This document shows positions 1-64,000 of a stretch of DNA of 64,000 nt, one piece after another. The number at the start of each line of letters is the position of its first letter. The stretch's first letter is position 1. The stretch is from assembly GCA_035221665.1 (NCBI GenBank), contig CM069137.1, positions 35,836,001 through 35,900,000 of the forward strand. Reading direction: 5' to 3'. Origin of the DNA: Okamejei kenojei (Eukaryota). The notes beneath the pieces are model-generated. The model saw only the letters and a list, made by a program, of their open reading frames with translations, was not told the origin of the DNA and did no database searches. A program made the translations under genes and the position numbers.

Positions 1-1767
1 ACAAAGACACATGTCGCTTGTGGCAGGGATTTCATACCATCACTGACTACAAGCCTCCCCCACTGCGGATATGCCAAAACGACCCCTCTCTACCAGATGA
101 ACTGAACGAGTTCTATGCACGGTTTGAAGTTAAAAACAGCACCCAGACACGTGCACTACTGCCATCTCCCAGTGACAGTCACTCAGGCTGTCCGCAGCCG
201 GAGTTAAAAAGGCCTTTGCCAGCATCAACCCACACAAAGCCATAGGGCCGGACAACATTCCTGGATGCGTTCTAAGAGACTGCACCGAGCAACTGAAAGA
301 TGTCTTCACAGACATTTTTAACACCTCGCTCAGCCAGGCAGTAGTGCCCAACTGTCTTAAGAGTGCCACCATCGTTCCTGTCCCGAAGAAACCAAACCCA
401 GCCTGTTTTTCCACCAGTGGCTCTAACACCCATAGTAATGAAGTGTTTTGAGCGACTGGTTATGCAGCATATCAAAAATAGCCTACCTGCTGACCTAGAC
501 CCACTGCAGTTCGCCAACAGAGCCAACCGATCCACAGAGGACGCAGTCTCAACAACACTGAACCTCGTACTGCCACACCTTGATCAGATAAATACTTATG
601 CCAGGATCCTCTTCATAGACTTCAGCTCTGCTTTTAACACAATCATTCCGCAGCAGCTGGTGGAGAAGTTGGAGTTATTGGGGGTTGATGCTGGCACATG
701 TAACTGGGTCCTGAACTTTCTATCGCAATGGCAGCAGACAGTCAGGGTGGGCAGTAGGACATCAAAAACCATAGCCCTGAGCACTGGCTCGCCCCAAGGC
801 TGTGTCCTAAGCCCCCTGCTGTTTAGTCTGCTTACACATGTGCTGCTAGACTCAACAACAACTTCATCAACAAGTTCGCTGATGACACAACAGTGGTGGG
901 TCTCATCAGTGACAATGATGAGTCGGCGTACAGGATGGAGGTTCTCAACATGGGAAAAACAAAGGAGATGGTGGTTGACTTCAGGAGGGCGGGAAAACAA
1001 CGCCATACACCTCCGCACATCGATGGAGCTGATGTGGAAAGGGTCAGCAGTGTGAAGTTCCTAGGACTCCACCTGTCAGATGACCTGATGTCCACAACCA
1101 ATACCACAGCACTGGTCAAGAGAGTCCAGCAGCGACTACACCCTCTCCGAAGACTACGGAAAGCAGATCTCCCCACTGCACACCTACAAACTTTTTATAG
1201 GGGGACAATCGAGAGCACATTAACCTAGGGCATCACTTTCTGGTTCGGGAGCTGCAAGGCGTACAAACGCCACCAACTGGACAGGATTGTGAAGACCGCC
1301 AGCAGGATTATTGGTGCTCCACTCCCTTTCCTGCTGGACATATACAGGAAGAGATGTATCAGCAGAGCCATCTCCATCATCAAAGACCCCTACCACCCAT
1401 CGCATCACATATTCTCCATCCTGCCATCTGGGAAGAGGTACAGGAGCATCAGCTGCAAAACCAGCAGGATGCTCCTCAGCTTCTTCCCGCAGGCTATAAG
1501 ACTGATAAACGGACTTTGCCCCCTGCCAAAGTATCGCGCACCAAACACCAACCTGGTCACAGGTTCCACCAACCTGAAAGCAGAGCCATTGTCGTGCCGC
1601 TGCCGATTGGAACTCATGATATATGTTTTTTTATTTTTATTTCCATTTATTTTTTACTGCACACTGAATGGACACTGGTTAAGGAACGTTTTTTCGTTTC
1701 CTCTGGGTATGTAAGTACTCAGGAAAAATTATAATAAAGATATACAATACAATACAATACAATACAA
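1..1767 (+). mobile_element. Rex1/Babar-clade non-LTR retrotransposon, 3' part (RT and C-terminus, frameshifted)
   Basis: ORF pieces with [40 protein letters not shown] (~872), [20 protein letters not shown]; AATAAA followed by a (TACAA)n tail at 1742-1767. Runs off the window start. Confidence 0.9.
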
Positions 1768-1795
1768 GAATGGAGGAAAGGTTTGAGAAACTATG

Positions 1796-2330
1796 TCAAC
1801 CAGTCATTCCTTTAGTCAATGAAAAGCAACTTGACATGGGTGTTCTTACTGTCAAGGTGATCCAGAGCTGAATGCAATGCAAGGAAGATGGTATCCTTTG
1901 CTGTGTCTTTTTCTTGTACGCATATTGAAAGGGGTCTCGATTGTTCAGGAGCCTGGTGCAGATGTGGGCCATTGCCATTCTTTCAAAGCTTCATTATGGC
2001 CGATGCGTGAGCTACTGGGTGTTGTCATTTAAACAGGCCAATTAGTCGACTTGGAGACTGGAATGGTGGAGGTTGGCGAAGTCCGCGGCTAGTTGATCAG
2101 CACATGAATTCAAAAATTGTTCAGTGACTCCATCCCAGCACGCTGTTTTCTGGGAGTTTCCCCTTGAGAAAGCTGATCTTACTCCTGCCATTGTGATGTA
2201 TTGAACAGAGGTAGCAAGGGATGGGGACAGGTTTTTGATGGCACTGTTTCTGTGCTCAAAATGGGGAGAGAAGGCAAGGATATGATCCGGTAGAGAAGCA
2301 TCATTAAAAGAGATCACTCCTGATTTTGGC
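1796..2330 (-). mobile_element. Older degenerate Rex1/Babar-like LINE fragment
   Basis: Minus-strand translations DPFQYAYK and DGVTEQFLNSCADQLAADFANL parallel the RT N-terminal motifs of the adjacent element. Confidence 0.6.
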
Positions 2331-3691
2331 TTCTTACTGGTGATGGTATTGTTTTGGCTTCAAGGCCTCTGGCTTGTTTTGGAATTTACTCTTAGCATCT
2401 CTGACAGCCTTACAGAGGTCATACTGGGCCTTCTTGCACAGTTCGGAGGTCATCCTTCTTGTAAGCCTCAGGTCTGGACTTTATTACAGAGTGAAACTCT
2501 CTGTTCCACCAAGGTTTCTGGTTGGGATGGACTCAAATTGTCTTTGTTGGAACAAAGACATCAACATATTTATTGATGAAACTGAAGTATACGCACTCAG
2601 GCTGGATTTATGATCTTGAGCATGTTGCTTTTCACTGACTGAAGACATACCTAAAGTAGATCCTCAGCCTTCTCAGACCACTGTTATATTTTATCATGCA
2701 TAAGACAATTAGAGGCATCAAATTATTTATTTTGTTAATTTTAATTTCTTCATGTCTTAATTTCTGCTTGTATTAGAAAAGTAATGTTTTGAACACATCA
2801 TCCCACTGACTAAAAAAAAATAAACTGCTGGCAGCATATCGAGCAGCATTTGTGGAGGGAAAGGAACTGTTGCTATTTTGATTTTTTTTGTTTGATTGTC
2901 CTTTTCTTTGCAGATTACAGCATCTACTGTCTCTTGTGTCTTCATTACTCTTGTAAGTACAAGGCCACCCGGGGTGGATTTTATGGCTGAGTTTTTGTGG
3001 GTCTTTTACTTATTATCCACCATCACATTTGGTAGAAACTCCTGAATAACTGGATATTCTCAATTTATTTGAGCTGCTCTTGATTACTGACGTCAGTTAT
3101 GTGAGAAGATCGGAAGAACCTGTGTAAATTCCAGTCCTTTATAATCTATGCTTTGATTTTAACATCTGAATACACATTCAACTGCATACTGCTTCCTCAA
3201 TGCGGACAGAATTCAGCCTACATTTAATATCTATTGACTGGGAGTTTATTCTAATTATTTGACATTTCCTAAATGTGCAAAAGGACAAAATATTAGCATG
3301 TCAATTTTAAAGTGCCACATGCATTTTACAAAGAAATTGGTTACTTGCTTCTAAAAGAACACTTGCAGTCGCTTCTGCCTCCAATTTGCTTCCAAAGATT
3401 CATAAACATTAGAATATTAATTGAAGAAATGCCATCAAAGAAACATTAATTTTCTTTCTCTTTCCATTAATGCTGCCTTGCATGCTGACTACCTCAGGCC
3501 TTTGATTATTTACTTCAAATTTCCTGCATCTGCAGTATTTTACTTTCCCATGGCATTTAGTTTGGGTGCACAGACCCTATTTAGAGGGAGTGTAAAAGAT
3601 GGGTCCAAAACGCCACAATCGGCAGGAACTGGAGAAGCCAATTCAGCCATTCAAGCTTGCTTTATCATTCAATAGGACCAATGAATGGTAG

Positions 3692-4060
3692 AGTGGCACA
3701 GTAGCATAGCTGGTGGAGCTGATGCCTCACAACTCCAGAGCTCCCGGTCTCATTCCTGACCTTGGGTTGCTGTATGTATAAAGTTGGCACAAGTTCTCCT
3801 GGTGATTGCATTGATTTCCTCTGGGCGTTCCGGTTTCCTCCTTCATCCCAAAGACATGCAGGTAAGTAGGTTAATCTGTTTCTGTAAATTGCCCCAAGGC
3901 AATTTTGGATGAGGGGCAGAATCAGGGGGGAGCTGATGAGAATGTAGGGAGAATAAAAACATTGGGAATAATGTAGGGTTAGTATAAATGCTTGATGTTC
4001 GGTGAGTACACGGTGGGCTGAAGGGCCTGTTTCCATGCTGTATCTCACTGTGACCATCTC
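3692..4060 (+). mobile_element. tRNA-derived V-SINE (HE1-like)
   Basis: tRNA-like head, V-domain-like core (TTCTCC..GTG...TTTCCTCTGGGCGTTCCGGTTTCCTCC) and 3' GGGCTGAAGGGCCTGTTTCCATGCTGTAT tail shared with LINE 3' ends in this window. Confidence 0.75.
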
Positions 4061-4892
4061 TCTGAGGATCATGGATGGTATAACATGCCTCATCCACTTT
4101 TCTGTCCTTTCCCCATAACCCTTGATTCCCTTACACATCAAAATTCTAACTCGGCTTTAAATCTACCCAAGAGCTCCCCCCTACAGAGCTCCGTGAAAAG
4201 AAGTTAAAACCCGACGAGGGAAGAAATTCTTCATCAATTAGACTAAAGCGGGCATTTTTTAAATTCTGAGATCATGCCCTTTGGATCTGGATGCTCCATG
4301 AGAGGATCCAACCTTTCAGCATTTACCCTGTCTAGTTTCTATAAGATCACCCTTGAATCTCAACCTGTAGGACAAGCCCTCTACACTTTGGTTTATGCTC
4401 ATGATTATCCACTTCTTTGAACCATTTCCAATAAAATAAAATGTTTCTTTATATATGGCGATCAAAACTGTTTGTAGTCTTTTCGACAGTCACCATGGTG
4501 CCTCGTACCATTGTAATAATGTTTCATGTGCATTTATATGTTGACTTTCTGTGTTTTATGCATAAGGACACCTTAATCCCTTTGTACTGCAACTTCCTAC
4601 ACTTTTTCTCAGTTTTAATAACATTTTGTTCTATTCTTCTTCATATTTGTAACTAGTTTGTCAACATATTGCTCACTCACATTTCCTATCAAATCTTTCT
4701 GCAAACTGTTTGCATCCTCCTTGCAGTTTGTCACATATTTCTGTGTACTGATTACATCTGTCTATCATACTTTTACTTTCTTCTGGTCGCCCAAATACAG
4801 CTATCCCTTCTATCCACTCCCTCAAAAAGCCAATAAATTTATTGGACATAATTTCCTCTTCATGAACTTAGAACATAGAACATGAGTGACTC

Positions 4893-5205
4893 AGTGGCAC
4901 AGAGGTCGAGCTGCTGTTTTTTTCAACACCAGAAACATGGGTTGAATCCTGAATATGGGTACTCGCTGTGTGGAGTTTGCACATTCTCCCTGTGATCGTG
5001 TGGGTTTTCTCCAGGTGCTCTGGTTTCCTCCCCATTCCAAAGATTGCAGGTTTGTAGGTTAATTGGCTTCAGTACCTCGCCCCTGGTATGTAGAATGCAA
5101 AAGTGGGATAACATTAAACTAGTGTGCAGGTGATCAATGGTTGGCAGGGACTCTGTGGGCTTAAGGTCCTGGGTCCACACTGCATCTCTGAAGTAAACTA
5201 AACAT
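4893..5205 (+). mobile_element. tRNA-derived V-SINE (HE1-like)
   Basis: GTGTGGAGTTTGCACATTCTCCCTGTGATCGTGTGGGTTTTCTCCAGGTGCTCTGGTTTCCTCCC core; TAAAC-repeat tail. Confidence 0.8.
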
Positions 5206-5420
5206 AGCAAAATACAGCACAAGAAAATGCACTTCAGCCCATCATGTCTGTAATAACCATGATTCCAATAAGAAGTAATCCCATCTGCTTACAAAAGATA
5301 TATATATGTGTGTGTATAGAGAAATATAAGGTACCACAAACACCCCATTGTAATGAATAATGCTGCAGATAAATCATTTATAAGCAATGATTCTATCAGT
5401 ATGTATATATAATGTCTAGG

Positions 5421-5421
<1 letters not shown>

Positions 5422-5453
<32 letters not shown>
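5422..5453. repeat. (TA)n microsatellite
   Basis: Perfect TA run read directly. Confidence 0.9.
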
Positions 5454-5458
<5 letters not shown>

Positions 5459-6164
5459 TGAACTTTTTTTCTCATTTATTATATTGTTTACAATGTACTA
5501 TGTTTACATATTCAGTTGTTCTGCAGCAAGTAAGGATTTCATTGTTCTATCTGGGACATATGACAATAAAACACTCTTGACTTGATGGTAAATGCTTTCT
5601 CTGCAGCATTATTCATTGCAATGGGATGTTTGTGGTATCTTTATAATTACATTTGGATGAGGTTAGCACAAAGCAGACTATATCAAATATTCATTACATT
5701 TACATTGCCCGCAGACTTTTGCTTCTGGGCTTCTGCAGTTTGCAGTGGCTGGGGAACCATTTCACCACTATATTCTCTCCAGGGGTTCACGGTTCTGTGT
5801 CAACAGACCAAGCTAATCAATGTTTTAATCAATCAGATTGAAGAATTGTCTTTCCTGCATACAGAGTTTAAACTAGGACGTTGTAAGTTAATATGGTTAA
5901 ATTCTGTTAAATTATCTTTGGAAAGCAAAATTAAGAGTAGGCCATAACACTGGAATATTGAAAGAGATAGAAACAGCTAGGTTATTAAAAAAAAAATCAT
6001 AATTTTAAAACTAAACAATAATTATTGTACAAAGTCTTTCTACACTTGTAAAGACATTGCCGCCCCCCCCCCCCCCACCTGTGAATCAAGGGTCGCACAA
6101 GTAAACGATCACCGTTCGGAATAAGTAGCTGATGATTCATATTTATAAAGTATTTTTACAAAAC

Positions 6165-7195
6165 AGCACAAAGTGCTGGAGTTACTCAATGGCTCAGGCA
6201 GCATCCCTGGAAGACATGGATAGATGACGTTTTATGTTGGGATGCTTCTTCAGACCGATTACATTAGTGGGGAGAAGGCTGGAAAAAATAGAAAGCCTGG
6301 CAAGTGAAAGGGGGATACAGAAGACGGAGGGTTTTATTGGCAGAAGGATGGACAAAGACTAGAGATAAAAAGATGAGACAAGAAATAGAGTGAAATGTGA
6401 AGCCAGTGTAAGGGATATGGGTGGAAGGGGATGGGGCAGTGTTGGGGGAGGAAGGAAGAAGGGGTAAGTGGGGCGGGGTAGATGAGAGGAATAGGTGTGC
6501 ACCTGGGTGGAAGATGGGAAGGATGGAGGCGGGGAGGAGAGAGGTAAGAGGGGTGGTCCATTATCCATACCTTTAGGCTGTACGTTACCCAAGAAGAATA
6601 CGAAGTGCTGTTCCTCCAATTTGCATGCGGCCTGATGAACGAATCAAGGAGTTGTGGAGGGAATGGTCTCTGTGGAAAGTGCAAATGGATGAGGATGGAG
6701 GGTGTGACTTGTAGTGGGATCACATCGAAGGTAGCGGAATTGTCAGAGAAATGTGTTGGATGCACCATTCTCTGTCATTTCCGCCACCTTCAACGTGATC
6801 CCACCACCAATCTCCCATCCCCACCACTTTCTGCAGAGACCACGCCCTTTGCGGCTCCTTGGTCTCCTCATCACTTATAGCCCTTCATCTGGCTTCACAT
6901 TCCACTCCTCTTCTCTCCTTATCTTACACCCTTTGTCTCCTTTTCATCACTACCCATTGTCCACCCATCTGCCATTCAACATCCCCTTCACCCACATCCA
7001 CCTATCAGGCAGGCTTCGTCCAACCCCCCAGCTCTTTTCCAGCTTTCACCATCCTACCAGAATCTGTCTGAAGAAGGGTCCCGACCTGAAATGTCACTTA
7101 TCCATGTCCTCCAGAGGTGCTGCCTGACCTGCTGAGTTACTCCAGTACTTTGTTAATTTGTCTGGTAAACCAGCAGCTGCAGTTCCTTCTTTTTC
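6165..7195. mobile_element. Degenerate Penelope-like remnant with inverted pseudo-LTR ends
   Basis: Left end (GCTGGAGTTACTCA...CTTCTTCAGAC) is the inverse of the right end (CTGAAGAAGGGTCCCGACCTGAAATGTC...TTACTCCAG); internal EEQHFVFFLG (-) and HFRHLQRDPTT (+) match the Penelope ORF at 17228-18958. Confidence 0.75.
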
Positions 7196-7525
7196 CAATA
7201 TTTAAAGTTGTAAGGAAAGAAAGTTCTATGCCAGAAAAGTTGTTTGCAATAACTGAAAAATGTTATCCTTATAAATTCACACAAGCAAAAAAGAATGGGC
7301 CTTAGGTTCAGAAGAAAGGTCCCGTCTTGAAACATTGCCTGTTATTCCTTCTACAGACACTGCCTACCGCATTGAGTTCCTCCAGCATTTTGTGTTTGTT
7401 TTTCAAGATCCCAGCATCTGCAGACCCTTGTGTCGCCTAGGTTCTTCTTTTGTATTTTCACAGCCGTTGCGGATCCGGATCCGCCCCATTCCTACTCCCA
7501 GAGCGGGGCCAAGGCGATTGGTGAT

Positions 7526-7679
7526 AGACACAAAATGCTGGAGTAACTCAGTGGGACCGGCAGCATCTCTGGAGAGAAGCAATGGGTGACGTTTCGGGTC
7601 TTCAGACTGAAGAAGAGTCTTGACCCGACACATCATCCATTCCTTCTCTCCAGAGATGCTGCCGGTCCCGCTGAGTTAC
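7526..7679. mobile_element. Short palindromic Penelope-terminus derivative
   Basis: GTAACTCAGTGGGACCGGCAGCATCTCTGGAGAGAAG ... CTTCTCTCCAGAGATGCTGCCGGTCCCGCTGAGTTAC inverted arms; right arm cut by a CR1 tail. Confidence 0.75.
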
Positions 7680-8271
7680 ATAGAAACATAGAAACATAGA
7701 AAATAGGTGCAGGGGTAGGCCATTCAGCCCTTTGAGCCTGCACCACCATTCAATATGATCATGGCTGATCATCCAACTCAGTATCCTGTACCTGTCTTCT
7801 CTCCATACCCCCTGATCCCTTTAGCCACAAGGGCCACAATTAACTCACTCTTAAATATAGCCAATGAACTGGCCTCAACTACCTTCTGTGGCAGATAATT
7901 CCAGAGACTCACCACTCTGCGTGAAAAATGTTCTCCTCATCTCGGTCCCAAAGGAACTCCCCCTTATCCCTAGACTGTGACCCCTTGTTCTGGACCTCCC
8001 CAACATCTGGAACAATCTTCCTGCATCTAGCCTATCCAACCCCTTAAGAATTTTGTAAGTTTCTATAAGATCCCCCCTCAGTCTTCTAAATTATAGCGAG
8101 TACAAGCCAAGTCTATCCAGTCTTTCCTCATATGAAAGTTCTGACATCCCAGGAATCAGTCTGGTGGACCTTCTCTGTATCCCCTCTATGGCAAGAAGGT
8201 CTTTCCTCAGATTAGGAGACCAAAACTGTACGCAATACTCCAGGTGTGGCCTCACCAAGACCCTGTACAAT
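7678..8271 (-). mobile_element. CR1-like LINE 3' end
   Basis: (CATAGAAA)n tail on +; near-identical to 13774-14427 and to the reverse complement of the 3' half of 34290-35335. Confidence 0.85.
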
Positions 8272-10002
8272 CAGCAACATCCCCCCACTTATCACTCTTT
8301 GTGACATTTTAGTATTTGCAGAATGATTCCTTGGTATGCCTGTCAAATATTACAAAGTATTTCTCAGATTGAACAAGGTGCAAAATATGTGACTTTAAAT
8401 TAATTCTTGACTATTTACATTCGTATGGAATTGGCCTAAAATCATGAAAAATGTGGTATTTTTATTGGTAAATTCTTGGGCTTCTTTTTCATGCCTTGAA
8501 AATTATATTGTGGATCTATTATCAAACACATCGGCAAGAGGGCCAAGAAAGTTTGTCTTTCCTACAGATTAATAAAAATGTGTACAAACAAGATGTGATA
8601 ATGATTGAGGAAAAATAACTTAGTCAGAGTGCAGAAGAAAAGGAACTTTATTAAAATTCAAGGTCTGTGATTTTTTTTGTCTTGTTCAGTCTACTAAATC
8701 AGGAATGTATATTGCTGCTTAATACAGAATCTCTGCTTTTATTTTTAGATCTCTTGTGTTCTTAATAATATTGATCAACTGTTTTGTTGTTTCCTTGTAC
8801 CCCTTCCACTTTGGTGCAAGGATGAGTTTAGACAGCAAATTATGAGAATCTATTTATACATTAGTCTCACTTTGGTAGATTTTTTTTTAATTTTGAGGTG
8901 GATGGATCCTAAAATGTTATCTTTCTGTTCACCACTAGGTTGTGCAAATACACTGTCAAGTGAAGTGATTTCTGGTCAAAACTAGGTGTTATGTAATTAC
9001 AAAATTGTTTTAGTTCTTACATAGACTTTACAGCACACAAAATACCCCATTCCACCTAGCCTAGGTAAGTACTGGGGTTTATGTTCTACCAAAATCTTTG
9101 CTACCTTATATTATCTCATCCTATCAATATATCCTTCAGCTGTTCAAATACTTTTATAACTTCCTCTTATGTTATCTAACCAAAGTAGTAGTAAAAAGAG
9201 TAATTACTCTACAAATCTGATGCGTAAACAGACAATTCTAAAAATACTGAGAATGTCTGGAAGCATATGTGGAGAGGGAAGCATTGTGTGAGGTCAACGA
9301 TCTTCCATTATAACAGACGTTCATCAGGTTTGCTTTGAGGTCCAATTAACTATATTTTGGAAGGGACATTCACTTGCTAGTATACATAGGACAGATATTC
9401 TGACCAGAGGCCAAGGCTAAGCCATTTTTTTGCAGATGTCCTAGTTTGCAGTCTTGGTTTCAAGTTCTTCTCTAAGTACTCCAACTCAGCAATAACAAAA
9501 CCTCAAAGCCTTGCCTATCCATGTACCTAAGTGTATTTTAAATGTTGTAAATGAACCTTCCTCTTGAAGCTCATTCCATATACCCACCACCTCTGTCTGA
9601 AAAGTTTGCTCCTCAGGAATCTTTCTTTTCTCACCTTAAACCTATGCCCTTTAATTTTTCACGCCCCCACCATGGGAACAAGACTGTGGCAGTTCACTTT
9701 ATTTATACCCCCCATGATTTTAAATACCTCAAAAATGTAATCCCTCAGTCTCCTCCACTCCAGGGAAAAAGACCCACCCAATCCAGACTGTCCTTATAGC
9801 TCAAAGTCTCCAGGTTAAATAACATCCTTAGAAATCATTTTTGTAATCTTTCCAGTTTTAATAATTAAGTTTTCTTTATTTCTTGATAGGTCCCAATTAT
9901 TTGGAATTAGTGTAAATGCTAATGATATAAATCTGTCAATAACAGTGAAGGTTTGGTCATCCAGTGAGCCTCGATGTGTGGCCTGACCTGTTGTTGAAGC
10001 TA

Positions 10003-10952
10003 AGATAGAAACAAAATGGTGCAGTAACTCAGTAGGAAAGGCAGCATCTCTGGAGAAAAGGAATGGATGACTTCAGGTTGAGACACTTCTTCAGACAGTG
10101 AGTCATGGGAGAGGAAGTCTAGAGATATGGAAGTATGAAAATGACAGTTCAAAGCAAATGCAGATAAGGAAATATAGAATGGTTAATTGTTAGCTATGGG
10201 GAAGGTGACAATGCGGCGTGCAATCAATAATATTAAATCAGGTGGACAGTAGAGCTAGTCGGAGAACTAGGATGGGGAGGGATGGAGAGAGAGGGAAAGC
10301 AAGGGTTACTTGAAGTTAGAAATCAACAAATTCATGGTGCTGGGTTGTAAGAGAAATCAACAAATTCATAGTGCTGGGTTGTAAGCTGCCCAAGTGAAAT
10401 ATGAGGTGCTGTTCCTCCAATTTGTATTGGGCCACACACTTACACTGGAGCAGGCCCAGGACAGAAAGATCAGTATGAGAATGGGAGGGGGAGGTAAAAT
10501 GTTTAGCAATGGGGAAATCACATAGGCTTAGGCGGACTGAACAGAGGTGTTCAGCAAAATGATCACAGAACATGTGCTTGGTCTTCCCAATATATTAGAA
10601 CCACACTGGAACAGCAGATATAGTAGATAAGGTTGGAGATGCAAATTAACCCCTGCCTCACCTGAAAGGACTGTCAGAGTCCTTGGATGGAGTTGAGGGA
10701 GGAGGTATAGGGACAGGTGTTGCATCTCCTGTGGTTGCAGGGGAAATTACCTGGGGAAGGGATGGTTTAGGTGGGAATGTTGGTTACCCTTCCATATCTC
10801 TAGACTTCCTCTCTCATCACTTACAGTCTGAAGAAGGGTCTCGACCTGAAATGTCACCCATTCCTTCTCTCCAGAGTCTGTCTCGCTGAGTTACTCCAGC
10901 ATTTTGTGTCCATCTTCGGTGTGAACCAGCATCTGCAGCTCTTTCCTACACA
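10003..10952 (-). mobile_element. Penelope-like remnant (GIY-YIG region) with inverted termini
   Basis: FAEHLCSVR...KLEEQHLIFHLGSLQP on -, flanked by inverted pLTR ends; right end keeps the CCAGCATCTGCAG tail. Confidence 0.8.
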
Positions 10953-11094
10953 CAGCTGTTAAAGCTGGTGGTTTGTACGGACAGTGTGCCTGCACTATAG
11001 TTCACACACTGTTGTGCTGGGAGCAAGGCTCCAGAGGAATACAATGGAAGAAACAGCATAATTCAGGTGCTGAAAATTACATGAATTGTCTTTA

Positions 11095-11395
11095 TTTTAG
11101 TTTACTTTAGAGATACAGCATGGAAATAGTCCCTTCGTTCCATCGAGTACACGTCGACCAATGATCATCCCATACACTAGAACTATCCTACACATTTGGG
11201 ACAATTTACATAAGCCAATTAGCCTACAAACCTGTACAACTTTGGAATGGGGGAGGAAACCTGGAGTACCCTGAAAAAAACCCCACGTGGTCATAGGGAG
11301 AATATATAAACTCCATACAGACAGCACCAATTGCCAGGATCGAACCTGGTTCTCTGGTGCTGTAAAGGCAGCAAATCTACCACTGCGCCTCTGTA
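11095..11395 (-). mobile_element. tRNA-derived V-SINE (HE1-like)
   Basis: Reverse complement of the V-SINE head, core and tail seen at 4893-5205. Confidence 0.75.
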
Positions 11396-11689
11396 TCACA
11401 CAGATCTTCAGACTTGATTACTCCAGGGCACTCCTGGTTAGCCCACCTATTTTCCTCTTCACAAACATGAGAGTCATCCAAAGCGCTGCTGCCTGAGTCC
11501 ACACTTGCACCAAATGCTGCAAATTCATCCTCTGTGACTGCAAACCTACACTGGTCTTTAAATAAACAATTCCTCAATGTTAAAGTTATTTTCCTTCTTT
11601 CCAAATTCTTCCATGACCTCATCCTTCTACGGCTGTGTAATCTCATTCAGCCATTTAGCCCACTGAGATATATCTGCTCCAGTACATTT

Positions 11690-12428
11690 AGTTGCAAATT
11701 CAAAAGAGTTTATTGTCATGTGTCCCTGACAGGACAATGAAATTCTTTTTTTGCATAGCACAACAGAACATAGTAGGCATTGACTACGATTATATACTTA
11801 AATACACACATCAATTAATAAATTAATAAAGTGCAAATAACAGATGGAGGGGTATTAATGTTCAGAGTTTTGTCCGAGCCAAGTTTAATAGCCTGATGGC
11901 TGTGGGGAAGTAGCTATTCCTGAACCGGGTTGTTGCAGTTCTCAGGCTCCTGTACTTTCTAGCCGAAGGTAGCAGGGAGATGAGTGTGTGGCCAGGGTGG
12001 TGTGGGTCCTTGATGATGCTGCCAGCCTTTTTGAGGTAGCGACTGTGGTAGATCCCCTCGATGGAAGGAAGGTGAGAGCCGATTACGGACTGGGCAGTGT
12101 TTACTACTTTTTGCAGTCTTTTTTTCTCCAGGGCACTCAAGTTGCCGAACCAAACCAAGATGCAACCGGTCAGCAAGCTCTCTACTGTGCACCTATAGAA
12201 GTTAGAGAGAGTCCTCCTTGACAGACCGACTCTCCGTAATCTCCTCAGGAAGTAGAGGCGCTGATGAGCTTTCTTAATAATTGCATCTGTGTTCTCAGAC
12301 CAGGAAAGATCTTCACAGATGTGCACGCCCAGGAATTTGAAGCTCTTGACCCTTTCAACCATCGACCCGTTGATATAAACAGGACTGTGGGTCCCCATCC
12401 TACTCCTTCCAAAGTCCACAATCAGTTC
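11690..12428 (-). mobile_element. Rex1/Babar-clade LINE, 5'-truncated 3' end
   Basis: Open frame ELIVDF...VERVKSFKFLGVHI...KKAHQRLYFLRRLR...IIKDPHHPGH...FRNSYFP, followed by a 3' UTR with AATAAA. Confidence 0.9.
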
Positions 12429-12456
12429 AATCAACCATGAACATTAAATACTTTAG

Positions 12457-12662
12457 GGTTACACAAAAAGCTGGAGAAACTCAGCGGGTGCAGCAGCATC
12501 TAAGAGGCGAAGGAGATAGGCGACGTTTCTATCTCCTATATGATGAAACGTCGCCTATCTCCTTCGCCTCTTAGATGCTGCTGCTTAGATCACCGCCCGC
12601 TGAGTTTCTCCAGCTTTTTGTGTAACCCTCGATTCTCCAGCATCTGCAGTTTCTTCGTTAAC
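12457..12662. mobile_element. Hairpin-only non-autonomous Penelope insertion with 16-bp TSD
   Basis: Two inverted copies of the pLTR terminus of the 16854-19286 family around a short loop; ACATTAAATACTTTAG at 12441-12456 and 12663-12678. Confidence 0.9.
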
Positions 12663-12892
12663 ACATTAAATACTTTAGCATTGGCAGCCTTGCGTTTAGT
12701 TGGCAAATCCTTTCATGCTGAATTCCCTTCCTGATAGTTTCTGCCTTTCTTTCCTTTTTTAAGATTATTCTTAAAATCTACAGCCTTGAATTTTCTATCC
12801 TATGTTTTTCCTGCACTGAAAAAGACACATCATCTTCCTTTTCATCTTAAGCTTTTGTCCATCTATTTACCAAATTATCCCCTTCCCCTACG

Positions 12893-13727
12893 CTGCACTC
12901 CCTCAATAGCATGAATGTCCTTCCTCAAATTAGGGCAGCAAAACTACCCACAATACTCCAGGAGATGTCTCACTAGGGCCTTGTGCAACTGCAGAAGGAC
13001 CTCTTTGCTTCTATACTCAGCTCCTCTTGTTATGAAGGCCAACATGCCATTCGCTTTCTTCGCTGCCTGCTGTACCTGCATGCTTACTTTCATTGACTGA
13101 TGAACAAGGACCCCCAGATCCTGTTGTACTTCCCCTTTTCCCAACTTGACACCATTTAGTTAATAAATGTCCTTCCTGTTTTTGCTACCAAAGTGGATAA
13201 CCTCACACTAATCCATATTAAACTGCATCTGCCATCCATCTGCCCACTCACCCAACCTGCCCAAGTCACCCTGCATTCTCATAGCATCCTCCTCAAAGTT
13301 CACACTGCCACCCAGATCTGTGTCGTCTGCAAATTTGCCAATTTTTACTTGTAATCCCTTCATCTATATCATTAATATATGTTGTTAGTAGCTGCGGTCC
13401 CAATATCATGCCATGCGGTACCCCACTGGTCACTGCCTGCCATTCTGAAAGGGACCCGTTATTCCCTACTCTTTGTTTCCTGTCAGCCAATCAATTTTCT
13501 ATCCATGTCAGCACTCTACCCCCAATCCCATGTGCCATAATTTTGCCTACTAATCTCCTATGTGGGACCTTATGAAAGGCTTTCTGAAAGTCCAGGTACA
13601 CTACATCCACTGGCTCTCCCTTGTCCATTTTCCTAGTTACATCCTCAAAAAATTCCAGAAGATTAATTAAGCATGATTTCCCTTTCGTAAGTCCATGCTG
13701 ACTCTGACTGATCCTGTTATTGCTACG
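12893..13727 (-). mobile_element. CR1-like LINE RT fragment
   Basis: QSQHGLTKGKSCLINLLEFFE...VYLDFQKAF, SGVPHG..LGPQL, VKKA-like/AKKANGML motifs. Confidence 0.9.
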
Positions 13728-13773
13728 CAAAATGTTGCTTATCCATGTCCTTTAGAGATACTGCCTTTCCTGT

Positions 13774-14427
13774 TAGAAACATAGAAACATAGAAATTAGG
13801 TGCAGGAGCAGGCCATTCGGCCCTTCGAGCCTGCACCGCCATTCAATATGATCATGGCTGATCATCCAACTCAATATCCTGTACCTGCCTTCTCTCCATA
13901 CCCCCTGATCCCTTCAGCCACAAGGGCCACATTCAACTCCCTCTTAAATATGGCCAATGAACTGGCCTCAACTACCTTCTGTGGCAGAGAATTCCACAGA
14001 TTCACCACTCTCTGTGTGAAAAAGATTTTCTCATCTCGGTCCTAAAAGACTTCCCCCTTATCCTTAATCTGTGACCCCTTGTCCTGGACTTCCCCAACAT
14101 CAGGAACAATCTTCCTGCATCTAGCCTGTCCAACCCCTTAAGAATTTTGTAAGTCTCTATGAGATCACCCCTCAATCTTCTAAATTCCAGCGAGTACAAG
14201 CCGAGTCTATCCAGTCTTTCTTCATATGGAAGTCGTGCCATCCCAGGAATCAGTCTGGTAAACCTTCTCTGTACTCCCTCTATGGCAAGAATGTCTTTCC
14301 TCAGATTAGGAGACCAAAACTGTACGCAATACTCCAGGTGTGGCCTCACCAAGACCCTGTACAACTGCAGTAGAACCTCCCTGCTCTTGTACTCAAATCC
14401 CTTTGCTATGAATGCCAACATACCAAC
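13774..14427 (-). mobile_element. CR1-like LINE 3' end
   Basis: LYRVLVRPHLEYCVQFWSP...RLRGDLIETYKI...TRGH; (CATAGAAA)n tail. Confidence 0.9.
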
Positions 14428-15059
14428 ATACTGTTGAGCGACTCTACCATTTTGTGTTCTACAGAAGGTCCAGCATCCACAGTTCCTTGTGTCTAACAAC
14501 AGACTTTTGTCAGTTTTAACATTTATTGCTGCGATAATCTACTGTTGAAATCTCACAGCCAGTGATGCCTAGTATTGGAGCTGCAATCTTGGCAGTGAAA
14601 CATTGAAGTGCCACTAGTACAATGCAGGCAGGATTCCTCACAATATTGGACGATGTCACCAATTTAAGAATGCCATCTCTAATGATGTGAGAGGGTGGGA
14701 AAGTGCTCCCAAGTCCTCAGAGATATGGACTGGTGGAAAATATGATTTGCAAAAGGGATGCTTTTCATGCTAGGGCCCCTTAGACACTCTCCAAGGCAAC
14801 AACCAGGCACACCTGTCAGGCAGAATAAATGTGCATGGAGAGCGTGAATGGCTGCAATGTTTGGTAAAAAAAAACTATAATGGTAGCAAATTCCTATGCT
14901 TGCTCATCTGGGCTGTTAGAAAATTAAGTGACGTTTTCTCTCCTTGAATATGGAACTTGGTGAGAGCCTTTATGCTTCTGACATTTTGTCTAGCTATAGT
15001 AAGCAACTCAACTCAATCTACTTTCCCATGTCATCATCCTCAACACTGAGACTCCAGTT

Positions 15060-15400
15060 ACATCTGGTGGATTACGTAGGTCATGTTTTTTGCTTGCTCA
15101 ACACCAAATTCTTGAAACACTCTATTCCGAGCTCAGTCGTGGGAGAGAGATTAACAAACAGGCAGAGCAAAAGATTAAAGGACATCCTAAGAGCTTCCCT
15201 AAAAACATAAAATATTGCAATGACTCCAGAGAATCTCCAGCTTGCGAATGCCTGAAGTGGAGATGGAACATCTGGATGGTATTGAGAACATCAAGGGCAT
15301 GCATTGGATGCACATAAAGCCTCTTCATACATAGGTTAGTGGCACAACTCCTACCACATCAACCACCACCTATTTCATATATGGACGTCTGTGGTTCTCA
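15060..15400 (+). mobile_element. RTE-like LINE C-terminal remnant
   Basis: LYSELSRG and KRLKDILRASLK followed by KWR resemble the RTE-clade ORF end; heavily degraded. Confidence 0.5.
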
Positions 15401-15467
15401 CAATAAGCCTTGTTAGCAACTCAGATCCACGGAACAGTTGCAGGAATAAGTCATCCTCAATCACAAT

Positions 15468-15700
15468 AGTGCCTGTCCCACTTGGGCGTCATTTGCGTGT
15501 CATTTATGCGAGTCCATTTACGCTAAATCATTTACGTGTCATGACGCACGACGCTCGCATCATGACGCGCACGTGATGCACGCATGGTGCGTATTACGCT
15601 CGTAGGCAGTGACGCGCGGTGCCCCAGGATTTTGGGATGTACGAAATCTTTGCGCGCCATCTGCGTGATGCGCAAATGACGCCCAAGTGGGACAGGTCCT
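15468..15700. mobile_element. Harbinger/PIF-type MITE
   Basis: TIRs GCCTGTCCCACTTGGGCGTCATTTGCG / CGCAAATGACGCCCAAGTGGGACAGG, TAA on the right; same family as 58801-59017 in opposite orientation. Confidence 0.8.
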
Positions 15701-16947
15701 TAAGAGATCGCCTTGGAAGAAAGCAGCACTGAGCCACAAACTGTTAGAAATGGAGGAGATCAGCAGCCTAGAATAATTCTGAAGATAGGAATATGATAGT
15801 GCCTTTAAACTTGACCTCAACCGTCAAAATGGTCCAGGCACATGAGTAAGGTTGGATTTGAGGTCACGAAAGGTCATAATCTCAGTGAGAGCTATCTTGC
15901 TGAAGCCTTAGCTGCGTAGACTTTGCTCCATGGGGAGGTCTAGTGTGTGCTCAGTAAACTGCATTTATCAATATGGTTCTCTTGGTTGTCATTAATGTCA
16001 ATGATCCATCTTCATAGTATCCGGAGAGGAAATGTTAAGGTGAAGACATATCCTCTTTGCAATATAGTTTTGAGTGCGGAGAAAACGATAAAGCTGCAAG
16101 TAAGGAGCAGTGTGAGCAGTGTGTAGAGTAAACTATGAAGGTGCAGAGTTCTGTGAAGCAGTTTAGCTAAAAACAATTGTAGCTTGAAATTACCCCCTTA
16201 AATTGTGTTGTTTCACGATATACAGACTTACTGGGAGCAAACAATTCGAAACAGTGGATTGAAAAAAGTGCCGTAGATTAAAATTAGATATGGCTCTCTC
16301 TGGGGACAGTTTTAGGCCTGAGTAATGTTTCCAGTGCTTATAAAAATGGTGCTGGAAATTCAGGTATTGAACTTCCATCAGATATTAAGAGGCCCAGATA
16401 TAGTTGCAATTTTGTTGTGGTCCAGGTTAAACCTATTTTCAACTGCGCAGTTTTCCTTATCTTAGCATCATGGGAAATAAAAAGAGGATCACCACTCCTT
16501 CAACCTTTTAGTTCATTTGCTTTAACATCTCCTTATATAGCTTGGTAATACTTATCTGTTTGATAATGCCTCTGTGAAGATCTTGGAACATTCTGCCACA
16601 TGGACGGCTCTAGAAATGTAAGTTATTGATATTGCTCAGATACTAAAATGTTTACGGTGAAAGGGCCAAGATTTAATAGGAACCTGAGGGGCAAACCTTT
16701 CAGTCAGAGGATGGTGGGTATGTGGAATGAGCTGTTAGAGAAGGTAGTTGAGGTGGGTAGTACAACATGATTTAAAATACTTTTCAACAGGTACAACATG
16801 GATAGGAAAGGTTTGGAGGGACAAGGGCCAAATGCAGGCATGGGATTAGTTTAAAAGAAGGAACTGCAGATGCTGGAGAATCGAGGGTACACAAAAAGCT
16901 GGAGAAACTCAGCGGGTGCAGCAGCATCTAAGGAGCGAAGGAGATAG

Positions 16948-16979
16948 GCGACGTTTCGGGTCGAGACCCTTCTTCAGAC
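16948..16979 (-). ncRNA. Minimal hammerhead-ribozyme-like motif in Penelope pLTR
   Basis: Minus strand reads GT-CTGAAGA-A-GGGTC-TC-GACCC-GAAACGTC-GC: CUGANGA/GAAA core, helix II, self-complementary ACGU instead of helix III. Confidence 0.7.
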
Positions 16980-17227
16980 TGGTCAGGGTTCAGGGAAACG
17001 AGAGATATAGACAGTGATGTGGAGAGATAAGGAACAATGAGTGAAAGATATGCAAAAAAGTATCGGTGATAAAGGGAACAAGCCATTGTAAGCTGTTTGT
17101 GGTGTGAAAATGAGAAGCTGGTGTGACTGGGGTGGAGGAGGGAGATAGAGATAGAGGGAATGCCAGGGCCCGAGGGCTGAGGGAGAGGTGGGAAGGGGAG
17201 GAGACAGCAAGGGTTAACAGAATTGTT

Positions 17228-18958
17228 CGTCACACCTCCTCCTACTTACCCCTGGACCATGACCCCACTGACAAACACCAGGCCACCATCTCGAGCACCA
17301 TAACCGACTTCATCAGCTCCGGCTCCCTACCCCACCCCGCCCCCCGAGCCTCCGACCTCATCGTTTCCCAGCCCCGCACGGCCCGATTTTACCTTCTCCC
17401 CAAAATCCACAAACCCGACTGCCCTGGCAGACCCATTGTCTCTGCCTGTTCGTGCCCCACCGAACACATTTCCACATACCTTGACGCCATCCTATCCCCC
17501 TTTGTTAAATCCCTCCCCACCTATGTTCAAGACACCTCAGACACTCTCCGTCGGCTCCGTGCATTCCATTCTCCAGGCCCCCATCCTCTCATCTTTACCA
17601 TGGACGTCCAGTCACTCTACACCTCCATCCCCCACCAGGACGGTCTCCAAGCCCTCCGGTTCTTCCTCGACCAGAGGAGCAACCCATACCCGTCCACTGA
17701 CACCCTCCTCCGCCTAGCAGAGTTGGTCCTCACCCTCAATAACTTCTCTTTTGATTCCTCCCATTTCCTCCAAACACAAGGCGTAGCTATGGGCACACGC
17801 ATGGGCCCCAGCTACGCTTGCCTCTTTGTTGGGTACGTCGAACAATCCTTGTTCTCGGCATACCAGGGCCCCATCCCCGACCTCTACCTCCGTTACATCG
17901 ACGACTGCTTTGGTGTCACCTCCTGCACCCACACACAACTGACTGACTTCATTCATTTCACCACCAACTTCCATCCAGCACTCAAATACACTTGGACCAT
18001 TTCCGACACTTCCCTACCATTCCTTGACCTCACCATCGCTATTGCAGGTGATACGCTCCTGACCGACATCCACTACAAACCCACTGACTCCCACAGCTAC
18101 CTGGACTACTCTTCCTCCCACCCTGCTTCCTGTAAGGACTCCATCCCCTATTCCCAATTCCTCTGTCTACGCCGCAATCTGCTCCCAGGATGAGGTGTTC
18201 CACACCAGGTCATCACAAATGGCCTCATTCTTCAGAGAACGGGGATTCCCCTCCCCCACTATTGATGAGGCTCGCACCAGGGTCTCCTCCATACCCCGCA
18301 ACACTGCCCTCGCTCCCCATTCCCCCCACTCGCAAACAGGGCAGAGTCCCCCTGGTCCTCACCTTTCACCCCACCAGCCGGCAAATACAACATATAGTCC
18401 TCCGCCAGTTTTGCCACCTCCAACGTGACCCCTCCACCCGCCACATCTTCCCATCTCCCCCCCTGTCTGCCTTCCGCAAAGACCGCTCCCTCCGCAACTC
18501 CCTTGTCAATTCTTCCCTCCCCTCCCACTCTACCCCTTCCCCGGGCACTTTCCCTTGCAACCGCAAGAAATGCAACACTTGTCCCTTCACCTCCCCTTCC
18601 ACTCCTTTCAGGGACCCAAGCAGTCCTTCCAGGTCCGACAGAGGTTCACCTGCACCTCCTCCAACCTCATCTACTGCATCCGCTGCTCCAGATGCCAGAT
18701 GATCTATATCGGTGAGACCAAGCGGAGGCTTGGCGATCGCTTCGCCGAACACCTCCGCTCGGTCCGCAATAACCAACCCGACCTCCCGGTGGCTCAGCAC
18801 TTCAACTCCCCCTCCCATTCCACATCCGACCTCTCGGTCCTGGGCCTCCTCCACGGCCAGAGTGAGCAACACCGCAAGCTGGAGGAACAGCACCTCATAT
18901 TCCGTTTGGGGAGTCTGCATCCTTTGGGCTTGAATATTGAATTTTCTCAATTCTGTTA
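17228..18958 (+). pseudogene. Penelope RT + GIY-YIG endonuclease, 5'-truncated and frameshifted
   Basis: FYLLPKIHK, GRPIVS, TMDVQSLYTSIP, GVAMG, LRYIDD, LPFLD, YKPT; CNRKKCNTC linker; LIYCIRCSRCQMIYIGET GIY-YIG motif; about three frameshifts. Confidence 0.95.
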
Positions 18959-19193
18959 ACCCTTGCTGTCTCCTCCCCTTCCCACCTCTCCCTCAGCCCT
19001 CGGGCCCTGGCATTCCCTCTATCTCTATCTCCCTCCCCCACCTCAGTCGCACCAGCTTCTCATTTTCACACCACAAACAGCTTACAATGGCTTGTTCCCT
19101 TTATCACCGATACGTTTTTGCATATCTTTCACTCATTGTTCCTTATCTCTCCACATCACCGTCTATATCTCTCGTGTCCCTGAACCCTGACCA

Positions 19194-19225
19194 GTCTGAA
19201 GAAGGGTCTCGACCCGAAACGTCGC
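19194..19225 (+). ncRNA. Minimal hammerhead-ribozyme-like motif in Penelope pLTR
   Basis: CTGAAGA at 19196-19202, GGGTC/GACCC stem, GAAACGTC at 19216-19223; hammerheads are an established feature of Penelope pLTRs. Confidence 0.7.
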
Positions 19226-20554
19226 CTATCTCCTTCGCTCCTTAGATGCTGCTGCACCCGCTGAGTTTCTCCAGCTTTTTGTGTACCATGGGATTAGTTT
19301 AGATGGGACATCTTGGTTGGCATGGATGAGTTGGGCTGAAGGGCCTGTTTCCCTGCTGTATCACTCTATGACTCTATCTATCACTCTATGATTGAGTGGC
19401 AAAACCACAAGCACAGAACGGCAGAGCTGAGAAAAGTGGAACAGATGGACAAGGCTAAAGCTATGGCAACATCTGTAAGCAGAATGGAGATTTTAAAATC
19501 AGAGCAAATGTAAACCAGCAAGTGCTGAGCTGACTGGCAGAGCGCCTTGGTATGAGATTAGGACACAAGCAGCAGAGTTTTTGGATGAGCACAAGCCATT
19601 TATCTGAGGAACTATTATCAAGTCTTATAAACAGCTTACTCCACAGCAATTGCTGACACATTCGCACTTAGCTTGCCAAGGATAGCTCTTCAAGCAGACA
19701 GGCAATAAATGGTCGAAAGCAACAAGGTGCAGATAATTATCCATTTTCTCTGACAGCCTTTGAAAAGATCAAAGTGTATTGAGTTTTATAAATCAGTATC
19801 AGTACAAACAGGGAAAGACGAGAAAACAAGCACTTATTTATAGTTTCAAGCACACAACGTATCCAACATTGAAATTGTTACTGCTCAAAACACATATATC
19901 TACGTTTATCTTTCAAACTCCATCTGTGTCAAGGCCTATGAATTGCGAGGTATAAATTCAGATCTTATTTTAATTTCTTACTTTTCTCAGTTTCTGGAGT
20001 TAAAGTCATCTGATTTGTTCTTCCTTTCCCATTTTGTGGCCATTGCAACAATGAAGGATGAAGAACAATAAGAACTGTTAACAGATTCAGTCTCAGGAGA
20101 TTCCTGCCTTTAACAATTTCATCCAGTTGAAGTACTTTTAAGTTCATTTATTTCCAGAAATGAACAGTCTAGAATATTAAGAATCCATAAGCATATTTTT
20201 AATCACATTGATATTAAATATTTCATGAAGAATAATTCTTGGTTTTTTTTGTTTTCCATAAGACAGCAACAATTAATCATGTTCAGATGATATCCCTTCT
20301 TTTGGAATATTTTTAGTTTTAGCTTTTCCTGGTATTTTACTTCGGAGTCACGTGAGTGACTACGTGAAGAAGGACGTCAGTCATTATGCGTGTCATTATG
20401 TCTGAAGCATGCGCCAACGACTGAGTGGCAGACGCTTTGCGTCTCTCCAGCGGTAAGTTTTAAAAACCGAGGTAAGTGTTTTTTAATAAGTTACTTACGG
20501 TCGTTGTTTGGCAGGTTCGGTTGTTAGTTTTTCTACCAACAGAACGAACCTACC

Positions 20555-21500
20555 ATGTCGAAGGTGCGGAGACAGTCTGCGAAGCCGGCTACAGAAGACC
20601 GCGGTGCTGCGGGTAGCGGACAGCTGTCCGAGTCACCTTCCAGGCCGCTGGTGTTGGAACCAGCGGCAGCAGACTTGGTGCTACAGGAAAGCACCGTGGC
20701 AGCCCCACCGGGGTGCAAAGCCACCCACAAGTCTGCCAGACCCGTAGACTTCGATGAGTCTGGGAAGCGTCTGCGGGCACCTTTCCCAGATGGAGCACCT
20801 GTTGGAGAGGTGCCTCCAGACTGATCTGCTTCAGAGGAGGGAGCAGTATCAGGCCGGGTCTCCACGGGAGCCCGCGCTAGCAGCACCTTACACAGGGCTG
20901 TGATGTGTCTCCCTCTCTGTAGAGGGGAGTACACGGAGTCAGCATTATCCTGACTCAGAGCAGGGAGGCACATCAGGGGAATACCCTAGGGAGCGAGGGG
21001 CCACAGTGCCTCTTTTGGCGTCTAGGTTCGCCATACCTACCCCAACCGGAGAGGCCTTGGATGAAGGAGCTGGCCACCACCATAAACTACCTGGCCTTGC
21101 ACCAGCTAAAGGACCAGGTTATGGAGGAGACCACCGGCCGCTATAATACATCTGTCAACTGTGCCTCCCTCCGCCATCAACCACACCACCTGGGCCCATA
21201 TTGGAGCAGGGGTAAGAGCCAGGAGGTTAAACACCAGAAAATTCTAAAATTACTGGCCTCAGGGGTAACAGCTTTTATCTATCGATGGCGGGCCACTGAC
21301 GGAGACACAGCAGGACGCTGTGGGGCTCCTCTGTAATGCCCTGTTCGAGATAAACTGTCTGCGCAAGCGCGCAATACGGCCTGCACTCAACCTGAAATTT
21401 GCAATGCTGTGCAAGGCCAGCAATGTACAGCCGGCCAACTACCTCTTTGGGGCAGACCTGCCGAAGCAGGTACGAGAGCTGGAGGACGAGGCCACCCCTA
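20555..21500 (+). pseudogene. DIRS gag-like ORF1 remnant
   Basis: ACCATG start at 20555; LFEINCLRKRAIRPALN...YLFGADLPKQVREL resembles the DIRS gag C-terminus; stops and frameshifts. Confidence 0.7.
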
Positions 21501-21609
21501 TGCCGCCTTCCACGCCAGGCGCAACCAGCCTAGGGGCTCAGGGACGGGAGGCAGACTCCAGCTGTCCCAAGGCGGGAGGCTGGAGGCCAGGACCACACAG
21601 GCAGTAACG

Positions 21610-23529
21610 CCCAAGGTAGGACATTCTAGTCCCATGTGGGACAATTTACACACCTCTAACATACAAGTAGGGGGGAGGCTAAAACATTTTTTGAATGAAT
21701 GGATTTGGATTACAGCAGACCCATTCATACTGCACAGTGTACAGGGGTTTAAAATTGAGTTCCTTCTTGACTCGTCACCATCCACTCAAAATTTACCAAA
21801 TCGCACATATGTGTTTCCACAACAGGAAAGATTTGAGATACAAGCTGAAATTCAGGCTTTACATGCAAAAGCAGTGATTCAAAGGCCTCGCCAGGAATCA
21901 CACCAATTTGTATCGAACATTTTTTCCAAGCAAAGGAAGGATGGAGGAAGTCATATTATCCTAGACTTGATGGAACTCAATACCCGTGTGCAGTATAAAC
22001 ATTTAAAAATGGACAACGTTGGTACAGCTATCCAGCTGGTTTCCAAAGGATGTTATATGGCTTGCACAGATCTAAAAGATGCTTACTACTCCGTACCAAT
22101 ACACAAGAAACACAGGAGATAATGTGTTGGGGCAGATGTGGCAATTCAAGGCGTTGCCAAATGGGCTGACCAGCTCCCAGACTTATTACAAAATTACTAA
22201 AACCAGTTCTGGGACTGCTACCAGCACAGAACCACATTGTGATGGCTTATTTGGATGATATTCTAATAATTGGGGACACAAAGGAATCAGCAATAGCATC
22301 TGTTTCAGCTACCAAACTCATGTTTGAGAGGCTGGGATTCGTAATCCATCCAGTTAAGTAAAAATTAACTCCAATCAGGGTAATTGATTACCTAGGGTTT
22401 ACAATCAACAATTGAAATGTCAGTGGCTCTGCCAGATGGCAAGCAATCAGACTTGATGGAAGCCTGCAATAAGCTAATTACTAGCCAGCAGCCAACAATC
22501 AGACAAGTAGCAAGCATAATTGGCAAGCTTGTGGCAGCCATTCCAGCTGTACGCTTCGGACCTTTGCACTACCAAAATTTACAACGTGCAAAGGAACGGG
22601 CCCTCAAATCTCACGCAGGCCAATTCGAGGAACATATGCACTTACCACCAGACACCATTGTGGAGTTACACTGGTGGGCTACCAATATACATCACTGTTC
22701 TAAGAAAATTTAAGTTGACACACCATCAGTAATAATACAAACCGATGCGAGTGGCCTGGGCTGGGGGGCAAAAGACACCAGCTCCAGCTGCGGGGGCAGA
22801 TGGAATGTGCAGGAGTCCTTAATCCTACAGCAATATGGCATCAACTACTTAGAGTTGTTGGGAGCACTCTATGGCTTAAAGGCTTATTGCAGCAATATGC
22901 ATCATGTTCACGTTCAACTACAGAATGACAACACCATGGCAGTGGCGTATGTCAATCACATGGGTGGAATAAAATCTGTATCATGTGATAAATTGGCAAA
23001 CCTCCTTTGGCATTGGTGTATTGCAAGGAACATTTGGGTCACGGCTATCTACCTGCCAGATAGATATAATATGGTGGCAGACACTAGATCACGGAAATTC
23101 AATTATAACACGGAATGGATGTTGAATCATGTCATGTTCACCGACATTGTTGCCCGATATGGCACGCCAGATATTGACTTGTTTGCCTCCAGGTTGAATC
23201 ACCAGTTACTCAAATATGTCTCATGGGAGCCAGACCCAGGGGCAGTAGCAGTTGATGCGTTCACACTGCATTGGGGAGGAATGTTCTTGTATGTTTTCCC
23301 TCCTTTTTGCCTCATCAGCCGATGCTTGGTCAAAATAAAGCAAGACAATGCCACAGGCATTTTGGTACTGCCAGATGGGCCTACGCAATCTTGGTTCCCA
23401 CTTGTCCTGGGAATCATGACACAGCCTTTGATGGCTGTCCCCAACAGCAGAGAGCTGCTGGTACACCCGGTAACGGGGAGCCATCATCCACTACATGACC
23501 AAATCAATTTGTTGGTTTGCAGATTCTGA
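21610..23529 (+). pseudogene. DIRS RT - RNase H - adenine-methyltransferase-like ORF
   Basis: VGGRLKHF..W, DLKDAYYSVPI, AYLDDIL (~22245), TDAS (22741), INYLEL, DNTMAVAYVNHMGG, ADTRSR; then DIDLFAS...DAFTLHW...YVFPPF...W..QSWF. Confidence 0.92.
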
Positions 23530-24295
23530 GGTACCTTTCCTGAGACTCGGACTGGCTGATCGAACGGTGGATGTAATTACAGCGGCCTGGAGGAACAGCA
23601 CTCAAAAGCAGTACGTCTCCCACATCAAGAAGTGGCATCCAACATTACATATGACACTGTGTGCATCACGGACATACTGGAATTTCTGTCTACCTTATAT
23701 CATGACCAGAAATTATGCTACAGTGCCATCAACAGTGCCAGGAGTGCACTGTCCTCATATTTAGTACTGGCAACTGGGGTACTATCTGTGGGAAAGCATC
23801 CCCTTATTACCAGATTCATGAAGAGCATATACAGCACTACACCCCCCAGGCCATCATATACTGACACATGGGATGTTAGCGTGGTGCTAACACTACTCCG
23901 TCAGTGGGCCCCAGCCACCACACTATCCTTACATAAGCTCACCCTCAAGGTGGTCATGCTAGTGGCGCTCATTATGGCGCAACAAGTCCAGACTCAGCAC
24001 AAACTGTGAATCGACAACATGCACACCACTGCCAACACCATAACTTTCGTCATTTATGATATAGTTCAACAGAGCAGGGCCGGGATGCCAGGGCCCAGGC
24101 TTGAGTTCATGGCATACCCCGAAGATCCACGACTATGTGTGGTCGATCACTTGCACCAGTATATTACAGTCACCAGGAGCCTCAGAGGCTCAGAGTTAGC
24201 TGTCCTAATCAGCCACAAAAAACCACACCATAGGGTGTCAACACAAACCATTTCCAGATGGCTAAAAGAGGTACTGGCAGTTGCAGGAGTAACAT
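23520..24295 (+). pseudogene. DIRS tyrosine recombinase, C-terminally deleted
   Basis: WRNSTQKQY, YSAINSARSALS, PRPSY..TWDVS.VL, LCVV..L..Y, TISRWLK; ends before the HSTR...Y region present in copy 2. Confidence 0.85.
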
Positions 24296-26240
24296 TTTGA
24301 ATTCTGTTTAGTTTCCCCCCAGGTTGAGCGGGGTCACTATTGTTTTGTTTTGCATTAAAGCATCAGTTTAATTACCTAACTATGTTATGTCTGAATGCAT
24401 TAATATTTTCTCACTCACCCATAGTCAATCCATTCAGTGTGCGACGCCTGGATTCGAACCGACATGAAATCACAGAGCTTTGAAATCTTCACATAGTCAC
24501 TCACGTGACTCCGAAGTAATATAGTAAGATTAAACAAGAACTTACCAGTTTGAAGTTTGATCTTGATTTTATGAGGAGTTACGATGAGCGATTACGTGCC
24601 CACCGCTCCCAACCCTCATATTATCAGGTCATCTGGTAGTTCTACTTCTCCAAATCTTACTATCTTTAGGTCAACTTCTTTTATCTGTGATTCCACACCG
24701 CTGCTTTGAAGATTGACACACATGACGACTGACGGCCTTCTTCACGTAATCGCTCATCGTAACGCCTCATAAAATCAAGATCAAACTTCAAACTGGTAAG
24801 TTCTCATTTAATCTTACTATTTTATTTCATATATTACATGTTGACCTTATTCCGCATGGTTATGTCGTTCATTGAAAATTTCAAGTTATTTTACTGAAGA
24901 TTTTCAATCACTTACCACTTAAGTCACAACCAGAAGAATAGAGCTGCTTTAAAAAAAAAAGTTTGACTGATTCAAGAAGACAAAGATTGGAAGTTAGCTA
25001 TAACTTAAAAGGACATTGGGTGGCTGTTGTATATGGGCAATTTGGCACACAAACATAGGCTCTTAATGGTATGTCAGATCTCTCAATGAATGACTCAAGA
25101 TTTCTGCCATTTGTACAGTCCACAGGCCCAACGTCGATCATGTCAACAGTACTGAATAAAGCCTTTGCATGGCTTCAAGCTTTTCAGTGAACACTAGTAA
25201 TTGTTCTCAACAAAAATTATTACCTTGAAATGCAGGCACTGCTTTTATTTTTGGGGGATCATGACATCTCACTGTACCAATTGGTGCATATAATAATAAA
25301 TGTCTCTTGAACTCTTGTTTTTAACTCAGCTCCTTAACCTAATAAGGACCTCCAGCTCACGCTGAATTGAATTGGAGAAAGCTGTTCTGCAATTGCAGGA
25401 ATCCTGAAGATTGAGCAGTTCCATTTCACTGGTAACGGTGCAAGTTAGTCATTCTGCCCACTTAAATAACATCCTCCCAGGATACATGCTCGATATTTCC
25501 ACGATTCAGAGAAGAAAGTACAATTTTGCAAAGGACTTAAGATCTTGTTTTTATTTTGACCAAAATTCTTCTCTTGTTAACAGTCATGATCCATGTAACT
25601 TCAATACAGAAGATAATTTTATCCTTAATTTTATATTCAAGCTCATAATCTTGATATTGAAATTTGAGAAAAATCTTAAATAGAAGGCATGCATATTTGT
25701 AGTAGTGTAAAGAATCAAATAGTTTACTGGAAATTTAATTTAATGAGGTCAGCAATTAGAAAATGACAACATACTCCAAAATTAATTATCAAATAGTACA
25801 ATGTCAGTTTTGATTTTAATTGTTTTGCTGTGCTTTAATTAAATTGGAAAGGAATATTATGTCCAACTGGTAAAGCAGTTTAATAATTAAAACATATCAG
25901 TGTAATTGTTACTGAATGCAAATTAATTGTGAGCACAGCTGAACTAAATATTAAAAGAGGACAATATTTAAATACACCCATTAAAACATATATATTTGTG
26001 AACCCTGAGATAGCAAAATGCCATTTCATAGACAGATGTGTGACAGATGTGTATACTTGTGTTGTCAGACTCATTAGACACCAAATTAGTGAGAGTAATG
26101 GGAACCTCACTGCCTGCCAGTAATATGGGGGAATCGGCTGACCTTGATGAAAATCAATATGCAATGGAGATTTAACATCAGCATTTCTATTTTGGAAATC
26201 AATTGACCAGCTAACACAAACATGCAAGATTAAAGAGGCC

Positions 26241-26571
26241 TTGTTCCCTATGTTGGGGGAGTCCAGAACCAGGGGCCGCAGTTTAAGAATAAGGGGTAGG
26301 CTATTTAGAATGGAGACGAGGAAACACTTTTTCACACAGAGAGGTGTGAGTCTGTGGAATTCTCTGTCTCAGAGGGCGGTGGAAGCCGGTACTCTGGGAA
26401 CTTTCAAGAAAGAGCTAGATAGGGCTCTTGAAGATAGCAGAGTCAGGGGATATGGGGAGAAGGCAGGAACAGGGTACTGATTGTGGATGATCTGCCATGA
26501 TCACATTGAATGGTGGTGCTGGCTCGAAGGGCCGTATGGCCTACTCCTGCTCCTATTGTCTATTGTCTATT
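26241..26571 (+). mobile_element. CR1-like LINE 3' end
   Basis: FPMLGESRTRG..LRI...FFTQR.V..WNSL; (ATTGTCT)n tail. Confidence 0.85.
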
Positions 26572-29500
26572 CGGCTGCAAGGTGAATAGTGGCAATTAAA
26601 GGGATCATGAACTATTTCCTATTTGTGAGTTTCCACAAGAGTTGGTGCTTTCTACAGTTGGTTCAACTTGAAGAAATCCAGAGGGAGTGGTGAGAATTAG
26701 TGTGCAGGAACCAATGGAATATTGCTGACTTGGTTTCAGTGCAAGTTCTGCATATGTTTGCAAATCATAAGTTCTTTAGAAAGTACTTTTTTAATAATAA
26801 AACATAACTGGGAGACTGATCAGAGGATATGTAGCACAGAAAATTGAGAATAAGGAGAAGAAGGATTTTCAGCCCACAGGGTTCAGGGAGAAAATTCTGT
26901 TCCATAAACTTCAGCAATGAATAATATGTAAGGTATCTGGGTTTCCATAACTACATGCACTCTGATGCATCTGGTATTGCAACCTTAAATCAGAGCCACA
27001 TTACAAGAGGCTTTCAAGTAATTGTGACACTGAAATTGTATGAATTGGGCCTTCTCAAAGCTGAAGGTGGAGCTGGAATAATTCGCAGCAACTTGCAGTT
27101 TATTGTGCAGTGCAGCCTTAGGGACATTTCTCAAACAAAAACTATTTTTATTTCTTTCCCATTGCTTGCCAGTAATGGGCAGGCAAAGTGAGCATGTCGT
27201 TTTGTGAGAATTGATAACATCCTCAATAATAGAGGGGACTATTGATTACTTTGGGGATGCTGTTTTGGAATTGTATCCTGTATACATTTAGCAGAATTCC
27301 AAAATTCCATCCTTTTTCTGAAGGATAACTGTCAACTGTTAAGTGTGTGCCCATAGGTAATGACTCATGTAGATACATTCTTTGTATCCTGGCTGCAGTC
27401 ACAATGCTGCCAATCCGTGGCAGTCCATTGATCTTTTATGACTTAGTTCTACAGCATGGAATCAGGCTCTTTGGCCCAACTTGCTCATGCTGACCTAGAT
27501 GCCCCATCTACACTGGTCCCATCTGCCTGCATTTGGCCCACATCCTAAACCTTTCCTACCCAATAACCTGCCCAAATTTCTTTTAAAATGTTTTGCGTGG
27601 CCACTAAGTTTACAAGAATTATCAATTGATGACAGATGTTTGCAAAAATATGGCATAAAAAACCTGTATTTAGGCACAGTAGGAATACCTCTGCTGTTTG
27701 AACTGCATGGGAGTAGACCTTCCATATGAAAAATTGTTGCGAAGACTTGTAATGGTACCCCACATGCTGCAAAACTGACCAATCTGTGGGTTCAGTGTTT
27801 TCCACCAGCTACAGTAGATGTGAAATTGACTAGCAAGAGCCAGAGTTTGAGAAAGCGGAGGAGGGGGTGGATGAGCAAGATAAAACAATTAATCGTAGCT
27901 TCGTTCTGCTCAGACCTTCCATGAAAAATTTGATATGTGCACTTACAATGCCAGTTTCCCCTTAACCAATAGCCTAGTAGATGGAATATTGCATGCTCTA
28001 GAGATTATTGCTGAGCAGATCGGGGTTAGATTTCATGGCTGAGGATTATATTATATTACTATGGACAAAAGCTGCCTGGGCTATCTGCTTGCTGAGCAAC
28101 ACCAAGTGGATTGATTGAGAAGCTGGCATAAGAGAACAAATACTAAGAGAGGGCAACAATCCATGCACAGCGTAATCACTGACATTCTCTGGGACATCAG
28201 TGGTCCTGGAGAATTATTGCACTGCAATCTCCTGAACTATTCTGAGATTGCAGCAATGTGACCTTCCACTACTGCTTGCACTGCAATTGGAGCTATCAAA
28301 TCAATCATCAGATTCTACAAATAAATTTGGCAACTAATCCTTCACTAAGAAAAAAATGAACTCTAAACCAGCCATAAGTGCCGGTACAAGATGCCATTGG
28401 ATGTGGACTTACTGTAGGCTGGTACTGAGAACGTTTCAATATGGTGTCATCATATTTCATCGGTGTACTGTTGGACTGAAGTCCTGATCAAAGTCCTCTG
28501 CTGGACAATTTGCAGACATGCATGCTGACACCTGCATTGTCATTTCCTCTGCTGTAGGTCACTGGGGTCATGTTTCCTCCCATGTACAATGAATGCCACA
28601 GTGTTAGCCTGCAAATTATGCAAAGCGTCACCATCTGAGTCAAAAGCTGTGAGTGTAAACATTATTGATGGGGTGTTCTCATGATCAGTGTCTCCCTGCT
28701 GTTCCCAAAAAACGTCCTCAGTAAATTATAAAGGCACAGAGATAGGCTATAGCGTGATGAATGAGTTGAAGGCTGGAGTTCTGCAGGGGAAGTAAGAGCA
28801 ACATCATTTCAGTGTGTAAATTAGAACTTGACGTGGACTGAGAGGAAATTGATTGTGAAAAGGGGAATTAGTTATGATATTACCGCTAGCACAGTCTGAG
28901 TAGTAAGTGTTGTCTTCCCAATAACTTTGTCAAATATCTTTGTCTCACAAAGGGGCCAAGCTGGTTAAAAATGAGATAAATATATTTACTGTCCTGCCCC
29001 CCTCAATGAGTTGCTGCCACATCTTAGTGTGCACAGGTTTCTCTTTCAAGAAAGAGAATAACTTAGTGTGCAATATCTTTTGTTGATGTGGCTGCAGTGG
29101 CAGTATAGGCAAACAGTGAGGTGTGAATGAGAGGCAACTAGCAGTGCTGTTACTGAAGAAATGTCTGTTGGCGAACTGACATTTTACAATGCATTTGTTT
29201 ACTTAAAAACTTCTGTGAGGTTCTTGACCCGAAACGTCAACCATTCCATCCCTCCAGAGATGCTGCCTGTCCCGCTGAGTTACTCCAGCTTTTTGTGCCT
29301 ATCTTCCGTGAGGCTGTTAGACTGCTTTATACATTCATAATTCCATAGATTCATAATTGTACAACATAGAAAGAGGCCATTTGGCCCAACCTGCCCATGC
29401 TCACCAAGACAGCCATCTAAGATCATCCCATTTGCTTGGGTTTGGCCCATATGTGACTAAACTTTTGCGATTAATATACATCCAAATGACTTTTTAAAAA

Positions 29501-29669
29501 CATTGTAATTTTACCTGTCACCTCATCTGGCAGCTCATTCCATGTACCCACCATATTCTGTGTGAGAAACTCCACAGATCTTGTTCAATTTCCCCCCTGT
29601 CACCTAAACCTACACAGCTTTAGATTCCCCTAACCTGGGAAAAAGATGGTGATGATCTACCCAATCTAT

Positions 29670-30463
29670 TGTTTAAGAAGAAACTGCAGATGCTGGAAAA
29701 ATCAAAGGTCGATAAAATTGCTTGAAAAACTCAGAGGGTGAGGCAACATCTATGGAGCGAAGGAAAATGTGACGTTTCGGGTCAAGACCATTCTTCAGAC
29801 TGATGTGGAGGTGGCGGGGGCAGGAAGAGAAAAGGAAGAGGTGGAGGCAGTGGGCTGTGGGAGAGCTGGGAAGGGGAGGGGTAAGAGGGAGAAAGCAAGG
29901 ACTATCTGAAATTGGAGAAGTCTGGGGTGCAAACTACCCAAGCAAAATATGAGGTGCTGCTTCTCCAATTTACGGTGGGACTCACTCCGGCCATGGAGGA
30001 GGCCCAGGACTGAAATGTCAGATTCAGAATGGGAAGTGGGGTTAAACTGCTGAGCCACTGGGAGATCAGGTTGGTTATTGCGAACTGAGCGATGGTGTTG
30101 GGTGAAGCAATCGCCAAGCCTACGCTTAGTCTCACCAATGTAAAGCAGCTGACACCTAGAGCAGCGGATGCAATAGATGAGATTGGAGGAGGTGCAGGTG
30201 AACCTCTGCCACACCTGGAAAGACAGCTTGGGTCCTTGGATGGAGTCAAGGGGGGAGGTAAAGCGACAAGTGTAGCATTTCCTGCAGTTGCAAGGGAAAC
30301 TATCAGGGGAGGGGGTGGTTTGGGTGGGAAGGGACGAATTGACCAGGGAGTTATGGAGGGAGCGTTCTCTGTGGAAAGCCGAAAGGGGAAGAGATGGGAA
30401 GATGTGGTCAGTGGTGTGATCCCATTAGAGATGACGAAAATGTTGGAGGGTTATCTATTGTAT
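29670..30463 (-). mobile_element. 5'-truncated Penelope insertion with degenerate 15-bp TSD, inside an older CR1-like 3' end
   Basis: LIYCIRCSRCQLLYIGETKRRLGD on -; pLTR with tail at left; ATCTACCCAATCTAT (29655-29669) vs ATTTACCCAGTCTAT (30464-30478). Confidence 0.85.
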
Positions 30464-30715
30464 ATTTACCCAGTCTATGCCTCTCATAACTTTACAAACC
30501 TCTCATAATTTTACAACCATCTATAAGATTATAGCTCAGCCTCCCACACTGCAGAAAAATAATCCCAGCCTATACAACTCTCCTCATATCCAAGTCTGCC
30601 GCTTACACTTCAGGCAACATCCTGTGATTTATTTTTTTGCACCCTCTCTAACTTAATGACATCTCTTCTCTACCATGGTGACCAGAACTACCCACAATTC
30701 TCCAAGTGTGGTCTA

Positions 30716-32095
30716 ATCATAATCTAATCATAATCATAATTATTAGCCATGTTTTGCAACATACGAGGAATTTGATTTGCCATACAGCCATACTAATAAA
30801 GGCAACAGAACACACAACATACACCTTAACATGAATATCGACCACAGTGACTCCTCCAAATTCCACACTGTGATGGAAGGCAAAAAAAGTGAAATCTCTT
30901 CACTTCATTGTTCTCCCCCGGCAGGGGGCCTCAAGCCTTCCGTTGATGGGACTATCTTAACTCATGTTGCCGGTGGTGGGCCTCCTTGTCTCCTAGTTGA
31001 ACGTCATGCGGTTTTACAAGATACAAGATACAAGATACATTTATTTGTCACATGTGCCAGTTGGCACAGTGAAATGTAATCACCATACAGCCATACAATA
31101 AAAATAAAGAACACAACATATTGATAGAATTCAACATAAAACATCCCCACACAGCAGAATCAAAGTTTCCCACTGTGAGGGAAGCCCCAAAGTCAGTCCT
31201 CTTCCTCTAATGTTCCTCAACGTGGTCGGGGCCTCCCGCTGGCCGCGCTGGGTGGAGATGCAACGTTGGCGCACCTCGGCAAAGGGCCCCAGGACTCCGC
31301 ATTGATGGTCAGCGCCGCCTGCGTTGGAAGCTCTCCCAAACCGCAGGTCCACGATTTTGGAGCAGCGGCCCAATGCTCCGGAGCTCCAAACGGCGATCCA
31401 GGTAGGTATCGCCCGCTCCACGGTGAATTCAGTGCTGCGCCACCGCTGTTGTAGCTCTGGTCTGGTTCCCAGTCCCCGGCAGGAAAGGCTGCTCTGATCC
31501 AGGTTGTAGGCGTGGAGGAGGGGGGGCGAAGATAGTCGCGTCCCCGCCAGGAAGCGACTGGGAAACAGTTTCCCCCTTACCCTGCTCCGCTCCCCCACAT
31601 ATAAAAGTCAAAGTTTCTCCCCAAAACAAACTTTAAACGGGCTAACAATTTAAAAAAGATTGAAAAACAAACAGGCTGTAGGCAGAGGCTGCCGTCAGTG
31701 CAGCACCCCTATTGATATACTTTTGGAGCTCCCGACTCGGTCTCTCCTGACACTATGAGCTCCTTGATGTTAAAGTCCACAGGCCATGGTTGGAGCCTCG
31801 ATCCCAGGCAAGGAATTAGCTCCGATGGTAAGTCCACGCCCCGCGGTGTGGCTCAAAATCAATCCCGAGCAAGGCCTCCAGCTCCATGATGTTAGGCCAC
31901 TCTGCGGCCAGAGATACGACTCAGAAAGCAAGGTAAGGTAAGAGATTGAAAGAAAGTTTCCCCCGACCCCCTCCCCCAGCCCCCACATAAAACAAACCAG
32001 AGAACATTCACACAAACTTTTAAAACACACTAAAAAAAAGACAATAGGACAGACAGACCGTTGGCGAGGCTGCCATCGCTGCGCCACTCGGTGGT
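30716..32095 (-). mobile_element. Cluster of two or three GC-rich non-autonomous retroposon-like segments (family not identified)
   Basis: Simple-repeat tails (ATAATC)n at ~30716 and (ATACAAG)n at ~31015 next to minus-strand AATAAA-like signals; repeated CCATACAGCCATAC and GGC(A)GAGGCTGCC segments. Confidence 0.45.
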
Positions 32096-33459
32096 CAAAC
32101 ATTCTAATGAATGTTTTGTACAACCGTAACTTGGCATCCCATCTCCTGGGCTCAGTACCATGAACAATGAGGGCAAACATGCCATACACTTTCTTTCACC
32201 ACTCTACCTACCCATGTTGCCACTTGTAGGCAAACTATGTACTTGATTCTCTCTGTTCAACAACTCTCTCCAGGACTGTGTATGTCCTGATCTGGTTTAA
32301 CTTCCCCAAATATTTCACTTTGTATTTCTCCAAGTTAAATTCAATTTTTGTCTAGTCTGTGGGACACTTCTACTTATGACATCAGGTTCCCATTGCTGCT
32401 TAGACTTGTTTCGAAGTATTAACCTCCAAGATTACACGCTCCTATTTCCTTTTGAATATATGTCTGGACAGTTTACTGCTCATCTCAGATACAAGGCATC
32501 TCTGCTGCTGATCCTCTGCCCTACACGGGAACCATGGAACTTATTTTCTTCTATGTTGCACCTTTCTTTGTGATTTCCTAGATTAGCTTCAATCGTTGAA
32601 TCTTTGCCAGAGCAACACACTTTGTTTTATGCACTATAATCTAATTTTAGGCAATGGAGAATTATTTCAATTTGTGCTAGCCCCACTTAATCTTTGCCTG
32701 CTACTGAACCATCCAACCAATGCAATTAGTGTTGCTGCATTGCTCTGTGCAGACACAGGTTAAATCACATTCACAATCCCCAGACTCATTTTGTGACCAT
32801 TCAATTCAGCCTCCAACTAAATTAAAAATGCTTACCTTCCGAGCGGGTAAAGGCTTATCTTTGCAGTGGCAACGTCATCCACTGTCCTATAGTTTCCTAT
32901 GCAGACTTAGCTGCATACAGTAGAAGCAAATAATGAGAAGTTCAAACTTTGAAAAAACGGATAAGTGTTGAGACTATTCAACCATTAATGAAATTGGAAT
33001 GTTTTCAAATGTCCCTATAATACAATGCTGCTCATGGCAATGACCATATGTCAATCATAAAGCATTTATAGTTATCAAGGTCATTAAACCACAAATGAGT
33101 GAAATCTAGATATCAGAAGTGTCCTAATAATTTGTTCAAGGTAATACTGCTTACCTAATATTACTGCTAATTTATTGTATTATCGATGTATATTTATTTG
33201 TCGTGTTGGGGAACTAATGTGCCTGTAAAGCTGCAGCAAACAAGAATGTCATTGTTCTGTTCCCAGTGCACATGTCTCTTGAAGGAAGCTCAGCCATGCA
33301 TTACTCCTGCAGTAATGATTTGCTAGTCTTTTTGGACAACTAATAAGAATACATAAAGGCAAAATAATATTTGTTCACACAGCCCAGGTGTGTGCAATTA
33401 AGGCATGAGATAGTTGAGTAGTAACTATTTATTCCTAGCTAGAGTAATTGTTATAAGGA

Positions 33460-33950
33460 ATAGTAGAATTAGGCCATTTGGCCCATCATGTTTATGCGCC
33501 ATTCAATCATGGCTTATCTATCTCTCCTTCTCAAGAGAGCTTTCAAGAGAGCTTTCAAGAGAGAGCTAGATAGGGCTCTTAAAAATAGCGGAATCAGGGA
33601 ATATGGGAAGAAGGCAGGAACAGGGTACTGATTGGGGATGATCAGCCATGATTACATTGAATGGCAGTGTTGGTTCGAAGGGCCAAATGGCCTACTCCTG
33701 CACCTATTGTCTATTGTCTATTGTCTATTGTCTATTGTCTATTCTCCCCATAACCTTTGACACCTATACTAATCAAGAATCTATCTATCTTTGCCTTTAA
33801 AATATCCACGGACGGTCTCCACAGTCTTCTGTGGCAAAGAATTCCACAAATTCTCCTCCTTCTGAAAGAAAATTCTCCTCATCTCCTTCCTAAAAGAACA
33901 TCCTTTTATTCTGAGGCTATGGCCAAGCCTCTCCCACGAGTTGAAACATC
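33460..33950. mobile_element. Nested CR1-like 3' ends: + strand tail (33531-33742) inside a - strand copy
   Basis: (ATTGTCT)n tail at ~33705-33742; host reads GHSLRIKG..FRKEMRRIFF...WNSLPQK on -. Confidence 0.75.
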
Positions 33951-34289
33951 CTTTGTATGTATGTGATTGGCCTTTAATGACAGTTCTGGCACCACTGCCT
34001 CTGAATAGTTTACAATACATGCAACTGAAGATGATAGCCCTGAAATTCATTGGAGTTAGAGCCTGTTAAATGAAGAGTTGGGACTTACTGTAAATCTGCT
34101 GTTGATTTATTGCTCAACCTGATGGAATTTATGGAATCAGCTTACCCAAATTTTGATTGGAAGGCCAAGAGCACAATCATTGCAAGAGTAAGTGGAGCAC
34201 TTTTGTAAAAGTGTCTCCACAAACTCTGCAATTTACTGTAACAGTAACTTATCAAATGTCAAATTTTGTCTATGTGGTGCTCTGGCTCC

Positions 34290-35335
34290 ATTTCACAATG
34301 GCAAGCAGTAACTAGTGGGGTACCGCAGGGCTCAGTGCTGGGACCCAGCTATTTACAATATATATTAATGATCTGGATGAGGGAATTGAAGGCAATATCT
34401 CCAAGTTTGCGGATGACACTAAGCTGGGGGGCAGTGTTCGCTGTGAGGAGGATGCTAGGAGACTGCAAGGTGACTTGGATAGGCTGGGTGAGTGGGCAAA
34501 TGTTTGGCAGATGCAGTATAATGTGGATAAATGTGAGGTTATCCACTTTGGTGGCAAAAACAGGAAAGCAGACTATTATTTAAATGGTGGCCGATTAGGA
34601 AAAGGGGAGATGCAGCGAGACCTGGGTGTCATGGTACACCAGTCATTGAAAATAGGCATGCAGGTGCAGCAGGCAGTGAAAAAAGCGAATGGTATGTTAG
34701 CTTTCATAGCAAAAGGATTTGAGTACAGGAGCAGGGAGGTTCTACTTCAGTTGTACAGGGTCTTGGTGAGACCACACTGGAGTATTGCGTACAGTTTTGG
34801 TCTCCAAATCTGAGGAAGGACATTATTGCCATAGAGGGAGTGCAGAGAAGGTTCACCAGACTGATTCCTGGGATGTCAGGACTGTCTTATGAAGAAAGAC
34901 TGGATAGACTCGGTTTATACTCTCTGGAATTTAGGAGATTGAGAGGGGATCTTATAGAAACGTACAAAATTCTTAAGGGGTTGGACAGGCTAGATGCAGG
35001 AAGATTGTTCCCGATGTTGGGGAAGTCCAGGACAAGGGGTCACAGCTTAAGGATAAGGGGGAAATCCTTTAAGACCGAGATGAGAAAGACTTTTTCACAC
35101 AGAGAGTGGTGAGTCTCTGGAACTCTCTGCCACAGAGGGTAGTTGAGGCCAGTTCATTGGCTATATTTAAGAGTGAGTTAGATGTGGCCCTTGTGGCTAA
35201 GGGGATCAGAGGGTATGGAGAGAAGGCAGGTACGGGATACTGAGTTGGATGATCAGCCATGATCATATTGAATGGCGGTGCAGGCTCGAAGGGCTGAATG
35301 GCCTACTCCTGCACCTAATTTCGTCTATATGTTTC
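34290..35335 (+). mobile_element. CR1-like LINE, 5'-truncated
   Basis: SGVPQGSVLGP, SKFADDTKL, WQMQYNVDKCEVIHFG, RLRGDLIETYKI and the shared 3' UTR. Confidence 0.92.
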
Positions 35336-35440
35336 TCTGGCTCCATCTCCAACCATTATACCATCTTCATTTCCAATCTATATTTCGCCCATTCCAAAGT
35401 TCAGAAGCTTTCACTGTGGATGATCAGACTGGCATAATTA

Positions 35441-35975
35441 AGGGGCTGTCCCACTTCGGCAACCGAATTGGTGAGTTTAGAAGAGTTTAGAAGTGTTTGA
35501 AAAAATGTCATGTTGAAGACCTCCTTCGAGTATGTAGAAGACCTCCTTCGACCATCTTGAAGAGTAGCTTCGACTAGCTTCGGGAAAATTGGACAGCGGA
35601 TAATGGAGAGTGAAGGCGACCCCCCTTCGACCTCCCTTCAACATTGTTGAAGACTATCTACGACTACCTTCGACTACCTACGATTACCAATGAATAACAT
35701 GCCGACCTACTACGACCTACTTCGACTAAGCCTACGAGTAAAAAAAGTATTGATTTTTTTCCATGGCGACCTTATTTTTAATCGCGGGCATTTTTCAACA
35801 TGTTGAAAAATACGCCGCGACTTAGCTGAGGCTTCAAATACGCGGGGATTACTCTTGAGCATGAAGGAGAGTTACAAAGACCTCCTAGGACCTCGTGTCA
35901 ACCATGCTGCGAGTATGAGTCGAGGACAAACTCGTCGGAAATCACGGTTTAGGTCGCCGCACTGGGACAGCCCCT
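35441..35975. mobile_element. Harbinger/PIF-type non-autonomous transposon
   Basis: TIRs AGGGGCTGTCCCA / TGGGACAGCCCCT, flanks TTA/TCA, many CT(T/A)CGA subrepeats, internal palindrome. Confidence 0.8.
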
Positions 35976-37962
35976 TCAAGTACATTGTGCCCAACAATCA
36001 CTTTAAAAGAGTGGCTGCAGAATAATCAATTGAAGGGAGTCTCCACTCACAACCAGTGCTTGTAGTGTTGCTTTACATTTGGAATTGGTGTGCTACAATG
36101 CTGAGAAATATATTCTGAACTTTATCTTCTCCTATGCTCTCTTAGGTGCAGGCTCGAAGGGCCGAATGGCCTGCTCCTGCACCTAATTTCTATGTTTCTA
36201 TGTTTCTATGCTCTACCTATTGTACTTTGAGTTTGGCTTGAATATATTGATATGCAGTATTAAATCATTTTATTAGATAGCATGCAAAACACAGCTTTTT
36301 ACTAAACCTAAACCTAAATCTTAGCTTGGATGTTATATACTGTAGATAAAGTCCTCTGAAATGGTATAGCAAGTAAGTGGGACAATTAGTTATGCATAAT
36401 AAACGCTTGTTTTAATAGCTAAAACCATGCCCTATGGATGAATGAATAAATAATTAAAGTGACTTTTGTTTTATGAGTAGACCTTGACAATATTATTTCA
36501 CTGGAGAATATTGGATAGATCTTGCACCTTACTGTAGATAACAAGGGTAAATTATCTTACATTTAGATGCAGCAAGAATGCTATAAAGGCCATTGATGTA
36601 CGAGATCAGAAAGCAAAGTATGTGAAGCATACTTTGGAAGCGGCTAAGAAATTGGTTCTGTTTGGAGGATGCAATTTATGACTGTACAGGGAACTACACA
36701 AGAGTGGTGAAATGTTATTAACAGGTTCCCTCAAGGAACTTGAGTCATATGAAGAACATTATTGTTTGGATTGCACATAAATGATTTGAAACTAGCGCAA
36801 GGAATGAACTTGTCCAAGCTTTCTGCTGATACAAAATAGAAGGTAACTGCAAGTAATATAGCAAAACATATGCCAGAAGAGACTGGATAGATTGATACAT
36901 TTGTCTTACACAATGTCATATAATGTTCACAAACCAAATTGATCAGACACTGGAAGTTGAAGTGCGAGTGCTCGTAGGCTACAAGAAAATAACCTGGGTT
37001 ACAGGTAAATAGCTCATTCAACCAATCGATCCAATGTGCCACAGCAGCAAAATACAATTCCCAAAACAAGACCTTGTAGTGCAGAGCTAGTGAGATGGTA
37101 TACAATTGTTGGGGTTAACAATGTGAAGATAGCACTGGTATGGCCCTAATCAGAGCATGCTCAGGTAACTTTTTCCATTAACTGCAATGGGGACTTTAAT
37201 CCTGGATTTTACTTCGGAGTCACGTGAGTGACTTCGTGAAGACCCCGCCAGCACGCATGCGTGACATATCGTTGCTCGCATTTGCTACCGACATGCTGGG
37301 GGGGGGGGAGTGCGCTCTCTCCACAGCCCCTTCAAAAGGACCAGGAAAAGGTAAGTTACTTACCTTAAGTTGGTTTGCAGGTAGGAGTCTTGTTGTTTCT
37401 ACCTGCCGGTACGATGGTTGGAAAAGGGAAAGGTAAGCTTTCCAAGCGCCGCAGGACTTCTGGTCAGCGGGATTCTGCTCCGGAGCTGTTCTCAACACCG
37501 GCGGCGTCCGGGAAACGGCCTGGGGAAAAGGTGCGGAAGTCGGGCGCGCCTGTTACACCAGAGTCCAACTCGTCCCCAGAGGCAGCCGCACAGGTGACAT
37601 AATGTCAGAGGTAGGGGTAAGCCTGCACAGACTCCGGGGAGCCTGGCGCCGGGGGCCGGCACTGACTATTATCCATTGCCTTCCCACCAGGCACACGGAC
37701 CGCCACAGTCCACTCGTGGGCGGACTAGCGGAGAGTCCATGCGGGAGTCGTACGCGCCTGCAGGAGCAGGTGTTGACGACCTCCTGCCACCAGATCGCAC
37801 GCCGCCTTTCACGGGGGTAAGGTCTGCTGGTAGAAGCCCCAGTAACTTTGCAGAGCCTGGGGAAGTCGGCTTGTCGGCTACACGCAGTAGCGACGGTCGC
37901 ATGGACCGGTTGGAGCAACTGGTGGAGCGCCTCGTTCAACAAGAACAGGACTGGGAAGACCG

Positions 37963-38607
37963 TTGGTCCCGGGCATCGGCTGTCGGCCGCCGAGTATCTC
38001 GTCTTCCTCCGTTGGGACTGCCAAGAGTCTGGAGGACGTCGAATGTGATGCCGCGCCAGACATACCGGAGGTCGCTACTCCAGAGGTGGATGAGGACCGA
38101 CTGGATATCGTGGGTAAATTTGCGACTGCGCCTCCTTTGGGAGGGCCTCTACATGCCAAACTGGCAGGGGCGATTAACTTTCTCACCTCCGAGTGGATGT
38201 TGGACCCCCACATATTTACAGAAATTATAGCTCATTTTGGTACACCAGATATCGACCTCTTTGCGTCCAGGTTGAACCATCAGATACCACTGTGTGTGTC
38301 TTGGGAACCAGACCCTGGGGCAGTGGCTATGGATGCGTTTTCACTCCATTGGGGGAAATGATTCTGCTACGCATTTCCCCCATTCTGCCTCATCAGTCGG
38401 GTATTGCAGAAAATACAACTGGATCCTGCTTCTGGCATCTTGATCATACCCGATTGGCCTACACAGCCATGGTACCCGGTGGTTCTCCAAATGATAATAC
38501 GTCCGTGGGTTCCAATTGTTCAACACCCCACTTTACTCAATAACCCCATTACAGGGCATAGTCACCCGTGCCAAGGTCACCTAAACCTGTTGGCTTGCAG
38601 GTTCTGA
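37963..38607 (+). pseudogene. Gag-fragment::methyltransferase-like fused frame (one internal TGA at 38359-38361)
   Basis: LAGAINFLTS joined to EWMLDPHIF at ~38190; ORFs 37963-38361 and 38404-38607 share one frame. Confidence 0.75.
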
Positions 38608-39565
38608 AGAGGCCGCTCATGGAGGCCGGCATTACGCCCAGAGCAATGCACCTCATTTCAGCATCATGCAGAGTATCAACTAGGCAGCAGTACCTCACCC
38701 AGATCAGGAAGTGGGAAGCCTACTGCTCCCGAACACATACCACCTACAACTCTGCCACGATCCCTGACGTCCTGGAATTCCTAGCGGGCCTTCATTATGA
38801 TGAGGGTCTCAAGCTACAGTGCCATCAACAGCGCCAGGAGTGCGCTCTCCTCATACCTGAATATAGGTGTGGGCACACACCATCTGATGTCCAAATTCAT
38901 GAGGGGAGTGTTCAACACCAACCCTCCCCGACCCTGATACAACATCACTTGGGATGTGGGTGTAGTACTTATACTACTGAGAAGCTAGTCCCCTATGACA
39001 GGACTACCTCTTGACAAGCTCACCCTTAACGTGGTGATGCTGATAGCACCGACTTCAGCTCAACGAGTCCAGGCCTTGCAGAAGCTTCGGCTGGACCGGA
39101 TGGTCTCGATTCCCGCAAAGCTGACCTTCTTTGTCAAGGACCTGCTGAAGCACCATAGGGCTGGGTCTTCTGGACTGCAGTTGGAATTCCGGGCATACCC
39201 CTCTAATGCCACCCTCTGCATAGCCACCCATCTCCGCTATTACATCCGCACAACCCAAACCGTCTGGAAGATGGAGCAGGGGCTCCTCATCAGCCACAAA
39301 CAACCACATCACCGGGTGACTGTGCAGACCATCACCACGGTGGCTCAGGGTGGTGTTGGGTGCAGCTGGTATCGATACTAATGTTTTTAAATCTCACTCT
39401 ACCAGGTCTGCATCCACATCAGCGGCGAGGGCCATGGAGGTGCCCATGGACCACATCCTCGCTACCGCGGGCTGGGCCAGTGAGTGGACTTTCCAGAGGT
39501 TTTACAATAAACCGGTGGTCGTCCCCGCTACATTTGCGGATGCCGTGCTGGGAGCCGCTCCATGA
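38595..39565 (+). pseudogene. DIRS tyrosine recombinase (frameshifted)
   Basis: STRQQY...W, SAQR (catalytic Arg position), HSTR, GW, FY motifs. Confidence 0.9.
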
Positions 39566-40914
39566 ATGTTTACTCCTCGAGTAGGGGTTTTGTTTTGTTA
39601 TTCTTTGTTTAATAAATTTGCATTATTTTTCAGCCTGTTTAGTCTGGAATGCATTAACAACCTTCCTCCATCAGTATTACGGCAGTGTGATAGCATGGAA
39701 GCTTTGAAGTCTTCACAAAGATTCACATGACTCCGAAGTGAAGTAGTAAGATTAAACGAGACTTACCAAGTTTGAAGGTTGATCTTTATTTTATGAGGAG
39801 TTGCGATGAGGGATTTCATGCCCTCCGTTCCCAACCCTCTCTCATTAGGTCAACTGGTATGTTCTACTTTGTTCAATCTTACTATCTCCTTCCATGATAT
39901 GTTCTGTGATTCCACACCACTGCTTAGAATGTCGCGCATGCGTGCTGGCGGGGTCTTCATGAAATCCCTCATTGCAACTCCTCATGAAATAAAGATCAAC
40001 CTTCAAACTTGGTAAGTTCTCGTTTAATCTTACTAATTTTCACTGAAGCTAATTCTGAAGGTATCAGAAAACTCTGTTATTAGTGAATAAATTGAGCATT
40101 AGCTTCCAGTTACTACGCATGCAATGTTAAACGCAAAGATCAGGAACCTTATATTGCCCTATTTTATCTACTCAACAAAAATGTCTCATGTCAAGAGACT
40201 TTCATTGAAATAAATGGAAAGGCATCAGTACTTACATGAATGAAACCATCCAAATCACCATAGAAAGATAAGATGACAAAAGGACCACAAAAGTATTTGC
40301 ACACTATGCATGTATCATATATTGCTAAGTGTATGACTCACATTGAGATATTTTGCCTCTAACTTCTCCTGTTCAGATGAAAGGTTATTTCTCTGCAGAT
40401 GCTGTCTGTCATGTTGAGTATTTCCAGCAATTTAATCTTTTATTACAACAATGATTGAGCAGTCCCTGATTTGGTGCAACAAGTGGCTTTCTAAGCATAG
40501 CAAGGTGCAGTTCAAAAGCCAGTAAAAGGTCAATAGAAAATTATGAGTATAATAGCTAGAGCTGTCTGTTCAAAAAATCTAATCCTAGTTCTAGCTAAAC
40601 CAACAGTGGAACAAAAAGCTTGATTATGGGATCTCAGAGTACTTCATTTTGAGAAATATTTTATAAAATGTATGTATAATTCAAGCAATAAAGGTTTAGG
40701 GACAGATTTTATCCTTTTGATAAAAATATCTACACAACAATGTATTTTAAATAATAATGAATTTATATATGTAATATATAAAATGCAATCAACTATTGAA
40801 TTAATACAGTATAAAGTCACAAAATGGTTAAGCTGGATATACAAATCATTGAATAAAAAATCATGAATATTAATAAAACACAAAATGCTTGAGAAATCAG
40901 AGGTTCAGACAGCA

Positions 40915-41222
40915 ATTTAGTTTTAGAGATACAGCACAGGAACAGGTTCTGCCTCACCGATTCTGCATCGACCAGCAAATCCCAGACATTAACACTATCC
41001 TATTCACACTTGGGACAATTTATATTTATACCAAGCCAATTAACTTACAAACCTGTATGTCTTTGGAGTGTGGGAGGAGACGGAAGATCTTGGAGAAAAC
41101 GAACGCAGGTCACAGGGAGAATGTACAAACTCCATAGAGACAAGCATGCACATTCAGGATCGAACCCGAGTGTCTGTTGCTGTAAGGCAGCAACACTATC
41201 ACTGTGCCACCGTGCCGCCCTG
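40915..41222 (-). mobile_element. tRNA-derived V-SINE (HE1-like)
   Basis: Minus strand starts GGGCGGCACGGTGGCACAGTG...GGGTTCGATCC (A/B boxes), then V-domain core and tail. Confidence 0.85.
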
Positions 41223-42704
41223 TGGAGCAAATGGACTGGTGACATTTTGGATCAGGCCACTTCAGACTGATTGTAGTAGGGGCAACTGATTGGAGTATGA
41301 TAACATTCAGTCAGTGGAAGCACTGATTTGGGAGAAATAGTTCTAATTAATTTGATAACCATATATTTTGATTAAACTTTATATTATGTGCTATCTATCA
41401 TTATATCATATACTTATTAAAAGTCTGATTTTATATGTGTGTATATGTGTGTTTATGTGTGTGTATATGCGTGTGTATATGTGGTTGTCTTTACATCATC
41501 ACAAAATCACTACATGGTAACGATTACATTTTTACATTTTCTGATTCACATTTTTCCCCTCTAGGCAGAGACCAACTTCACTGAACATTTTATGCTTTAT
41601 TTCTCGACTTACATTTGACTTATTACTGATTAAATTACAAAAAATCAAAAAACTGAATTTAAAACGACCAGTTTCAACTGATCACATCACAATGGCTCAG
41701 CTAACAGCGATCAGCTTCACTAAAGATTTAATCCTATATTTCACCAGTAATTCGCGATTAAAGTTTTAAAAATGCCAACTTTAACAAGATTTTTACTGTT
41801 CAAATCCTTCCGACCAGCTTCCAACACACTTCGATACAAAGTTGCAAGACAGAAACACTCTGAACTTTTCACCTCAATGGGGTTTTTCAACAGAAGGGTC
41901 AATTGGTATTGCAGTTGGAACGTCTGTGGCAGGCAGGGGAGGTGCAATTGGATTTTTTTCTAAAGTCCACTGCTGAGGAAGGCAGAGGAGTGATGGAATC
42001 TTATGTTCAGGAATAGGTTAAGTTGCATTGGGGGAACGGCTTTGTGGTGGAATATTGCATTGGGAAACCACACCATTGGGGAGCAGACATATTCTGATTC
42101 ACATTTTTCATTGAAATCATTATCCCTGCTTCCAACACACTTCGATACAATGTTGCAACACAGGAACACTCTGAACTTTTCACCTCACAGGAGGGGGATG
42201 GCGAATTGCTATTGCAAAACGCAGGGGAAGTGAAATTGGAAATGTTTTAAAAGCCCACTGCTGAGGGAGGCAAGGGAGTAGTGGAATCATACCTTCAGGA
42301 ATGGCTTGAGTTGGAGGATCACGCCTCCTGTGGGGTCTATGGGTAGGGAATGGGTGCATTGGGCGAGCAGAATCAGTGGGTCTGCACTTGGTCTAGTACA
42401 TAACAAAAACTCTCATCTTGTTATCTTCCAGTTTGAGTTGATTTTGTTTACATTTGCACACAAAATCATCTTACTCATCATACTCCTGTGCTGCAAGTGC
42501 AACAAATTTTTTTCTGATCGGTGATATATTTTTAAAGTTATTAAGGTTTAAAAATATTTAAAAAACACGTATGGGAAGATTGGTCTCCTCTCCTGTCAGT
42601 CACCGTTGAGACAGTGACACCCCTTCCTGCACCATCGCCACACTGATTGGCCATGTTTATTGTCATTCACTGGTGGCGCCCGCCTCTGCCCAGCATTGCC
42701 CGGT

Positions 42705-42832
42705 GTGTCTTCCAGTCAGCGCATCTTCCGGTTGGTGCGTCTTCCGGTCGGCGCGTCTTCTGGTCAGACCGTCTTCAAGATGGCGTGGCTTCTGGTCAGC
42801 ACAGCTTCCATTCAGTGCGGCTTCAGGTCGGC
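42705..42832. repeat. 16-bp minisatellite, 8 units (consensus ~GCGTCTTCCGGTCGGC)
   Basis: Units read in register from 42705 to 42832. Confidence 0.85.
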
Positions 42833-42919
42833 ACAGCCGCTAGTTGGCGCGGCCTCCATCAGGGCAACCTTTGGTGGTCAACTGGTCAGAGGAGCGGCAA
42901 TCTCGAGATACTATGGAGG

Positions 42920-43585
42920 TGATGAGGGAGAGTGGGGGAATTGAGGTGGGGAGGGGGTAGGGAGGGAGAGGGGAGAAAGTGGGGGAGGTGAGGAGGGAGC
43001 CTGCGGTGATTGAGGGAGTAGTGGGTAGGGAGGGAGAGGGAGCGAAAAGTGGGGGAGGTGAGGAGGGAGCCTGGGGGATTGATGGAGGAGCTGCTAGGGG
43101 GGAAGAGGGAGGAGAAATGGGGGAGGTGAGGGAGAGTGGGGATAGAGGGAGAGGAGGGGGTAGGAGTTATGGGAGGGAGGGAGGTAATGAATGAGGGTAG
43201 GGAAAAGGAGAGGTGAGGGAGGGATTGGGGGGAGGGTAGGAAGAGAGGGGAAAGAAGGAGGAGGTGAGGAGGGAGTGGGGGATGATGGGGAATAGAGGGA
43301 GAGGTGGGGAGGTGTGGAGGAGTTAGGGAGTGGCAAATAGAAGAAGAGGAGGGCAGGTGGGGGAGGTAACGAGGGATAGTGGGGGGATTGAGGAGTGGGA
43401 GAGTGGGGGATAGAATGATAGTAGGGGGTAGGGAGGGGAGAGGAGATGGAGGGAGGGAGTGAATAAGGGTAGGGGAAAGGAGAGGGAGGGGAGTTGGGGG
43501 AGGGATTGGGGAGGGGAGGAGGAGAGGGCAAAGAAGAGGGAGAGTGAAGAGGAGGGGGAGAGAGTGCTGAGGATGAGGGGAAATG
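42920..43585 (+). repeat. Polypurine G-run-rich low-complexity tract
   Basis: About 660 bp of almost only G and A with numerous GGG runs. Confidence 0.85.
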
Positions 43586-46500
43586 AGTCATGCCTACACA
43601 GTTGGGGGCTATGGGTGAGTGGTGAAATATGTTGTTGTGGGAATGGGTTGCATTGTGGGACCAGGCCTCCCATGTGACAGGGACCCAACAGTGCGTGTGT
43701 GCATGTGTGCGTGTGCATGCGTGGATCCTGAAATTCTGCCAAATCGGTACATGATCGTGCTACAATCTTTGGATCACCTTACTCACAATTGTCCTGTGGT
43801 GTGGTGTATCAAGTTGCATTCAAATAGATGGCATATTTTACAAGTTAGCTACATTTTTTACTTAACAAAATCCAGTTTGAGAAGTTGCAGTGACAGCTGA
43901 CAGCTATGATGTCACAATGGGATCTCATTTACATAAACTGCCATCATAACTTTTCACTGTAAAAAATCCAATTGCACTTGCTGGCCCTGCCCATTACAAT
44001 GTTGCAAATCACAGGACTGATTTTTTTTTTAAGTTTAAAAATAGGGAGCGTGAAGAGGAGGGGGACAGAGTGCTGGGTAAAGGGAATGAGCCGCCCCTGC
44101 GCAGTTGGGGGCTATGACTGAGTGATGGAATATTACGTTGGGGGAACGGCTTGCATTGGGGAATGAGTGAGTGGTGGAATATTGCGTTGGGGAATGGGTT
44201 GCGTTGGGGGACCAGACCTCCTGAGGAGGCTATGGGTGAGTGGTGGAATATTGCATTGGCTGAATGGGTTGCATTGAGGGAGCAGGCTTCCTGTGTGATA
44301 GGGACACATTGGTCCCACTTGGTCTAGTGATTTATATAAATACTAGACTAAGTGGACCGTGCGTCCCAGTCACACGGAAGGCCTGTTACCCCAACGCAAC
44401 CCATTCCTCCATGTGGGGGAGGGGGATGGTGTGGAGGAGGGGGATGGTGTGGGGGAGGTGGGTGGTGGTGTGGTGGAAGGGGTGGTGGTGTGTGGGAGGG
44501 GGCACGTGGGGAAGGGGGTGGTATGGGGGAGGGTTTTTTGCAGCATCTGCAGTCTCTTTTGGTTTTTGGTCCACATTCACTATCGCAGAGCTATTACCTT
44601 ATATTGGAGCTAATAGCTCTTCATGTTTTAAGCACTTGCTATTATAGGATAGCAGCCCAAATGTGATAGCCATTTGCTCAGTGCTGTGGTTTAGCAAATA
44701 ACTAACATTTTCTCTGGTCTGTAAAGCATTTACACATCTTCTTTTAGGTTTGAGGGTCACCAGAGAATATATTGTACATTGTGGACATAGGTGACATATG
44801 TTACAAGCCTATATCATTCTTGAGAATTCAGTCTTTCTAGATAGAATATTTATAATTCATCTTGTTTACATTACATGTTATTAGATTGCATGGTTTTTGC
44901 TCCATGGTTTCATTAGATCAATGCTATTTTTTTTTAAATGTTGCTTTATTTTTACTCTGCCACCACAATTTCTCAACCCTTCCAAAACATTGCTTATTTT
45001 CAAGTTGATAAAGTTTTTCCCTCTTCCGCTGAGTGTCAAAGCTTGCTATCAAAATACAAGCATTTTGTAGCTTGCGTGGCCTACGACCCAACAGTATGAA
45101 CAAAAGTTCTCAATTTCAAGTAATTCTCTACTTCCTCTCTCTTTCCTGTGCCCCTTCCCATCCCCTGTCACCCTACTATATTCCCTTCCTTAAACTCATC
45201 TTCCATTGTGGTCTCTCATTTTCCTTTTATCCCACCTCTCTCCCTTGCCCCTCTGTTCCTTCCACCTTTTTCTCTGCCGCTAATGTTTCTGATTTTTCAG
45301 ACTGAAGAAACATCACTTATCCTTTCTCTCCAGAGATGCTGACTTACTTGAATACTTTGTGTCTATCTTTGGTTGCATTTCTTTGTTTCTTCATGTATTG
45401 TGCAACCTTATTGTCTTTTCAGGAATCAAATAATTGCAGCTCTGCTCATTTTCAGATTGATTTTTATTTCAATGAGAAATTTGGGGTAAGTTTTGGTTCA
45501 TTTAAGTAGGTCAAGAGAGTTGCCTTCCAACTTCACAAAAAATCTGAGCTTGTTTCACATCAAGAAATCATTACTTAAGTTTTTTTTTCATTCCCTCTCC
45601 CTACACCCCAATCCCTATTCCATGCCACACAGCCTCCTAAATTTTCCATGGCTCAAATTGCAAGACTTAGATCAGTTGAGTTGAACAACTTGCTGAGATG
45701 AATTATATTTGTTCTCACAATCAACCTGGAGTTCTTCTAGCACAGTGCACTTTATCCGCAATTTGTCCAATACCATAATTGAAGGAATTACATCAACAGT
45801 TGTACAAGTGAAAATGTAATATCCAGTGACATATATGTTGAACAATGAAGTGGAGATCTGGATAGTAATGAACTTGAGGAAAAATCTGTTGCATATTTGA
45901 AGCAAGTTTAATGACAGGTAGTCCAGCTGGCTTGTCAATTGTTAAGTACTGTGATAAAAGGATGACCAGAGGCAAGATGATGTGCATGGCAATAAATACA
46001 TTAATCCTGTACGTCTGTTCTGATCCACAATCCTGTTAATAAATAGTCAGAGAGTCTGGCTTCCTCTGATGGGATTGAACAAAGAGAAAGACAGAAAGAC
46101 TACCATCGGCTACGCTCCAGCCGGTGAAATTTGCGGTTTGATCTTACAGTCTATGCTTTGGCAACATTAGTTTAAATACTGGTGTGTATTTTTATGGTCA
46201 CCAACTGTAATTTCCATAGAACGCAGTACAATTTTATCCATGTCATTTTTGAGTATATTAGTTAGGATACACTTGAACATCATCAGAAAATAAGGTTGTT
46301 GGAATATCAGAATAAATTGTAGTTGGGATGGTTCCAAGATCAGCACTGATATTGCTTTACATTACGGGCATCTACATAGTAATGTGGATCATTGTACATG
46401 AAAGCGCTGTGTACAAAAAAACAATAAATCTAATCCAACTAATTATCACAATCATATTGAAAGGTGGCCTACTCCTGCACCTATTGGCTATTGTCAATTG

Positions 46501-47466
46501 TGATTCCAAGCTTGGTTTTCACTGGGATCATAGCTGCAGTCCTCAACATAGCCTTTGTCCAAACACGGACCAAAGAGCTAAGTTCCAGATCTTCTCATCA
46601 TGGCAGCAGTTGACTGCATGTGACATCAAGGTACAGCAATAAAACTGAAATCAATGGCCTCCAAAGGTGGAAAAATCCAGTGGATTGAGACATATCTTGC
46701 ACAAAAGAAAATGGTGGTTGTTAGTGCACTGTAACACCTATGTATACCATCTGTGAAATGCACCGAAGTTACACAGGCTGCTCAGATAGCATCTCCTAAA
46801 CCCACAACTTCAAATAAAAAGGACAATGGTAGAACATACTTAGGAATACCATCACCTTCAAGTTGCACACGATCTTACCTTAGAAATACATCATTGTTTC
46901 TTCATCGTCATTGAATCTACCTTTATTCTGGGAGTACCTTCCCCAAAGGACTGCAGCAGTTCAATAAGATAATTCACCTGTACCTTTCTCAAAGGCAATT
47001 AGAGATTGAAAATAAATGCTAGCCTTGCTGGTAAAGCCTGTTCTAAAAATGAGTAAAATTATGAAATAATCCAGTGGGTAGTATGATTTGGATTGCAAGG
47101 TAGTACTTATAGTCACAATGTATTGTTCTCTCTTGAACTCACCATGGAGTCACAAACTCAAGAATTTATCATAATAACAGTGAAAACATGGGTCATCTGG
47201 TTATTTGTCTGTGCTTGCACATTGGAGCAGAAACCTTGAGATGCTGCTTCTGTATTTTGATTATTTATCAAAGTGACGACCCTATTTGATATAGGGAAAC
47301 AAAAATATAATGTAGTATAAAATGCATGGATCCCAAAGGCAATTGATATTTTATGGAAGGAATAGAACTGACTCCTATGTACAGCAGAGAAACAGAGGAT
47401 AATGTCAATATGACGTCAGGGACATAAATGAGCAGAAGTTGATACCAAGGTTTCTGAAGATATGAC

Positions 47467-50400
47467 TGTGGATCAGAGTCACTCATGTTATAAGTCATAC
47501 TGTAGTTCCGCCCACAGGTTTAATAGAAAGCCATTTTCCCCTTTCTTCTCCAGTCTTGAGTCATGTGTTAAGATGAAGTTACCTATGTGATCTTGCTAAT
47601 AAAAGTCTTTGGACCTTAATCACTGTTCATGAGTTAAGTCATAGAACAACAGGTTCCAACAACATGGTGTCAGAAAACTCAAACTCACTCCTTGCCTAAT
47701 TGCTTTTGTTTTAGTTTGTTATTTTATCCGGTATATGTTCTACTATGGCTTCTGCTCTCAGAAAACCAGAGATCCTGGTGTTTGACGAAGACCTTGCAGA
47801 ATTGTGGCGCATATTTGAAGAAGATTTCACCATTTACATAGACGTGACTCATCCGGCAGCTGCTCCAGGTGTTCGTGCCTCAATACCCCTTAAACTAGCA
47901 GGCACAGAAGCTGCTCGGCGTGCCAGAAGATTTCATTATGAACCAGCTAGATTCGACCTGGAAGGTGTCCAGATTGCTCCCGCTGAATCTATCGGGACCC
48001 CGACTGCTTGCTACGCAAATTCCAACAGTTATGTGAGTTACTAACCAATTTAATTATTGAGAGACACTTGTTCTTTACGCGATGCCAGGTGTCACGTTAT
48101 GTGTTTATCTGAATTGAAAAAAATATTAAAACAGAAACTATCACTCCTACTGCTGCCTCTCTTCTCCCATTTGCAGGAAGTCCTGTGCACCCTATCGGTC
48201 AAGTTGAGTTATGCTGCCGTCTTAACACATGTGCCCACAATCTAAATTTCTATGTTATTTGTGAGAATGTGCCATCTCTGCTGGGTGTTAAGTCATGACA
48301 CGACCTGGGACTGGTCTCTTTCAGTCCTTCTGTTTGTCATCTGACTACAGCCTGTGACATTACTCAACAAATCCTGACACAATACAAACCTTTATTTGAC
48401 GACAAGCTGGGCAGGTTGTCTTTTAAATACACAATTATGATTAACCCTGACGTATTTCCAGTTGTCCGTCCAGCACACAGGATTCCCCATGCTATGTGGG
48501 ACCATGTACAAAGTGAACTAAACAGAATGGTGTCTCTGGGTGTAATTGCCCCCGTCAAGGACCCCTCGGATTGGGTCTCGACCATGGTTGTGGCGACAAA
48601 AAAGAAATAAGAATTTGCATCAATCCCAAGGACTTAAATATAGCCATTAAACAACCTTACTATCTCATGCACACTGTGGACGAGATTGCAGCGCAGCTGG
48701 CTGTAGCGACTATTCACAGTACTAGATGCCAAGAGTTCATTCTGGCAGATTCCGCTGGAGCACAACTCCTCTAAGTTAACTACCTTCAGCATACCATGCG
48801 GGCGATACAGATTTCTTCGCATGCCTTTTGGCATAAGATCTGCTAGTGAAGTATTTCAACGAGTTATCGAGCAATTGTTTGCATGTTACCCATGCTCCAT
48901 TGTAGTGGATGATATCCTCGTTGCTGGTCGAACTATCGAAGAACACGAAGCTAATCTGAGAAAGGTCCAGAAAAGGCCATCAACCTCAAGTTAAACCCTC
49001 AAATATGCAAATTCAGGGTAAGTGAGGTGAAATACATGGGCCATGTGTTCACTAGGGACGGTGTAAAAATGGATCTGGTGAAAACCAGTGCCATCAACGT
49101 GCTCCCAGCACCCACAGATGTGCTCAGTCTGCAGAGGTTCCCTGGCATGGTTAACTACCTGATTAAATTTATTCCAAACTTCAGTGAAATATCAGCCACG
49201 CTGCACCAGCTTACCCATAAAGACACTGTTTGGGCCTGGCACGAACAACAGCAGAGGGCGTTCGACACTCTTAAGCAGCAGATGTCTTGTGCTCCTACTC
49301 TCGCTTATTTTGATCGTAAATGACCGGTCACACTGACTTGTGATGCTTCACAACATGGATTTGGCGCAGCATGTCTTCAAAATGATGGTAGCAGCAACAA
49401 ACCTGTTGCCTATGCCTCGCGCACCATGACTGACACAGAACAATGCTACGCCCAAATTGGAAAGGAGCGGCTAGCGGTCATTTTCACCTGCAAGAAATGT
49501 AACGGCTTTATCTTTGGACATATGATCACGATTGAAACTGACCATCAACCTCTGGTCAGATCTTTAACAAACTGATTCATGCCTCTCCAGGACGCTTGCA
49601 GCGGATGGTGCTGCAACTTCAAAAATATGACATAGTTTTGACCTACAAACATGGTAAGGATATGCACCTGGCTGACACTCTCTCGCCTGCACCCCAAAAG
49701 ACCAGCAAGGGTCCGCCCTCACTGGATGATGATTTTATCATAATGACTGTGTTTTATTCCCTCGTTTTTTGTGGAGGACCTGGTTTTCCACACTGCTGCT
49801 GACCTATGTTATTAAGCGCGGCTGGCCAGACAAGCACTACAAAGTACCGCTGTCAGTTTGGTCCTTCTTTGCCGTCCACGATGAGCTGGTAGTGCTGGAT
49901 GGCATTATCATAAAAGGCCACAAGGCTGTCGTCCCTGCTTCACAGAACAACAAGTATTTTAACGCTGTCCATGCAGGGCACCCAGGCACTGAAGCCACTG
50001 TCCTACGAACAAAAAACATGTTTTACTGGCCTGGTATGGCTGAATACATCCTTGAGAATATGGCATCCTGTGCAGTGTGTAACAGCTTGGCACCACATCA
50101 ATAAAAGCAACCACTTCTCTCACACCCGGCTCCTGCACTCCCGTGGTCTACAGTGGCAACTGACTTATTGTGTGGCATGGCAAGCAGTACCTGGTACTTG
50201 TCGATTTGTATTCTCACTGGTGTGACATCGATTTTCTTAGCAGCCCCACTTCTCACGGGGTAGTTTTAAAACTCGTTCGCCATTTTGCAGATCACGGAGC
50301 TCCTTGCATACTGCTATCTGATAATGGCAGTCAATTTACCTGCCAACACTTCAAAGAGTTTGCTGCACGCCACATCAACAGCAGCCCTAAATATCCACAG

Positions 50401-51421
50401 TCAAATGGTCTGGCTGAACGGGCTGTGAACAGTGCCAAACAGCTGATGGAACGATCCCACAGAGCTAATTCCAACGTGTACCTGGACCTGCTTAACCTAT
50501 GCAACATCTCCTGCGACCCCATCTTGGGTTCGCCTTATCAACATTTATAGTCAAGGCAGACCCAAGCAACGGTGCCTGTGGCAGGTCAGGCATTGATCCT
50601 GCAGGTGGTCCCACCATCGAAAGTCCAGTCCAGACTGCAACAAAAGCGTGACATTCAAAAACAGTGGTATGACAAAACCAGCAAGCCGCTGCCACCATTA
50701 ATCAGGGGGCAGGTGGTTCATTTGAAAACTGACAAAGGTCATGACCGTATCAGTGTAATTTCAGGAACTGCCTCTGAGCCACGCTCATATTTGGTCAGTG
50801 TTGATGACAGCACCTACAACATATCCTGCCTGTGAATGAGCCGGCTCCACCTCCGTATTATCCAGACCGTACAAGTGTACTTCTATCCACATCCAGCGGC
50901 ATCGGTCCGCCTGTACCAGCACAACAACCTACTTCTGAAACGGCTGCTCTGCCGATGGCGACGCCTCCTCCGCCAGTGCCAAAGTCCCTGTTTCACCACC
51001 GGGAATGCTGTTTTAATCTCCGCCACCAGTCATGCCACCGACTCTGTCCCTGGTGGCGAATAAAGGAGATGGTTTACATCGCATACGTGCTGGTCGTGTT
51101 TGCAAGTCCACCATGAAATACCCGGGATATATTTGACTTTCCTCCAGCTTATTATCAATTGCTATGCATGCCTTATTTATTCAATGGTTTTGTACTGACA
51201 TTTAATTCTTTAAGAGGGAGGATGTAGATCAGTGTCACTCATGTTATGAGTCATACTGTAGCTCCGCCCACAGGTTTAGTAGAAAGCCATTTTCCCCTTT
51301 CTTCTCCAGTCTTGAGTCATGTGTTAAGATGAAGTTACCTATGCTGTATTGCTAATAAAAGTCTTTGGACCCTAATCACTGTTCATGAGTTAAGTCATTA
51401 GAACAACAGGTTCCAACAACA
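47467..51421 (+). mobile_element. Ty3/Gypsy (Mag-like) LTR retrotransposon, decayed provirus
   Basis: LTRs 47467-47664 and 51223-51421 (TG...CA); TSD ATGAC (47462-47466, 51422-51426); PBS TGGTGTCAGAA at 47665 (tRNA-Leu-like); PPT AAGAGGGAGGA 51212-51222; RT MPFG/VVDD, RNase H CDAS, integrase H-C-C, SDNGSQF, PQSNGLAERAV in RT-RH-IN order. Confidence 0.95.
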
Positions 51422-52153
51422 ATGACTATTGAATGTGAATTGTGAATTGAATCTGTCAACAAAAGAGGAAATATTGCTGGATATAGACAGGCTCACCAAT
51501 AATACTCACACTCATTACATGCAGCTCCAATAATTGAATAGCAAGGCCAGAGTGTTAAGCAGAAGTTCTAATCTTGTTGTATTGATCTGTGCAGTAAGTA
51601 CATTTACCACAGGTAAATAATAGAAATGACAAATACATGTTGGTTGGGAACAGATGTTGTATGAACGCAAACAATAAAGGCAGTGTCTAGATTTTGTATT
51701 GTTTTACATGATTTAAAATGTCAACAGCACGAGCTGCACCATTGAAGCTTGTATGCTTTGAAGGAAAAACAAATAGTATGAAAGCTTTCACCACTTAAGA
51801 AAGCCTGGACTTTTTAATAAGCAATGCTCCAGTCTGATGGCCCTTCGGAAACACACACTACCTGGAAGGTATAGTAAAATGATGAAGACATGATATTCCA
51901 AACACAGTAGGTCAGGGGATGTCCAGGCAGACTATTCAAAAACAATGGGTGCAGGCGGCACCTAAGTTCAGTGCTGAACGAGCTGTAAAATGGCTTCTTG
52001 AATAGTAAAAAGCTGTGAACGTATCTTTAAATGTGACATCCTGGAAAGTGTACTCCCAGACTCATGCAATGCTCAATTTGCCATAAACTCTCCTTGACCT
52101 ATCAACAAACTCTATCAAATAAGGACTCCAACCTGACTCAATTTTAACCCTAA

Positions 52154-52877
52154 TGGGCCTGTTCTACTTAGATGATTTTTCAGGCGACTGCCTGCGACTG
52201 TCAAGCGACTGGAACGGCGACTCTCAGAGTGGAACATATACACACACATCGCTTCCTTCACCAGCCCATTATGCAGGCGGGGGTCAGGGAAAAGGGGGGG
52301 AGCACTGTCTGAGTGAAATTCACACAGTGCAAAGCCAATGTGATACAGACACACACCACCATAATCAGGAAGGTTGGCGCTCTAATTAAGATGGTGAAAG
52401 CACAGTGTACGGGAAGTGTCACGTAAGTCCTTTAAGAGAGAGGGCGAGAGGGGAGGAGACAGGGGGAGAGGGAGGTGAAGGGGGGAGAAGGAGTGGAGAC
52501 AACTTTTAAGAAGCCAGAGCTGACATTTTCATTACGGTCGGTTATCGTTAGTTCTGAAAACTGCTGCTTACGTTTTTTTTCCCAATGAAATTCACTGGTC
52601 AGCACCGGCTACAACCTACGACAACCTTAGACCTCCTGGCAACCCACTACCGCTGCACCTACGGCACAAGAAGTCTCACTACTCTTCTTGGCGGCTTAAT
52701 TCTGGTCGCCGCTAATTTTTCAACATGTTGAAAAATTCGCAGCGACCATAATGAGGCCGCGGCCAGTTCCCAGAATGCGGAAACTCCTCACGACCATGAA
52801 GATGACTCCCCGGCAACCACCCGCGAACATGTGGCGACCGCATAGTCTCCTGCAGTCACCTAAAAAATCGCCTAAGT
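52154..52877. mobile_element. Harbinger/PIF-type non-autonomous transposon, right TIR truncated
   Basis: TAA then TGGGCCTGTTCTACTTAGATGATTTTTCAGGCGACTGC; inverse GCAGTCACCTAAAAAATCGCCTAAGT at the right; same internal palindrome as 35441-35975. Confidence 0.7.
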
Positions 52878-55800
52878 TTCCTTTGCCCATTTTTTAAACT
52901 TAATTTGTATTACATCAATGTCACTTGCAAGGTCAGCAATTTGCACCATGCTTGATTCATATGCAATGGTGATAAGGCACATTGTTGGAGCACCGCAGCT
53001 ATGCTGAAATTGTTCTCATATTGCTAACAAGCAATTTCCTTTCTTTCACCAAGTTAATGAAGAATTAATAGTCTTTTTCGAAGAAGGGATGGTATGTGAC
53101 TTGGCAACAAAGCTTTTTTATGCGCCTATGCTGGAATGCACTCTTGATGTAGAATCACTGTGGAACATTCTGTGGATAATACAAATGACATACACATGTT
53201 CAGCAATCTGTAGGGGATGGTGAGGTCCCAGTCATGTGGGCTCTGTCCTGGATGGCGTCAAACAATTTCAGTGCTACACTCATACACATGTGTTTAACAT
53301 TCACTCAGACTGTTGTCTCCAACAATATCAAGGTTAGATTCTACCCTTTTCAAGTCATTGTCTTGCATCTCTACAGAGAGAAAGGTACCTATCTCTTAAC
53401 AGCCCATGCCCAAATGTTGAAAAGTTAGAAGCTGCCGATGATGGAACTGAAATAAAAACAGAAATGCTGGTATTTTTTAGCAGGTCAGGCAGCATTTGTG
53501 AAAACAGATTGTTTCAGAGATAGTGGGGTGGAGGCATAGAGGGAATAAACTGAATGTGTGTGACAGAGTGGAGACCCAAACAATGCAGGTGACACAAACG
53601 CTGCTTGTGCCTTTTAAGAGAGGGTGTTTAAAGCTTGTTAATTATAACACATCTGTCTGGCTGAATAAAATGATGAGGAATAAGAACAGCAAAGAGAAAA
53701 AGAAAACCAACATTGCAACCATGAGATGTAAATCACAACTGTCTATGAAAAGCTGAAATAAAAGAAAATATTCAAAAATAGCCAATGGGTACTAGCTATG
53801 GAAAGAGAAAAACAGTTAATATTATAGGTTAATGGCCACGTATCAGTTCTACAAAAAGGTAAAACAAACTTGTTTTTAAATTTTCCTGCTTGTGATGAAA
53901 GTTCATAGACCTGAAATATCAATCGTGTTTCTCTTTCCATAGACAATATTTCCAATTGTTGAGTATTTCCAGCATTTTCTATTTTATTTCACGTGCCCGA
54001 GTGTTGTCCGCATAACATTGCTCGAGGCTAAGGACTGATTTGTTATCTGTCAAACTGTGAAAAGAACTGATCCCATCCCATTTCAGAAAAGTGCTGAAGT
54101 AGCTAAAACTAGTTAGTCCAAGGACACAGCCCGAAGGAATTCAACAATGGCGTCCCGAGGCAGAAGTAATTTATTCCAGTCACCACAACCAATTTCCTTT
54201 GTGTGAGGTATAACTCCAACCAGTGAAATGTTTTTCCCCTTGAAAAACATCAACTCCAGTGTTATGAGGATCTCCTAGTTGATCAGATGGGATCCTAATG
54301 ACAGCAGTTATACATTCTACCTTCAGGGGGAGGGGGGGGGGGCGGTATTTGAACTTTACGTCTTTATCCAAATACAGTAGACACATTAGAGCCCAAACTA
54401 ACCGTGGGTGGGTAAGTGTTGTGGAAAATACCTTCCATTTCTGTTGTTAATGTTTGAGCAGGAATGTTATGGTGGCAATTGACCCAGATGGATTTGTCAT
54501 ACCTTGTTTACCTAACCAGTTTTCCATATTGTAGGAAGTTTCAATGTGTTAATACTACAGCTGTAAGCCTTTCAATGCCAGCATGTACACTCCACCAGTT
54601 TACCAGAAAATGAGGGGCTGGATAAACTCAGTGGGTCAGACAGGTTTGTGCAGAGAAAGGACATTCCATTCCCCACCCCAGCTGCTGCCTGACCCAGAGT
54701 TCCTTCAGTACTTTGTTCTTTGCCCTAAGATTCCAACATCTGCAAATTCTTGTGTCCAACAGCTGATCAACTGTGACCGCTACGACATGCAGTTTATTAG
54801 TTCACAGGCATCTTTCTTTGCTCCTTTATAGTAGGCAGACACAAAAGTATAGATGGCAGAACCAAATCAATGAGGGCAGGCAGACCAACAGTATACAAGA
54901 TGATCGGTTTCAATAGCCAGCGATGGTTATGAAACCAAAGACGATGATGATATCTTTAAACCTAATCCTCCTTGCAGCCCACTCTCCCATTGTATTTTCT
55001 CTATTCACATTTACAAAGTCTGAATAAGGGTCTCAACCCGAAACATCACCTATTATATTTTTCCTGAGATGCTCTCTGACCCGTTGAGTTACTTCAGCTT
55101 TTTATGTCTATCTTTCTTTACAAATCACCTGTTCTGTAAACATATACCTCTTGCAATCACTCCCTCCCCAAGAACAAATTTATGAGTTTTAACCAGCCAA
55201 ACATTCTAACCTAACCAAGCAAATGAAGGTGGTGCCAATGAAGATATGATATAAGTTCATTTTGCAACACAGGAGGCTTGAACAGTGAAGTTGTGTGTAA
55301 CACCATATGATAGCATAGGGATGGGATCTATGTGTGGTGATTCCAGCAGACGTGGTTTTCCAGAAGACTGCAACCAGGGCAGAGAGAGGAGGGGGAAGAG
55401 ATAAGGAGACTGCAATAATATAGTTTTATGGAGGGTGAGGCATGGGTTCTGTTACCACAGTCTCAGATAAAGCCAGAGAACAAAGCTGACAAGAATGTAT
55501 AAAGAAACAGTTGCTGCATTGTTTACCCAACCAAAAAGGCTCTATGCAAAGTCTAGGGGTGTGGAGGAACCCAACACAAGGTTGGGGCATGGGGATTTGT
55601 ATATAGTTTATAGCCATTCTTTCCAGGAAGGTAAAGGTGGGCATGTCCATTGACATACTTGCAGCCCTAAACATAATGCAGTTTCCGAGCATTGATGACA
55701 CTGCTTCCATGGCAACAAGAGACAATGCTTTCTGACCTCTGGATAGTTTCATGGAACTTTACAATTGCAGATTCAGATGCCAATGAACAAAAGAGTGTGC

Positions 55801-58800
55801 AGGCTTTAATGGCAGTCAAGTAACATATCCTTCTACTAAATAATAGGATAGCTGAGACATTGTTCTGGGAGAGTGGTAGTGAATCACATATTTCGCTTGG
55901 GCAGCTTATAACCCAGCAGTATGAAGATAGACACAAAAAGCTGGAGTAACTCAGTCGGTCGGACAACATCTGTAGAGAAAAAGTCCCCCCTCCCCCTCCC
56001 CTCCCCTCTCCTCCCCTCTCCTCTCCTCTCCCCTCCCCTCCCCCTCCCCTCCCCTCCCCTCCCCCCCCCCCCCCCACCCCACCCCACACTAGTCGTATTG
56101 CTAGTTTCACTATTCATATCCCTTTGTTGTCACCTCTTCCAGAGCCTATAATGAACCATTGTGGGCTCCACCTCTCTTGAATCATCGGGCCGGCTCCGAT
56201 TCATTCTGTATGTTTTTATACCTCTAGTTTCTCTCTCGCCAGACTTTCTATCCGAAGAACTTGTAGTTGCATTTGCTGGAGTTATAGTGAGATGTCTTAT
56301 TCATGAGATGCCATCTTCCTTGCCCTTTTCTTTCTGTGTCTCCTCAGCTGCACACAAATTGACATCATGATTTGTCTGCGAAAACATCTCCAGAGGTTTT
56401 CACATTAGCACACACCTCACCAATACGACATCCACCCCCATTTGCAGCAGAATTGTGTGCCAACATTTCAAATGCATCAAACATTATTTTTGTTGTAAAT
56501 ATTTTATCGATACCAAACTTTTCAATGCATCTAAAAGTGATGAGACAAATCAAGTTTACTCATTTGTTAAACAAAAATTGCCTGAGTATATGTTTATAAG
56601 TAGGAATGTTACAATATTTTGAGATTTTAAAAATCAAGCCTGTAATTTATCTCATCAGATAAAGCATAAAAATAACTTTTATTTGATACCTAATTAACTT
56701 TCATATCTTCAGTATTAAAAAAACTATGGTCATTTTCATACTCAGCAATTAGCATCTTGTTCCCTATTGCTTTTCCATTGACACAAAAGCTGTGATGGGG
56801 GACAGTCAATTGACGTAAAAGCCCATAACTTTCTTTAAAATTAAGAGAACTGAATGAAATGTTCAGTAATTATAGATTGAAGCATTCTGAAACAAATATG
56901 AAACATCTTGCTTGGATGACCTGAATTAAAGCATATAATTAGACAGTTACCTCATTGTAGCTAATTACAAAATTGACCGTAAATAATAATAAACATCCAG
57001 ACTGCCTGGAAAATGTGATATTCTCAAGATCGGAACTTTAATATTATTGTATTATATGCTGTAAGTCCGTAACAGATAGGTAAAGGAATTACAATTTCTA
57101 GCAAAAGACAAAGTCTTCATGGAGAAGAAGATCAGCTGTTAGCTGGTACATTGACAGATCATAATCAGTAGCATCATCATGCTCCTCAAATTGAAGCCAA
57201 TAAGCAACTCTGTACACCTTGTTTTTCCTAAATTTTACAATTTTGGCATTGTAAACTACAGGTTTTTGCACTTCAAACCATGCATGACATGCTTTTCTGC
57301 CCACTACTTTCCCATTAAGAATGTCCTGTTGATCATCACATTTGGAGTAGTCCAAATTCGGATAATCTCTGAGAATGCTGTCTACATCAGTCTCTTTCAA
57401 TTTTTTCCCCAGTTTTTTCCTCTCTTTCGTGTCCTGGGCATGCTCCTTGTCTTTCTGTCGCTTGATGATTTCTGCTTTCAATTCCTTCTGTTTTTTCATC
57501 CTTCTGTTCCTCTGCACTCTCCCCAATTTCATTGCCGTACGGAGCACCTCCTCCCTATGTTGATCCTTGAGATTATCAAGGAAGTTGACTGTTCTATTCT
57601 TGCAGGCCCGCATCCTACATGACAAATAACTCATGGTGGCATTGGGAGATTTCAGTTTCGATGAGCTAAACATTCCCATTATCTCCTTTGCATCAATTTT
57701 GTGTGATCTTGCTGACGCAGTCTCCTCCTTCAGTTTCTCAGTTACATCAAGTTCAAAGTATTTACTATACTGCCTTTCCAACACAGTGATGACAGCTTGA
57801 AGACAGCTCCTCATCTTTGAACTGAACTGTGGAGGTACTGGTAGCTCCCGAAGTTTTGTCATCAAGATGCACCTCTTCACCGAAGAAATCTTCCCTTGCC
57901 AATATCAAGTTCTCTGGAGTTTCTGTGGCTTCCTTTAGAGCAGCAATCACCCCTTTAACCACATTGATACCATCAACATGGTTGATCTGATTCCGGCTTC
58001 AAGTGTAGAAGTCATGTAGCTTCTTCCAGTCTGACTTCCCAGTCAGATATTTGCCAAGTAAGCCTAATATCTGAAGTTCGACATTTGCTTCCGCCTGGGT
58101 GAAGTCATGGAGGATGGCGTGTCTCAAACCCCCACAGGATGATCCGCTATTCAGCAGGGCAACAAAGTAATCATAATGTTCTATGTGCTTATCACTAATA
58201 TGGAAAAGTATATGTAATCTGTTGCCATGATTCTGTGAGAGGACACCTCGGGGGATGGTCCTTTCATCCAAAAATACAACAAATCCTTTTGGGTCCCCTT
58301 TTCCATTCTTGTACTGAAGTTTGTTCATCTGCATTATGACATTTCCTGCTATTCAGTCCTTCCCAAACAGGAATTTTCCTCTGGATTGTTTCTGCATTTT
58401 GAAGGCTGAGTGTATTGATGTTGCAATGGAGTCAAGAGGATGCAAGTGGCAGTAGAGCTCATTCAAAGATTTACTCCACTCACTGTTCACCATCCTAATA
58501 ATTAGCTGCACAACTGTCACTCAGTGTAATTGTAATGTTGTCTATTATCTTTTGCCTGGTGTCTTGGAAATCCGGTTGCTCATTGAAATAAGGGTAAGTT
58601 TCACACAAATTGTCAACAGCATCGCAAATATGTTGTGCAAAGTCCTCAGCAGCCCCACCAGCCAATTCACCGACTGCTGCAGAAAGACATTCATTTGTGG
58701 TGGTGAAGTGTACACTGTTAATATGAGTCTCTTCCTGGGTGGTTGCATCAAAACCAACAGTCAAATCCTTTGTAGTTAGGATTATCTCTGCTGTCTGTAA

Positions 58801-59017
58801 AGGGCCTATCACACTTGAGCATCATTTGTGCGTCAAGCAGGTGGCGTGCGATGATTTTGTGAATCCCAAAATCCAGCAGCGACACGCGCTATCGCCATGC
58901 GTCAATGAGCTTGTATTGCACGCTATGCGCGCATCACGTACGCAACACGACACGTGCATCATGCATCATGACGCATAAAGTATGTTGCGTAAATGACACC
59001 CAAGTGGGATAGGCCCT
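58801..59017. mobile_element. Harbinger/PIF-type MITE with TAA TSD
   Basis: TAA-AGGGCCTATCACACTTG ... CAAGTGGGATAGGCCCT-TAA; removal restores ELGAIAELQTAEII in the transposase. Confidence 0.9.
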
Positions 59018-59195
59018 TAACTCAGCAATAGCTCCCAATTCGCAGGCCATAACTTCAACTGTACTGCGTCAAGGAACACGATCCAGATTAAGTCCATTCC
59101 GCTTGTAGAACGGGCTTATCAGGATTGGAATGTTTGCCGAGGGAGTTTTGTTTACAATACAGTCAAACACATGCATCCTTGCTGTTGAGGAGTAA

Positions 59196-59730
59196 AGGGC
59201 TTGTCCCACTTGCATGCGATTGCATGCATTTGGCGAGACCAAACGTGATCGCTTGAGGTGTACGGGCACCATATGGCCGCGCGGGGCCGGTCCCACTTAG
59301 AAGCGTGGAGTTGTGCGGGGCTGGTCCCCACATCGCGCGGGGCTCCGAAAATCTGACAGTGTCCAAAATCTTTGCGCGCCAACTGCCGGTTGGCATGCAG
59401 GCGCATTGCGGATGTACGCAGCGTCTTGACAGCATACGCAGAGCCTTGACCGTGAACACAGCATCTTGATGGCGTACGCCTAGCGCGTGGCATTGCGCGA
59501 TGATATCAACGCCCGGCATGGCATTGCGTGATAACGTCACCGCCCGACGCCGTGCGATGCCCAAATTTAGTCGGCCTGCCTCCCGCCCAGCTGATTAGTA
59601 AGTATGATGCAAATGATGTAATGCGCGAACAGTGCAAACTTAGCACAAACCTAGCACAAACCTAGCACAAACTCCGTTTCCGTTTGGTCGCACCAAATGC
59701 ATGCAATCGCATGCAAGTGGGGCAGATCCT
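59196..59730. mobile_element. Harbinger/PIF-type MITE
   Basis: TIR core CCCACTTGCATGCGATTGCATGCATTTGG and its inverse; flanks TAA/TTA; removal restores MDQKTYSSTARMHVF. Confidence 0.88.
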
Positions 59731-60792
59731 TTAGTCTTCTGGTCCATCTTTGACTTGACAATACTAGCAGCCTCCAGAGTTCCGATTGTTTCTTTGAGGA
59801 CAAGATTGTCAATTTTGAGACGTTGCACATCCTCTTCCCTGTCCTTTAGTTTTTCATGAACTTTTCTATACTGGTGAATTGAAACAGTACTCCTCTTTTT
59901 ATTACTGCCACGGAACTTGAGCAATTGGCTGTGTGCTTTTTTAAGTCTCAGAAACTCTGCCTTGGTTTCAGCAAGCTCTCATGCCAACGTATTCCCACGT
60001 AATTTGGTTTTGAGTTCCTGAATCTTTCTGTCCTTTAAATCTATTTGGTTTTGCTTTCTCTTTAAGGCATGATTAACTACACGTTTGGGATTTTCAACTG
60101 TGCCCTAAGTTCACTGATCTTTTTTGCAATACTTTAGTGCAATAGTGACCTTGGATGTAGACAGAAAGCTTAGCCTTTTCTTCATTTTCTGTTTCCTTGG
60201 TGAAAGACTTAAAAGTTCTCTGCTACACCTTATTGAAACACTAGATGTCGATGGCATTGTTTCAGGTGAGGCAGCAGCTGTCGTTGGCGTTGCTCGATTC
60301 AGTGGAGGATGCAGACTATGACTGTCATCGCCCATGTCCTCAGTGTCTTGAAATATGGGCACTTGGCTTTCGGCTGATGTCAAAGATTCAGGATCTTGAG
60401 CACCAGGCGGTGGAATGTCATCTAAAGAAACGTGTTGACTGCCTTCTAGAAGTTTAAAAATGTCATCACAAATTTTCATAAATGTTCCAAGTTCCTTGGG
60501 ATTGCTGATTTTTTTTAACATAAGCAAAGTCCAGTTAACGAGAGTCCTCACCCTTGAGTTAACAGCCGCAAATGAATAGCCTTCTGCATCCGACAAAGAG
60601 AAATGTGAACTCAGCCGTCTCTCAGTTTCAGACCGTCTTTTTCCAAACGAGGTATACCAGTACAAGATGTGTCCATTTCTAAGATCCCTCTTAGACTCGG
60701 GCATGACAGAGAAATTCACTTCAAGGTGAACTCTAGCTATGCCAGGCTGGGCATTTGGATTGACAATTTTGTATTTCTTCTTCGGAGGACAT

Positions 60793-61677
60793 CTGTTTAA
60801 ATGTAAAGAAAAAAAAACTGAACAGCATTAACAGAAACAAGTTATTATTTGCAGTTTTAGAAAAAAAATGTAAAAATGATTTTGTTCAACAAAATGCCTA
60901 ACACAAGTTAAACATTAAAACAAATAGTAAATACCCAACAAAAAAAAATCATATTCATCAGTGTCATCAAATAAATTAAATTTGTCTAAATTCAATTAGT
61001 AGATCTAAACATCTATCCCATTCTTAAGAAAAGGCTATTTTTTTTAATAGCCAAAGTATCCAAATAACAAACTGATCCAATTCACACAAGAATTCACAAT
61101 ATAACATGATTTTTAAATCTCACCTTGTCATGAATTTCTATGCCAAATGGAAGGAATTGAATGTTTAATACATTTTACTCTGTTCGTTTATAGCACTGCA
61201 GCAGGCAAGGTTCATTTTACACAGACATTTGTTCAAAATCCAGTAAAATCCACTCAAGATAATCAAAATCATACTTTTCTGCACAATCATGTCATATGAA
61301 CATCTAAATTATCTATATTTTGTGTTATTGTGTATCCATGATTAATATTTTCATATCTGACTAAAACTATGTACTGTGGAAGTTTTCAGTCAGATATTTA
61401 GTATGAAATATTGATCATGGATAAACAATAACACAAAATATAGAAGATATAGATGTTCTTATGACATGATTGTGCAAAAAATAATGAATTTGATTATTTT
61501 GAGAGGGGATGTTTCTGGATTGAGATGGATCAGAATGTGGTCACTGCCATGATTTAAGCCCTGATATCATCTGGCAACGCACGGCCGATATCGGGGCCTA
61601 AATAACATATTTTGCATCATCAGATTAAAATGAAACAGCACCAAAAAGCAAGATAAGATGTTAAATAGACGACTTAC
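60793..61677 (-). other. Putative 5'-UTR intron of the hAT-like transposase
   Basis: AAG|GTAAGT donor at 61677 and T-rich tract ...TTTAAACAG|ATG at 60793/60792. Confidence 0.5.
61253..61503. repeat. ~250-bp AT-rich imperfect palindrome
   Basis: TGCACAATCATGTCATA...TATATTTTGTGTTATTG mirrored by CAATAACACAAAATATA...TATGACATGATTGTGCA. Confidence 0.85.
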
Positions 61678-62061
61678 CTTTTGTTTTCTCCTGCACTTGC
61701 GATCCGTGATGTTGATGGCGCTGAAGGCGTTAGAAGTCGCATTTAACTTCAATCCAGCGATGCAATTGACTAGCCACTGTTTTTAAAAGAAACGGGAACG
61801 GGATTGCAGAACAAATTTTCTTCATCAGCTTGTAGTCTGAGCAAATCGCTCTCCGACAACCAATACAAACCTATATTTTAATCTCCCCCCCCCCCTGCCT
61901 CTAGGAATGCACGCACAGGCAGTGGGCAGATCTGGAGCGCCATGATTGTAGGATTTTGTAACAACTCTATTACAAGTGCTGAAATATCTTATGTGGCTAA
62001 CTTTACTTTGCATTCTGACAATTTGATAATTTGTGGTTATTACATTGGGATAGAGGAACCA

Positions 62062-62360
62062 GGGACAGCATAGTGGCGTAGCAGAAGAGTTACTGCCTTA
62101 CAGCGCCAAAGACCTGGGTTCGATCCTGACCTCTGGTGCTGTCTGTACAGAGTTTGCACATTCTCCCTGTGACCGCATGGGTTAACTCCAGGTGCTCCGG
62201 TTTCTTCCAACACTCCAAGGCAGATTTGTAGGTTATTTGGCTTCTGTAAGTTTCCCTAGTTTGTAGGATAGAACTGGTGTACAGTGTGATCAATGGTCAG
62301 TGTGGACTCCGTGGGCAGAAGGGCCTGTTATCATGCTATATCTCTGAACTAAACTAAATG
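62062..62360 (+). mobile_element. tRNA-derived V-SINE (HE1-like)
   Basis: GTGGCGTAGC...GGGTTCGATCC head, V core, GAAGGGCCTGTT...(AACTA)n tail. Confidence 0.85.
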
Positions 62361-62932
62361 AGCTTCCAAAGGAGGGAGAGGAAAAGAGCGTGGAGCTCAT
62401 TGGTGAAATTGATTGTAATGCTGATTGATGGAATATAAATTTGACCAAGATAGATGCAAAATGGCCTATTTCCCCATTAATAAATGTGTCAACATCATAA
62501 GGGGGAGAAAATAAACAGCCACAGGAGTTTTTGCATTACAGAAAGGAGTCAGGTGAGGATGGGAGTTGGGGTTAGGGGTGGTTGAAATATCTGATGAGAC
62601 AATAAAACCTTGATGAATCATGTACACTGGCAGTTCTGAATCACTCAAGCTTTATTTTCATGCTATATACTGTAATTTTGCAGTTCTGTGATATTTGTTG
62701 AAGCTATACAGAATCACATTTTAGTAACCTTCACCACAATGTGTATTCAACAATGCACTGAACATAATACAAAACATCAAGATTCTGAACATCTAAGTAA
62801 TTTAAAGCTATTCAGCTGACAAATTGAATTTTAAAACTGGCCTTCAGTGCACTCAGTTTGCATAGATCTGGCTGAACAGAAAATTCAAATTGTGTTGTCC
62901 ATGAACTAAAGAAACAGATATAACCATGAGGC

Positions 62933-63685
62933 AGATACAAAATGCTGGAGTAACTCAGCGGGACAGGCAACATCTCTGGAAAGAAAGAATGGGTGATGTT
63001 TCGGGTCGAGACCCTTCTTCAGACTGATGTGAGGGGAGTGCATGGGACAGATAGAATGTATTCAGAGACAGTAAAATTGGAGGAAGAACTGGGAAGGGGA
63101 GGGGATGGAGAGAGAGGGAAAGCAAGTGGTATTTGAAGTAGAAAAGTCAATGTTCATTCCGCTGGAGTGTAAGCTACCCAAGCAAAATATGAGGTGATGG
63201 TCCTCCAATTTGTGCTGGGCCTCACTCTGACAATGGAGGAGGCACAGGACAGAAACATCTCCATTCAGTCCGCCTTAACTTACCTGAACTCCTGTTTGTT
63301 CAGCACTTTAACTTCCCCTCCCATTCCCAATCTGACCTTTCTGTCCAGATGAGGAAATACTGTTTCACACAAAGAATTATGAGTCGGTGGAATTATCTGC
63401 CTCAGATGGCGGTGGAGGCTGGTTCTCTGGAGACTTTCAAGAAGAGCTAGATAGGGCTCTTAAAGATAGTGGAGTCAGGGGATATGGGGAGATCAGCCAT
63501 GGTCACATTGAATGGCGGTGTTGGCTCGAAGGGGCGAATGGCTCACTCCTGCACCTATTGTCTATTGTCTGTAGCACCTCATATTTCTCTTGGGTAGCCT
63601 AAATCTCAGTGGTATGAACATTGACTTCTCTAACGTCAAATAACCCTTGTGTTCCGTCTCCATCCATCCCCTCCTCCTTCCCAGT
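62933..63685. mobile_element. Inverted Penelope remnant interrupted by a CR1-like 3' end (63346-63570)
   Basis: pLTR and GIY-YIG end on - (62933-63254), same region on + (63255-63345, 63573-63685), CR1 tail (ATTGTCT) between. Confidence 0.7.
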
Positions 63686-64000
63686 GGTATTTACTGACTT
63701 TATTTCAGTTTTACAGCACCTGCGGTTTCTTAGATTTTCATTTACAAGCTATTGCATGCTGTTCTGAACATTAGTCTGAAATGTTAATAATATTTATACA
63801 ACGTTCCAGCAACTCTTCAAAATGTATCCCATGATAGATAAGTAGTTACAAATAATCACTGAACAATGGCAAGAAACCAATACAATGTAAAATCATAAAT
63901 TCCTTTTTCAGTTCATCTCATTCTTCACCTCTCACTGATCAGCTTGTTTGAAAAAATAATTCAGAATTTAAGTTAACTACTTCCTTTCAAAGGTAAGAAC

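Follow-up and report, generated by a model that had tools for sequence, protein, structure and literature searches.

A conserved Spindlin-like domain at the C-terminus of a hAT-like transposase family, a candidate reader of histone tails

The window, the whole stretch of 64,000 nucleotides analysed here, contains a dead cut-and-paste transposon (Table 1) whose ends were set by comparing 20 other copies. Its inverted repeats are short (~16 bp), their first bases being TAG. The flanking heptamers TTATAAG and TTACAAG suggest a 7-bp target-site duplication, and other copies point the same way. Both ends are present in 11 of a set of 30 short copies picked by genome order, and nine of these carry a 7-bp duplication (6 or 7 of 7 positions identical); of the remaining two, one fits an 8-bp duplication and one fits none. 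Among longer copies with both ends, three fit a 7-bp duplication at 6/7 and one does not.

The transposase gene is interrupted by frameshifts right after the likely start codon, near 58498 and near 57860, together with several stops and two insertions, as seen when P0002, an intact relative of ~960 aa, is aligned to the window by tblastn. P0002 maps to 60785-57101 in five pieces, and the three core and C-terminal pieces are 67-69% identical. Two nested MITEs, mutually related, each with a 3-bp duplication and 180 bp apart, lie within the gene; both are absent from all nine other copies that span both sites intact, and their ends are presumably Harbinger-like. The long internal inverted repeat is present in other copies, including a short derivative described below. 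Elsewhere in the window, further broken frames contain reverse-transcriptase motifs: those at 21337-23526 (plus strand) also have RNase H-like motifs and resemble a DIRS-type retroelement, and those at 17114-18956 (plus strand) and 29798-30450 (minus strand) also have GIY-YIG-like motifs and resemble Penelope elements.

Table 1. Features of the transposon copy, in window positions. Residue numbers refer to P0001 unless P0002 is named.
Feature	Position	Strand	Remarks
Whole decayed hAT-like DNA transposon, 5369 bp including two nested MITEs	56601..61969	-	Copies aligned to window
Apparent target-site duplication, left copy, TTATAAG, 7 bp	56594..56600	+	6/7 identical to right copy
Apparent target-site duplication, right copy, TTACAAG, 7 bp	61970..61976	+	
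3' terminal inverted repeat, starts TAG	56601..56616	+	12/16 bases equal the other end
5' terminal inverted repeat	61954..61969	-	
Broken transposase gene	57098..60792	-	tblastn of P0002 on window; start context from copies
RNase H-like DDE core with helical insertion	57566..58809	-	Predicted Hermes fold; FDATT (D412), D489, CxxH (C514, H517), E766, P0002 numbering
Long K/R/E-rich linker helix, catalytic core to Tudor domain	57386..57565	-	P0002 model 807-864; limits approximate
Cap, two short helices ahead of barrel	57314..57385	-	22% mean pairwise identity, poorly conserved
Spindlin-like Tudor domain, aa 198-268 of P0001 (last 71 aa)	57098..57313	-	
Candidate cage	W209 (57278-80), Y218 (57251-53), Y235 (57200-02), Y248 (57161-63)	-	
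Other kept residues of Tudor domain		-	H207, D258, D264
Nested MITE 1, TAA duplication	58801..59017	.	
Nested MITE 2, TAA/TTA duplication	59196..59730	.	
Internal 101-nt inverted repeat, 5' non-coding part	61250..61506	.	88% complementary

The transposase is classed as hAT-like because the predicted structure of P0002 (pLDDT 86) folds like Hermes, which bears out the class proposed in the first-pass annotation. With this model, VIA returns Hermes in six rows at Z 16.9-20.0 and the next family at Z 11.1; Foldseek returns Hermes at E 4e-7 and the P-element transposase, which is absent from the best 50 VIA rows, at E 2e-5. The CxxH motif and the D, D, E triad, which we take to be a hAT signature, are present in the family, and the catalytic positions are near invariant (D412 in 56/57, D489 in 58/59, C514 and H517 each in 59/59, E766 in 64/64). 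Pfam searches of 17 full-length relatives gave no transposase, BED, hAT dimerisation or THAP match (0/17). In the place of other hATs' BED finger, residues 16-106 of P0002 form a confidently predicted helical N-terminal domain that has no Pfam match.

Transposase relatives number 578 cluster representatives at E 0.001. Named records of 930-1030 aa come from starfish, loach, limpet, Hydra and sea spider, and a tubeworm holds relatives as shorter pieces. One sea-spider record, P0037, carries the name 'bric-a-brac 2' and joins the transposase to a BTB domain (PF00651), probably through a gene-model fusion. A candidate label for the window element is hATw (Repbase/Dfam), which we take to be an animal hAT subgroup with 7-bp duplications; the papers found that use this name leave it undefined, and a definition of hATw was not found in the available portions of PMC8721813, PMC4455052, PMC12905397 and PMC13465017.

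A protein search of the host genome gave at least 148 matches, the best 143 of 4213 candidates having been scored, and the many open frames in it reflect this ranking by score. Many of the matches are a non-autonomous deletion derivative of 1.85-1.9 kb (20/20 of the copies examined), which retains both ends and the C-terminal module (aa 169-268) and joins window position 60746 to 57397. The 21-nt junction pattern has 319 exact matches, from which the derivative probably numbers about a thousand copies. These differ by ~4-5% from their majority sequence and decay neutrally (omega ~1.08; 9/27 frames open, 3/30 having been dropped for low identity). A functional Tudor-only mini-gene in the derivative was rejected: the junction shifts the start codon of the transposase to another frame, and although most copies have a further ATG in the right frame, they decay neutrally. 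Poly(A) reads from a related organism (one run) fall on the element ends, and 13 cross the derivative junction, 12 of them in one direction; with the strand uncalibrated (host-gene control, 0 reads), these reads are given no weight. Runs of related organisms contain other deletions, one that keeps the domain (57333 to 61021) and several that drop it.

The C-terminal domain lies in P0001, a frame of 268 aa from stop to stop (57098-57904, minus strand), of which 254 aa (57862-57101) are in the transposase frame; the frameshift near 57860 severs the remainder. The first-pass annotation had placed a domain of the Spin/Ssty type at the end of a 260-aa open frame, after a K/R/E-rich helical linker. 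The residues it picked out do end the frame (57101-57313, followed by the stop codon 57098-57100) and the linker is predicted as one long helix.

Across the family, this conserved fusion of a transposase and a Spindlin-like domain is real. The domain is carried by 35/37 relatives of at least 800 aa, including those of starfish, limpet, Hydra and fish, and by 83/91 relatives that contain the catalytic-E motif and at least 150 aa after it; the other eight have apparently lost it by truncation or frameshift. It is always single, none of 192 proteins having more than one domain match. A search for longer proteins with the domain profile returned at least 10, four of them new. Hosts include cnidarian, mollusc, echinoderm, annelid and fish.

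From 120 proteins that reach the C-terminus, 104 complete domains were aligned and 16 incomplete ones dropped; their median identity to the window copy is 39%. Strongly kept residues are H207, W209, Y218, G220, Y231, Y235, W236, D247, Y248, D258 and D264. An aromatic residue occupies position W209 in 102/104, Y218 in 103/104, Y235 in 104/104 and Y248 in 92/104, H207 is kept in 99/104 and D258 in 101/104, and D264 is kept in 89/104 with E in a further 11. With a mean pairwise identity of 41%, the domain is better conserved than the linker (32%), the N-terminal parts (25%) and the cap (22%), and is itself surpassed by the catalytic core. It has a median net charge of -4, which makes it acidic, and a basic loop at 223-230. 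Of the MYQLxxD match to Spindlin read at first pass, only the L and the D that follows hold across the family; MYQL is the reading of the window subfamily: in the 104 relatives these columns hold K36/M22/A13, F30/Y28, E45/A22/Q18 and L83.

Searched singly, the window sequence matched only PRP3 in the PDB (phmmer, E 0.04 or worse) and only Tudor-knot in Pfam (E 2.5), with no Spin-Ssty match. When a profile of 62 domains was searched against 177,635 PDB sequences, the best 17 rows were all Spindlins (E 2e-4 to 2.7e-3 with two repeats added together; taken singly, no repeat among the matches listed does better than E 0.07); the next row had E 0.23, with noise onward. The host has two Spindlin genes of three repeats each (L041-L046; C3 and C28), and along 73 aa of repeat 2 one of them shows no difference from records of skate and electric ray, which makes a skate or ray the probable host. 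Against host repeats 1 and 2, the domain profile scored 10.6-17.1 bits, and for each of the four none of 1000 shuffles scored as high, the tightest margin being that of repeat L044 (10.6 bits against a best shuffle of 10.5). HHalign of the domain with Spindlin repeat 2 scored 26.6, compared with a maximum of 17.2 in 50 column shuffles. The likeness to Spindlin suspected from the sequence thus exceeds chance.

In HHalign, the first three strands match repeat 1 at 95% (42 columns), and repeat 2 is matched at 68% (65 columns). In the reverse direction, the repeat 1 profile exceeded 8 bits on 53/104 domains and on 0/1040 shuffles, the repeat 2 profile did so on 3/104 domains and the repeat 3 profile on none. 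The parts with the H3-anchoring acids, namely the C-terminal helix and the D...(G)DL tail, have a counterpart in repeat 2 alone, and few positions of the domain are better conserved.

The domain model (95 aa, built on 103 sequences, pLDDT 92) consists of four strands, a helix and a fifth strand. In VIA its best 22 rows are Spindlins, aligned to Spindlin1 residues 123-193 (repeat 2) at Z 7.1-8.2, with a best match of 2.2 Å rmsd over 66 residues; by the fold tool's own note, Z 7-8 is a middling score. Next come two methyl-lysine readers, the RDM15 Tudor with H3K4me1 (Z 7.0) and BAHCC1 with H4K20me1 (Z 6.7), and TraI, which is not a histone reader, at Z 6.3-6.6. A wide fold search of 48,161 representatives gave a tie between RDM15 (7.0), TraI (6.6) and Spindlin-4 (6.5), with TnsB at Z 5.1. 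In Foldseek, the highest query TM-scores among the matches listed are those of Spindlins, up to 0.56. The profile and fold checks suggested at first pass divide: the PDB profile search puts Spindlins first and VIA puts them at the top, whereas the Spin-Ssty cut-off of Pfam was not reached and Foldseek gave no row below E 0.001.

Pfam matches are weak and of one kind. By member, the 62 domains matched PTM/DIR17 Tudor in nine cases, BAHCC1 Tudor in five, Agenet in four, Spin-Ssty in three (E ≤1, best 0.017) and LBR Tudor in two, so that the five families matching at least two members are all Tudor-type. PF21743 and PF21744 each reached a best E of ~8e-4, the window copy scoring 11.1 bits against a PF21743 cut-off of 27.2. 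The 25-bit gathering cut-off of Spin-Ssty (PF02513) was reached by no tested family sequence, and a PF02513 scan of the genome found six repeats above it, all in the two host genes and none in a transposon copy. Conversely, in a search with a host Spindlin repeat the best 120 of 183 matches were all PF02513, the named ones all vertebrate, with no transposase fusion among them. An Atlas feature search with a starfish homologue placed an unnamed cluster, PTM/DIR17 and Spin/Ssty at the top (0.84-0.86), which serve as leads only.

Taken together, a Tudor fold of the C-terminal domain is well supported, and Spindlin as its nearest relative is moderately supported. Since it falls below the Pfam cut-off and is present in a single copy, the domain is Spindlin-like and not a member of the Spin/Ssty family. 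Of the Spin/Ssty module first proposed, the Tudor character and the closeness to Spindlins by profile and fold survive, and membership does not.

According to the available text of PMC3967050, the K4me3 cage of Spindlin1 is made of F141, W151, Y170 and Y177; E142 and D189 hold the H3 amino group and D184 holds R2, and repeat 1 provides a methyl-arginine pocket. HHalign pairs H207 with H139, W209 with F141, Y218 with W151, Y235 with Y170, D258 with D184 and D264 with D189 (Spindlin residues numbered as in the rat protein). This alignment contains an insert of nine residues, and in it Y177 falls opposite S251. In the model, Y248 lies on the fourth strand, three residues before the strand end, and from what we take to be the Spindlin strand limits it presumably corresponds to Y177. 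The E142 position is aromatic in 55/104 relatives and not acidic in most. Here, W209, Y218, Y235 and Y248 may form an aromatic cage like that of Spindlin1, and D258 and D264 could play the part of D184 and D189, gripping R2 and the free N-terminus of H3. The first-pass annotation had made its proposal depend on conservation of the aromatic positions, and among relatives all four are indeed aromatic in 89/104, with both acids kept as well in 85/104. As the acids that read the free H3 N-terminus are kept, H3K4me would be the likeliest mark.

CpG-island-like sequence beside insertions was used as a proxy for target choice. At the first 40 sites, CpG islands were found in 10/40 compared with 1/40 controls (p 0.007). 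On inspection, several of these 'islands' turned out to be retroelements that had escaped masking, or an exon encoding zinc fingers, and the masked centre contained four of the matches in controls; with a larger repeat library, the first set gave 7/40. The next 40 sites gave 5/40 compared with 2/40 controls (p 0.43), or 6/40 controls when whole control windows were counted (p 1.0). CpG o/e was higher at sites of the first set (p 0.006) and not of the second (p 0.13). CpG-island targeting was rejected, the excess of the first set not being replicated in the second, and the insertion-site comparison suggested at first pass gave no repeatable signal by this proxy. Density on four large chromosomes is 0.09-0.15 per Mb, the genome mean being 0.116. 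The test is weak because copies are old, selection acts against promoter insertions, masking is incomplete and there is no Tudor-less control, the pattern of the MITE intended for it having given 12 matches; it argues only against strong surviving promoter targeting.

With modest confidence, we favour a reading in which the domain is a methyl-lysine reader of histone tails that would hold the transposase on marked chromatin. The single Spindlin-repeat-2-like domain would bind a methylated lysine on a histone tail, the helix of ~58 residues could act as an arm between the catalytic core and the nucleosome, and the transpososome would be kept on marked nucleosomes, for target choice or for access to the donor copy. 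For so acidic a domain, a basic peptide is a more fitting ligand than DNA. A precedent for tethering is the chromodomain of a Gypsy element (cited in the available text of bioRxiv 2021.11.30.470311), and the same text argues, for acetyl readers, that targeting of active promoters is costly to the host.

A somewhat unlikely alternative is a peptide reader whose ligand is not a histone mark at the target but a motif, methylated or basic, in some host protein or in the transposase, serving in cofactor recruitment, complex assembly or the blunting of silencing. Consistent with such a ligand, Spindlin1 structures among the matches hold SPINDOC peptides and HBx, insertion bias was not found, and by profile the first three strands are nearer the repeat with the methyl-arginine pocket; the highly conserved H3-anchoring helix and D...(G)DL tail, matched by repeat 2 only, weigh on the other side.

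An SH3-like barrel serving DNA binding or oligomerisation, on the model of the retroviral integrase C-terminal domain or the N-terminal barrel of Tn7 TnsB, with aromatics that are structural, seems quite improbable to us. Its net acidic charge, a profile search that gives Spindlins alone below E 0.2 and the uniformly Tudor-type Pfam matches all speak against it, even if the domain scores with TraI and TnsB in the fold searches at the Z values given above, and contains the basic loop; moreover, with no Pfam BED or hAT dimerisation domain in the 17 relatives, the family needs something else for these jobs. We consider it very unlikely that the domain plays no part in transposition, whether as what is left of a captured Tudor or as a resemblance by chance. 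Scores under the curated cut-offs tested and the eight of 91 relatives that do without it would fit such a remnant, but the domain is better conserved than its flanks across cnidarian, mollusc, echinoderm, annelid and fish hosts, and its H, W, Y, W and D are near invariant.

Reader-guided integration is established for chromodomain retrotransposons. If the methyl-lysine reading is true, an animal DNA transposase lineage would extend it to cut-and-paste elements, probably directed to an active mark. A bolder version is unlikely in our estimate: a widespread animal hAT-like lineage in which a single-repeat H3K4me reader would choose or license sites, its mobile repeats being sister to, or the source of, the triplicated vertebrate Spindlin. 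The family supplies a stand-alone domain of 70 aa that is simple to assay, intact enzymes of 930-1030 aa for transposition tests, candidate outgroups for tracing how Spindlin repeats arose, and possibly a built-in targeting arm for gene-delivery tools.

The fusion is apparently new to print: no Spindlin-like domain in a DNA transposase was found in the literature searched, with subscription journals and Repbase Reports outside the search. A survey of reader-transposon fusions lists mostly PHD and Chromo, including hAT-Chromo fusions in the sponge Ephydatia; its main text, in the part available, has no word beginning 'spin', and its supplement, outside the search, may list Tudor fusions (bioRxiv 2021.11.30.470311). 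A 2025 paper presents Gypsy-10_Ec32 of a brown alga as the earliest report of a Tudor domain in a transposon, as far as its authors know (PMC12477816, available portion).

Compared with Hermes and other hATs (PDB 6DWZ, 4D1Q), the window family shares a predicted RNase H-like DDE core with a helical insertion (Z 20.0, rmsd 3.6 Å, 336 residues), the CxxH motif and short inverted repeats. It differs in having a long N-terminal coiled coil and a C-terminal arm with a Tudor domain, and in giving no BED finger or hAT dimerisation match in Pfam. Target-site duplications of hATs are usually 8 bp, although groups with 5, 6 and 7 bp are known (PMC12730594, available text), whereas those of the window family are mostly 7 bp.

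With repeat 2 of Spindlin1-4 (PF02513; 7E9M, 4H75, 4MZG, 4UY4), the domain shares a predicted barrel, helix and last strand over 63-68 residues, the GxxIxHxW start, three aligned cage positions and the D184- and D189-like acids. Spindlin has three packed repeats, and the transposase domain one copy, with ~9 extra residues between the third strand and D258, no equivalent of E142, 13-16% identity, a score under the Pfam cut-off and fusion to a transposase. The Tudors of PTM/DIR17 (PF21743), RDM15 (7DE9) and BAHCC1 (PF21744, 8YE8) have the same fold, at Z 6.7-7.0. PTM/DIR17 and BAHCC1 are the commonest weak Pfam matches (9 and 5 of 62), and PTM/DIR17 is an Atlas neighbour (0.85, a lead only). RDM15 aligns over 57 residues, compared with 63-68 for Spindlin, and unlike Spindlin the RDM15 and BAHCC1 structures are absent at E ≤10 from the PDB profile search.

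Chromodomain Gypsy elements (MAGGY), Gypsy-10_Ec32 with its C-terminal Tudor, and the hAT-Chromo fusions of Ephydatia share with the window family a reader fused to an integrase or transposase, and in the Gypsy cases the reader is C-terminal, as in the window-element transposase. These known reader-bearing elements are retrotransposons or narrow-range chromodomain fusions, whereas the window family carries a Spindlin-type Tudor domain on a DNA transposase, in several animal phyla.
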